Part shown: piece by piece, positions 1-64,000 of the stretch
Layout: each line of letters opens with the position of its first letter
How positions within the stretch are numbered: position 1 is the first letter of the stretch
Origin: Basidiobolus meristosporus CBS 931.73
Taxonomy: Eukaryota > Fungi > Basidiobolomycota
Assembly (NCBI GenBank): GCA_002104905.1
Contig: MCFE01000115.1
Location: 1 to 64,000, forward strand
DNA: 64,000 bases
Direction of reading: 5' to 3'
Translations under genes and position numbers: made by a program
The notes under the pieces: model-generated
Databases searched by the model: none
Told to the model about the DNA's origin: nothing
Seen by the model: only the letters and a program-made list of their open reading frames with translations

Positions 1-7
1 GTCTTAC

Positions 8-41
8 TTAAACGGGCCTCTATATCTTCGTGGTTAGACAT
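8..41 (-). CDS. Possible first exon of a gene running off the left edge (MSNHEDIEARL...)
   Basis: ATG at 41 in an AATATA-ATG context, followed by a GTAAGA donor-like site at 7. No homology recognised. Confidence 0.25.
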
Positions 42-858
42 TATATTGAAGAAATCCTATAGCATGCAGGTCGAATACATGTCTGTGAATGAGTGATGAA
101 GGTAACCCAAACAATTGAACAACCCAAAACAAACAATCATGAAGAATAGGTGAATACCATCGTGAATACCACGGCATAAATTTAGTCACTCTTGATGTTC
201 TGGTGCTGGAATTATCTAATATGGAATGAACTGGCATCAATGCCTTCTCTTCTCCGACAGGGGGAGAGCTCAAGGCCAGGGATCCTACAGCGAATGAAAT
301 GTTGAGAAATCAAGAGAAAAAAAGATTAGTCGGGCTATCCAATCAACACTGAATACCTAGACAGGGGGCAGCGAACAAATTTGCTGGGATGGCTTGATAT
401 AAAATTAACCCCCCAAGCCAGTTGCTCCTTCAGAACACTAGCAAAGAATCGCGATTCGAAGCATCACCTACTGAAAGGAAGTTTACTTGCCTTTGGATTT
501 GCTTTGGGGAAAGTCCTCGGACCTGTGGTAGAAAGTACCGTCTATAATTGATCATCCGTTTGCTTGGTTTGGTTGGCATAGATGGAGAACATCCGGAGCC
601 TTAAGCCAGATTGCTTACGGCCGTTCGTCATAGCACAGTAATGCGATTGTGGTTCAAGAACCATAACACAACGGGGCTCACTCTTGCAGTGTTCTCACCT
701 TTTTCGTTTCATTCCCCTCATTGGCATGCCGTCCAGTGGACTTTATACTCCATCTGGTAGGGGTGTGATTGAGGAGAAGGAACCTAGAAGGTCAGTTTCT
801 ATGGCGTATCTACAAGGTAAGCAGAGTATCTAGTTATTGGAAGTTACTGGAGTGATGC

Positions 859-1139
859 TTTTTGAATTTCTTCACCTGAAAATAAGATGTGGTTTCATTA
901 ACCGAGCTTTTTAACCCTGACCATTAACTTCCTCTATTGAATACCCGTATTCTTGGAACTCTACTAACTAATCTATTGTTCAATAGATGTTTCCGATCAT
1001 GTGAAGTGTCCATCATCGTATGAACATTAACGTAAGTTGCGTTCCATTACCCATCACTTTTCCTGGGAAAGATGTTTTTTGAATTTCTTCACCTGAATAC
1101 AAAATGTGGTTTCATTAACCGAGCTTTTTAACCCTGACC
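859..1139. repeat. Dispersed direct repeat of about 64 bp (859-922 and 1076-1139)
   Basis: TTTTTGAATTTCTTCACCTGAA...ATGTGGTTTCATTAACCGAGCTTTTTAACCCTGACC occurs twice, 217 bp apart, with few mismatches. Confidence 0.85.
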
Positions 1140-1616
1140 CATCACTTTGTTTCCTACTTCAACCCAACTCTACATTTGGCACGATTCTAATCAACTTCAC
1201 AGTTATGTAGAATGCTATGGTGATTGCGGGATATATTTGAATGATGAACCAATTAATCAAAAGGCTTAACCATTGAGGTGATTTATCACCGAAGATACTT
1301 GATTTGTTCTGACATTACAACTTCTTGCAAAGAGTGGTCTCTTACAATTGGGTTCGATTCCCATATTTGCTTACATATATACTAATACATATGGAGGAGA
1401 GGTGGCAATTATGTTGTTCGTCAGCGGGGTTGCATACATGTCCTGTAGAACATTGTTCGTAATTGCCATCTGAAAAAAAGAGATTTGTGAATACATATCT
1501 TATAAAGCGTTTATTTATATACATCAAAAGCCAACTGTATGTTTTTGCCTATCGCTCCTATGTTGAAGGGAGGAGTGGAAGGTATGGGGTTGGTTATGGG
1601 AATTGATGAAATACAA

Positions 1617-2929
1617 TTATTTCTTGGCGAATGTGATGTGAACTTTGTGTCCGGGCTGGATTTCGTATTCCTTGAGAGCCTCTTTGGCTACAGCCGCTTG
1701 ATGCTCATTATCGTATTCGACGAATGCTATATCCAATTTCCCGGGAACAAGACGAACCTCCTTGAATCCCATGTACCTGTGTTGGAAATGGTGACGGCTT
1801 CATTAGTTTACTCATGGGTCGATACTTCGATATATCTCACTTACGTTTGGAAAATCCCAGTTAGCATTGCTTCGGTAATACCAGCTGGAATATTTTGAAT
1901 GAACAAAATCTTGTTAAGGTGGAACATCGGATCTCCCGAGTACATTCCTACACCAAAGCGCCATCAGTAAAAACACTTGAAATCCTGCTCTGCTGTGTCT
2001 GATAGTACCTTTAGAAGACCCATTGGATTTGGGTTGTGGTTTCGCCGAGATAGGTCCACGCTTTTCTAAAAGGCGTGGTTAACTATTGTTTAATACTGGC
2101 AACCTATACCAAAACAAATTACCTTTTTCCTCTAAACGTCTTTTCTTGTGTTCTTCGAACTGGTCCTCTCCTTCTCTCTTGACAATGGCGTCCGATTTTC
2201 CTTTAGAATATTGAAGTAACTAAAAAAAAGCTTAGTCCGAGGGCACATCGAAAACCCGAGCACGTACACCCCTACCAATTGTCTGTTACGGTGAACAAAA
2301 TGCTGCGCTTCCTCCAAGGCTTTGGTAGCACTTTCCTCCTCATCGTACACGATGAAGGCCTGCCCGCGCATACGAAGGTTGGCGTGTGCTACGATTTCTA
2401 CGATCTTCCCGTATTTTTGAAATATACTTGATAGTTCTTTTTTCAGCTCTAGTGGGTAGAAAGATTTTTAAGTGGTGTGCAGCGTATGGGGGAATATTCC
2501 GGATTAACGGGAGTCTAGGTGAAGCATACTGCTCTCTGGTTGATACTTACTGGGAATCTTGACTTTTTCGTCGATATTACGAATATATAAGGTGTTGCTG
2601 GGTGTTTCTGGCGCTGGGTCTTTGGGAGTGGGTGCCGTGATCACCGGAATAACAGGTGGTACAATAGGGGCCATTCCTGGCATAGGGAACGCACCTGGAA
2701 CAGGTATAAAGGGTGGCTGTCCGGGAAGAGGCACGGGTGGGAACGGTGGTTGCCCGGGTAAAGGAGCACCAGCTGGTAACCCAACAGGCATCGCGGGAGG
2801 TGGTGAAGTCAGTCCCGGTTGAGGAGCAGAAAGAGGATTCTGACCTCCAGGGGTCGATGCGGGAGAGATGGTTGTTGGGTTAGCCGCGGGGTTGGTACCG
2901 GTTATCTCAGGAGTCGAAAGTTGGCTCAT
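1617..2929 (-). CDS. U1A/U2B''-family snRNP protein with two RRMs (multi-exon)
   Basis: RRM1 reads NTLYIRNIDEKVKIP...NLRMRGQAFIVY...QYSKGKSDAIVK. RRM2 reads GFKEVRLVPGKLDIAFVEYDNEHQAAVAKEAL...ITFAKK*. Both match SNRPA/SNRPB2 consensus. GT-AG introns. Confidence 0.9.
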
Positions 2930-3689
2930 CCTGTGCAATGGTCGGAATGTGGTGTTTTGAACTTCGTAATTTTACTTCACTATTAGCAAATCTAAAATCT
3001 CTTTGGGATTTCTAGCAAGGGACTGTCACGATCGTTGATTGATAGCCTGCAAAACGGGGATTTTGCACTTCAACGTACAGAAGATCACTGGAAAAAAAAT
3101 ACGTGTTTTCCTAGAAATTGGGTATGCTTCACACAAGGAAAGAAATTCATCCTCATCACATGATCCCGCCAACGTTTTCTCTTCATCCTTCCCAAATCTA
3201 ACTCTACTTATGCAAACAGATATGCAAATCGATTAACATTCGATCCCTGGCCCAGGACATGTCTACAATTTCCGAGATTGATTGAGCTGGTAGAAAATCA
3301 GGTAATTTGGTTGCTTTTGAGAACATCAAGGGAACAGGATACACAGAGGTAACCATTTAAGGGAAAATTCGGTTTAGCTCGAGTGCATATAATGATTCCT
3401 ACTATGCAAACCAGATTAAATGCCCATTCCTGTATTTCAATAATTAATGAATGCGAGAGCCGGTCATGTATAGTCGTACATCTCACTAACGGGAACTTTT
3501 ATTTAATATAATTAAGCTCTTCGTGGGGGGGGGGGGGCTGCAATAACTTACATTAGCATTATTACTGAGGTATAAACAAACTGGATTGTTTGTTCTGAAC
3601 CGTTCTCCAGAGTTTCTACTTTATGCCGCTCTAGAGACACTCTTCCGTTTACTGCTGTAAATTTTTGGTTTATCTACCCTTATACAATA

Positions 3690-5197
3690 ATGAAGCTTTT
3701 CGAGACTCGAAATACAGAGTTTTATAAGGTGACTGGCTCCGTGTCAGCCAAAGTTACTCTTCTGGGGATTCAGGAATCGCTTTTACAAGAAGCAGAGAAG
3801 AACATTCTATGGTATCGAATGCACTTCTTTGGTCAAGGTATTGATATCCTCCCTTTACCTCCTTTGCCGCGTTGCAAGCTAAAATAAAGACCGGACCCGC
3901 CAGAACACCAGAATTACCTTGCTTTACAAAGCCCCGAAGGTCCCATATCCATATCTACCGTGGAGGATACGAGCAACAAAAAATTCCATATACTTATAAG
4001 AACAGCGCAGGTATTTCGGGACGTAGGTCGAACAAACATGCTGTTCTTTTTCATTAACTCGCATATATTATTGAAGGGAACAGAGTTTCACTCCTTAGAT
4101 GCCGCCTGCATCCACAATCCTTGGTATCGGCGTTATTTATCGTTACCCCCTACAATTAATACCATCCTCCGAGCTCTGCACTACTACCCCGAGTCCGCAA
4201 AACTCTATTTATGTAAAAATCCTATGCTACCTAACGGGCTTTTGGAGATGGAGGAGCGTCAGGTAAGACAGCTTTCATAGACTTTGAAGCTACGCTTCTA
4301 ATTCAAGGCACCAGGTCATCCGCAGCTACAAATTTGGGATAGGCTACCTTGGACCAGGTCAATCTTCCGAAGAACAGATGTATTCCACTCGAGCAGGTAA
4401 GCTTCGACCTTTCCAACAAGCCACAAACCAGAATCACTGATATCTATGGTGTTGTAGAGGAAACCTCCCCAGAATTCACCAAATTCCTCAATTTCCTGGG
4501 GGAAACAATTCGGTTGAAAGGATGGAAAGGGTATCGAGGTGGCTTGGATGTGATCAGTAAGTCCCATCACATGAAAGCAAATCCATCTCGTCAACAAAGC
4601 TCACTATTGTCTCGTGCTAGGCGATAACACTGGTGAGGAGTCGGTTTATACTAGCTGGCAAAACCACGAGATCATGTTTCACGTGACGTCCATGCTACCA
4701 TACAATGCTCGGGATGCACAGCATTTGGAACGTAAACGACACATCGGAAACGATATAGTGCTGATCATCTTCAAGGAGAGTGATGATGCTTTTCAACTGA
4801 GTACAATCTCTTCAAACCGAAACCATGTCGTGTGTCTGGTTACTCCGGCAGAAAGGGGCTATCAGTAAGTATGCTTCGCGTCATCGGGAGCATTGGACTT
4901 GTGCTAATCCTCCGAGCAGAATTGCTTTAGCATGCAGGAAGGACGTACCAACATTTCAACCCACGCTCCCTGAACCGTCGATTATCAGCCAAGATGCCGC
5001 TTCCCGTGACTTCCTATTACACATATGTAAGTCCCCCTTGCAACCTTATGGTTATTCATCATGTACTAACCAAATCCACCACCCGCATGCTAGTGATCAA
5101 TGCTGAGCGGGCATCGTACAAAGCCCCCGTATTTTCTACACAGATATCGCGTACCAGGTCAGTACTGCTGTATGATCTTGCCGAAAGGTTCATCTGA
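3690..5197 (+). CDS. RapGAP-domain protein (Rap1GAP-like, multi-exon)
   Basis: WYRMHFFGQ/EHQNYL; FTKFLNFLGETIRLKGWKGYRGGLDV; EIMFHVTSMLPY; LERKRHIGNDIVLIIF. These are RapGAP catalytic-domain motifs, including the Asn-thumb GND. Confidence 0.88.
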
Positions 5198-5218
5198 TGA
5201 ACTCTCCATGTAAATTCC

Positions 5219-5322
5219 CACTACATATGTAAAGTTCCAATAAAGACCAGACTAACTGTGGAATCATTGTTCACTACATATGTAAAGTTCTAATAAAGAT
5301 CCGACTAGCTGTGGAATTATTG
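5219..5322. repeat. Two-unit tandem repeat (53-bp period), each unit with AATAAA
   Basis: CACTACATATGTAAAGTTC(C/T)AATAAAGA...CTGTGGAAT(C/T)ATTG at 5219-5269 and 5272-5322. Confidence 0.85.
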
Positions 5323-5411
5323 CTTCTCATTTAATTGCAATTAACGAACTATATGACATACGCTGAGGGGAATCAGCAGGGAGTGGATCAATCTAACTAA
5401 TCATTAGGAGT

Positions 5412-6750
5412 CTATTTGGTTTCAACGAGTTGAGGGAATCCATCCGAATTTGGATGTCTGGCTTTCTCATGGAATTGACGTAACAGGGTGTCCACATTCT
5501 CCAAGCTTTGAGGACGAATGTCGGCCAGGAGTTTGATCTGGGCTGTGACATGTTTGACCTGGTCGTCGCTCAAGTCCAAACCGAGCTGCTGAACTCTGTT
5601 CTTGACGGCATTCCAACCAGTAAGTCTGTGGCCGATGGAGACGTATCTGGTCATACCGAAGTCTTCGGGCTTGAGAATCTCATAGGTGGATGGGTTGTTC
5701 AGGATAGCCTTGGCATGGATACCGGCCTTGTGGGTAAAGGCACAGTAGCCGGTGATGTAGTTGTTGAAGGGGACTTGGATGTCGACAGCCTCGGCAATGA
5801 TGTTTTCAATGTCACGAAGCATTTCGAGCTTGTATTTGCCCATGATGTAGTCCTTGTTTGCGACATACATACGAGCACAAAGGCCACCCAGAGGGGTGAT
5901 ACCGTTACGTTCACCAATACCTAGGACAGATGTATCAATGTGGGTGGCACCAGCTTCCAAAGCGGCATAAGCGTTGGCAATGGCACACCCGGTGTCGTTG
6001 TGGAAGTGGCACTCAATGTCGCAAGAGACGACACCGCGCAGAGTGCGAACCAATTCGTAGACCTGACGAGGGTTGGCACAGCCGACGGTATCAGCAATAC
6101 CGACACGGTTAACACCAAGCTTGTCGACGGTACGGTAGATGTTCAGGAGATCAACCAAATCACTACGGAAAGAGTCCTCACTGGAAAAGCGAACCTCCAA
6201 TCCGGTGGATTTGATGTAGTTTACAACCTCGGTGGCCTGTTGAGTGATGTAGTCCATATCCTTTCCGTGGGAGAACTTGCGGAGGAAGGAGGAAGTCCCG
6301 ATAACAACATCCAAGCCATCAACGCCTAGAATGGGATAAGTATGCAGATCTCACGACTATCAAGTTGACTGCTACATACCAGTATCAACGGCCATACGAG
6401 CATCGTCCATATGACAACGAACGTGAGTTAGGATCTTGGCCTTCAAGCCCAACTTGCAGATGGCAATGCAATCATCGCGGGATTGCTCAGATGCAGCAGG
6501 GGAAGTCAACTCAAGATACTCCACGCCAAACTCATCCAAGGCCTTGGCGATCTCAATCTTCTTGGCGGTATCGAAGAAGGCGTTAGCGAACTGCTCGCCC
6601 TCTAGACAAAGAGTTAATATGGGGACTCAGTGGAGCTTAGTTTGAGGGAACAGTACCTCTCAAAGTGGATTCGATGATGGCAAAGTTATCTACTCTGCTT
6701 AAAAAGTCGGACACAGAGCTAGCGTATGGGTTGTTTCTTTGCTCAGACAT
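5412..6750 (-). CDS. LYS20/LYS21: Homocitrate synthase
   Basis: [19 protein letters not shown]; [15 protein letters not shown]; [13 protein letters not shown]; [21 protein letters not shown]. Two introns in the 5' part. Confidence 0.96.
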
Positions 6751-7024
6751 GGCTGGAAGACGACAGGGAGGAGATTCGATGAAGATTCGATGAAGATTCG
6801 ATAAAAACCAGCGGGCCGGCACCTCACAGTTTATAAACGAAGCGTCCGGTTGAATGATCATAAAACTCGAGAATCCTCCGAGAACCCCCCTTAGTAATTG
6901 ATTCTAAACCAATATGTTATCTGATGGCTCAAAGCTGATACAAACTACGGGAACTTTGATTCGACAAACACAGTGGAGATTACTCTTGCGTGGTGAAGTT
7001 GTAACACTGAGATTGGATATAAGA

Positions 7025-7042
7025 TGAGTCAGGTTTGAGTCA
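7025..7042. promoter_or_regulatory. Tandem Gcn4/CpcA (AP-1)-type sites
   Basis: TGAGTCA at 7025-7031 and 7036-7042 (ATGAGTCA and TGAGTCAT), about 280 bp upstream of the homocitrate synthase ATG. Confidence 0.6.
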
Positions 7043-8332
7043 TATTGAGGCCCGCGAATTCATTAGTTAATTAGTTACGATTATCGATCATCTTCTGCAG
7101 TAGGGTTCAGTCAAGAGCAGCATGAATGCCAAAAACCTGGCCACAAAAAGCCCATAAATTCACGTTACAACCTCGATGAATTAAGTAAGACACCTGTGAC
7201 GAGCTACCAATTTAGCCACACTAGACAAGTCATGGGGAGACCTTTTCGACTGGAATTCCTTAATTGGCCCTAGGGGATTTGGGCAATGATCCGGGGAGGG
7301 TCGGATATGGGATATCATGGTGAATAACGCACTATGACTAATTTTGAGTGCGTAGTGATAATATGGGCTTTGCGGTGATCTCGAAATTGGGATAATATGG
7401 AGGCGTCACGATCACAATGGGCTATTGGCCAAACAGAACATAAATACACTTCTCTGAAACATGATTCGTGACAAGCATGTGAAGTTTAGTGTGTTTATCT
7501 TTGATCCACACATACTGAAGGTGCAGCGTAAAGCACATGAGCCAATTGCTTTGTTTAATACAACTGAAGGCTGAAGACGCCACAGGCGACGCCTCTTGCA
7601 GATATTGTTGGTCGAGCAACACGCTATGATATGGGAATTTTTCCAGTCCCGCCTTCCTGAGAAGTTGGGTGTTTGGATTGAAATATGGTTAGAAGGAAGA
7701 TGGGCGGCAACATACAGCAAACACTTGGTAAAATACGGTGCGTGCAGCAGAACTAGGATCATGATCACAATGCTGGTGGGTGCGGTTGCATATGAATCGA
7801 GTGTACCATCCTTTAGGAGAGTGGTGTATAGTATCGATGGAACATATTTCGACGGAGGTCAGAAAGCACGCCGATGAATGACAGGGTTCATTACGCTTAA
7901 ACATGATTCCAAACATTGCTTAAACGAATCGCATGAAGATCAGCTTCAGGTTGTCTGCAAGCATGATGTGTTGTTGATGAGCACCATAACTATATTACTT
8001 CCGTACTTTGATCTGGAAGCTGGCCCCGAGAAAGCACCATGTTATAAAGAGGATGGCCCCTTGATAAACACAAACATAAGGATCTCGATCGCAAGACACT
8101 CCTGCTTTTGAAGGAAATTTATTTATTGCTCCAAAATATATGATGAGAAGGCAATACTGTGAAAAGGAAAGATTAGTTATTCTAGAATATGTATCTCTTG
8201 AGAAGGGGGATTAGGTAGTCTAGTATTACATTATGCTAAGTGGGATTTCACTCGAAAAGTGGATGCATGGTGGTGACATATGAACAATGAAACAAAGGGA
8301 TGTTGAGTGCAATTGGTATATCAAGATAGATA

Positions 8333-9280
8333 TCAACGATGGTGTTGGGCAAGTTCATGAGCTGGGGTCCTTCCAAGCACATCGTCCCGAGTGGTTTCTG
8401 CAGCAGCAAGTATTCTCTCTCTCAGTTTGAGGGATACGCCCAGGTCCTTTGCGGCCTTCATTAGATTCTTCATCACTGCGTCGAAGTGGAAATCGTTTAG
8501 GTCTAACAGACGTCTGTGGGCAGCACGCATTTTAGCCATGTTGATCTTTTTTCCGCCGAGTAAATGGACCAAGAAGGTTGTCTGCATACGCTGAAGTCTC
8601 TCGATGTTGATCCCTTGGAAGAACACCCGGGTTCTGCGATCAGTGAGGTTGTAGTGATAGAACTTCTCCACCATAAGTTCTACGATATCTTCGCCCAAGA
8701 TTTCCAATATGGTAGGCTCGTTGCACTCCGCCTCTTTTGGAATCTCGTACGGATTGACCAAAGGCTGACTGAAGGGGCATTTGGAGGGATTCAGTTGCTT
8801 GTCATCTGGACGACTATTCCTATCTTGGCTAGCCAGCTTTGAGTGATCAAAAGGGCATCTTCCAGGAGACTTTGGAGACCTCAGCTCTCCCGAGATCGCC
8901 GATTCATCAACCGGGCATCTCTCCCTTGTTGCTGATGGGCTGTGTGCTTTGTACAGGCTCGTTTTTGTAACCTGGTTTTCCTGCATCGCCGCGTAAGGAG
9001 AGATTTTGGCATGAACCGATAAGTTAGCAGGGAGGGGATCTGGTTGTTGGAGGAACTCAAAGTCAGTCTTGGATTTGGTAAGGTCATTGCAGGATGCATA
9101 TTTTCTCAGGAATTTCTGTTGAGCGGAGGCTTTCTTAGAGCCGAAGATATTTGAGAAAAAGCCCATGTTGCTGAGAGTGAATTCGAGTATGGGGCTGCTG
9201 TGGTGGGCCATCCGCTTATAAACTGCCATCTGTGCACGAGGATCTAACGTGGTTAAAGTACAAGATAGACCTGGACCCAT
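8333..9280 (-). CDS. Group-1 truncated (2/2) haemoglobin with a long N-terminal extension carrying three Cys-Pro motifs; intronless
   Basis: C-terminal domain VEKFYHY..RVFFQGINIERLQRMQTTFLVHLLGG..MRAAH..FHFDAV fits the trHbN pattern. Upstream motifs RCPV, RCPF, KCPF. Alternative start at 9166 (MGFFSNIFGSKK). Confidence 0.85.
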   Translation of the reverse strand: MGPGLSCTLTTLDPRAQMAVYKRMAHHSSPILEFTLSNMGFFSNIFGSKKASAQQKFLRKYASCNDLTKSKTDFEFLQQPDPLPANLSVHAKISPYAAMQENQVTKTSLYKAHSPSATRERCPVDESAISGELRSPKSPGRCPFDHSKLASQDRNSRPDDKQLNPSKCPFSQPLVNPYEIPKEAECNEPTILEILGEDIVELMVEKFYHYNLTDRRTRVFFQGINIERLQRMQTTFLVHLLGGKKINMAKMRAAHRRLLDLNDFHFDAVMKNLMKAAKDLGVSLKLRERILAAAETTRDDVLGRTPAHELAQHHR

Positions 9281-9843
9281 CGATCCGAAGTTCCTGGTAA
9301 AATGAGCATTAGCATGTATTACATGGATGCATGAAATGGATCGATCTGGACTTGGTCATCGATGCTTCTCCGCTATGTCCCTGAGCACAACGGATTCTAG
9401 ATTCTGCTTAAGTTAGTGAGCTTTCAGAAACGCGTTTATCGCTATGAATTTGAAATAGAAGTCGGCCTATGATTGCCATGTTGCGTTGGAAATGGAAGTC
9501 TGCTGTGTGACCTCCTCGGACTCGCAACACCTTAGCCCCATATGGGGTGGGTGAGAAGTATTGAGATTATCGAATGTGAGATTGTTTATGAGTTGTACAG
9601 GCTTGGTTCAAGATTGGCTGCTTAGATTAATCAATCACCATTATGCATGTGATCATTGCTACAGCTGACGCTCGTTCATCCCTTCACGTCTCTTTGGCTT
9701 GAACAGTTGATTTGAAATATGCTTGTCCAAAAGTCCATATATAGATGAAGGTTGTGGAGGTGTGGGTTGACCAGGTTCGTTTGCTGGGAAGGTATGACTC
9801 AATATGCTTCAGCTTAGCTTTTAAATACTATCTGTTGCCTTGA

Positions 9844-11235
9844 ATGGTGTGGTTGAAATTGGTCATGAGAACGAACACATCACCCAACTCTGCCACACTT
9901 AGTGAGAGGCCTCGCCAAACTAACGAGTTCAGCAATCCAGAAGAGTTCAAAACCCCACCACTCTCTTCCCTGATAGTAATCCTCGTCTGTAACTTCCTCT
10001 TCAACGTCTCTTTCTATATTATAGTGCCTACTGTCACCGGTTATGCCGACTCACTAAAAGCTGATGCTATCTTCGGAGGCCTAGCAATTGGGTGTGTCAC
10101 CTTTGCTTCCATGCTAACCTTAGTGCCCATCAGTCGGCTCTACCCACACCACTATCGCCCGCCACTAGATATCGCTTGTCTAACTCTATTCGTGGGCCAT
10201 GTTTTGTATGCTCTGGCCGACTATACGCAGTTCCTGTATCTGATACTAATAGGACGACTGGTGAACGGCATAGGGTTCACAGGCTGGATGTTCGTCAAAA
10301 AGTACGTCACCGATGGCAATTTGGTTGGTATTAGGCGGCGGACGCTGCTCAGCTCTTTTCTCGTGACCACCCAAGCTGTGGGGATGGTGGTGGGTCCTTT
10401 GCTGGGAGGATTTCTCTCCAGAATGCGCTGGAATTCCGAGGTCAATCCAACTGTCCAACGACTGTTCAATCAATACACAATGCCGGGATGGGTAATGGCG
10501 GTGGTGTGGCTGCTTTTTTGGATTGCCGTGCGCATCTTCTTCAAAGAGGCCCCTCCCCCGAGTTGCTCGATTGATATCGTGGAGAAGCAGAGCGTCGATA
10601 CGGAGAAAGAGGCTCGAGAGCTTTCGTTTACCACACAAAAGCCCAACAAGTATCAATACATGTGCGCTGCACTAATGTGCTTCTTGGCCACTACGGTGTT
10701 CTTGGAGCTTGGGGCTTGGGAATCGAATGTCCCACTGCTGGGCGGCGAGTACTTTAACTGGAACGAGTACAATAGCGGGGTCTTCATTGGCTTGATAGGA
10801 CTGGCTACGTTTCCGTTCGTTTTTCCTTTAAGCTTCCTGGCAAAGCGAGTCCAGGACAGGTTTACTTTAGTGGCCGGCATATGTATAGCTATGGCCGGGT
10901 TAATCCCACAGCTGGTCATTTTGTCAAAGGAAAGGCTGACTTTGGTTTCGTATTCGGCTTGCTGGTTTCTGGTCTGTTGGGGATTTAGCTTGATCAGCAC
11001 CATCACGCTCTCACTCCTCTCGAAAATCCTTCCTGACAAATACAACACCAGAACAAGCGTCATCATTCAATACGCAAACTATCTGGGTAGACTTACTGGA
11101 GCAGTGTGGGGCACCGCAGCAAACAAGGTAGTCGGTGGCATCATCACCATATATGCAGTGGAGATACTGTTCCCATGCATTGCATTGATTGCCATTGCCC
11201 TGCTGTGGCCGCACCTGAAAGCAAAGACCGGCTAG
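9844..11235 (+). CDS. Major facilitator superfamily transporter, intronless
   Basis: 463-aa ORF with about 12 hydrophobic segments; LILIGRLVNGIG and GMVVGPLLGG motifs. Confidence 0.88.
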   Translation: MVWLKLVMRTNTSPNSATLSERPRQTNEFSNPEEFKTPPLSSLIVILVCNFLFNVSFYIIVPTVTGYADSLKADAIFGGLAIGCVTFASMLTLVPISRLYPHHYRPPLDIACLTLFVGHVLYALADYTQFLYLILIGRLVNGIGFTGWMFVKKYVTDGNLVGIRRRTLLSSFLVTTQAVGMVVGPLLGGFLSRMRWNSEVNPTVQRLFNQYTMPGWVMAVVWLLFWIAVRIFFKEAPPPSCSIDIVEKQSVDTEKEARELSFTTQKPNKYQYMCAALMCFLATTVFLELGAWESNVPLLGGEYFNWNEYNSGVFIGLIGLATFPFVFPLSFLAKRVQDRFTLVAGICIAMAGLIPQLVILSKERLTLVSYSACWFLVCWGFSLISTITLSLLSKILPDKYNTRTSVIIQYANYLGRLTGAVWGTAANKVVGGIITIYAVEILFPCIALIAIALLWPHLKAKTG

Positions 11236-11420
11236 GAAAATACTGTCAATAAAATTTTGCTTGCATATCCTCGAAGTACGGTTGAAGTATCGTTCCTTTA
11301 TTCTATGGACAAAAGCATGCAAAGTTTGGTTTGGCCATTGGGTTGTTGTGAAAAATGAGATATGGAGGTTGTATAACACCAAGAAGCTGGCAACACACGT
11401 ATATGCATATGCATGTGCAT

Positions 11421-11723
11421 TTACCAAGTGCTCTTAATGACACCGGGGAGCTGTCCTCTGAGGGCTTGGAGTCTGAATTCGAAACGGCAGAGTCTGAAGT
11501 CACGGAATACACCACGGCCTCTGCCAGTTTCGAGACAGCGGTTCTTGATGTTGACTGATCTGGCCGCTCTAGGGAAATTATTCAATGCGAGTTGGGCCTG
11601 CATGCGAACTCGGGTAGGATAGGTTTCGTTCCGAACAATATAGCGATAGGCCTGTCTGGTGAGCTCGTTTTTGGCCATGCAGACTCTGGCTTGCATATCT
11701 CTGAGAATACGTCCTTGAGGCAT
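11421..11723 (-). CDS. MRP2: Mitochondrial ribosomal protein S14 (uS14m)
   Basis: RILRDMQAR...IKNRCLETGRGRGVFRDFRLCRFEFR..ALRGQLPGVIKSTW. Confidence 0.92.
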   Translation of the reverse strand: MPQGRILRDMQARVCMAKNELTRQAYRYIVRNETYPTRVRMQAQLALNNFPRAARSVNIKNRCLETGRGRGVFRDFRLCRFEFRLQALRGQLPGVIKSTW

Positions 11724-12193
11724 TTTGTATTATCCACTAATCTCCAGGAGAAGGTTGCTCTGTTCGAGTGGTTTTTCCTCTAAATGTGCCCACCTGCAAC
11801 ACTCTTGAAATCAAAAATTTTGAGGGCTGCCTCGGATCGCTTGAAAGGGCCCAGTATTTTAAGATTGATACGATGTTCGTTTAAATTAGCTCAACATCCG
11901 AATCATGCTAACCGCTCTCCAACCTGCCCCATTCGTCAGAGCCTCTAGATTCCAATTTTCCGGAATGATAAGTGCCCAGTGACACTTCCCATTATAGTGC
12001 TTATCTTATTAACATTCTACTACCCTCCCAACCTGGTCGAAACAAAACTCTCCGCCGCGTTACTTCCGCAACTAGGCTGATCTTTTCCTCGGAAGCATGT
12101 CAACACTTCCTCAGCGAAGCCAAGAAATGGTTGATTCTTTTCCCAATTCAAATCCAACCAAAATAATACTTGACACCGGCGAATGTAGCTATC

Positions 12194-14603
12194 ATGACTC
12201 ACCAACTCTCATCTCGACACCTGGCTTGTAAAACCCTCCTACCTTTATGTGAGCATAGATTGCAAGGACTGACCAAACCACCTTGTAGGGATACTGATCA
12301 TGTTGACTGTATGAGCTCATTCGACTCTAGCGCTGTGGAGGATAATTTAACCGATGTAAAGTCAGATACAGACACCTTGTTATTTTCAGTGTGTTGAAGT
12401 TTTTCATTGCATTAGAACAGCTTATCCTCTGACGAAGAGAAATCCCATATTGAAAATGCAATGTCACCATTTAGAGCGTGGTGCTACCGATTCTTTGTAA
12501 TAAGCGAGAATTGGCAAGTTAGTAGCAGGTTTCGTGACACCCGCGATGAACGTGAATACTTAACCCTCTCCAGGCTAGACTCTTTTATCTGGTCTCTCAC
12601 ATCCTACTGCTTCTCATGGTGATTTCCTTTTGCCTGGAAACCATCCCTTCTGTGTACCAGACTGAATCGAACGAGTGGATCATGTAAGCATGCATTTTCT
12701 TGTACTAGTTGGTTGGTTGATGGCTCAAACATTGCACCATTAGATTCTCCAAAACCCTGGATATTGCGCTTCTTGTCATCCTTTCATTGGAGTTTGTGGG
12801 AAAACTGTATGGGTGGCCAAAGCGATGGAGATTTTTTCTAAGTAGGCTCGGCGTTTTCAGTTCAATATATGGAAATTGGGCTAATTTGTAACCCACCATA
12901 GATTACAAGAATATACTTGACCTGCTCACCATCATCCCGTTCGTCATCGTGACATTTTTCGAATCAGTGGCTTCTTCGGTAGGTTAGCTTGGAATCTTGT
13001 AAACCTCTCTTGCAAACTAACCATATCAATAATTAGTACTTCTTCCGAGTTCTCCGTCTTTTAAAAGTGTTCACATTACTCAAGATCTTCCGGGTCAATC
13101 AATATTCCCCCGGCATCTATGTACTTACCTCGCATCTTTAAGTTGTTCAGCGCACGGATCTTTTAAACTCACACATGTTGACTAGGTCACCACTCACGCC
13201 ATCAAACGAAGCGTTATCCAGATATTGGTTGTCTCTCTGTACCTTATAGTGGCAATCTTGATCTCTTCCAGCTTGGTGTTTTTTGTGGAGCAAAGTGAAT
13301 ACGACAAAGCGAACCGAGTGTGGGTACGTGAAGTCAATGGCCAGCTGGAACCCAGGTAAGCGCACTCCTTACTAACCCAATTCGGACTCTACTAACCAAA
13401 TCAAAGCCCGTTTCAGTCGATTGTGCATGCATTCTACTGGTCAGTCGTCACTCTAACAACTACCGGTTATGGTAAGCATAGAAATCCCGTCGGTGAATGT
13501 CATCCACCATGCTTAACGACCTACCCAAGGCGATGTAGTTCCCGTCACCAACCTTGGCAAGATGATTGCAGGATTCACCATGATCTGTGGGGTTTTGGTA
13601 ACGAGTTCAAACCGCCACTGTTCACTGCCGTGTGCCTTCTAAGCCAACCATTATCTAGGTGATTGCCTTGCCAACATCCATCATAGGATCCAACCTGGTG
13701 TCTGAATGGGAAAATTACAACCGACTCAAATTCCAGGCAGAGTTCAAGCAGCTGAAAAGACAGACATCCCTGCGCTCACTGCGAGAGAAAAGGATCAAGG
13801 ACAAAGCTTTGCGCCACCAAAATCGACAAATGATGAATCTGATCTCGGAAATTCAGGAACGGCTTTATGATGTAGGTCAGAGGTCATCCTTCACAGCGGC
13901 TCCACCACTAACCACCCCTCAACCTAGGTTAATCCGCCTCACTATTACCTCAAATACAAACGCCTTGCTAACAAGTATCTCGATATGAAGCACAAAGTGG
14001 CCTTGCTTAGAGGCGGAAGTGGAGAGATACAGAAAAAATGCGCATCGGACTAGCGTTGTTGATCAACCAAATGAAGCCAATGTATCCAACTTCCTCCTAC
14101 CCTTCCGTAGATTTCGAACCGAGTCCAGCGTTCGAGTAGATAAGCTCAATGCACCTACCCCCCGCAGACGATCCATATTCCAAACATTCATCCCTAGTAG
14201 TGGTGCATCAGATGTCCCGGAAGCCAGTCGCAGAGAAAACTCTAGAAGAATGTCCACCAACACGTTCCCGGACGCTCAGGGAATCCCCATCACTTCTGAT
14301 ATCAATTCCTTGTCACAACCTCCTTCTGACAACCAAAACAGACATTTCCACCCACTGAAATGCTCCCAAACCGACCACTCGATTACCTACTCGCTCTCCA
14401 ATAACATCGCCCCGAAGCACATCGAGAAGAGCACCATTTCTTCGCCGTTTGCGCCCCGACTTTATTCGGACTATACCCCGTCGGATCGTCATTCTCAGCT
14501 GCTCAGCGACTCAACATTACTTCCTCCACCAGCTACCTCCGGTCCATCTGCCAGCTTAAACACAACGCACTCTGAACAACATAGGCTCTCCATCGACCCC
14601 TAA
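12194..14603 (+). CDS. Six-TM voltage-gated K+ channel (Shaker/Kv-like), multi-exon; start uncertain
   Basis: S3 ILDLLTIIPF; S4 FRVLRLLKVFTLLKIFRV; pore FYWSVVTLTTTGYG|D (intron inside the filter); S6 GKMIAGFTMICGVL|VIALPTSIIGSN; coiled-coil and low-complexity tail. Confidence 0.85.
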
Positions 14604-14805
14604 TATCCCCGCCCCTTCTCCCCTCCACGCTATACTCTACAATCACTCACAAGAAACATCATCCACAGCAACATAGACGCCATAGAATATAGAGAACCAC
14701 CCTCGAGTAATCAATTTTTGAGAATCTTTTATTAATATTAAAAAAATGCTACGTAGAATTCCTCTATATATTCACAGTTCTAACGATGAAATGAGTTGGT
14801 GCCAC

Positions 14806-17800
14806 TTACAAGCCAAGTAATTTGAGTGCCAATGCTTCTTGATCTTCCAGAGTAGCTGGCTCCTCCACTTGCAAGATCTTTTGTCGTTTGGATGGTGGTC
14901 CGGAGCGTTCCAAGCTTCCCGTTCCCTTGGTGCCGCGTTTGTATGATTTACTGGGCTCCGGTTCGCTCTCGGATTCCTCGCTCTCCGACTGCTCTTCCTC
15001 GGAGCTCTCTTGCTCGTCATCGTCGTCCTCGGAGTCATCATCTGCACCACCGAGTGTGACGACGGCCCCTTCCGAGTCACTCTCCTCCTCCAGAGCTTTG
15101 GCCTTGAGCTTCTTCTCAAGCTTCTTGGCACGGCGTTTCTCACGCTCGTATTGTCTATCGGTGAGATCTGCCTCCTTCATGACCTCCAAGGTTTGGTTGA
15201 GGTACTCCTTCTGTTTCTCCTTCACGTCGCCATCCTTCATGAAGCTGTCCAGTGATTCGAGTTCGTAGATAGGGTGGGCCTGTTGCATAGCAATGGGGTT
15301 TAGCGCGTGAAAAATGTTCCTGATGCTGACGGACACGTACCACTCCCTCGTCATCAAACACGAGTTTCTCGTTGTTGGGGGCATCTCTCAATGCCTTCTT
15401 CTTAAGCTTGAGCAGCTGCTTCTTACTAAGCTCCACAACGTTCTTAGGTGGCAACTAAATGAGCGGAAACCGTCGGTAAGTCGGGTGCGTTCTCTCAAGC
15501 AACCATGGAGTGAATAACTTACGCCAGGGGTAGATTCGAGATCATGATCCTTTCTTTTGAGGGTGATGAAGTCATCTTCTTCCGCGTCTTCCTCGTCTTC
15601 ATTGTCATCTTCGATGAGTTTGGTGTAATGCTCCGAAAGGATGTTTTGGTTCTTTCGGTTGAACATCTTCTCAACCTTGGTAACTGGTTTGGCGGGCTAG
15701 ATTATTATCAAAACGGTAAGCTTCCTTCTCTTCAACTGAGGGCGATCTGTATATCAACTCACTTTCTCCTCCTCCTCCTCCTCCTCTTCTTCCTCGCTCT
15801 CTGACATGCCTTGAGGAGTGGTTGGCTTTTGACGAACCGCGTTCTTGGCGTCCGATTTCTATTCAAAGAACTTGTGTTTAGTCAAAGAGCACAGGTACTG
15901 CGCGCACATGTCGATTCTTACCTTGATAAACTTGATCTTGGGAGCACCTGGAAGTCCAAGAGAGGTGGCGAACTCCTCACCTGGGAGGCTGTTCACGTCA
16001 AAGATATCCTTGTTACGTTGAAGGTAAACAGATCTCATATACGAGACAAAGGCCTGTCGAACACAATGATTAGCTTGAACGGTTCCATCCGAAGGGGAAG
16101 AGGGGCCTGTGTACCTTTTGGGCAAGATATTTGATCTCGGGGTCTTGGAAACAGAATGATTGCAGCTGGTTGGCAACAGACACGGTTTTACTGGCCTTCA
16201 CCTTGATATTCTCGATGGGAACCTTTTTCTTCGTCAACGCTTCGATCATTCCCTTCTCTTCCGAAGGCAGCAAGAAAAGCAGTGCGTGACCAACGGAGTC
16301 GTATCTGGCAGTTCGGCCTACACGATGGATATAGGTCTCCGCATCTTCTGGACAGTCGACCTGAATAACCCAATCAACCGCAGGGAAATCGAGACCACGC
16401 GCAGCAATATCGGTGGCGAACAAGAAGGCAGACTTCATGGTACTGAACTTGTTGAAGATCTCCACTCTCTTGGTCTGCTTCTGCTTTCCATGGAGATGCA
16501 TGAGGGGAACACCAGGGTGCATCTTACAGAAGGTCTCAAAGGCAAATCGCACCTAAAGCAAAGAGAAAATAAGGATGCGTTCGAGGAATGCTACTGCTTA
16601 GTGGAACTTACTTGTTTACAACTAGAGAGGAACACAAGCGCCTTGGCCTGAAGATGCGACTTGATAAATGAAAAGAGGATATCCAACTTCTGAGGAAGCT
16701 CGCAGACAAGGTAATGCTGCTGGAGCTTCTGGGGAGTACTGTGCTCCGACTTCTCATGGACAGCCACATACTCCGGGTCCTATAGGGGTAAAAATTAGCC
16801 GCCGCATCGCAACAGCACCCTGGGGCTACTCATACCTTCAGACTGAGTCTAGCTAAGTCCCGGACTGATTTGGTTTGTGTTGCCGAGAAGAGAAGGGTTT
16901 GACGCTCCTTAGGAAGGTTGTCGATAATTGCATTCAAAGTCTTCTCGAAACCCATATCCAAAATACGATCGGCCTCGTCGAGAACTGTCACGCGCGATGA
17001 CCATTAGTTTAGCTCGTGCTGAGAAACGGGTGTGCAAACACCTACCAAGAACCTGAAGATTGTCACAGTCGAAGCCAGGCGTTTGATCCATGTGTTGCAA
17101 CAATCTACCGGGTGTGCAAACCAATATGTTCATTCTGTTGACTCTCTCTTGTTCCACGGTAAGATCCTTTCCACCGATGATAAGACCTGCAGAGAATGAG
17201 TGCTCCTTGCCAATCTTGCAAAGAACTTGGAAAATTTGAACTGCCTAAGGAGGTTCAACAAGGTCAACAAACGCTCTCGTGTATGGAAACTACCCTACCC
17301 ACCAATTCACGTGTAGGTGAGATCACCAAGGCACCAAGGCCATCGAACTGGCTCCACTTCTGTCTATAGAGGTTTTCGAGCAAGGGGACCAAGAAAGATA
17401 GAGTTTTTCCTGAGCCGGTCTTGGCGGCACCCAGAACATCTTTGCCACTTAAAGCAAGTGGGATCGCTTTTCTTTGAATGTCAGTTAGCTCGAGGAAATT
17501 TCCCTTCATTAAACCTGGAATTGCACGTGGGTTAATAGGTCGCCGAGAAACGGTCAGCCTTCATGACAAAAACACCCTACCATCTCTGGTCTTATTTGAA
17601 ATGGGTAAATCGGAGAACTTCTTGACATTCGCAAGATCCAACTACAACCCAAGTAAAGGACCCGGTCAATTCACTGCAAACCTCGAACAACGAATCTACC
17701 GAAAAGGGGAATTACCGAAACTCTGGTCCTGTCCTCGAGCTCCTTTATCTCCTCAAGCTCTGTTTGGCGCTTCTGCTTACGACGGTTAACGGTCTTAGGC

Positions 17801-17832
17801 TTGGGCTGGTTTTTCTGGTTTTGTTTAGCCAT
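14806..17832 (-). CDS. DBP4: DEAD-box RNA helicase DBP4/DDX10, multi-exon
   Basis: [10 protein letters not shown]; [10 protein letters not shown]; [16 protein letters not shown]; [26 protein letters not shown]; [10 protein letters not shown]; C-terminus [13 protein letters not shown]. Confidence 0.93.
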
Positions 17833-18202
17833 GGTATAACGAATAGCTGCACGAGAACCGCTCTACGCTGGTAAAGTAATCCACCTTTCGCAACGATGTG
17901 ACCATTCTTTCATATCGGAACTTTTTTTTTATTTCCATCTCCACTTAATCACACTGCACATCTTGATTTTTTTTCTTTTTGCTAACTACGGTCGATCCAT
18001 ATTGAGCAAGCCAGGTGGGATACCTCAGGATTTTTTTGCATCCTTTCGCTGAAGAGGAGATCGGGAGACAAACATGATTGGTGAGATTCAATGCTATGGG
18101 TTTAATGCTGAATGATATCGATTTATTCTAAATTGAACTTTCAAATTTAAACGTGGTTCTGATTAAATGCAAACATGTGGGAGGTGAACAGTGTCAAGCG
18201 AT

Positions 18203-19828
18203 TTAGCAGTGAATGGCTTGACCGTGGGCGGCCATACAAGCTTCCTTGAAAGCCTCACTCAAGGTGGGGTGAGCATGGCAGGTACGGGCAACATCCTCAG
18301 AGGAGGCTCCGTACTCCATGGCGAGAACGGCCTCGGAGATCATTTCTCCTGCGTTGGGGCCAATGATGTGGGCACCAAGGATGCGGTCGGTGTTGGCATC
18401 AGTGAGGATCTTGATCATACCCTCGGAATCATCGTTGGTCTTGGCACGGGAGTTGGCAGAGAAGGGGAAGGATCCGATCTTGTAGGTGACACCTTCCTTC
18501 TTCAATTGGTCCTCAGTCTTACCGCACCAGGCAACTTCGGGGTGGGTGTAGATGACGGATGGGATGACATCGTAGTTGACGTGGCCGTGACCACCAGCAA
18601 TGTACTCAACGGCAGCAATACCTTCCTCTTCGGCCTTGTGGGCCAACATGGCACCGTAGGTGACATCACCAATGCACTTGATGTGGGGATGGTTGGTCTT
18701 GAATTCGGAGTCGATCTTGACACGGCCTCTCTCGTCAACCTCGACACCAACGTTCTCCAAACCCAATCCCTCGGTGTAGGGGCGACGACCGATGGAGAGG
18801 AGGACAACGTCAGCCTCAAGAGACTCGCTCTTGCCACCTTGGGCAGCCTCGACGTTGACGACGACCTTGCCGTCCTTCTTCTCGGCGTTGATGACCTTGG
18901 TGTTGAGCTTGAACTTGAAGCCCTGCTTGCTCAAGGTCTTCTGGAAAGACTTGGCCAACTCGGAATCCATGCCACCACCGATGGCACCCATGTACTCAAC
19001 AACAGTGACCTCGGCACCAAGACGGCTCCAGACGGAACCCATCTCGAGACCAATGACACCGCCACCAATGACAATCATCTTTCCGGGAACCTTGTCCAAT
19101 GAGAGGGCTCCGGTGGAGGTGACAATTTGCTTCTCATCAACCTCAACACCAGGGAAGGGAGAGGGCTCGGATCCGGTGGCGATGATGATGTTCTTGGCAC
19201 GGAGCTTCTCGACCTTTCCGTCCAAAGTTTGAACCTCAATGTCGTTGGGGCCGGTGAATTTGCCGGTTCCCTTGACGTAGTCGACCTTGTTCTTCTTGAA
19301 CAAGAACTCGATACCCTTGGTCAAGCCAGTGACCGACTTGGCCTTGGCCTTCATCAAGGTATCCAAGTTCAACTTGACACCCTCTACCTCGATACCACGC
19401 TTCTTGAGGTCGTGCTTGGTCTGGTGGTAGATGTGGGAGTTGTTCAACAAGGCCTTGGAGGGGATACAACCAACGTTCAAACAGGTACCACCCAAAGAAC
19501 CACGCTTCTCGATGCAAGCGGTCTTCAAACCCAATTGGGCAGCCTTGATGGCAGCGACGTAGCCACCTGGTCCACCACCAATGACAACGACATCATGCTC
19601 CTCTGTGGCAATATTTAGTATTTAGAGTCGACTCGCTGGCGCAGGAAGGCTCAACTAACCTTGGGTGCTGTAGAAACGACGGAAGGAGCCCAACGCAACG
19701 GGGGGTCTGATGGAAGCATAGCGAGCTTGAACCTAGGAAACAGTGGTCAACGGGGCCATCCTTTATTACACAGAGCACCGAACACTTACAGCGACGGAGG
19801 CGCTCTTGTTAGCAACAAGTTTGAACAT
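18203..19828 (-). CDS. LPD1: Dihydrolipoamide dehydrogenase (E3), mitochondrial
   Basis: [13 protein letters not shown] redox disulfide; IGGGVIGLE; HAHPTLSEA. Two introns within the presequence region; first exon [13 protein letters not shown]. Confidence 0.97.
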
Positions 19829-20847
19829 TTCGAGAATGGAGAAAGGAACAGCTGTACGAATTGGGGTAAGAAACCAAGCAGATTTTTATTAGAGCCCACT
19901 GAGAATGCGGGTTGGATGGCGCGGTGCCAATTCCATCTGTTGTACGAGATCCCCAAAAACAAATGAACAAATCAGAGATTAGATTAGGCCAACGTCGATT
20001 GAGGCGTAGGAAGGGCCTTCCGATTTATTCTCTTGCAAGTTCGAGCGGCAGGTTGTCGCTGAGTGATTATCACTGCTCGGCCAAGATCTTCACCTTGGGC
20101 CTGCTCACGTCAGAACAAGGGAGGGTTCGATCCCGGTCGCCCCAAAATTCTTTTCCTCGCCTTCTCTAAATACGGAGTGGCTTGTCAGGGTTAGGGGAGG
20201 GCTCAGGTACGGGGAGGGCTCAGGTACGGGCCAGGGCTAAAGTTGGCATGGTGCTAACTCCATGGCTGGTAGCTTGGGTTAGGGTTGGCAAGCCCATCGA
20301 TAATCCAATAGATGGATAATCAAGTGACCAGCATCTTATATCTCGCCACATCTTTGGCCTATATACGGCGAGGGTTGCTTACAGATGAATTTGAAACCAG
20401 TCTTTATATTGGTTGCTATTCCAACTCCTACTGATTATTGGTGCAACCTGTGGCTTGTCAGGCATAGATTGCAGCCATGGATGGGGGTAGCGGTTCAGAT
20501 AGATTAGGTCAGTACGACATGCGAGCACTAATAAGAATAACACAAGATTAACTCTGAAGATAATTTTCTTGTTACGCTGGTTACTTTTTGCACCGGTCGC
20601 CCCAAAATCTCACGCGATTAGCTTGCAACGTCCGATTCCCAACCCCGGGTTCACTCTGCCCGTTTTGGTCAAGATGAGGCATGTCCTAGCCCCAGAAATA
20701 CAAAGAAAAAGACTAGATAAACCAACCTCCGTCAAATCGAAAACGTTGCGTTCGTTTTCTTTTTAACGTCTCTCCTATCGTACCTTGGGCGTCAGTAAAT
20801 AATTCCTGATCCACACAGCAAACCTTTCCTTCCATTCTAATCAAACC
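19829..20847. promoter_or_regulatory. Divergent intergenic region (putative bidirectional promoter) between LPD1 and PDA1
   Basis: Head-to-head ATGs about 1 kb apart. Contains TTAGGG-like motifs, an 18-bp direct repeat (GGGGAGGGCTCAGGTACG) and three CCAAT boxes (20305, 20408, 20437). Confidence 0.6.
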
Positions 20848-22011
20848 ATGCTTCGTACTCTCGGTCGTCTCCAATCCATTGCCCCCAGAGTTGCCTCGGT
20901 CCGTGCTTTCAGCACCGGTTCCCCAGTTTTCCAACAGCACTCCTTCAAGCTCGAGGAGTCCGACTTCATCACCTACAACTGCGAGTCTCCCTCCCTCGAG
21001 GTTAGCTTCAGCAAGGATGAGCTCTTGCAGATTTACAGCGAGATGAACACTGTTCGTCGTCTCGAGATGGCCGCCGATGCCATGTACAAGGCCAAGATGA
21101 TCCGTGGTTTCTGCCACTTGTGCACTGGGCAAGAGGCCGTTGCCATTGGTATGGAGAAGGCCATCACCAAGAAGGATCATGTCATCACCTCCTACCGCTG
21201 CCACGGTTTCACCTGGATTCGTGGTGGTACCGTCAAGAGCGTCTTGGCCGAGTTGATGGGTCGTAAGGATGGTATTTCCCAAGGCAAGGGTGGCTCCATG
21301 CACATGTTCGCCAACCGTTTCTATGGTGGCAACGGTATCGTCGGTGCCCAGGTTCCTCTTGGCGCCGGCCTTGCCTTCACCTCCCAATACACCGAAGATG
21401 GCTCCTGCTCCTTCAGCCTGTACGGCGACGGTGCCGCCAACCAAGGTCAAGTTTTCGAGGCCTTCAACATGGCCAAGTTGTGGAACCTCCCCGCCGTCTT
21501 CGTCTGCGAGAACAACCTCTACGGTATGGGTACCTCCGCTCACCGCTCCAGCGCCAGCGTTGAGTACTTCAAGCGTGGTGACTACATCCCAGGTATCAAG
21601 GTCAATGGTATGGATGTCCTCTCCGTTTACCAAGCCTGCAAGTACGCTCGTGAATGGACCACCTCCGGCAAGGGACCTATCGTCCTTGAGATGCACACCT
21701 ATCGTTATGGTGGTCACTCCATGTCTGACCCCGGTACCACCTACCGTACCCGTGAGGAGGTCCAGACCATGCGCAGCACCAAGGACCCAGTCACCGGCTT
21801 GAAGAACCGTTTGTTGAGCGAAGGGATCGCCACCGAGGAGGAGCTGAAGGCCATCGAGAAGGAGTCCCGCAGATTTGTTGATGAGGAAGCGGCCGCTGCC
21901 AAGGCCTCCCCCGAGCCCGAGCTCAAGGAGCTCTGGACCGACATCTATGCCAAGGGCAGCGAGCCCAAGTTCCTTCGTGGCCGCCACAGTGAGGAGATCC
22001 ACAAGTACTAA
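20848..22011 (+). CDS. PDA1: Pyruvate dehydrogenase E1 alpha, intronless
   Basis: IRGFCHLCTGQEA; YGDGAANQGQ ThDP motif; TYRYGGHSMSDPGTTYRTREEV; mitochondrial presequence. Confidence 0.98.
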   Translation: MLRTLGRLQSIAPRVASVRAFSTGSPVFQQHSFKLEESDFITYNCESPSLEVSFSKDELLQIYSEMNTVRRLEMAADAMYKAKMIRGFCHLCTGQEAVAIGMEKAITKKDHVITSYRCHGFTWIRGGTVKSVLAELMGRKDGISQGKGGSMHMFANRFYGGNGIVGAQVPLGAGLAFTSQYTEDGSCSFSLYGDGAANQGQVFEAFNMAKLWNLPAVFVCENNLYGMGTSAHRSSASVEYFKRGDYIPGIKVNGMDVLSVYQACKYAREWTTSGKGPIVLEMHTYRYGGHSMSDPGTTYRTREEVQTMRSTKDPVTGLKNRLLSEGIATEEELKAIEKESRRFVDEEAAAAKASPEPELKELWTDIYAKGSEPKFLRGRHSEEIHKY

Positions 22012-22529
22012 ATTTCTGCCATACATCGTAGAGAAACATGGTGTCCAAAATCTGTCATACATTCAACATAGCCACATAGCATTCCTCCCTCATCGCAATG
22101 CTTTAATCCCCCGAAGATACTAAGACCTGATCATCTATTTTGTCCACATCAACCCATTTCATTAAAGCATCCAAAACCACCCACATCTCCCTCAAAATTT
22201 TCCTACCCCGACGATCATTGGCCCGCCACAAGACCAATCAGACGCTCCTGGTACACAAAAAGGTACGTTGACAGGTTTTTAATGGAAATGAATCCCCTTT
22301 CAGCTGCAGGGGTTGGATGGAAAGTGGCGGATTAGGAGACGGCCGCCCATTGGATGGCAGCGGTGTGGGGGAGTGGTGGTTGGGGACGGTGACAGGGGAA
22401 GTATGTGTGTAAGGGTTAGGGTTGGGTCAGCAATGCTACATCTACTTCGTTCAAGGCAAACGACGAACCATGGCATGAATGAAATATTTAATGAAAGAAT
22501 GAAATTGATGAGTGAACTAGCATAGCTGT

Positions 22530-24221
22530 TTAGAATCTATTCAAACTCATGACTCCTCTGACACGGTTGTAGTCGGGCAATCCTTCGATGCTACCCAATC
22601 CGACAACGGCCACCTCCTTGTCCCAGAGGTAGTAGTTGGCCACTCTGCGGACATCTTTGGAGGTGATTTGGTCGATCACGCTGGCGATTTCGCTGGCTTC
22701 TATGCGCTTGCCAACCGAGATCACTTGGCTACCGATGGTTTCGGCCACTGCGGCGGGGCTGTCCAATCCCATGTACAAGGAGGCCTTGACTTGTTGCTTG
22801 GCGCGTTCAACCTCTCCCTCGCTGATGGTGGTGCTGAGGCGAGCCCATTCCAATTGCATGAAGTACACCAAATCGTCAATGGTGGATTTGCTCTCGGTGT
22901 TGAGGTAGATACCCCAGAGACCAGTGTCTTTGTAGGATAGGTTGAAGGAATCGAAGCTGTTGGCGAGCTTGTTGGTGTTGACGATGTGGGAGAATCGGGA
23001 AGAAAGGTGGGCGGCGGAGCCGAGGGTGCGGTCCCAGGATCCCATGATTGCTTGCATGACGAGCATGGTGTAGTAGTCAGGGGAGTATGCGGGCGCTCCC
23101 TCGACGGCGAGTGCGATATGGGCGGCGGGGTTAAGATCGTCGCGAATACGAATTTCGGAGCCGTAGAAGGATGGCTTGGTGGGGTGGGTGGCGCGGGGAG
23201 CCTCCTTGAGGGCGTTGAAGTTCTTCTCAGCAAGACGGACGAGTTCTTCGTGATCGACAGCACCAGCTCCAACAAGGACCATGCGGTTGGCGGTGTAGTT
23301 GTCGGCCACGAATCTGGAAAGGTCATCTCTGTTCAATTGAAGAATGTTCTCTTTCAAGGCGAGAACTGGGCGGCCAAGGTCGTTGCCTTGGAAAGCGGTG
23401 GCGTGCAAGTGATCGAAGACGACGTCACGGGGGTTGGAGTCGGCCTTCTCTTGCTCTCTGAAGAGAACTTGACGTTCGGCCTCGATAGCCTCTTCACTGA
23501 GAGTTGAGTTCTGCACGACATCGGCGACGATCTCAACTGCGGAGGAGACGGAGGATTTTAATGTGTGAGCGAAGTAAGCGGTTTGTTCGCGGGTGGTATA
23601 GGCGTCGAGTTTACCACCCATCTTTCCTACCAACTTCTCGAAATCAGCGCCGGAACGGCTATGAGTTCCCTAGTAATGGGGGCAATCCATTCGTTTAGAT
23701 GGTTGGGTTAGGTGGAGGGGTGCCAGAGGGAATATCCTACCTTGAAGGCCAAGTGTTCGACAAAATGGGCAGCACCGGTGTTGCTCAGATTTTCATCACG
23801 GCTACCGGCATCGATCCAAACACCAACGGTGGCGGTTTGGGATCCTGGGATGGTCTCGGTGGCGATGGTCAACCCGTTGGAAAGGGTGGTGGTGCGAGTT
23901 TTGGAGTCGGCAGCGGTTGCCAAGGTTCTAGCCAAGGTAGGAATGGCACGAGCGTTCTAAGTATCACAAAAACAAAACCCAGATCAATACGTGAAACGCC
24001 GCTATTTCATACAACAAACGCAACAACTGCTTAAGAAGGTGCAATCAACCATGAAGGGGTTTCTCACTTGAACCATGAGTGAAAGGGCCTTTCGTCAAGG
24101 TTCTTCGCAAGAGAAGAAGGAACGCTACAAACAAAGCAAGAGAAAAAACGGAACTTGCCTGGCGAGCTAGGCCAGAGGCGTGGATTCTGGCGACGTTTTG
24201 AGCGAGAATACGAGAAGCCAT
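22530..24221 (-). CDS. MAS1/QCR1: M16 peptidase: MPP-beta / cytochrome bc1 core protein 1 homologue
   Basis: [13 protein letters not shown]; [11 protein letters not shown]; [12 protein letters not shown]; [13 protein letters not shown]; C-terminal LPDYNRVR. Exon 1 (24159-24221) is a presequence. Confidence 0.92.
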
Positions 24222-24793
24222 TTTGCCAAAGTGAATATCTGGGCAGTATGGAGATTCAAGTCAGCGGTAAGGACAATAAAGAGCACCACAATAACATTGG
24301 GGTGTGTAATTCAAAAACGAAAAATTGTTGGGGTCACGCATATTTTCCTGATGTCACGTGAGCCACGAGCTAAGCACCGTCCCCAGGATATCTATGACCA
24401 AGCCATCTCACCTACCCCACATGAAGTCCGTTGTCTCGAACGATCGCTGGCTTTCATCCCAACCTAGCCCAACCCTAACCCTAGCCCTAGCCTCCACTCC
24501 ACACCCCAACTGAGAATTTTTCGCACAAATCTCCCCAAAAGGGACTTGTTTATCTAAAATACAAATACGCAAGATAGCTTTGTATAAATTAACCAATATG
24601 GGTGTTGGAGCAAGGAAGTGTTTAATTGAATGGTTCTTCAACGTATTTACTAGTGAGTGATGGTGGTGTTTGGTATAGATATTTCAGTAATGCATGCCCT
24701 TGGCTTGGCTAATTCCGCCAAATAACCGGCTTAAAATCATGTAAAAATGTGGTTGCCAATATTTTTTATCTCTGGGGGGGGGGGAGATTGAGC

Positions 24794-25350
24794 TTAAGCT
24801 TTCCACAGCTTCTTGACTGTTTCGGTGATACCATCTCCGTTGGTGTTCAATTCGTAGCAACCGTACAAAGTCAGTGCGGTGGCAGCACGAAGTGCCCAGG
24901 TAGTTGCCACGTTGAGGACTGGGGTCTTACGGTGTGGCAAATAATCGGTGATGATTGCTTGGAAACCGATGTGGCAATGGGCGGGGATAATAACACCAAG
25001 GGAATAATCAACGATGGGATGGGCTCCATAGATAAGGGGGTAGAAAGTTAAGGGTATTAAGGAGGCGGAGAGGGCACGCTCGATATTCCAATGCATAGAG
25101 CCGTGGCTACGGCTCACTGCGTGAATGGTCAAGCCATCGGCGTTTTTGGCCACAGCCTCACCTTGGGCAGGCTTGGTGTTCTTCAAAGAAGTGACACGAC
25201 CTTTGGGATTATTAGCACCAATTGAGAAACACCAACTTATATCCCTATCAACTTACCAGTTTGGAAGCTACGGATGGCACCTAGACGAATGCTGGGACCA
25301 ACCAAAGAACAGTGGCGAAGAGTGGAAGTGGTGAGAGCACGAGAAGCCAT
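24794..25350 (-). CDS. SDH4: Succinate dehydrogenase small membrane anchor (CybS/SDH4; Tim18 family)
   Basis: HGSMHWNIERALS; HCHIGFQAIITDY; GCYELNTNGDGITETVKKLWKA; one intron after the presequence. Confidence 0.92.
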
Positions 25351-26143
25351 GATAATGCTGGAATAAAGCAACATTCATAGGTTAGAAACACGACGGGCAT
25401 CCGCATGACTACCAGGGAGAGTTGAACATACATTTGGTAAAGCTATACAGATAACGGAAGGAGAAGTGACAAGTTAGCTAAGAAGAGAGCACACACTAAT
25501 AAGAAAAGACGGACACGTCAAGATAGGCGTACCTAAAATATTGGCAAATGGGTGGGGTGACGGACTTGGATCCAAGGGGTTTAGACTGCTCAAAAATTGA
25601 TTTACACCCTCATGTTACCTGTCATCCTTCAAGTGAACCTCCTGGCCACCCAATCACCACAACATAACAACCCTTTCTTACCCCTCTTTATCCGAATTCA
25701 CCCACGCAGAGAGTCCGAGATTCCCACATGAAAGCTTATATTTTTATGTATTATGCAATATAAGACCGCCCTCCACCAATCAGATCTCCACCAAGGTCCG
25801 GTGGTAACATTCTCATTTGGATGAGGTTGCACGTGAAGTGCGAAGGAATTGACAGCTGCTGGAGTGTAGAATCGACTCGGAATACTTTGGGGCTCCAGGA
25901 CTAAGTGGCTTTGATGTGATTTCCGTGGGACAATCAGAAACATCGTTTCCAGAAATGAGTTAATTGACCAACCAGTTAACCGATGATCATTGATCTGATT
26001 GTTTCCCGAGTCGGACGGTGTGTCCCAGCCAAAACAATGATTAGGTTGCACGGACGTCGGTGTTGCCGCATAGCAAACGCGAACACGTAGGGCTGGTTAA
26101 AGGCTATAAAATTGTACGGGTGTGCCGGCCATTGGATACCGAA

Positions 26144-26805
26144 ATGAACTTCTATTTTGCATTCCTTATTCTCATCCACCTGGCCAGAGCAGCTGCTGAA
26201 GTTTATCTCACCGCCCCCGTGGAAGGGACCGTCTGGGAAATCGGAAGTAATGTCACTCTGGCATGGAAAATCAAGCCTGAAACCAACTCCACACAAACTG
26301 TTGACCTCGGGCTATTTTCGGGCCCCGAATACAATCTGTCACTAAAAATGGTGATCGCCAACGAAGTACCGTCCGAAGGTGGATCTTTCAAGTGGCAAGT
26401 GCCTCAGGATACCCCACCGGGGGCAAATTACACCGTTCGTATTGGCAAGGCAGGAGACTGGTCATACAGTCATTACTTCGAGATACGTCAGAACCTTCCG
26501 TCACCAACGAACGAACCAACTGTCACAACGGACTCCCCAGACCTCCGTCCACTAGCTTTTCCGAAGCCTCGCAAAATTTCGAGCCCGTCCGTACGAGCAC
26601 CGTTACACTCTCGTACACTCCTGTCGCGATCACTGATCAAAATAGCGCCTCGCCCACGTATTCCCCTAGCCCATCGATGGTCCAAAAAGCCGACCCGTAT
26701 GCGGGGATTTCCAGAACACCCTATCCAAGTGGAGGCGCTTACTTGACGTTTAGCCGCTCTCATCTGTGCATCTTCCTAGCTGCCATCGTGTTGGTGGTAG
26801 GCTGA
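26144..26805 (+). CDS. Secreted Ser/Thr-rich, probably GPI-anchored protein with Kre9/Knh1-like N-terminal Ig-like domain; frame break near 26535
   Basis: Signal peptide MNFYFAFLILIHLARA; domain ITAP..GTVW..G...W...GSFKWQVP...YSHYFEI; the hydrophobic C-tail HLCIFLAAIVLVVG lies in a different frame. Confidence 0.75.
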
Positions 26806-26983
26806 AATTCTACGGCGTTTGATATCTTCGACGTTTCATGAATCTGTGTAAATTTCCTTCTTTCTTGTACAAAATCCGATGTATTCATAAATCGCCCGAG
26901 TCCGTGTCTTAAACACTCCAATATAAATACCGGCCCTCTGGGTGGCGTCGATAAGCTAATTATCCAACTCACTCAAGTTTCCT

Positions 26984-27529
26984 ATGAAAATTTCCCCTCT
27001 TTACTTCGCCTTGGCTCTCTGCGTCCTGGAGGGCACTTACGCCCGGGCGATCGATGCTTCTCCCAGCTACTTCCATATCATTACAACATCCAGATCCAAG
27101 CGAGATGTTTCCAATAGGTACAGAGATACGCCGATCAAGGCTGATCTACGTGGCTCGTACTCTCGGGGTCGGAATCCGCCTCAGCAATATAGAGCAGCCG
27201 ACGGCTCCGCTGACCAGTACGGCAGAAGGGGAAACCAACAGAATAACCAGGTTTATGACGTTCGTGACATGTCGGGGAACGGCGAAGAGGGCTACAACGA
27301 AGATGGACACCATTCCAGGGATGACGACTACACCCGTGCTCCTTCCGCAACCAGCACTCCCGACACCACAGCAGTCACCGCCGATCCAACAACAACCAGT
27401 TCCGTGTCCACAACGGAAGGGACCTCAACCGCTACCTCCACGGCCACCCCGACGCAGACTCCGTGCAACAGGCTGATCGATGTCAATGCGAACATCCTCG
27501 GCTCCGTGGTGGACCTCTGCCTGTTATGA
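26984..27529 (+). CDS. Small secreted protein of unknown function (181 aa)
   Basis: Signal peptide, dibasic SKR site, Thr-rich stalk, C-terminal CNRLIDVNANILGSVVDLCLL; TATA-like ATATAAAT at about 26921. Confidence 0.75.
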   Translation: MKISPLYFALALCVLEGTYARAIDASPSYFHIITTSRSKRDVSNRYRDTPIKADLRGSYSRGRNPPQQYRAADGSADQYGRRGNQQNNQVYDVRDMSGNGEEGYNEDGHHSRDDDYTRAPSATSTPDTTAVTADPTTTSSVSTTEGTSTATSTATPTQTPCNRLIDVNANILGSVVDLCLL

Positions 27530-27667
27530 AGCCAACCCTTTCCGCAATGTCGTTTGCTGAAATACCACTTTATTAGGGGGATGTTTATACAATCAAGGTA
27601 CCAACAAGCTCTAGAATATACATGAAATGCTGGCAATGCCGGGAATTCCAATAAATCGATCCATTCA

Positions 27668-29757
27668 TTATAAACCGGATGCCTCCACATGCTTTAGCAC
27701 GATGTCCAGATGGTCGAGGTAGGTGTTGTGTCCACTGACCACTTCGGTAAGGTCGACCGAGCGAATCCCCGGAATGTCCACTGGTTCCAGGCCGGCCGCA
27801 TTGAGGCTCAGGTTATGCACTCGGAACAGAAAACCAAGCACCCAGTCGTTTTTCGAGTAGCCGTTCACAAACCGGCGCGAAACAACGCTGGAAGCCGCCA
27901 TCCAGCGCTTGGGGTCAATCGTGATCGGGGCCCCTAGCAAGATCACTACATCGTTGTTAGCCAGCCGATCTCGAGGAGATCTCATGCGAGTCCAACTTAC
28001 CTTCGTCTACCAGGCCGGATTTCCCGCGATTCGCGAGCTCCACAAGGCATTCGAAGATGGCCAACGCACCCAGGGAGTAGCCGACCTGTGGTGGGAAACA
28101 AAAGGGTTAGCATGGTGCCGCAACTTGCGATCAACCTCCTCCTCCACCTACCAAAGAAGTCGGCCGGTGGCCTTGCACTCTCTCGACCAACACGTCCGCT
28201 AGGATAAGACCCGCCTTTTTCGCCCTGTCTATCCCGGTGATCCATGGGTTATCGATCAAATTCCCTGCCTTGATGAGGGACATGGGGAGTGCTATCGACG
28301 CCATCAGCGGTGCCATGGCCGTGTGTTTGATGATTTGTTTGGCCGTCATGCTGGCGGCCTTGGTGGCGAGAAAAGAGTCCAAGGCGTTTCCCAACGAGAG
28401 CAGCTCCTGTGATTCGAATACCAAACTATATGTGTCGTGAGGTGGCTGGTTGGCGAAGTTCATCTGCCACGGGAAGGTTGCGTCATCCAGGGTTCGCAGG
28501 TAGCCGGGGACTACGATGGTCACGTTGAGGGAAGGTGTGGACGGAGCCTGTTCGGTCACATGGATAGGTTTGAAGTAGAATTCCCTCAGGCTGCGCATCC
28601 TTCTGGTCACTTTCAATCCTATGGAGCATAACCTGGTTAGTGGCGCTTGAATGGGCTGCGTCTGAGCTATAGCCTGGCTTACCGGTTAATCCACCTCCAG
28701 CAATCCCGAACAACGAGGAGATGACTGCCACTCCCGTAGTCGAGGCGAGGAATGCTGTGCCGCCAAGACCAAGTGCACCTACTCCCGCTACGACCAACGG
28801 TGCCGCCAGACCACCTGTAAGCCCGATGGCCGTGGCGCCAACCACGGCAGAAACTCCGGTGGCGATCCACCTCAACTTCTTCTTTCTGGAACGCGCGTCG
28901 ACACTCGCTTTTGTGGTTTCCTCCATGGCGTCCCCCGGATCTTGCCCGGACAGTTTGGCCAGGAAAAGTGCCTCGGCTACGCGTTGCTCGGTGTGAAGAG
29001 CGTATTCGGCCGGGAGGTACAGGATGCTCGCCAGGCGGAACAGAGCGGCTCGGGATCGCGCGTCGTACTCGCCGACTTTATTCTCGTGCTCCTGGTGCTT
29101 CTTGATCTCCTTTCTTGACTCCGTACCGCGTTCCTGGTGGGTGTCGAGCAAACCGAGGCAAATCAAGAGGAAATCCCAGAGGACCTCCATGCGTAGATCT
29201 CTACTTGGGCCAGCGAGGGATCTGGCCAACGCGTCGATCATCAAACCACCCTGCTCCTCCATCTTCCGGTATCCCTCCGCCACCAGCGATCGTTGCTCTA
29301 AAGGGGTGCATGCAAAGTTTGGTTAGTGCCATGGGACATGGGTGGCGTTGACTTGACTGGATTTACCTATCGGGTCGACGATTGCGAAGTGATGAAATAC
29401 GCTCTCTCGGAACCGGGATATCCAATCAGACTCCCTGTCCCCAAGCTGCTCTATCGCCACGAGGATCAGTTTGACCACGGACACTCTGTCCGTCTCGTTC
29501 CACGTCCGGGTGAAATAGGGGAGGCTGTCCTCCTGCTGCTGCTGCTGCTGCTGATGCGGCTTGGAAAAATGCAATCTATTGAAAGGACTCATGATAATCG
29601 ATAGCCACTGTGCCCTTTCATCCCATTTATAGGCCACACGAGTGAAATATTTACCCGACCAGGACAATGACCCTAGGATCCCTTGGATTCCAGGGAATCG
29701 GTCTTCGGTCTGCAGATTGGCTGGTGAATCGAAACCTGAAACGGCTATCTTACGCAT
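27668..29757 (-). CDS. DUF726/TMCO4-like alpha/beta-hydrolase membrane protein, multi-exon; start uncertain
   Basis: YDARSRAAL; IGLTGGLAAPLVVAG; NLIDNPW...RAKKAGLILAD; RPTSL|VGYSLG nucleophile elbow; VNGYSKNDWVL; VVSGHNTY. Confidence 0.88.
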
Positions 29758-31612
29758 TAGGCAACTTCCTCAACCACGGGAAGGTGAATCGAACTCTTCC
29801 CATCCTCTTCTTCCTTTGGAATCTTCCGATCTCTATTGGCTGTCTGGGCGAGATTGTCGCATGGTCATCTCTTGGCGACCAGAGATCGGCGTGGTCGATA
29901 AGACGCAATGAATCCGAAGCTAATGGTCTCCCAGTGACGCATTGATTAGGTCCAACCCACAAATAACCTCGCATAGCCACTATCCTGGGATTGCATGATC
30001 TGAATGTGCTTGAATGTGCTCAACACCACGTATCGCAAATCATCATCATCATCATAATGATAATATGGTGGCCCATTGTGAGTGGATGTTTGGTTCGGCG
30101 CCTAATTGTAATCACGATCTCATTTCTGGCCAATGTTTCCAAACTCCAGGTGGTGTTTGGGTTGATTTGGCAAGATCTTTTATGGGTTCTTCTCCATTAC
30201 GCAGATGGCAAAAAGCCCAGGAGTCCTCCATTCGGCCAATTGCTGGACTATGAACCATTGAGTTCATATGTCGTTTGTTTGGGATGTTGGGTTAGGTAGA
30301 GCTATCTTGAGCTTTGGTGGCATTCTGAAAGTTTGCCTTTTCAACCTCATTCTTTGTACATGATTCTTTGGAACCTTCTTCAAAACAAAGAATGCCTGGA
30401 AAGCATTAGAAGACACCTACCAGTCATGTTGAGCTGCCAAGAAAATGTATCTGAGACAAAAATTCTTTACTACAAAGATGCTGCCAGGAGAAGAAATGAA
30501 AAATCTAATTAACAGAATTACCCTGCTGGTAGATGAGATGGAATCTGTGGGCATACCAACTACTGATGAGGATGTGATAGTTACAATCCTGAATAGCCTG
30601 ACAGACGGGTTTCAGGGCCTTGTATCAGCCCTAGAGTCCAGAACTGAAGATTTGACCTTAAATGCCTATATGGAAGGCTCCTGGATGAAGAATTAAGAAA
30701 ATCAAGTGCCAATAAGAAGGAAGAAGAAAATGCCTTAATAAGCAATGCTAACCAACAAAGGAGGTACCCAAGACCCTACAAAGGCAACAGCAACCTGTTT
30801 TGTAACTACTGCAACAGGAAAGGACACACATCAGACCAGTGTCTCAAAAAGAAAGATAATCAGCAAAAGAAGCCTGAATATGGAAATGCTGCAACAACTG
30901 AAGATAGACTATTCATATCTGCACTAAATATGACCACAAACAAGGATTCTCAGATATGGTACATTGAATCTGGAGTATCTCAACACTTTACACACCAAAA
31001 AGGACTTCTACCCATTATCAAGAGATTCAAATCAAGAAGGTTTTCATAGGTGACAATAGAACACTTGATGCAGTGCAAGAAGGAACTATCCAAGTAAGCC
31101 CTGGAAGCAATGAAGGGGACCATACACTGACCTTTGAAGAGGTACTCTATGTATCAGAAATAGCCAAGAACCTGCTATCTGTAAGCAAGGCCACTGCAGA
31201 AGAACTCAGCTTCAGCTTTGAAAATTCTGCATGCAGGATCACTGATCAAATTGGTGCCCATACTGCTTTGGGTATCAGAGATCAGAATCTATACAAGTTG
31301 ACTAATATTCCATCACATTTGGCAGCCAATATAAGTAACTTAAATGAAGAAGCACCAATGCTTTGGCACAGGAGATTTGGGCACATCATTTTTGATTATT
31401 TGTGCAAAATGATCAGAGGTCAGCTAATTTTGGAGTAAAAATTGATCCCCCAGCTAGTTTGGAGCACTGTGCGACCTGCATATATGGGAAATATGCCGGA
31501 CAACTGTTCAAGAGCTCTGGGTTAATCAAAACCAAGAAAAATTATATCTAATTCACTCAGATCTGTGTGGATTTATGCAAAATTTATCCCTAGGTGGGAT
31601 GATGTATTTAAT

Positions 31613-31823
31613 AGACTTGTTCCATCATTCCCACTGATCATAGTGCCCAATAGTGCCATAGCATGCCAGATGGTGCCTGATCATACCACAGAATGCCAGA
31701 TAGTGCCATACAGTGTCAATTTGGGATCAAAATTGACATGCATATAACCCTAAAATATCAAATTAATAACAAAATATACAATGCTCTCTGGCACTACAAT
31801 CAATGGCACAATGGAACAAGTCT
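31613..31823. mobile_element. 211-bp MITE with 13-bp perfect TIRs and 3-bp TSD (AAT), inserted in the copy A integrase
   Basis: AGACTTGTTCCAT...ATGGAACAAGTCT flanked by AAT/AAT; the empty site GTATTTAATCACTTTT is present in copy B (about 38494). Confidence 0.9.
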
Positions 31824-32980
31824 AATCACTTTTATTGATGATTATACAAGATAAACATGGGTCCACTTCATGGAGAGAATGGAAGAAGCTCTATCTAAGT
31901 TCAGGGAGTTTAAAGCCATGGTGGAGAGAGAAACTAGTGAAAAAATCAAGAAAAAATGCTCTGACAATGGTGGAGAATCTATCTCAAAACCTTTCATCCA
32001 CTTCTGCTAAATTCATGGGATAAGGCAAGAGACTACTGCACCATACTCCCCACAGCAGAATAGAATATCAGAATGTGCAAACAGATCAATAATTGATATG
32101 GTAAGAGCTATGATCCACAATCAAAAATTATCCTATGATTTTTGGGTGGAATCAGTTGCTACAGCTGTATACCTTAGAAATAGGAGTTACACCAGAATAC
32201 TTTGTGATTCAACTCCATTTGAAGCATGATATGGGTACAGACCAAGAGGAGAACATCTAAGCATATTTGGGTGTACAGCTTATGCCAAGAAACTGCCCAG
32301 AAATCAGTTAAAACTTGAGCCCAAAAGTGTAAAATACATATTTTGAGCTACTGCAATGAGATTAAAGCATACAGACTCTTTAATACCAAAGCAAAGAGGC
32401 TTATCAAGCCCAGGGATGTGTTTTTTGATGAAAATTCAGAGTTTCCACCAAAAATGACATCAGATGATGATAAAAATCTTATTGCCAGTCCACCAATTGT
32501 CAGGACTGAGTCAGAGCAAAACAATGAAGTTTTTTTCACTCCAGAGGACTCTACAACCATGGTTAAGCCTAGAGCAGTGCCCAGGAATATCCCAGAAATG
32601 ATCATTCCAGTATCAAATGCCTGGAGATCCAATTGCACCAGAAATAGACCAAATTACTCCATCAATGAGGGTACAAACTTGGCCTATGTCTATTCAGTCC
32701 ATATTGTTGAGCCCCAGACTGTAAAAGAGGCCCTAAATAGCCCTCAGACAAAGTTTTGGAGATCTGAAATGACTGAGGAATATCAGGCCCTGATGGAAAA
32801 TCAAGCTTGGGACTTAGTCAAATTACCAAATTGCCAAAAATCAATGGGATGCAGATGAATCTTAAAGACAAAATACAAGGCTGATGGTACAATTGAAAGA
32901 TACAAAGCAAGACTTGTGGCCAAAGGATACTATCAAACAAAAGGATTTGACTATACTGAGATCTTTGCACTGGTAGCAAA

Positions 32981-33678
32981 TGTTGTATCCAAGAGAAAAG
33001 TGTAATAATACTGTTGAATGAGATTACTGAACCTATGTAACAACAACACGCAGAATCTTAGAATTGCCAAGGGTGACAGAAATATTAGCAGAGAAGTACT
33101 GGTCTAATATTGGTCTTATATATTGCTGAGTTGGGCAATAAAGGCAACAGAGTTGGCTTGCTATACAGGCTAGGCTTGGTGTTCTTGGGAATGCTAGATA
33201 TGCTAGGCTTGGGTGGAAACTAGAACAGAATTGTTGAAATCTTAATTTTGCTGAGGCACAATCTTAGTTCTGTTGATACGCACACTGAGCTAAAAGGTTC
33301 GGTAATCTTTATTTATATTTTTCTGATCAAGTTGAATTAGTAAGTGCTAAGAGACTGGACTAATTGAAATCTGTTTGGGTGCTAATAGGTGCATAAGATA
33401 AATGAAAAATTGCATTATTAATCAGCTGATGTCTTGGCAACTACTAAGTGGTTGGATGGATACCAGATGACTAATTCTTTGGAAAGGCTTTGCAGATCAG
33501 TTGAGGATGTATTAACCACTTGAAAGCTGATCAGGTATGACAGCTAAAAAAGATTCTGAGAAGTGATAAAATAAACCATAACCAGGATTAGTTATGTATG
33601 GGTTAGGGAAAATCAGTTAGGGTACTAGATTTTCTAACAGAGAGAAATTGGCTAAGTTTTAACTGTTGATGCACAACA
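32981..33678 (-). mobile_element. 698-bp solo LTR of an unrelated family inserted in the copy A RT
   Basis: TGTTG...CAACA termini; 5-bp TSD GCAAA/GCCAA; the empty site GGTAGCCAAGTTT is present in copy B; TATATAAG on the minus strand. Confidence 0.88.
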
Positions 33679-36600
33679 GCCAAGTTTAATTCCATTAGAT
33701 TAATATTGGCTATTGCAGCCAAATATAAGTTTTTAGGGACCAGCCCAATGGGTTCCTTGACCAAGATAACACCCACTGGGCCTGCAGGCTTAAAAGGTCT
33801 CTATATGGTCTCAAATAATCACCAAGAGCCTGGAATTGCAAGATGGACTCTTATTTGGAACCTATGAGTTTCAAAAGGAGTAATGCTGATTATAGTATAT
33901 ACTATAAGCCAGATAGAACAAATTCAGTACTATTACCTTTATATGTGGATGATGTTATTATTGCCATCAATATCCTAGAATCATTGGAAGAGACTAAATC
34001 CAGTCTATATAAGGAGTTCAAGATTTCCAATATAGGAGAACTCAGTTACTACTTAGGGATTAAGTTCTCCATAGACAGAAGTACCCAGACTATTACCTTA
34101 AGCCAATCCAAGTATATTCAAGATATACTAAAGAAGTACCAAATGGAAGACTGTATACCAGCAGCTACCCCACTGGAGACAAGCCTTAACTTGGTCAAGA
34201 CTCAACCAAATCAAGAGAGCTTGGTGCCATCCAAAAGCCCTGACTTTCCCTATCAATCTATGATTGGTAGTCTGATGTACATAATGCTTGGAACATGTCC
34301 AGATATCTCATATTCAGTGGGAGTTGTCAGCTAGCATAATCAGAACTATGGATATGATCAAATTGCAGCAGTTAAGTGGATTTTTAGATACCTAAAAGGA
34401 ACTGCTGATATCTGCTTAAGATACACTTATAAGGATTCAGAACAGGATCTTGTGGGATACACTGATGCCAATTGGGGACAAAATCTATGAGACAGAAGAT
34501 CCACCACAGGATACACCTTTCTTAACTGTAAAGGAGCAATTTCATGGAATTCAAGAAAGAAACCAAATGTGGCACTTTTACCACAGAGGCAGAGTATATG
34601 GCAGCCTATGAAGCCACAAAAAAAGCAGTGCGGTTAAGAATGCTTTTTACAGATTTAAGCCTATGTCAAAAAATGCCTATTACATTACTTCAAGATAATC
34701 ATGGATGCATACAATTAAGTAGAAATCCAGCTTTTGATGCCAGAGCTAAGCACATAGATATTTGACATCATTTCAGATGTGAAGCTATAGAGAATAACTT
34801 AGCTGGCTTAGTTTACTGCCCTTCAGATGTAGTGATTGCAGAAATATTTAGCAAACCAATAGCTGGAGACAAGTTTGAATATCTTAGGTCAAAATTAGGA
34901 CTAGTCAGTATGAGCATTTATCTGAGTGGGAATGGTGTAAAAGTTTGTAATTCCACCTAAATACTCACCTAACATAGCCACTTAGATGATTACCTTTAAA
35001 TCCTAGAGAATACTGACCAAAGTCCTAGTTGGGATTTACTCAGAATATTTTCACCAAAATGCCAAGTACCCAGAAAATAAAAATTCTCAAAGTTGCCCAA
35101 ACAGCCCCACACTTTGGACACACATTTTTGGGACCTTTCTTTACCTATTTTATGTGCTTGTAATGCCAAGACCATGTAAAAGTATAAATACTACTTTTAT
35201 GTTCAGTATATCATTAAGTGGAAAACACATAATCTACTTGTTCTCCCAAATCACTTCTGATATCTCCAAGACTTTCACAACAGAAAGATCATCCTCATAT
35301 AGAGCTAATAGAACTGGATTTGCTCTATCAGGCTTATAGTATATACTATAGTCAGCATTACTCTTTTGAAACTCAAAGATTCCAAATAAGAATCTATCTT
35401 GCAATTCTAGGCTCTGGGTGATTGTTTGAGACCATGTACAGTCTTCTTAAGCTTGCAGGCCAAATGGGGTTTATCTAGGTTAACAAACCTATTAGACTGG
35501 CTCATATACATGTCCTCATCAAGTTCTCTATTCAAAAATGCAGTTTTTACATCTATTTGATGTATGAAAACTCATATATGGCTGCAATAGCTAATATTAA
35601 TCTGATAGAATTAAATTTGGCTACCAATGCAAAGGTGTCAGTATAGTCAGATCCTTTTGTTGCAGAGTATCCTTTAGCCACAATTTTTGCCTTGTATCTT
35701 TTAACTATACCACCAGCCTTGTATTTTATCTTAAAGAACCATCTGCATCCAATTGATTTTTGGTTGATTAGTAATATGACTAAGTCCCAAGCTTGATTTC
35801 CACCAGGGCCTGATATTCCTCAGTGATTGCAGATCTCCAAAACTTTGTCTGAGGGCTATTTAGGGTCTCTTTTACAGTCTGGGGCTCAGCAATATTGACT
35901 AAATAGGCATAGGTTAAGTTTGTACACTCATTGATAGAGTAAGATGGGCTATTTCATGTCTGGTGGGATCTCCAGGCATTTGATACCAGAATGATCACTT
36001 CTAGGATATTCCTGAGCACTGATTCAGGCTGAACCACAGTTGCAGAGTCCTATAGAGTGAAAGAGTTTTCATTGTTTTGCTCTGATTCAATCATGACTTT
36101 TGGTAGACTTGAGATCAAAATTTTGTTATCAACTGATGTCATATTTTGTGAGAATTTGAATTTTCATCATGTAAAACATCCCTGGACTTAATCAGCTTCT
36201 TTGCTTTGGTATTTTAGAGTTTTAATGCCTTACTCTCATTGCAGTAGCCAAAAAATATGCATTTTTTACTCTTTGGCTCAAAATTTGGCTGATTTCCAGG
36301 CAGTTTCTTGGCATATGCTATACACCCAAATATACTTAGATGTGCTCCTCTTGGTCTGTATCCATACCATGCTTCAAGTGGCGTAGAATCACACAGTATT
36401 CTATTGTAACTTCTATTTCTCAGGTATAGACCTGTGGCAACTGATTCCGCCTAAATTCATAGGACAATTTTTGATCATAGATCATAGATCTTGCCATATC
36501 AACTATTAATCTGTTTGCACATTCTGCTACTTCATTTTGCTGTTAGGAGTATGGTACAGTAGTCTCTTGCTTTATCCCATGAATCTTGCAGAAGTGGATG

Positions 36601-36982
36601 AAGAGTTTTGAGGTATATTTGCCACCATTGTCTTGTTGTAAAAATTTGCATTTCCACCTAGATATTCACCTAACTTAGTCACTTAGATCATCACCTTCAA
36701 ATCCTAGAGAATACTGACCAAATTCCTTGCCAGGATTTACTTAGAATATTTTCACCAAAATACCAGGTACCTAGAACATGAAAATTCTCAAAGTTGTCCA
36801 AACAGCCCCAAACTTTGCACACATGTTCTTGGGACCTTCCTTAACCTATTCTACGTGTTTGTAATGCCAAGGCCAGGTAAAAGTATAAATACTACTTTTA
36901 CATTCAATAAATCATTAAGTGAAAGCCACATAATCTACTTGTTCTCCAAATAACTTCCAATATCTCCAAGACTCTTACAACA

Positions 36983-36994
36983 GGTTATGAGCCC
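36983..36994 (+). other. Primer-binding site complementary to the anticodon stem-loop of initiator tRNA-Met
   Basis: GGTTATGAGCCC directly follows the 5' LTR CA and contains the gag ATG (36987). Confidence 0.85.
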
Positions 36995-39900
36995 CAAGCT
37001 GTCACTCTCTGCAATGTCTACTACTGCTATTACTGGAATTTTTCCCTCTGCTGAAAAGTTGGATGGCTCTAACTATCAAGTGTGGAAGGTGAAGATGAAG
37101 ATGCTGCTACAAGAAAGAGGCCTTTGGGATATTGTCATGGGAGAAGAATGCCCTCCTAAAAATGTGGGAGAGGAAGCCTTAAAGTACCAGAAGAAAGAAC
37201 AAAGTGCCTTTAACTGCATTTGCCTTAATGTCAAGGACAAATTGCTAATTCAATGCTCAAGAGCAAAAACGGCAAAGAATGCCTGGAAGGCATTAGAAGA
37301 CACCTACCAGTCATGTTCAGCTGCCAAGAAAATGTATCTGAGAAGAAAATTCTTTACTACAAAGATGCTGCCAGGAGAAGAAATGAAAAATCTAATTAAC
37401 AGAATTACCCTGCTGGTAGATGAGATGGAATCTGTGGGCGTACCAACTACTGATGAGGATGTGATAGTTACCAACCTGAATAGCCTGACAGACAAGTTTC
37501 AGGGCCTTGTATCAGCCCTAGAGTCCAGAACTGAAGATTTGACCTTAAATTACCTATAAGGAAGGCTCCTGGATGAAGAATTAAGAAAATCAAGCGCCAA
37601 TAAGAAGGAAGAAGAAAATGCTTTAATAAGCAATGATAACCAACAAAGAAGGTACCCAAGACCCTACAAAGGCAACGGCAACCTATTTTGCAACTACTGC
37701 AAAAGGAAAGGACACACATCAGACCGGTGTTTCAAAAAGAGAGATTACCAGCAAAAGAAGCCTGAATATGGAAATGCTGCAACAACTGAAGATAGACTAT
37801 TCATATCTGCACTAAATATGACCACAAACAAGGATTCTCAGATGTGGTATATTGACTCTGGAGCTTCTCAACACTTTGCACACCAAAAAGAACTTTTTAC
37901 CCAATATCAAGAAATTCCAATTAAGAAGGTTTTCATGGATGACAATAGAACACTTGGTGCAGTGGGAGAAGGAACTATCCAAGTAAACCTTAGAAGCAGT
38001 GAAGGAAGCCATACACTGACCTTTAAAGAAGTATTCTATGTACCAGAAATAGCCAAGAACCTACTCTCTGTAAGCAAGGCCATAGCAGAAGGACTCAGTT
38101 TCAGTTTTGACAATTCTGGATGCAGGATCATTGATCAAAATGGTGCTCATATTGCTTTGGGTATCAGAGATCAGAATCTATACAAGTTGACTTATATTCC
38201 ATCATATCTCAAAGCCAATATAAGTAACTTAAATGAAGAAACACCAATGCTTTGGCATAGGAGATTTGGGCACATCAATTTTGATTATTTGTGCAAAATG
38301 ATCAAAGATCAGCTAATTCCTGGAGTGAAAATTGATCCCCTGGCTAATTTGGAGCACTGTGAAGCCTGCATATATGGGAAACAAGCCAGACAACCATTCA
38401 AGAGCTCTGGGTTAATCAAAACTAAGAAAAAATTAGATCTAATTCACTCAGATCTGTGTGGAACTATGCAAGATTTATGCTTAGGCGGGATGAAGTATTT
38501 AATCACTTTTATTGATGATTATACAAGATACACATGGGTCTACTTCAGGGAGAGAAAGGAAGAAGCTCTGTCTAAGTTCAGGGAGTTTAAAGCCATGGTG
38601 GAGAGAGAAACTGGTGAAAAAATCAAGAAAATACGCTCTGACAATGGTGGAGAATATACCTCAAAACTCTTCATCCACTTCTGCAAAATTCATGGGATAA
38701 AGCAAGAGACTACTGTACCATACTCCCCACAGCAAAATGGAGTAGCAGAACAAGCTAACAGATCAATAATTGATATGGCAAGATCTATGATCCATGGTCA
38801 AAAATTGTCCTATGATTTTTGGGCGGAATCAGTTGCCACTGCTGTATATCTTAAAAATAGGAGTTATAACAGAATACTTTGTGATTCTACTCCATTTGAA
38901 GCATGGTATAGATACAGACCAAGTGCAGAACATCTAAGAATATTTGGGTGTACTGCATATGCCAAAAAACTGGCCGGAAATCAGTCAAAATTTGAGCCAA
39001 AAAGTGTAAAATGCATATTTTTGGGCTACTGCAATGAGTGCAAGGCATACAGACTCTACAATACCAAAGCAAAGAAGCTGATCAAGTCCAGGGATGTTTT
39101 GTTTGATGAAAATTCAAAACTTTCACCAAAAATGACATCAGATGATGACAAATATTTGAACTCAAGTCCACCAATTGTCAGGATTGGATCAGAGCAAAAC
39201 AATGCAGTTTTTTTCACTCTAGAGGACTCTACAACCATGGTTCAGCCATAATCAGTGCCCAGGAATATTCCAGAAGTGATCATTCCAGTATCAAATGCCT
39301 GGAGATCAAATCAGACAAGAAATAGCCCAAATTACTATATCAATGAGGGTACAAACTTAGCCTATGCCTATTCAGTCCATATTGATGAGCCTCAGACTGT
39401 AAAAGAGGTCCTAAATAGCCCTCAGACAAAGTTTTGGAGATCTGCAATGACTGAGGAATATCAGGCACTGATGGAAAATCAATCCTGGGACTTGGTCAAA
39501 TTACCAATCAACCAAAAATCAATTGGATGCAGATGGGTCTTCAAGACAAAATACAAGGCTTATGGTACAATTGTGAGACACAAAGCAAGACTTGCAGCCA
39601 AAGGATACTCTCAAACAAAAGGACTTGACTATACTGAGACCTTTGCACCGGTAGCCAAGTTTAATTCCATCAGATTAATATTGGCTATTGCAGCCAAATA
39701 TAAGTTTTTTATTCATAAAATGGATGTAAAAACTGCATTTTTGAATGGAGAATTTGATGAGGACATGTATATGGACCAGCCTGATAGGTTTGTTGACCAA
39801 GATAACCCCCATTTGGTCTGCAAGCTTAAAAAGTCACTATATGGTCTCAAACAATCACCAAGAGCCTGGAATTGCAAGATAGATTCTTATTTGGAATCTT

Positions 39901-40958
39901 TGAGTTTCAAAAGAAGTAATGCTGACTATAGTATATACTATAAGCCAGATAGAGCAAATCCAGTTCTATTAGCTCTATATGTGGATGATCTTATTATAGC
40001 CGCCAATAGTCTAGAAACATTGCAAGAGACTAAATCCAGCCTATCTAAGGAGTTCAAGATGTCTGATCTAGGAGAACTCAGTTACTACTTAGAGATTAAG
40101 TTCTCCATAGACAGAAGTACCCAGACTATCACCCAAAGTCAATCCAAGTATATTCAAGATATACTAAAGAAGTACAAAATGGAAGACTGTAAACCAGCAG
40201 CTACCCCAATGGAGACAAACCTTAACTTGGTCAAAACTCAACCAAATCAAGAGAGTTTGGTGCCATTTGAAAGCCCTGACTTTCCTTATCAATCTATGGT
40301 CGGCAGTCTGATGTATATCATGCTTGGAACAGGTCCAGATATCTCATATTCAGTGGGAGTTGTCAGCCAACATAATCAGAACTATGGATCTGATCATATT
40401 GCAGCAGTTAAGCGGATTTTTAGATACCTAAAAGGAACTGCTAATATCTGCTTAAGATACACTTATAAGGATTCAGAACAGGATCTTGTGGGATACTTTG
40501 ATGCCAACTGGGGACAAAATTTAGAAGACAGAAGATCCACCACATGATAAACCTTTCTTTACTGCAAAGGAGCAATTTCATGGAATTCAAGAAAGCAACC
40601 GACCGTAGCACTTTCTACTACAGAGGCAGAGTATATGGCAGCCTGTGAAGCTACAAAAGAAGCAATGTGGTCAAGAGAGCTGTTTACAGATTTAGGCCAT
40701 TGTCAAAAAATGCCTATTACTTTATTTCAAGATAATCAAGGATGTATACAATTAGGTAGAAATCCAACTTTTCATGCCAGAACCAAGCACATAGATATTA
40801 GACATCATTTCATACATGAAGCTATAGAGAATAACTTAGTTAGCTTAGTTTACTGTCCTACAGATGAAATGATTGCAGACATATTTACCAAGCCATTAGC
40901 TAGAGACAAGTTTGAATATCTGAGGTTAAAACTAGGACTAGTCAGTATGAACATTTAG
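36987..40958 (+). pseudogene. Copia gag-pol polyprotein in a single frame with four in-frame stops and no frameshift
   Basis: Gag CNYCKRKGHTSDRC; protease WYIDSGA; integrase HHCC and D-D-E (IDDYT, SDNGGEY, GVAE); RT LYVDDL; RNase H. Stops at 37557, 39249, 40545 and 40548. Confidence 0.92.
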
Positions 40959-43169
40959 CTGAGTGGGAGTGTTGTAAAAATTTGCATTTCCACCTAAATA
41001 TTCACCTAACTTAGTCACTTAGATCATCACCTTCAAATCCTAGAGAATACTGACCAAATTCCTTGTTGGGATTTACTTAGAATATTTTCACCAAAATACC
41101 AGGTACCCAGAACATGAAAATTCTCAAAGTTGTCCACACAGCCCCAAACTTTGCACACATGTTCTTGGGACCTTCCTTAACCTATTCTACGTATTTGTAA
41201 TGCCAAGGCCAGGTAAAAGTATAAATACTACTTTTACATTCAATAAATCATTAAGTGAAAACCACATAATCTACTTGTTCTCCAAATCACTTCCAATATC
41301 TCCAAGACTCTTACAACATGTCTGAGCATATTTCCTTGATTTTTTCACCAGTTTTTCTCTCCACCATGGCTTTAAACTACCCAAACTTAGATAAAGCTTT
41401 TTCCTTTCTCTCCACAAAGTATACCCAAGTGTATCATGTATAATCATCAATAAATGGGATTAAATACTTCATCCCACCTAAGAATAAGTTTTGCATGGGT
41501 TCACACATATCTGAGTGAGTTGGATCTAATTTTTTCATAGTTTTGATTAACCCAGAGCTCTTGGGCAATTGTCTGGCTTGTTTCACATATATACAGGCTT
41601 CACAGTGCTCCAAACTAGCTGGGGGAGCAAATTTACCTAGGAAATTAGCTGATATCTGATCATTATGCACAAATAATCAAAATTGATGTGTTTAAATCTC
41701 CTGTGTCAGAGCATTGGTGTTTCCTTAGTAGATTGCAATAGATGGTCCACAGCACTAGGAATACCTCTCCTCAAATGTTTCCAAAGGAAATTATGTTGTA
41801 GTGAATTGTTGTGTTATATCATGATTAGTTTGGGGTTGCTCTACAACGTAGAGGCTTATCAACAATATAGAAGTGCTTCTAGTAAGCTAATACTAAAACA
41901 GTTTATTGGGAGCTTGATATACCAGTAGAAAATACAACTGTCACTAGTATCCTCAGTCTTAGGCTCAAAATATACCATAAGCAGTATTTCTCACTTCTAC
42001 AGCAGTGTTCTGACTTGATTTGACTCACTTCAATATCTGCACCACCAAAAAAAAGTAAAGTCATCTGGTTCCCAAGCAAACCCCACAGATGACAGCAGAA
42101 GAAGCTTATACAACAGCTTGATTTGACATGCAGTGCAACAAGCAGGGCTACATCCAAAAAAAGCTGTGTTGACAGTATGCCCACTGAAGGTAACAATGCA
42201 GACTCCTCAGGCTCTCAGTCAAATAGCCGAATCAGAACTTCTGTGGAGTTGCAAGCTGACCATAATGCTCATGCAGATGAGAATATTGCAAACACAGTGC
42301 CTCTGGTTGTAGACCAGCAAGTGGCTGCCATGACAACACTACTACTTGTATTAGCAAATATGTTTTCAGTTTATACCAAAGAACTTATAAGGCAATTAGG
42401 TACAGTGGAAGATAGAATATATGCAATGGCACAGAGAAATCATAAAAGAGTCCATAAGCACAATGAGTAGATAATATATGTAGAGCAGTCAATGTCCCAG
42501 GTAAAAATGCAGTAACTTTGCTGTAAAGTAGGAACTCCAGTAGCTCAATGTGACAGCCAAGAATTAAGCCATTTCCTAATGTAACAGCAGAGAAACAGTG
42601 CAGAGTATTTCAATCACAAGAACAGTGCCCAAAGTTAAAGCCAACAGCAAAATCTATCACAGCCAGGAAGGGAGAGACAGCAGTGTTTTTATCCAAGCGT
42701 AAAAATCAAAAGACATTGAGTATCTGTGAAGCTGTTGGGTCCAATGATGAAGAGCGGGCTTATATTTAAGAGGCTGCTAAAAGCCCAACATAGCATCACC
42801 TTAGGACATTGTACCATGAGACCATCAGGAACTCAAGGCCAAGCAGAATGCACTTGACCTGTTCCACAAGCATTATATTGGATTCAAGCAAGCAAAGAAA
42901 TTTTGTGCCAGCATTGGTATGCAAGGAAACTATCTTGGGAATAGCAGAAACTATCAAAGGCAGAAGAACAAGGGTATCATGATTGCTTGATATGCTTGAC
43001 CTTTCATGATCTGGTCTAATCAAAATGATGAAGAAACACAGTTCTTTCTAAACTGATTAACTACATTCTAGCAACTTCTTGAAAGCTCCAAGTTAACATT
43101 ACATAATGGAGTATTTTATGGAAGCTTCCCCTTGCAGTTTATGTAGCTCAATACCATGCATGGTAGTCA

Positions 43170-46100
43170 TATGTCACATGACCCAGTAACATGAACATCC
43201 AACCCTTGGCATATCTCCATGTGATGCTTTAGTCTGTTCTTTAGTATATTTCTATCTTGTTACACTTACCATGCTTCACCACAGAACCCCATCAGTATTA
43301 GCCAATATCTCTTGGCTTCCATATTGTCAAACATAAATATAGCTCTGTCCCCTCCTGTTTATTCCTCAGTCAGGAAACACAGGTCTTGAATAAACAGCCT
43401 TGACTTGCATATCCACCTTGCCTTGTTGATCCCACCTGAGTCCTTGCCTGGTCCTGCCTTGCCTAGCTCTATTCTCATACCCTGTGTTTACTCATAACGG
43501 TTCTATCAGACTGCTATTGACTGACTAAAGGATTGCTTCCTTTTACCCAAATTTCCTGAGATGAATGTATAGAGGAATAAATACTGAAAGTATTACCCTG
43601 ATTCTTTCCTTAGTCTTGTCCTCCAAAGGCAAGGATACTTTATCGTTGTAAAATTATTGGCCAAAGTTGCATTCACTCTATTACCCTTCAGGTGTTTTTT
43701 ACAGCATTTGCAGCATTGGAAGCCTCAGTACAAAACACTATCAAAGGATGTCAAAGCCAGTACCTTCTGAAGTGATGCTAACCTATTCAAAGTTGGGGAT
43801 TGTGGATCAACAACTCTATTCTTGACAAACTAGTGGCTTTAAAGCCCACATAGTAGCTAGTAGGCTCCAGCATTCCTGAATAAGCTCAAGAAACCTTTCC
43901 CCTTCCTTTGACACCAACATTTCCAGTCCAGATTACAACTTTGAAAGCCTCATGGCTGCCTTTACCCAGCTGCAACAAGAAAATGCAGATCTCAGAAGCT
44001 CTGTTGCTCAGCTTCAAAGCCAAAATACTCAAAAGCCTATCTAGACTCCCTCTTGCCATGATCCCAGGACCATTAAACTACCAAGCTCAGTGTCTCCCAA
44101 AACCAGTTGCAAGGTTTCATAAATATAGTCAAACACCACTTGTTGCTACAACCCAGTTGGTTCCCAACAGTTCAAGCAAAAGTTGGTTTAGAACTACCCA
44201 GAAATGGTATCCCCTTTAGTAGCAACTAACTCCTTGCTACTCATTGAGACTGTGCCCTCCTCACAGAAATGGAGCTAACAGTTGGCAATATTGACCAAGC
44301 CAGAACTGCTGCCAGCAAGATCAAGAACTTGAAGTAAAAAAACAGACCTGCATATGTGTATGTTTCTGGGTTCTGGCTACTGGCCAGTGATTTCAGCCTT
44401 TGGGATGATGCTGCCCTAATGAGTCAGTTTCATGATGTCTTCAATGATGAAGTCAGTGATATACTACTTGCTCTCTCTGACCTAGCTACAGTAGGTAATG
44501 CTATACATCAAGCAGTCCAATGTGACAATTGCCTTTTCTACAAGAAACAGAGGTTTTGATACACTTATCAGCCAACCTCCTTCCCAGTAATCCAGTTGCC
44601 TAATACTAAGCATGATGCTCCTATGCCAATTGACAGTGCCAAGTTTGAGAAACTTGCCAAAGAAAGATCTAGACATCAAAGGCAAACCTCTGTCATTACT
44701 GCAGCCAACTAGGCCACTGTGCCAAGTCTTGTCCTAATAAGAAGCTCAGCTTCTGGCTCCTGCAATCATCTAGTGAACAGCCTTCTCCTTGTTGGAAAAC
44801 TCCAGTGTTGTGTTACAATGACAGGCTTACAACTGGACCCTCTAATGAAAATTCAACATATTCATTAAAGATCATATGCTACCAAGTCCATCCAGTCCTT
44901 AAAAGTGCTTGTCAACATCCATAACCCTGAATCCAGCCCTGTTCATGTCCTTGCCCTCATATATTCTGATGTTTGCCCTGCTTATTGACTAATCCTCTAT
45001 GCAGAAGCACAGAATCCCCCCTATCCTAATATCCTGTCCTGTTCAAGTAGAAGTTATTGATGGAGGGTCCCTCTGCTCTGGTGCTGTTACCCATGAGACA
45101 AGTCTACTCTAGCTGTCCAATAATAGCAACAATGCAACACTAGCCTCCAACATCATCAATTTTGCCACTTCCACATGGTGCTGGAAGCACAAGGCTCATT
45201 CACCATAACCCAGCTATCAGCTGGAATATAAAAACCCTAACATTCCCCAGAATCCATCATTTCAACTCCATGAAACCACCTAACATTTCACGTAAAAAGT
45301 TATTTTTTTCCAAGCTACCCCAGACCCAGCTGCCTATCATCACTGAAGGAACCCCCTCCAATGAAGTACCTGCCAAGTCTAAAGTGTTTGCCCATATGTT
45401 TGATAAGAACAATACAGAACTTCTCCAACCACATAGACCCTATGATTGCCCATTAACCTTGAAGATGGAAAAGCCCCACCCTTTGGCCTTATCTAAAACC
45501 TCTCACAGCATATGTTGAAAGAGCTTCATGCAGTAATCAAAGAAAACCTCCAGAAAGGCTTTATTCAGCACTCCAAATCCTAAACTTGTGCCCCAATCCT
45601 CTTTGTCAAAAAAAGGATGGTACACTTAGAATGTGTGTAGACAACTGTGCATTGATTAAGATTACAATCAGGTGCCACTAGCCATGCCACTGAGCAACAC
45701 CCTGCTGAATCAGCTCTCTGCTGCCAAAGTATTGACCAAAATTGATCTCAGAGGAGCTTATAACCTCATCAGGATCAAGCCTGGCATTTTATGGAAAACT
45801 GCCTTCAGAACCAGATATGGTCACTTTGCATATAAAGCTATGCTATTTGGTCCCACCAATGCCTCAGCTGTCTTTCAACACATGATGAATGACATGTTCT
45901 GTGCATACCTTGACCAATTTGAGGTTATCTACCTTGATGATATCCTGATCTACTTCACAAGGCAAGAAGATAATTATCCATATGTTACAAAAGTCTTGAC
46001 CAAGCTGGATACTGCTGGCCACTATGCCAAACTTGAAAATGTGAGTTTGACCAGAGAGAAGTTGCATTCCTGGGTTATCTTATAAGCTCAAATGGATCAT

Positions 46101-46643
46101 GAATGGACCCCAAGAAAGAAGTAGACATACAGACCTGAAAAACCTGCTGTTCCATAACAGAAGTGCAATCCTTCCTTGGACTTGCCAGCCTCTTCTATAG
46201 ATTGATTGCCAACCACTATAAGATAATCATTCCCCTGACAAAGTTCACTCAGAAAAGTTTGCCCCTTGCCTTGAATGAGGAATAGTCCAAGTCCTTTGAT
46301 TCCATCAAGAAACCACTGCTTCCCCACCCTGAACTTAAGAAAGCTTTCACCATACAAGCATATGCCTCTGACTTTGCCCTTGGTGCTATCCTTTCCCAGT
46401 GTATAGATAAGAATATGCCATGCCCTATTGCATTCTACTCTTGGAAATATACTCCAGCTTAAGTAAATCAAGATAGCCATGACAAGGAACTACTTGTAAT
46501 CAGTGTTGTCTTTGAGCTATGGAGACACTTACTTGATTGTGCAGCCCAAATGATAGATATCTTTTATGACCCCAAGAACCTCAGGTATATTACCACCTCA
46601 AAATTAGTAAACCTGAGAGAAGCTAGATGGTCCTTCTTCCTGT
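43170..46643 (+). mobile_element. Degenerate Ty3/Gypsy element (gag, protease, RT, RNase H), truncated on the right
   Basis: PHRPYDCP; KTAFRTRYGHF; NASAVFQHMMND; IYLDDILIY; ASDFALGAILSQ; EARWSFFLS. The left boundary is approximate. Confidence 0.85.
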
Positions 46644-49170
46644 CTAAGTAAGGAGGGTTTCTCAACATTCAGAGGCATTCTGTAACAGCTTCAGGGTTAG
46701 TACATCATGATTGGTAAAAAGTGTTAATTTGATCTTGACTCTAGGGGAATAATCATAGAATCATAGATATGCAGAAAGTGGCACGTTGGGGCAGTAGGTT
46801 GCTGATATAGTGACCAAGACTAGTCTTGAATTATTAAGTAAATTTTTAGCTGCTTAATGATACCAGATAGTCCAGTATTTCAACACTCCCCCTGAACTAA
46901 ATAATTTCTTAATCCTAATTCCTCTCTGAGATTCTCAAGTTGTGGTATAGCTAGCAGTTTTGTCAATATATTTGCCACCATCTTGTCAGTAAGACAGTAA
47001 ACTAACTCTACTAAGTTATTTTCTTCAGCTTCCCTCACAAATTGGTGTTGTATATCTATGTGCTTAGTTGTGGCAAGATTAGTATGATTCCTGGCTAATG
47101 AAATACTACTTAGATTATCCTTGCAAATATATGTTGGTTCATCTGAACTAAAACCTAGTCTTTGAATGATTCTTGTAGCCATAGAGTCCCCTTAGTTGCA
47201 TGACAAGCAGCCATCTATTCAGCTTCAGCTGTAGATAGGGCCATAGTTGGTTGTTTCTTGCAAATCCAATTAATAGCTGCACCAGCATAAGTAAATACAC
47301 ATCCAGTGGTAGAGCATATGTAAGTCAGATTTGTATCCCAATCTGAAGCACCATAACCATTAAGTTTCTCCCTATCAGCTGCTCCAGAGTATTCCAGATT
47401 CATATTTATAGATCCTTATAGATATCTGAAAATCTGCCTAACTGCTGTAATTTGATCTGATCCATAATTCTGCATGAATTGACTGACTTTTTGAGCTGCC
47501 ACTGCAATACTGGGACATGCAGACACCATCAATCACATGCAGCTACCACCATTGATTGATAGGGAAAGTTTTGTTCCATATTTGATCCATTTCACCTAAA
47601 ACTAGCTGAGAATTGCTCAATTTTTTATTGATGTCCATAGTGCAGCTGCAGTTTTGCAATTTTCCATTTTGAAGCATCTAAGAATTTTCCTTATTTACTT
47701 AGACTGACTCAGCACAATTTTCCGCATAGGTATGTCAATCTTGACTTGAATTCCAATAAAAAAACTCAATTTTCCAGGATCTTTCATTTCAAACTTGCTA
47801 AAGAGATCTGATTTGGTCTGTTTGAGTGCCTCCTGGTCAATTGTAGCAACTATTAGGTCATCCACATAAAGGACTAGGATGAGCACACCCTTTTTGAGCT
47901 GCTTCACATATCTAATGTGATCTGCAGTGCTACAAATGAACCCAAACTCCTCTGGATGTATCAATCTTGTTATGATATGCTCTAGGTGCCTGCTTAAGCA
48001 ATAAAACAATTACCTAAATCTGCACACTGTATGGGGGCCTTTGGATAGATAAAATCCTCTGGTTGCTCCTTCTATATAGTTTCTTTCAAATGACTATTTA
48101 AAAGACTGCTTTGACATCCATATGGTGTAGAACTAGGCTGTGTAGAGCTGCCAGGGCTACAAGCTGAACTTGGCAACCAGAGCTTCCAATATGATTCTTG
48201 CTTTCAGGGGAAATTGCTATGGCATGTACATCTGTAAGGCTCCTGAATCAATCAGGATCCTGGCAGGTACAACATTAATGACTTCATTCAAGTACAATGG
48301 CTCTGCTGAGTTTGAGGTTATTTTGGATGAGTATTCTTCTGACAAAAGGAATATTAGTCCTGAGTCTTCATTAGGTTTATCCTCCTTATCTTTATGTTCT
48401 TGCATTTTAACATGGTTGAAGGTTCTTACTGACTGGTGTTCATCTCTTTTTCCAGGGCAGTACTTTGAGATGTTTTCCCCATGCTGTTAGCAATTCAGAC
48501 AGTCCTTTTGTCTTGCTTTCTTCAAGCAGGGATTCTTCTGCATTGTGTCTATTTCCGTTGGCACTGCTTCTGATTTTCTTGTTTCATGGTGAATGTAGCT
48601 TCACTGATTAATCTCTGTAGGCTTTCCCACTCAAAACTTAGCAGAGTCTTGATTAATAGCAACCTTGATGATAGTATGAGGATCTGATAATCCACTTCCA
48701 CACAAGTTCTTTGTTTAAGCCTTCAATAAAGTATTTAACTTGATTAAGGGATACACTCTCTCAATCTGTGCAAGGAGACATCTGTACTCATGGATGCATT
48801 CTTGAACCATTCCTTTCTGTCGGAACTTCTTCAACTTCCACCTTTGTAGTGGCTGCTGGTGTGGAGGCTCAAAAGCATCCTAGATTTCCAACACATACTC
48901 ATCTCTGGCACAGATAGTAGTACATCCTATCATATCAGCTGACCAGAACTTGATGTGGTTCAAATTTAAGGCTGTAACTGTCTAACAAGTGGCTGCATAA
49001 TGCTATTTGCTTTCTAGGGCAATTTCCATGTAGCTTCTTCAATGTGAAAGAGCCAAGTGCCTAGGCTTACATTGACTCTACCATGATACTGGTTGTCCTT
49101 TACACTACATTTTCTCTTGACAAAGACTTACTGCTTCTAGGCCATGGTTTTTTTCCTTGTTGCTGCTGAC
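46644..49170 (-). mobile_element. Ty1/Copia family 2, internally deleted copy with 3' LTR remnant (46644-46885)
   Basis: Gag remnants; LILVLYVDDLIV; MALSTAEAE; TKHIDIQHQFVREA; PPT GGGGGAG before TGTTGAAATA. Confidence 0.85.
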
Positions 49171-49189
49171 TGGTGATATAGAGTTACTG

Positions 49190-49972
49190 TTACTGCTGGG
49201 CCAGGATGTGCTGCATAACATACTTCCATTCTTGATTTTCTGACATCTTGAGGGGGGCTCCTTGACTCTTCAGAAGGGACATTTCTGGTTGCCTATGATA
49301 AATCTCAGACTTGGAATTCATCTGATTTTCAGTTAATATTCTGACGGTATTCAGCTGGTGTTTTTGGTTCAAAATTCAAATGCCATTTTTGATGGAAGTA
49401 ATGGGCACCTAATTACCAAACTTGGGATGGATGCTAGTTGGCATAGTCTCCTCCTGGAGAGTTTGTTTGCTTGCCTGCTCATAAGCTAACAACAGAAATA
49501 TGAGGAGTAGTTGATTTTGATAAACTTGGAATTCAGCTGATATTATGATGGTATTCTACTGGCCTTTTCTTAGTTTTTTTGTCAGGGGTTGTTGCTGCTA
49601 CTGATTTTGCAAGTCTTAGTATAAACATTGTAGAGGAATGGTAGGTTAGCAGGTACTGCACTCACTAATACTTTAACTGATCTCCATTGAGGCTCTAGCA
49701 TCTCTTATATAGGGTTTACCGGATCAATTGCCCACTAATTGTATTGCCCAGTGTATGTTGTAGCTGATTACTCATTTTATTGCATCATCATCACCCAAGT
49801 AGATCTTAATTAATATATCTATTTCCATCTGATAAGGAACTGCTGACATATATGCTGAGCAATACTACTGATTAGGTTGATAATATTGATATTCTGATAG
49901 GCAAAACATACAACTATTTGATTTGACTAATAAACCAATCCAACTTTGACATTCAAGCATTAATTTATAACA
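49190..49972 (-). mobile_element. Gypsy family G2 5' LTR (about 49605-49972) with PBS-like sequence and gag start
   Basis: The reverse complement aligns with the LTR at 52839-53207 and is followed by TCAGTAGCAGC. Confidence 0.65.
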
Positions 49973-50968
49973 GTCTCAAATACAAATGTGTCTTCAACTC
50001 ACATTAGTGTTGACAAAAAAGTGCTATAATAGGATTATGTGCTAACCATGAAGCTGTGTGCCCCATGGATAAGACTACTTCAAATCATGATTTGAGCAAA
50101 ACTGATACAACTTCAACACTCAAGCAGTAGACCATAACACATTCTCCCCCAATCCACAAGTAATTGCATAAAAATACACTGCTCCATGAGTGTTTCTGCT
50201 GTAACCCCCTTTTTCCATGATTTTGGTGGAATCCTATGACTTTATGCCATTCTTTATTCACTGATTCCCATATGTGTTGGTCTTCAGCAGGCACTGCAAC
50301 ATCTAGCACCTTATATACCAGTCTCTTCACATGTGTTAGCAGTGGTAGAAAAATTACCTTACTCTGTAGCCTCATCTACCTCACTGGAGCTGATTCAGCT
50401 GATTGTGCATCCAACTTCTTGGAAAACAGCTATTGTCTTGTGATAAACTCTTCTTAGATATTATGGGACTCAGCCAGCTCAGGTCTGATAGCATTAGTTG
50501 GTGTGTACTGCAGCATTTTCTCATGCTTCCACTTTGCTGACTTGCTTAGAATTTTTTCCATTTACCTTTGCACTTATCACTGCCCAGTTGTACACATCTA
50601 CTTTAAATGAGAGCTTCTTGTATTGTCTTTCTATTTATCCTTGATAACTGCTACACTGATGCATCTATTTTGCAAGTTTATTCCTCAAAGATACTCCACT
50701 GACAACCTGATGATTCTTTATTGCTTGCTTCTGGCTATTAGTTATCCCTGTGGCAGGCTCCTGAGATAATCATAGGTTTTTTTGCTGTAAAAATATATAA
50801 TGCCACCAAAATATTAACCTAATGTAGTCACTTAAATCATTGCCTTCATATCTCAGAAAATATTGCCTGCTTGCCACTTACCTGCGCTCTTCTGGCTCCC
50901 TGATACTTCTTTGCTACATGTTTGGGGCTCTCAGCCCTGCTTGTGCTGAGCTTTTTGGGGGGGGTCAC

Positions 50969-51337
50969 TGTTGCAATTTAAGAAGTGACTTGGATACAAG
51001 GAACTTATCAAGAAATAGTGATAATAGTTGAACTGTTGTTTATTAATAGAGAAGCTCAGTATTTATACCTTTGTAGAAGTAATATAGCTGTAACACTAAG
51101 TAAGGAGGGTTTCTCAATATTCAGGAGCATTCTGTAACAGTTTCAGGGTTAGTACATAATAGTTAGCATCAGTGCTAATTTGATCCTGACTATAGGGGAA
51201 TAACCATAAGATCATAGATCTGAAGAAAGTGGCAAAGTTAGAGCTGTAGGTTAGTCCCACAGTGACCAAGACTAGTCCAGAGCTGTTAAGTAAATTTTTA
51301 GCTGCAGATTGATAACAAATAGTCCAATATTGCAACA
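50969..51337 (-). mobile_element. 369-bp LTR of Copia family 2
   Basis: 9-bp terminal inverted repeat TGTTGCAAT...ATTGCAACA; homologous to 46644-46885; no matching TSD. Confidence 0.8.
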
Positions 51338-53207
51338 GAGATGCTACATAGAAGGGGTCAAATGCATTGTAAAGACTGACCATGCCTCCCTCAAGTATAT
51401 ATTTACTCAGAAAATACTCTCTAGAAGAATGACAAGATGGAGTGAATATATTTGGCAATTTAACTTGGAGATTGTCTACTGCCCTGGAAAACACAACATG
51501 GTTGCTGACGCCTTATCAAGATTAGATAAAGTTGCACAACTCAACTTGTTGCATGAATCAGATTGGCCTAGCCTATTACCAAATTCCTTGGAGGACCAAG
51601 CCATTCCTGATGAGATGGATGAAGATATCAAGAAGATAATCTGGGATGAAGCCAGCAAATTTGTAGTAAAGGATGGAACACTCTACCAAATTGTTGATTG
51701 AAGCCCTATTACTTATTGCCCTTATGTTTCTTGTCTAAATTTAACACATAAGCTACAAAATGGATATGGACATCTTGGAATTGAAGGAACCTATAGCCTT
51801 GTGAAAGCCAGAGCATGGTGGCCCAGAATGAAACATGACATTGCAAAGCTAGTGAAAACATGCCCACACTGCTAAATCAACCAAGGCCAACCACAGAAAA
51901 TTGCTGAACTCTTTGCCTTGGAGCCTGTAAGACCATCCAAAAGATGGGAAATGACTTTATTTGAAGACTGCTAACTACCAGGAAATGCAACTGTTGGATT
52001 CTAGTAGCAATTGACCATGCTACTAAATGGTCAGTGGCTAAAGCTGTACCTATAGCCAGTGAACAAGAAGTTGCAAGCTTCATCTACCATGAGATCCTTA
52101 TGAAATTTGGATGCCCTGTAGAGATTCTGTCTGATAGAGGTGCAAACTTTATGGCAAAGACATTGAAAGCTTACCTGGAAATGCAGCAGATCAAACACTT
52201 GAAAACCTCAGCATATCACCCCAGAGCTAATGGAGTCACTGAATGGTTTAATGGAATATTTGGAAAAATGCTGACTAAGTATGCAAATGGAGTTGTCAGT
52301 AGATGGGATCAGTATGTAGACCAAGCACTCTTTGCATGCAGAGTCACAGTACACAACACCACCCAGCAATCACCATTTTGCTTTGTGTATGGATGTGAAC
52401 CAAGGATTCCAGGAGATCTCACACAACTTAAGCATACAGATACCTTAGAAGATGAGCTCAGTCAGCCAAGTAGACACCAGCAACTGGAACAAAGACCTCA
52501 AGAGGCACAGACCAAAGTTTCTCAAAGTGCAGAAAAGATGAAGCAGAGATTTGATAAAACTATAGCACCAGAAGCATTGACAGTTGGGAACTCTGTATTG
52601 CTAAGAAACAACACTTGGAAGAAGTTTGAGCCACAATAGACAGAACCATTCAAGATCATCAGAGAATGTCCATTTGCAACTTATCAACTGGTGGACAAAC
52701 AAGGCAATATCTGGGAAGACTTAGTGCATAGGGACAGACTCAAGCTTGCAAGACTTGCTGATAATACTGAACCATTACAATATTGGTATCACAAGAAAAG
52801 GAATTCAAGAGAGCCCTCTCAACTTTAGCAGGGGAGAATGTTATGATCTGCTGCTTGAATGTTTAAGTTAGATCAGTTTTTAGTCAAATCAATTAGCTAT
52901 ATGTTTAGTGTATCAGTAAATCAGTATTATCCATCAAATCAGTAGCATTAGTCAGCAAATGAATCAGCAGATCCTTCTCAGACAGAAATAGATATATTTG
53001 GTAGGATCTTATTGGGTGATGATGATGCAATCAAATGAGTCATCAGCCACAGCCTACATTAGGAAATATAATTAGTCAGCAATTGATCTGGCAAAATGTA
53101 TATAATGAGCTGCAGGAATCTCAATAAACATCAGTTTAAGTTTAAGTGAATACAATACTAGCTAAACTCCCTATTCCTCTGCAACTCTTATACCAAGACT
53201 TGCAACA
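51338..53207 (+). mobile_element. Ty3/Gypsy G2 3' half: RNase H, integrase, PPT and 3' LTR (52839-53207)
   Basis: KTDHASL; RWSEYIWQF...PGKHNMVADALSR; ILSDRGANF; SAYHPRANG; PPT AGCAGGGGAGAA; LTR TGTTAT...GCAACA. Confidence 0.9.
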
Positions 53208-53379
53208 TTATTTCCAATCTGTGATTCTTTGCCTACTCCCCTTCAGTCAAGATCAAATCAACTTTTAGGAAAAATTATGTTTAAGCCCTTAAACTGTTCC
53301 AGAATGCTCCTGACTTTTGGAAAACTCTGCTACCTTAGTGTTACTGTTGTTGTATGTTTAAACAGGTATGTATACTAAG

Positions 53380-54190
53380 CTTTTGGTGAGCAAACCGCAG
53401 ATGAACTGTTATAACTATTGTTGATAAGCTCCACCACCATATGAGGAGAGCATCTTTCACACTCTGCACATATTCAAGCAATTTCCTGTCAAATGAAGCT
53501 TATGCAGTCTAGCAAGCATTGTCAAGCTAAAAAGTACAGAATTCCACAGCAGTCAAGTGCAAACATTGCCACAATATTCATTGGCAAACATTGCAAACAA
53601 CTACAAAGCAAGCTCTACTTTGTAGTTATATATGACCATGCCTTTGCCTTGGCACTTGATGGCTTCTCACTGAGTAGGTAAACTGCCAGCAAACTCTGCT
53701 GGCAACTGACTCCATTTAGCCAGAATCTGCCACTAATCTCATTGTATCAGAGCAGATATCTGATGATAGTCTCACTGCTGACTGAGTCTAAACTGTTGTA
53801 AAAATTTGCAATTCTCCCTGATTATTCACCTAGCTTAGTCACTTGATCATTACCTTCAAATCCTAGAGAATACTGGTCAAATTCCCTGTCAGGATATACC
53901 TACAATATTTTCACCACAATACCAGGTACCCAGACATGAAATTCTCAAAGTTGTCCAAACAGTCCCAAAGTTTGCACACATGCTTTGGGACCTTTTTTAA
54001 CCTATTCTATGTGTTTGTTATGGCAAGGCCATGTAAAAGTATAAATAATACTTTTACATTCAATAAATCATTAAGTGAAAACCATATAATCTACTTGTCC
54101 TCCCAATCATTTCCAATATCTCCAAGACTCTTACATCATAAACTACCATCAAACCTGGCTAGCTACCTGATTCCACTGCTAGAATAGTTT
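53380..54190 (+). pseudogene. CACTA/EnSpm (Tnp2-like) transposase remnant split by a solo LTR
   Basis: HAFALALDGF...CWQL...NLP...SKLPSNLASYLIPLL, homologous to 57164-57703. Confidence 0.75.
53794..54138 (+). mobile_element. Solo LTR of Copia family 1
   Basis: Aligns with the copy B LTRs; perfect 5-bp TSD TAAAC on both sides. Confidence 0.93.
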
Positions 54191-56479
54191 CCTATGCCAT
54201 CCAGCAGAATACATGTAGCTCACTATTATGTCTAAGCACAAATGAGCCTGTTGTGATACTGGAGAAACTTGAAAGAATTGACAAGATATTAGAGAGTATC
54301 CACTGCCTATGCTGTTTCTCACAAGCTTCAAACATCTCATATGCATGTGCAACAATACAAATGCAAGGACTGGATTAACTGGGTATGTATTCAAGTAGCC
54401 ACAATGTTTGGGTAATTGGTTGAGTAAGGAAGATACCGTATGAAGAATTGTTGTGGTGATCTTATCAAGAAGACATTGCAAAATCAAAGCCCAATGACTC
54501 AAATGTATTAATGCCATTAGGAAACTGTGTAAAGACTCTGAAAGAAATTGCATCTCAGATTTCACAAAAAGCATTGTCAAAGCATCTCATCAAAGAAATA
54601 CATCAGTGACTTTTATAAGTTTTCTACCAGTTTTCTCACCTTCTGATTGTGGACACTCAATCACCTGTTATATCACTGTACATTCATTGTCTTCAGATAT
54701 CAGAGACTTATTAGAAGTGACTTGGCAAATTAAAACATTTATATAATAGTCATTTGTTTTGTATTGAATTGCTACATAGTATTTAAGCTGATTGCAGAAC
54801 CATGCAAATGCTAATATTCAGTTGCTAGCAGAGGATTCATAGGAGTAAATATACAGGAGTAAATATACAGAGTTTCAGGTCATTGAGACAATTTTCAAAA
54901 TTCCTTGATATTCTGTACTTGCAATCAGAGTAAATATTTTAAAGTGCTGGTTATATCCCATCATATCTCCCACCATAAGGTAGCTGCACTCTTAGGATTT
55001 CTGCTGCATTTTATTTGGGCATAATTGGTCTATAATTGGCAAAGTCAGAATGTAGCTTCTCTCTGGTATGGTGTCATATAAACTTTTGAGCTTAAACCAC
55101 CCTATGAAAAATAACTTGGTCCCACAGCCAAGTTAGATCTGGATCAGCCACCAAGATCCCATCAAGAGACTGCTATAATACCAGCAGCTTGGAATCAATG
55201 ATCATTATACACAATCTTATTATGGGATCATAATGGCATTTGGCTAATTTTAACTTCAAATAAAGCTAAAAAACATAACGGTGTTTGTATGGTGATTTAC
55301 CAAAGGTGGCAAGGTATTGTTGCAGCCTTGGGGCTCTCTATAACAATTTGAGTGGATCTAACCAGCTAGTACATCCAATTGCCTTATATGGCAAGAAACT
55401 TTACAGTGTTTTGACAGCCTTATTACAAGCCTCTGATGGCATTATTATGGCAGTATTATTATTGCAGTATGGGACCTACAGCTAGTTCTTTACAATGCTA
55501 ACATATAAATTTACCACATAATATTTCCTTTTTCCACCTCCCCTTGCACAGTGTATATATTCCACTGTATAATTACCCCTCTTTATTTGCTTACTCACTA
55601 CTACCTTGGGTATTTTGCATGCAGTTTGGATCAAGAAATACTATAGCCTCCTGCTTTCTAGCTTCTACAAATGCACACACTTGCCACAATTGATATACTT
55701 CTATCTCCTCATCTTTATGACTTTTTAGGGTGATACTTGCAAAGATGCTGTATGCCTTGTATTTCTAGTAACATATACATCTTGCAGACATATGCTTGGT
55801 TGCCACCACCTCTGCCATGAATACCTCTTGAATTTCCACAAAGAACTTTTTGGAATATTGCCAATTTATTCCTTCTCCATGCTAGATTCTAGTCCCCCTT
55901 ATAGGTGCACTCTGGCCCTTGTTTGAGTGAATTCAATATTGCATGGTGTAGAAACTGGCTTGTTACCAAGAGAAATCCAGCGTACCTTGGTAGAGTTTTT
56001 GTAATCATAATTATTTGCTTGTTACACTCATCCCAGCTTTGCATTAATTAACTAATTACCCATTCATTGGGGCTGCTTAGCTACTTAATGCCATAGGGAT
56101 AGGTGTCTCCATTTGCACATCTGTCCTCAGAATAGTCTAACTCTTCCTGGCTGTCCTCCATGTATCATCTCTTCACATCCATGACAGACTTGAAGGTAAT
56201 ATTATTGATGAGATTGGGATATGGTAGTACCAGCAACTTGACTTGTCTTCCTATCTCCCTGCACATCTGCTTCATAGGAAACACCCAAAATGTAAGGCAA
56301 GGTCCAATATTCTCCACCCACCAAGCAAGATAGAGTAGAAAGTGGATACAGTAGCAGCAGAGATCTACACATTCAGCTTTGTGCTTTTAGTATATGGCTC
56401 AACTGCATTCACAGACTCTTTGCTCAAAAGCTGATGATACATCAAGTTGGCATTGGTGATCCACTTCTGAATAAGTATT

Positions 56480-56832
56480 TATGATGATCTACAGCTTGAA
56501 TGTTTAAGTTAGATCCGTTGTAGTCAAATCAGTTAGTTTTATGTTTAGGCTACCAGTATATTATTGGCATTAGTCAGCAAATGATTTAGCAGATCCTTAT
56601 CTGACAGAAATAGATATAGTAAGTAGGATCTTATTGGGTGCTGATGATGATGCAATTAAATGAGTCATCAGCCACAACCTACATTAGGAAGTACAATTAG
56701 ACAGCAATTGATCCAGCAAAATGACTGTAAGGAGCTGATGGAACCTCAATAAAGATCAGTTCAAGGTTTTGTGAGTACAATGCCAGCTAAACTCCCTATT
56801 CCTCTTCAACTCTAATATCAGGACTTGTAACA
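56480..56832 (+). mobile_element. Solo LTR of Gypsy G2
   Basis: Aligns with 52839-53207; flanked by TATT/TATT (possible 4-bp TSD). Confidence 0.8.
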
Positions 56833-56839
56833 TATTCCT

Positions 56840-58100
56840 ACAATGTCCACATATGACTCCCAATGCTTCCAATGTACTCTTGGTAGAAATGGCTTCAAAG
56901 GCCATTTTAATAAATACATATACAGTTCATCCAATCTATGCACTTGTATTGCTGCATATACATATGAAGGTTCATTGGAGCCTGTGCAAAATACTTAGGA
57001 TAGCAGATACTTTGTAATATCTTGCCAATTCTCTCAAATTTTTCTGGTATCTCAAAAGGCTCATCTAGCTTAAATGCACCATGTACAATGTGGTCATCAA
57101 TATATGGATACTTTTGAAAAGCAAATGCATTGCTCCTAGTGGAAAGCTTTTGCTCCCACAATTTCACTCTATCTCAAGTATCTCTGGTTTGCTATTAATT
57201 CTGTATTCTGGCCAATGGCTTATAGCTTGCCAGCTTTGCTGCAATTGTATGTTGACTTTGGTATCTTCTTGTTGCAGAAATATGATGTTCTTAGTGTTGG
57301 TGTTTGGGTAATAATAATGTGTGTGTGTTATGGAGTAAGTCCCCTGGATCTCACACATTTGACTGCAATACAGTCCATTGTACTCAGAAAAGCCTGCTAT
57401 CTTGCTGATGACTGGGGTATCTTTGATGCAGATGACAATATGTGCTTTTAGATGACAGCCATTAACTGTTATCCTGATAGAAAGCATACAACATTTATCC
57501 AGCAATGGATACAGGTAGCTATTCAGGCTGGATGGTGATTTAGGCCTTGATAACAGTGATACAACTATCAAATTTTGGCTCTGATACCGTAAGATAGGTG
57601 GCAGATTCAGGTTAATGAGAATCAGTTGCCAGCAGGATTTGCTAGCAGAGCACTTGTTTAATGATAGTCCATCAAGTGCCAAGGCAAAGGCATGGTTATA
57701 CATACCTTAAAAGTAGCCCTTGCTTCTTAGCTGTTTGTAATGTTTGCCATCAGATAAATCTGATATATTTGCGCTTGATTATACTGAGTGCAGTATTCTA
57801 TAGCTTCAAAATATTTGTTGGACTGCATGAGCTTCTTTACACCGGGTATTACAAGAATATATCCAGAGTGTGAACAATGTTTCCCCCCAATGGTGGTGGA
57901 TTCCTGACAAGTTGGGCACCTTGTAATGGTGGCATTTCCAATGTGAGCACCAGGGAAATGTTAACACATGCTGGTGTCAGGATGGTCCCTGACCTATATG
58001 TTGCTGGCTGCATGACAATTTTTACCTATACCATGTGCATGGTAAGTTGCATCCCCAAATGATTCTAGAAAGTAGCAGTAGTAAATCCTTAAAGTCCCCA
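56840..58100 (-). pseudogene. CACTA/EnSpm (Tnp2-like) transposase remnant
   Basis: C..FPG......CPTCQE; ISDLSDGKHYKQL; ALALDG; NLPPILRY..QNL; PKSPSSLNSYLYPLLD; DTPVISKIAGF...C..CEIQG. Confidence 0.8.
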
Positions 58101-58899
58101 TTACTGATACTAGTGGAAATGCACTACTTCTCTAGCTACCACATCATATCATTCACAAGCAGATGGATTACCTAATTCACTTGGCTCCATAAAGTATCCT
58201 TAGCATTTTTTTCTACAGGTGTTGTCTCATTGCATAATGGGATTTTGCCAGGCTCATGCAGGGTACTGTTGTGAGGGAAGATAGGCTCACAATCCATCTG
58301 TGAGCCAGCTTCTTGAGAGCTATCACTTTGTGTGCCATATTCAGAAGGTTTGGGTGAGCCTAAGGTGTCATAAACACTCCTGACTCAGTTAGCACAAGGT
58401 GACAGGTATGGCTAGATGCCTTTATAGAAGTATCAAGTGGCTGGCAAGATTTGGTTAATACCATAGTGACTGGTGAATGGTCAAATATGACTTGTGTGGC
58501 AAAACACTGACTATGATCCTATTAATACTTGCTGTGCTGTCTGCATGCTCTATGGCTGAGAGGCTTGCTACAACAGCCACATGGTCTGTTTTCTCTTCTC
58601 TTACGGTGTTGCATCAAAGTAGTCTGGTCCATGGGGCAAACAGCATGACACTCAACAATGTAATGCTTTTATATCACTTTTTTATCAGTACTCAGGTTGG
58701 TACCAAGCACTCTTGCTTTAGCTGAAGTTTGACCAAGCTGTTTGTCTCTATTGGAGTAGCTACTAGTCTATAGCCTTCTAATTGGTACTACTTGAGCACT
58801 ACTTGGACAGACTTGGGGTTATAATCTGGGTGCCTCTGTCAATGGAGAGAATAATCTCTAAGTTGTAGCTGGGTTCTCTTATATATGACATCTTGAACT

Positions 58900-61230
58900 T
58901 CTAAGATAAGCTGCATATTAGTCCCTTCCAAAATTTCTTGGTAATTGGTGGCTATAAAGAGTTCATTCACATACAGAGCCATTTTCATGTATAACTGGCT
59001 GAGATTTGCTTAACTTGGGGTTATTGACCATAGGGGTAGCTGCAGGTTTGCAATAATCCAATTTTAAGCAGCTAAGAGTGTCTGTGATGTACCTAGACTG
59101 ATTCAGCACAATTCTCTGCGTAGGTATGTCAAACTTGACTTCAATTCCAAGAAAATAGCTCAATTTTCCAAGATCTTCCATCTTATACTCGCTGAAGAGA
59201 TCTGACTTGGCCTGTTTAGGTGCCTCTTGGTCACTTGTAGCTATAATTAGGTTGTCCACATAAAGAACTAGGATGATCACACCCCTCTTGAGCTGTTTCA
59301 CATACATACTGTGATCTGCAGTGCTATAAGAGAACCCAATTTCCTCTAGATATGTGTCAATCATGTTACACCATGCTCCAAGTGCCTGCATAACCCCATA
59401 CAATAATTTTCTAAGTTTGCACACCTTATGGGGGTCTTTTGGATTGGTAAAACCTTCTGGTTGCTCCATATATATAGTTTCTTGCAAATCCCCATTTAGA
59501 AAGGCTATTTTGACATCCATTTGGTGTAGATCTAGACTGTGTATAGTTGTCAGGTCTAGAACTGTCCTAATGGAGTTAAACTTGGTAACCAGAGCAAATG
59601 TTTCTTCAAAGTTTAGTCCCTGGATCTGGGAGTAGCCTTTAGCCACCAATCTAGCCTTATACTTATCAATGGCACCATTTGAGGTTATCTTGATCTTGTA
59701 CACCCATCTACATTCTATTGGCTTTGTCCCATTTGGTAAATGTACCAGTTCCCATGTTTTGCCCTGATCATTGATTAGTACTCCACCTGCATAGCTTGTT
59801 GCCACAAAGTAGCATCTGGACTTTGCATTGCCTGTTCCAGATTCTGAGGTTTGGCACATAAGGCAAGATAAGCTTCTTCACAATCATTGGACGTCTACCA
59901 CCAGGATCCAGAGGCCTTTCTTATTCTGGTAGATTTCCTAACTGGAATAATCTGCTCTGATCTGGAACTGGTAGAATTGTCATCTGTATCTGGCTGAATT
60001 AGGTATGTATCTGCTTCATTGGTGTTAATTGCATTATCAAATAGCTGGTCAATGATTTCAGTGGCTTTGCAATCTGAATTCTCCTCAAATACAATGTCCC
60101 TGCTCTTGATCAACATATGAATTTTGCCATTGTACACTTTATACCCTTTAGTATCTTCACAATACCCAAGAAAGATCCCTTTCCTACTCTTTGGTTCCAA
60201 CTTTGAGTGTTTTTTATCAGGGATGTGATAAAAAACATCACTGCCAAAGATCTTGAGGTGCTGGAGATCTGGTTTTTTGCCTGTATATGTTTCAAAGGGT
60301 GTAGAATCACATAGTGTTGTTGTTGGGCATGTGTTCATGATGTAAAATACGGTAGCAACAGATTCAGCCCAAAACCTGCGGTCCATTCCCTTATTATGTA
60401 GCATAGATCTTCCCATCTCTACTATTGTTTTATTTGCACGTTCTGCTACTCCATTTTGCTGTGGAGTATGAGGAACTGTGGTCAGATGAAGTATAACAGT
60501 AAATGAGCAGTATTTTGCCAACTCCTTTGAACAGCATTCTCCTCCGTTGTCACTTTGTAGTACCTTCAATTTACATCCAGTTTGTGTTTCTGCCATGTTC
60601 TTGAAGTGCTTAAACGTCTCTAAAGCGTTATCCTTTCTTCTGAGGAAGTACACCCATGTATATCTTGTTTTGTCTTCAATAAACATCATAAAGAATCCCT
60701 TGGCTCCAAAGGACAGTGTTCTCATGGGGCCACATATGCCTGAGTGTACAATAGCCAATATTCCGGTGACACTGATGCATTTTGTGCTCTTGAAACATTG
60801 CCTAGCTTGTTTGCCATATCAACATCCCTTACAAACATTCAATTTGACTAGAATTGAGTATTTTAGGCCCAAAACAAGTTGATTTTTCACCAATTGGCTC
60901 ATTTTCTGCTCCCCAATGTGTCCTAGCCTCCTATGCCATGTCTCCCAGTTAGTTTCATCAGTTTCAGCAATCTTGACATACTCAGGTACAAGGATTGTGC
61001 ATTGTAACTTGTTAATACTGTGATCTCCAATTCCCAAAGCTTATTTTGTCCATTTTCCCTCCATATTGAGCAGCTCATATTGGTGAAAACAAATTTCAGT
61101 CACTGAGCAGTTGCTTTACTGACTGAGAGTAGGTTCTTAGCTATTCCAGGTACATGGAGTATGTCAGTCAGTTTTGCTGTTGTTGCCCCTGAGCTATTGC
61201 TCATGTTTAGTTGTATAGACCCACTGGTGG
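58900..61230 (-). mobile_element. Ty1/Copia family 2, second internal fragment (protease, integrase, RT)
   Basis: WHRRLGHIG; SDNGGEC; PQQNGVAERAN; [11 protein letters not shown]; HQMDVKIAFLNG; LYVDNL. DNA-level homology to 47-48 kb. Confidence 0.9.
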
Positions 61231-62100
61231 TGTAGTGGGGTGAGAGTGACACCCACTGACAGATGTGCTCATTCCCTTCTTTTCTACTTCCTTATATCTC
61301 TACTACACTTATTTTAGTTTTATCCCATTTGTCTTGCCCAATCAGTACTATCCCATAAGCCGGTTGACTATCACACCTGCTTACCTTATTGCATAAATTA
61401 CCGCTCACTTTATGTAAGATTACTAGCTATAAGTACTTCTATATTAGGCAAGTACCCGTGGCATATGATCAACCTGTATCACCATCCCTACCATTTCCTT
61501 ACCATATATGGTATACCTATGTTACACCGGTTTCAGAATACTGATTCCTGATTGGTTGGATGTGCTGTGCCTTTTAGAACCTTCCAGTACCTACTTAGAA
61601 CATTCTTAGGTCATTCTGATGTCATTCAGATTTTGATTGATATCTGGAACCTTCTGGAACACCATGATTAGTAATCACTTAGCCAGTGGGAAAAGTATAT
61701 AAGGGAGGCTATCCCTCAACAATAAATCATCATCCCTTTTATCAATATACCAACTTGTTGATTAGTGTGATCACTGCTACCTGAATTTCCAACCCCAGAC
61801 CATAGGACACTCCCAGGAAACCACGCTGACAGCAAACTGACCTTGGAGGCACTACTTGTGAGGAATACTCAGAGTAGGTATCTTTTATCATATTTGATTC
61901 TTTCCCAAGTTTGTTCTTGTACAGGTAAAGCTACTTTTCTGCCTTTGTAACTATTGACCACAGCTGCATTCTTATCAAGTCCCTGCTGGTGGAGTACACA
62001 GTTGTTTTGACTTTGGAAGCTTTAGTACATTGTCATCTCAAAGGACGCTGAACCTAGCCCATACTTTTGTGAAGATGCCAACTAAGTTAGGGATTGTAGC
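61231..62100 (+). mobile_element. Unclassified LTR-like insertion
   Basis: Starts with TG exactly where the Copia protease region breaks; TATATAAG at about 61697 and AATAAA at about 61721. The right end was not resolved. Confidence 0.4.
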
Positions 62101-62143
62101 TCAATACTTTGGTTACAAATAACTGTTCATTAGTAGTTATATG

Positions 62144-62525
62144 GACCTTTTTTTTGGATCAATGTTGTGCATGATGAGTAAGGGCACAAAAGGATTGAAG
62201 ATGTGCACCTGGTACTCAATACCCATGGCACTCTGAATCTAGCTCCTGTGGCTTGCATCATCTCACAAAGATGCGTGGCACTATCTTGATTCACTGGTAC
62301 TATCTGGCACTTAAAGTGCTTTGTATAGGTCTTACTTTAGGGCAAAGATTTTAATATAGTGCCTGATAGTACCAGTGGACCAAGGTAGTGCCATGCATTT
62401 TTGTGACATAATGCAACCTACAGGAGCTAGATTCAGAGTACCATGGGTATTGAGTACCAGGTGCACATCTTCAGTCCTTTTGTGCTCTTACACATCATGC
62501 ACAACATTGATCCAAAGAAAAGGTC
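62144..62525. repeat. Foldback element: inverted arms of about 168 bp around a 46-bp spacer
   Basis: 62144-62311 is the reverse complement of 62358-62525 at roughly 90% identity by eye. Confidence 0.92.
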
Positions 62526-62699
62526 AAAAAATTGATTTTCTCCAGTTTAATGGGTGAAACATAGGGCTGCTTTGCATGAAGATGCAGAACTATGTTTCAC
62601 ACTCTGTGGCCAAGTATAGACTTACTTGGCCTCCCTGGCACACTATAGCATCATTTGGCACTGATGGCTCAATGTGGCACCATCCATGGGAACAAGTCT

Positions 62700-64000
62700 A
62701 TTAAGTTAATGCATTAAACTTGGCTAGTGGTGGAAAGGTCTCAGTATAGTCTTGTCCTTTTGTCTGAGAGTATCCTTTGGCTATAATTATTTCTTTGTTT
62801 CTTTCACTTGTACCATCTGCCTGTTATCTTGTTGTAGACACATCTACATTCAGTCAATTTTTAGTTGATTAGTAACTTCACCAAGTCCCAAGTTTTGTTA
62901 TCAATCATGGCCTAATACTCCTCAGTCATTTCAGCTCCCCAAGACTTTGTCTGTGGGCTGATCAGAGCCTCTTTTACAGTCTGAGCACATTAATATGCAC
63001 TGAATGCATAGGCTCAGTTTGTACCCTCATTATTATAGTAATCTGGGCAATTTCTGGTATAGTGGGATATCCTGTCTTGTAGTGCCAGAATGATAACTTC
63101 TGGGATATGCCTGGGTGCTTAATCATGCTGTGCCATGATTGTAGAGTCCTCTGCAGGTTCAATATCTTCACTGTTGTGATCTGATGCAACTTTGACAGGT
63201 GGTGGACTTACTATCAGATTTTCATCTTTTTCTGATGTCATTTTTAGTGAAAACTTCAATTCTTATAAAACAACCCATCCCAGGACTTAATCAGCTTCTT
63301 TGCTATGATGTTGCTTACTCTCATTGCAATAGATCATAATATTCATTTTACAAATTTTGGTTCATATCTCCTATGAATTCTGGGCATCTTCTTGACATAT
63401 GCTTCACACCCAGATAATCTTAGATGCGCTGTACTTGAACTGTTTCCATACCATGCCTCACTAGAGTAGAATCACTAAGTATTCTGCTATTACTGCTACT
63501 TTTGAGTTATACAGCTGTAGCAACTGATTCCCCCAAAAAATGATAGGATAATTTAAATCATGGATCATTGCTCTTGCCATATAAATGATGGATCTGTTTG
63601 CACATTCTGACACTCCATTTCACTGTGGAGAGTATGATATAATGTCTCTTGCTCTATTTCATGAATCTTGTGGAAGTGAATGAATAGATTTGAGGTACAT
63701 TTTTCACCATTGTCTGTGCATATTTTCTTGTTTTTTCACCAGTCTCTCTCTCCATCATGGCTATTAGCTCCTGAGCTTAGAGAGTGCCTCTTCCTTTCTG
63801 TCCATGCTGTAGACCAATGTGTATCTTATATAATCATCAATAAAAGGGATCAAGTACTTGATTGCACCTAGCAATATATTTTACATAGGTCCACATCAAT
63901 TGCAGTGAATCAGATCCAATTGTTTGTAAGCTTTGTTTAGCCCATAACTCTTGAGCAGTTGTCTAGCATTTTTCCTATATGTGCAGGCTTTGCAGTGCTC
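62700..64000 (-). mobile_element. Ty1/Copia family 1 degenerate fragment (integrase to RT start), continuing off the right edge
   Basis: DNA homology to copy B 38.3-39.65 kb on the minus strand. Confidence 0.85.

What the first reader, a model, noticed from the sequence alone, without database searches (positions are those of the whole stretch)
8333..9280. Intronless group-1 truncated haemoglobin fused behind an N-terminal region with three Cys-Pro (heme-regulatory-like) motifs
Seen: the C-terminal about 120 aa has the trHbN signature (B9-B10 Phe-Tyr, CD1 Phe, LxxxQ at E7/E11, GG, proximal His, HFxxV). It is preceded by about 150-190 aa of low-complexity sequence with regularly spaced RCPV, RCPF and KCPF, and a possible MG start (MGFFSNIFGSKK). 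Known: CP dipeptides bind regulatory heme in holocytochrome c synthase, ALAS, Hap1 and HO-2, while bacterial trHbN is a stand-alone NO-dioxygenase. Inference: a heme- or redox-regulated, possibly membrane-tethered (myristoylated) globin, an architecture I do not recognise. Lack of introns is compatible with, but does not prove, bacterial origin.
Basis: partly seen in the sequence, partly recalled or inferred. Interest (0 to 1): 0.72.

Follow-up and report, generated by a model that had tools for sequence, protein, structure and literature searches.

The report
Fungal truncated haemoglobin with Cys-Pro arm
This Basidiobolus gene encodes a small "truncated" haemoglobin behind a floppy 150-residue arm with three conserved Cys-Pro motifs of the type that bind spare haem in other proteins, and the same motif recurs beside related globins in other fungi and algae, hinting at an undescribed way of loading or regulating these globins.

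Summary
Window 8333..9280 (-) is one intact, intronless ORF. Its C-terminal ~116 residues are a group-1 truncated haemoglobin (Pfam Bac_globin; Tetrahymena trHbN E 3e-14; AF2 model TM 0.81-0.88 to solved trHbNs). Homologues place the start at MGFF (nt 9166), giving 277 aa. The genome's own gene model (109 aa, globin only) misses the arm.

The arm is predicted disordered but evolves as coding sequence (pN 0.32 against pS 0.75 versus the B. ranarum orthologue). RCPV, RCPF and KCPF are kept in all four long-form genes. The globin-proximal CPF is in nearly every Basidiobolus paralogue.

CPF also flanks trHbN domains in Syncephalis, Piptocephalis, Entomophthora, Neoconidiobolus and Volvox/Chlamydomonas: 12 seen against 0.8 expected, never inside the globin.

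The globin sits in a clade of early-diverging fungi, so recent bacterial transfer is not supported. Myristoylation is unlikely.

Haem binding by the CP motifs fits the published motif definition and has a precedent in haem oxygenase-2, but it is untested. No RNA data could be obtained.

The scan had already found and followed up this architecture on other DNA of the same genome (paralogue, s1-227472). This is a second copy.

The parts
8333..9166 (-). Most likely coding sequence: 277 aa plus stop, starting at the conserved MGFF methionine
   Evidence: All annotated homologues start at the aligned Met. In-frame stops lie just upstream of it in B. ranarum and B. meristosporus paralogues. It has the best Kozak context of the four in-frame ATGs, with A at -3 and G at +4.
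9167..9280 (-). 38 further in-frame codons with three upstream ATGs; probably 5' leader, not coding
   Evidence: There is no counterpart in any homologue. The -3 positions are weak. No RNA data were available.
9071..9166 (-). Conserved N-terminal motif, residues 1-32 (M-x-F-[FLI]-[ST]-x-x-F-G-x-K-K, then R-x-Y-x-S-x-x-x-L)
   Evidence: Invariant columns M1, F3, F8, K11, K12, R21, Y23, S25 and L29 across three Basidiobolus subfamilies. Function unknown.
8909..8920 (-). CP motif 1, RCPV (Cys84)
   Evidence: R-C-P is invariant in the four long-form genes, and C-P is kept in two of the three full-length short-form (MDFL) genes. It is lost in L003. Predicted disordered.
8849..8860 (-). CP motif 2, RCPF(DH) (Cys104)
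   Evidence: C-P-F is invariant in the four long-form genes and absent from short forms. Predicted disordered.
8744..8782 (-). CP motif 3 and the pre-A segment KCPFSQPLVNPYE (Cys130), 21 residues before the globin domain
   Evidence: C-P-F-x-Q-P-L-x-N-P-Y-E is invariant in long forms. A CP motif lies 14-31 residues upstream of the globin in nearly all Basidiobolus paralogues. AF2 pLDDT is 76-82 with no secondary structure, against about 45-51 for the rest of the arm.
8369..8716 (-). Group-1 truncated haemoglobin (2/2) domain, residues 151-266
   Evidence: Pfam PF01152. PDB sequence matches. AF2 pLDDT is 90 or more, and Foldseek TM is 0.81-0.88 to M. tuberculosis HbN, Tetrahymena, Paramecium and Chlamydomonas trHbs.
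8516..8518 (-). Proximal haem ligand His217 (F8)
   Evidence: Invariant in an 87-sequence alignment. It aligns with the proximal His region of Tetrahymena trHb.
8582..8659 (-). Distal pocket: Tyr170 (B10, nt 8657-8659), Leu191 (E7, 8594-8596), Gln195 (E11, 8582-8584)
   Evidence: In the alignment to Tetrahymena trHb, Y25 aligns with Tyr, Q46 with Leu and Q50 with Gln. The residue roles follow the PDB titles of the Y25F, Q46E and Q50E mutants and of the M. tuberculosis TyrB10/GlnE11 mutants. Coordinates checked.

Best explanation
The gene encodes a 277-residue protein of Basidiobolus (very probably B. meristosporus). It is one of two long-form members of a lineage-expanded family of fungal group-1 truncated haemoglobins. 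Shown: the C-terminal domain has the 2/2 fold and a full haem pocket (His F8, Tyr B10, Phe CD1, Leu E7, Gln E11). That is the distal-site pattern of M. tuberculosis HbN, so O2/NO chemistry such as NO dioxygenation is the likely core activity (inferred). Shown: the N-terminal 150 residues are predicted to be a disordered arm that is nevertheless under purifying selection. The arm's conserved islands are an N-terminal motif and three [RK]-C-P-[VF] motifs. Inferred: these are haem-regulatory-type motifs that bind ferric haem transiently through the Cys thiolate and/or form a thiol/disulfide switch. They would work like the Cys-Pro motifs next to the catalytic core of haem oxygenase-2, capturing haem and handing it to the globin pocket, or tuning its haem occupancy or stability to haem supply and redox state. 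The globin-proximal CPF is the ancestral, near-universal element. The two distal motifs are an elaboration of the long forms.
For: The arm is coding. Against the B. ranarum orthologue, pN is 0.32 and pS is 0.745 in the arm, and pN is 0.047 in the globin. The reading frame is kept in four genes of two species.

CP motif conservation is shown.

All three motifs fit the published definition: a Cys-Pro core, basic on the N side, hydrophobic on the C side (PMC2742820).

There is a precedent for Cys-Pro motifs beside a haem-binding core that help load haem and act as a redox switch: haem oxygenase-2 (PMC2742820; PMC8808069 citing PMC7170523).

The motif is linked to the domain beyond this genus. Among non-Basidiobolus relatives CPF occurs 12 times against 0.78 expected, and the reversed FPC occurs once. 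Every CP-hydrophobic motif lies outside the globin domains. Most lie within about 25 residues of a domain end, typically 14-25 residues before one or 9-19 residues after one. The bearers include Syncephalis, Piptocephalis, Entomophthora, Neoconidiobolus, Volvox and Chlamydomonas incerta.

The globin domain itself has no Cys.

The CP3 segment has raised AF2 confidence, 76-82.
Against: There is no biochemical evidence of any kind. Haem binding by CP motifs cannot be read from sequence, and many CP dipeptides bind nothing.

No RNA run was listed, so transcription and the start codon rest on conservation alone.

The 12 CPF occurrences collapse to about six independent lineages, because several proteins are close relatives or isoforms.

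The Kickxellomycotina and chytrid relatives examined and one Basidiobolus paralogue (P0029/L006) lack the motif. It is therefore not essential for the globin.

In one relative the motif is the last four residues (CPFK), which could be a prenylation box instead.

The complex test of arm segment against globin plus haem gave no verdict.
Confidence: 0.5

Rival explanations
1. The CP cysteines are redox or NO-responsive thiols (disulfide, S-nitrosation) that do not bind haem. They would switch the arm's conformation or the oligomeric state, coupling the globin's NO/O2 chemistry to thiol signalling.
For: In haem oxygenase-2 the C-terminal Cys-Pro cysteines were first characterised as a thiol/disulfide switch near cellular redox potential rather than as haem ligands (PMC2742820). 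The long forms have three CP cysteines 20-26 residues apart, which could pair. The cysteines sit next to a domain likely to handle NO.
Against: Most paralogues and all the non-Basidiobolus examples with one CPF have no partner Cys for an intramolecular disulfide. The strict conservation of Pro and Phe after the Cys is typical of haem-type motifs and is not required for a simple redox thiol.
Confidence: 0.2
2. The proximal CPF cysteine acts on the globin's own haem. It would be either a reversible sixth ligand (a Cys/His hexacoordinate resting state displaced by ligand or reduction) or a covalent thioether to a haem vinyl.
For: The CP3 segment is the only part of the arm with raised AF2 confidence, consistent with docking on the domain. 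CPF lies within 9-25 residues of either end of a domain in different lineages. Solved cyanobacterial trHbNs include a form with a covalent protein-haem linkage (PDB 2hz2 title).
Against: No coordinates or contacts were available to show that Cys130 can reach the iron or a vinyl. The distal pocket already has a complete Tyr B10/Gln E11 set. The complex prediction gave no verdict.
Confidence: 0.1
3. The CPF motifs and the N-terminal motif are short linear motifs for partner binding or localisation (for example a reductase, a membrane, lipidation or a degradation signal) and are unrelated to haem.
For: The arm is predicted disordered with islands of conservation, the usual signature of linear motifs. 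The N-terminal motif is hydrophobic and basic.
Against: No known partner-binding or lipidation consensus matches R/K-C-P-F in internal positions. The recurrence of the same tripeptide beside the same haem domain in distant eukaryotes points to a link with the domain's cofactor.
Confidence: 0.15
4. The arm is not part of the protein. The gene product would be the globin domain alone, as in the genome's existing 109-aa model, and the CP motifs would be chance features of an untranslated leader.
For: The deposited model for this locus and several paralogues covers only the globin. No RNA data were available.
Against: The frame stays open and alignable over about 150 codons in four genes although synonymous sites are saturated (pS about 0.75), and pN is less than half of pS. 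The deposited short models begin mid-domain or at internal Met residues and are visibly truncated relative to their own ORFs. The B. ranarum annotation calls the full length.
Confidence: 0.04

Closest known systems
Group-1 truncated haemoglobins (trHbN): M. tuberculosis HbN, Tetrahymena pyriformis trHb, Chlamydomonas THB1/LI637
   Same: Same 2/2 fold (TM 0.81-0.88). Same haem pocket: His F8, Tyr B10, Phe CD1, Gln E11. Sequence E-values down to 3e-14.
   Different: The solved proteins are stand-alone domains with at most a short pre-A segment. This one has a 150-residue arm, predicted disordered, with three Cys-Pro motifs and a conserved N-terminal motif. The AB hinge has one Gly (LGED) instead of Gly-Gly.
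Fungal T1 globins reported earlier (Batrachochytrium dendrobatidis single domain; Allomyces macrogynus 1129-aa chimera), Hoogewijs et al. 2012, PMC3287990
   Same: It belongs to the same rare fungal T1 class. The B. dendrobatidis protein (P0059) falls in the same well-supported clade.
   Different: That census lists T1 globins only in one chytrid and one blastocladiomycete. Here there are about a dozen paralogues in each of two Basidiobolus species, plus members in Entomophthoromycotina, Zoopagomycotina and Kickxellomycotina, and a Cys-Pro arm that the chytrid protein lacks.
Haem oxygenase-2 with its C-terminal haem-regulatory motifs
   Same: It is a haem-binding core flanked by a flexible segment carrying Cys-Pro motifs of the basic-CP-hydrophobic type. 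Those motifs act as a redox switch and help load haem into the core. This is an analogy of mechanism only.
   Different: The folds are unrelated and the chemistry differs (haem degradation versus a stable haem cofactor). Here the motifs are N-terminal and nothing has been measured.
Classical haem-regulatory-motif proteins (Hap1, ALAS, Bach1, IRP2, Rev-erb)
   Same: The motif grammar is the same. CP2 reads RCPFDH, close to the Hap1-type K/R-C-P-V/I-D-H consensus, which is my own recollection and was not checked in a paper here.
   Different: Those are regulators or enzymes whose activity, import or turnover responds to haem. None is itself a globin.
Paralogue in the same genome (L005:2117-2995, 292 aa; scan note s1-227472) and B. 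ranarum K7432_005340 / K7432_014779
   Same: Identical architecture, with all three CP motifs and the N-terminal motif. K7432_005340 is the orthologue, with 92% identity over the globin domain.
   Different: Arm sequences between the motifs have diverged almost completely. The window copy has extra in-frame upstream ATGs.

Membership tests
Group-1 truncated haemoglobin (Pfam PF01152 Bac_globin, T1/trHbN) | Profile match above the curated threshold | tested here: met
   31.9 bits against a cut-off of 21, E 1.7e-7, covering profile positions 8-119 of 121.
Group-1 truncated haemoglobin (Pfam PF01152 Bac_globin, T1/trHbN) | 2-on-2 helical fold | tested here: met
   AF2 domain pLDDT is 90 or more. 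Foldseek TM is 0.81-0.88 and rmsd 1.8-2.4 Å to solved trHbNs.
Group-1 truncated haemoglobin (Pfam PF01152 Bac_globin, T1/trHbN) | Proximal His F8 and Phe CD1 | tested here: met
   H217 and F183 are the two invariant columns of the 87-sequence alignment.
Group-1 truncated haemoglobin (Pfam PF01152 Bac_globin, T1/trHbN) | Tyr B10 and a polar E7/E11 distal network | tested here: met
   Y170 aligns with Tetrahymena Y25, and Q195 with Q50 (E11). E7 is Leu (residue roles from the PDB titles).
Group-1 truncated haemoglobin (Pfam PF01152 Bac_globin, T1/trHbN) | Gly-Gly hinges at the AB and EF corners | tested here: inconclusive
   The EF Gly-Gly is present (G204-G205, nearly invariant). The AB corner has a single Gly (L-G-E-D), where Tetrahymena has G-G.
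Group-1 truncated haemoglobin (Pfam PF01152 Bac_globin, T1/trHbN) | Group 1 rather than group 2 or 3 | tested here: met
   All sequence hits at E below 1e-5 are group-1 proteins. Group-2 structures rank lower, at E above 2e-3.
Group-1 truncated haemoglobin (Pfam PF01152 Bac_globin, T1/trHbN) | Binds haem b and a diatomic ligand | not testable with these tools
   Needs expression and spectroscopy.
Haem-regulatory motif (HRM, Cys-Pro motif) | Cys-Pro core flanked by a basic residue on the N side and a hydrophobic residue on the C side (definition in PMC2742820) | tested here: met
   R-CP-V, R-CP-F and K-CP-F; definition read.
Haem-regulatory motif (HRM, Cys-Pro motif) | Lies in a flexible, exposed segment | tested here: met
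   CP1 and CP2 lie in a region with pLDDT about 45-51. CP3 lies in a coil with pLDDT 76-82.
Haem-regulatory motif (HRM, Cys-Pro motif) | Conserved in orthologues (functional constraint) | tested here: met
   C-P is invariant at all three sites in four long-form genes. CP3 is present in nearly all paralogues.
Haem-regulatory motif (HRM, Cys-Pro motif) | Binds Fe(III)-haem through the Cys thiolate, with a functional consequence | not testable with these tools
   Needs hemin titration of the protein or peptides and Cys-to-Ala variants. This is the defining property, so the protein is not filed as a proven member.
N-myristoylated proteins | Gly2 plus an N-myristoyltransferase-compatible context, conserved with the motif | tested here: not met
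   Gly2 is present only in long forms. Sister subfamilies with the same N-terminal motif have Asp or Asn. Phe follows the Gly, which is excluded by the PROSITE PS00008 pattern as I recall it.
Recent bacterial-to-fungus gene transfer | Nearest relatives are bacterial and the gene nests among bacterial sequences | tested here: not met
   The nearest named relatives are Kickxellomycotina, Entomophthoromycotina, Zoopagomycotina and chytrids. One clade with 99% SH-aLRT support holds all of them with Basidiobolus. That clade also contains 20 unnamed sequences whose origin is unknown.

The most novel reading that the evidence does not exclude
CPF is an ancient, dedicated haem-handling module of eukaryotic group-1 truncated haemoglobins. 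It would be a short Cys-Pro-Phe element placed within about 25 residues of either end of the globin domain, catching labile haem (or sensing its redox state) and controlling cofactor loading of the adjacent globin. It would be retained or repeatedly recruited in Zoopagomycota fungi, volvocine algae and alveolate-like protists, and multiplied to three copies in the Basidiobolus long forms. That would be the first built-in haem-regulatory arm described for any globin.
Probability: 0.3. Interest if true: 0.75.

Novelty: new variant of a known kind. Interest (0 to 1): 0.58.

Why it matters
How haemoproteins obtain their haem inside eukaryotic cells is still largely open, and truncated haemoglobins of eukaryotic microbes have few assigned functions. 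A globin that carries its own haem-regulatory-type motifs would give a simple, testable system (one small soluble protein, three cysteines) for asking two questions. Can such motifs act as cofactor-loading or haem-sensing devices for a neighbouring haem domain, as proposed for haem oxygenase-2? And why has the gut-associated fungus Basidiobolus multiplied this family? The finding also extends group-1 truncated haemoglobins from two isolated fungal cases to a whole clade of early-diverging fungi. It shows that the deposited gene models for this family are systematically truncated.

Tried and rejected
RNA evidence: the look-up of sequencing runs listed no run for the locus. Read laying could therefore not be used, and transcription and the 5' end remain untested.

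Complex prediction on arm residues 96-149 against globin 150-277 with haem gave no verdict (ipSAE 0.01). It is not evidence either way.

The protein-atlas search on the arm gave no usable hit.

Literature: no paper combines 'heme regulatory motif' with 'truncated hemoglobin'. The two papers with 'globin domain' are unrelated.

Myristoylation was rejected (see the membership test). Recent bacterial transfer was rejected on the tree.

The 315-aa reading from the first ATG was rejected in favour of the conserved Met.

A glutaredoxin-like CPFC/CPYC active site was considered and rejected. There is no second Cys after the motif and no thioredoxin fold.

The divergent MFS transporter was checked as a possible functional partner. 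It has only a generic MFS_1 match and no solved relative, and the upstream side of the gene cannot be compared in B. ranarum because that contig ends 730 bp upstream.

'Arm restricted to Basidiobolus' therefore rests only on the top 150 rows of the exhaustive search.

No model coordinates are exposed, so the Cys130-to-haem distance could not be measured.
Full report
**1. What is in the sequence**

Window 8333..9280 on the minus strand is one uninterrupted ORF of 315 codons. Pfam places a Bac_globin domain (PF01152) at ORF residues 196-301, above the curated threshold (31.9 bits against 21).

A sequence search of all solved structures finds only group-1 truncated haemoglobins at the top:
- Tetrahymena pyriformis trHb, E 3.4e-14
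- cyanobacterial GlbN
- Chlamydomonas LI637 and THB1
- Paramecium trHb
- M. tuberculosis HbN

An AlphaFold2 model built on an 87-sequence alignment gives pLDDT of 90 or more over the domain. Foldseek matches it to these same structures at TM 0.81-0.88.

I number from the MGFF methionine. The haem-pocket residues are F169-Y170 (B9-B10), F183 (CD1), L191 (E7), Q195 (E11), G204-G205 and H217 (F8). All were verified by coordinate. H217 and F183 are the only fully invariant columns in the 87-sequence alignment.

The residue roles follow the alignment to Tetrahymena trHb and the names of its Y25F, Q46E and Q50E mutant structures.

**2. Where the protein starts, and whether the arm is real**

All annotated homologues start at the Met aligned with ORF residue 39 (MGFF, or MDFL in a sister subfamily). 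In B. ranarum and in a B. meristosporus paralogue an in-frame stop lies 20-32 codons upstream of that Met, with no intervening ATG. In the window this Met (nt 9166) has the only strong initiation context of the four in-frame ATGs. I therefore read the product as 277 residues, nt 8333..9166.

The genome's own deposited model for this locus is a 109-residue fragment of the globin only (P0005). Three other B. meristosporus models are likewise truncated relative to their ORFs.

The evidence that the arm is translated is evolutionary. Against the B. ranarum orthologue, synonymous sites are saturated (pS 0.75-0.81). Non-synonymous divergence is 0.32 in the arm and 0.047 in the globin. The frame is preserved in four genes from two species.

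No RNA run could be listed for the locus, so there is no direct evidence of transcription.

**3. The arm**

AF2 predicts residues 1-125 as disordered (pLDDT about 45-51). Confidence then rises to 76-82 over residues 131-150, without secondary structure, just before the globin.

Within the divergent stretch between residues 33 and 129, the only contiguous invariant blocks in the four long-form genes are R-C-P (83-85) and C-P-F (104-106). They are followed by the block C-P-F-x-Q-P-L-x-N-P-Y-E (130-141).

The three motifs read RCPV, RCPF(DH) and KCPF. Each fits the published definition of a haem-regulatory motif: a Cys-Pro core, usually preceded by a basic residue and followed by a hydrophobic one (PMC2742820).

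The protein has five cysteines. None is in the globin and three are in these motifs.

The proximal motif is the oldest. A CP motif lies 14-31 residues before the globin in nearly every Basidiobolus paralogue, including the short forms. One paralogue (P0029/L006) lacks it.

A second conserved island is the extreme N-terminus (M-x-F-[FLI]-[ST]-x-x-F-G-x-K-K, then R-x-Y-x-S-x-x-x-L). It is shared by three subfamilies.

**4. Myristoylation**

Gly2 is present in the long forms. The sister subfamilies keep the rest of the N-terminal motif with Asp or Asn at that position. The residue after Gly is Phe, which the N-myristoyltransferase consensus disfavours (PROSITE PS00008, from my own knowledge).

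**5. Relatives and origin**

A word-based search found only Basidiobolus proteins at full length. For the domain alone it found many paralogues from the two species.

An exhaustive HMMER search of 1.84 billion representatives found 654 hits. The highest-scoring non-Basidiobolus hits are eukaryotic proteins with many tandem trHbN domains. Examples are the diplonemid Lacrimia with 12-14 domains, Perkinsus, and volvocine algae.

The most similar single domains belong to early-diverging fungi:
- Mycoemilia, Dispira and Ramicandelaber (Kickxellomycotina)
- Entomophthora and Neoconidiobolus
- Syncephalis and Piptocephalis
- the chytrids Batrachochytrium and Homolaphlyctis

In a maximum-likelihood tree of 159 domains, one clade with 99% SH-aLRT support holds all Basidiobolus, all other Zoopagomycota and both chytrid sequences. 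Sixteen Basidiobolus paralogues form one group next to the Kickxellomycotina. The tree has few columns and 20 unnamed members in that clade, so the detail is soft.

The picture is nevertheless a fungal gene family expanded in Basidiobolus, not a recent bacterial acquisition. Lack of introns carries no weight, since the neighbouring MFS gene is also a single uninterrupted ORF.

The 2012 census of fungal globins knew group-1 T globins only from Batrachochytrium and Allomyces (PMC3287990).

**6. The motif recurs beside related globins**

Among the non-Basidiobolus proteins retrieved (56,363 residues), CPF occurs 12 times against 0.78 expected from composition. The reversed tripeptide FPC occurs once, and CP occurs 35 times against PC 9 times.

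None of the CP-hydrophobic motifs lies inside a globin domain. Most lie within about 25 residues of a domain end, typically 14-25 residues before a domain or 9-19 residues after one.

The named bearers are:
- Syncephalis, in the linker between two domains
- Piptocephalis, in the linker and the tail
- Entomophthora and Neoconidiobolus, in the C-terminal tail
- Volvox africanus and Chlamydomonas incerta, after the last domain

One metagenomic protein has KKCPFSNNPIKNP, close to the window's KCPFSQPLVNPYE.

After collapsing isoforms and close relatives this is about six independent lineages. The statistic is therefore suggestive rather than overwhelming. Within three of those lineages, however, the tripeptide is kept while the surrounding tail has diverged.

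**7. How it most likely works**

Shown:
- a complete trHbN haem pocket with the Tyr B10/Gln E11 pair
- a selected arm, predicted disordered, with three motif-grade Cys-Pro sites
- an association of CPF with this domain across eukaryotes

Inferred:
- The domain performs O2/NO chemistry, most likely NO dioxygenation, as documented for M. tuberculosis HbN (my own knowledge).
- The Cys-Pro sites bind ferric haem transiently and/or form a thiol/disulfide switch.
- This is analogous to haem oxygenase-2, where Cys-Pro motifs flanking the catalytic core respond to cellular redox state and contribute to haem transfer and loading (PMC2742820; PMC8808069 citing PMC7170523).

I put about 0.5 on this reading. 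The rivals are thiol-only redox or nitrosation switches (0.2), partner or localisation motifs (0.15), direct ligation or covalent attachment to the globin's own haem (0.1), and an untranslated arm (0.04).

A complex prediction of arm segment against globin plus haem returned no verdict and is not used as evidence.

**8. Relation to earlier scan notes**

The scan had already flagged and followed up the same architecture on another piece of this genome (s1-227472, 879 letters). I retrieved that paralogue independently. It is L005:2117-2995, 292 aa, with motifs RCPY, KCPFDH and KCPFDQ, and it aligns motif for motif with the window gene.

The present locus is thus the second long-form copy, and the orthologue of B. 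ranarum K7432_005340. Another note (s1-231418) describes a trHb-sensor globin fusion in the same genome, which corresponds to the outlying Basidiobolus sequences P0060 and P0065 in my tree. These notes are not independent evidence for the mechanism.

**9. Verdict**

It is a new variant of a known kind, a group-1 truncated haemoglobin with a built-in haem-regulatory-type arm. I found no description of it in the searched literature, but the scan has already recorded it once.

Interest is moderate to high for globin and haem-trafficking specialists. It is limited by the complete lack of biochemical or expression data.

Noticed in passing
window 8369-8695 (-) and loci L003, L004, L005: The deposited B. 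meristosporus gene models of this globin family are systematically truncated. The window's own model is a 109-aa globin fragment (P0005). P0007, P0012 and P0006 begin at internal positions of ORFs that extend upstream to include the CPF motif and, in L003 and L005, the N-terminal motif.
   Followed up: yes
window 9071-9166 (-): A conserved N-terminal element is shared by three Basidiobolus globin subfamilies. After the hydrophobic-basic start comes L-R-K-Y-A-S-C-N-D-L, with hydrophobic at -5, basic at -4/-3, Ser, and hydrophobic at +4. As I recall the consensus, this resembles an AMPK/Snf1-type phosphorylation site. The short forms keep only R-x-Y-x-S-x-x-x-L.
   Followed up: partly
window 9167-9280 (-): There are three extra in-frame ATGs (nt 9280, 9229, 9211) upstream of the conserved start, all with weak -3 context. 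If they are transcribed they would act as an N-terminal extension or as leaky-scanning decoys. They are absent from the homologues.
   Followed up: partly
proteins P0017, P0019/P0169, P0018, P0020: Giant proteins made of tandem group-1 truncated haemoglobin domains occur in protists: Lacrimia lanifica (1882 aa, 12-14 domains), Perkinsus olseni (up to 2375 aa), Astrephomene (5 domains), and unnamed metagenomic ones.
   Followed up: no
proteins P0137 (Entomophthora muscae) and P0092 (Neoconidiobolus thromboides): These single-domain fungal trHbNs have a C-terminal tail with a CPF motif and end in CaaX-like boxes (CVIQ; CSIN after a Lys-rich stretch). This suggests prenylation and membrane attachment.
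   Followed up: no
locus L006:2501-3034 (P0029): One B. meristosporus paralogue has an N-terminal extension without any Cys-Pro motif. It is a natural CP-less comparator for experiments.
   Followed up: partly
window 9844-11235 (+): An intronless 463-aa major-facilitator transporter is transcribed divergently from the globin gene, with about 680 bp between the starts. It has only a generic MFS_1 match and no solved relative. Whether the pairing is conserved could not be checked because the B. ranarum contig ends too soon.
   Followed up: partly
window 30000-64000; ORFs 37818-39251 and 39255-40547 (+), 58963-59859 and 59895-60758 (-): G+C drops from about 0.45-0.55 to about 0.37-0.40 after about 30 kb. 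This half holds at least two Ty1/copia-type LTR retroelement copies (integrase, RVT_2), each with its pol reading frame interrupted.
   Followed up: partly
window 5412-6314 (-): An ORF fragment with HMGL-like and homocitrate synthase post-HMGL domains, probably an exon of a homocitrate synthase (lysine biosynthesis) gene.
   Followed up: no
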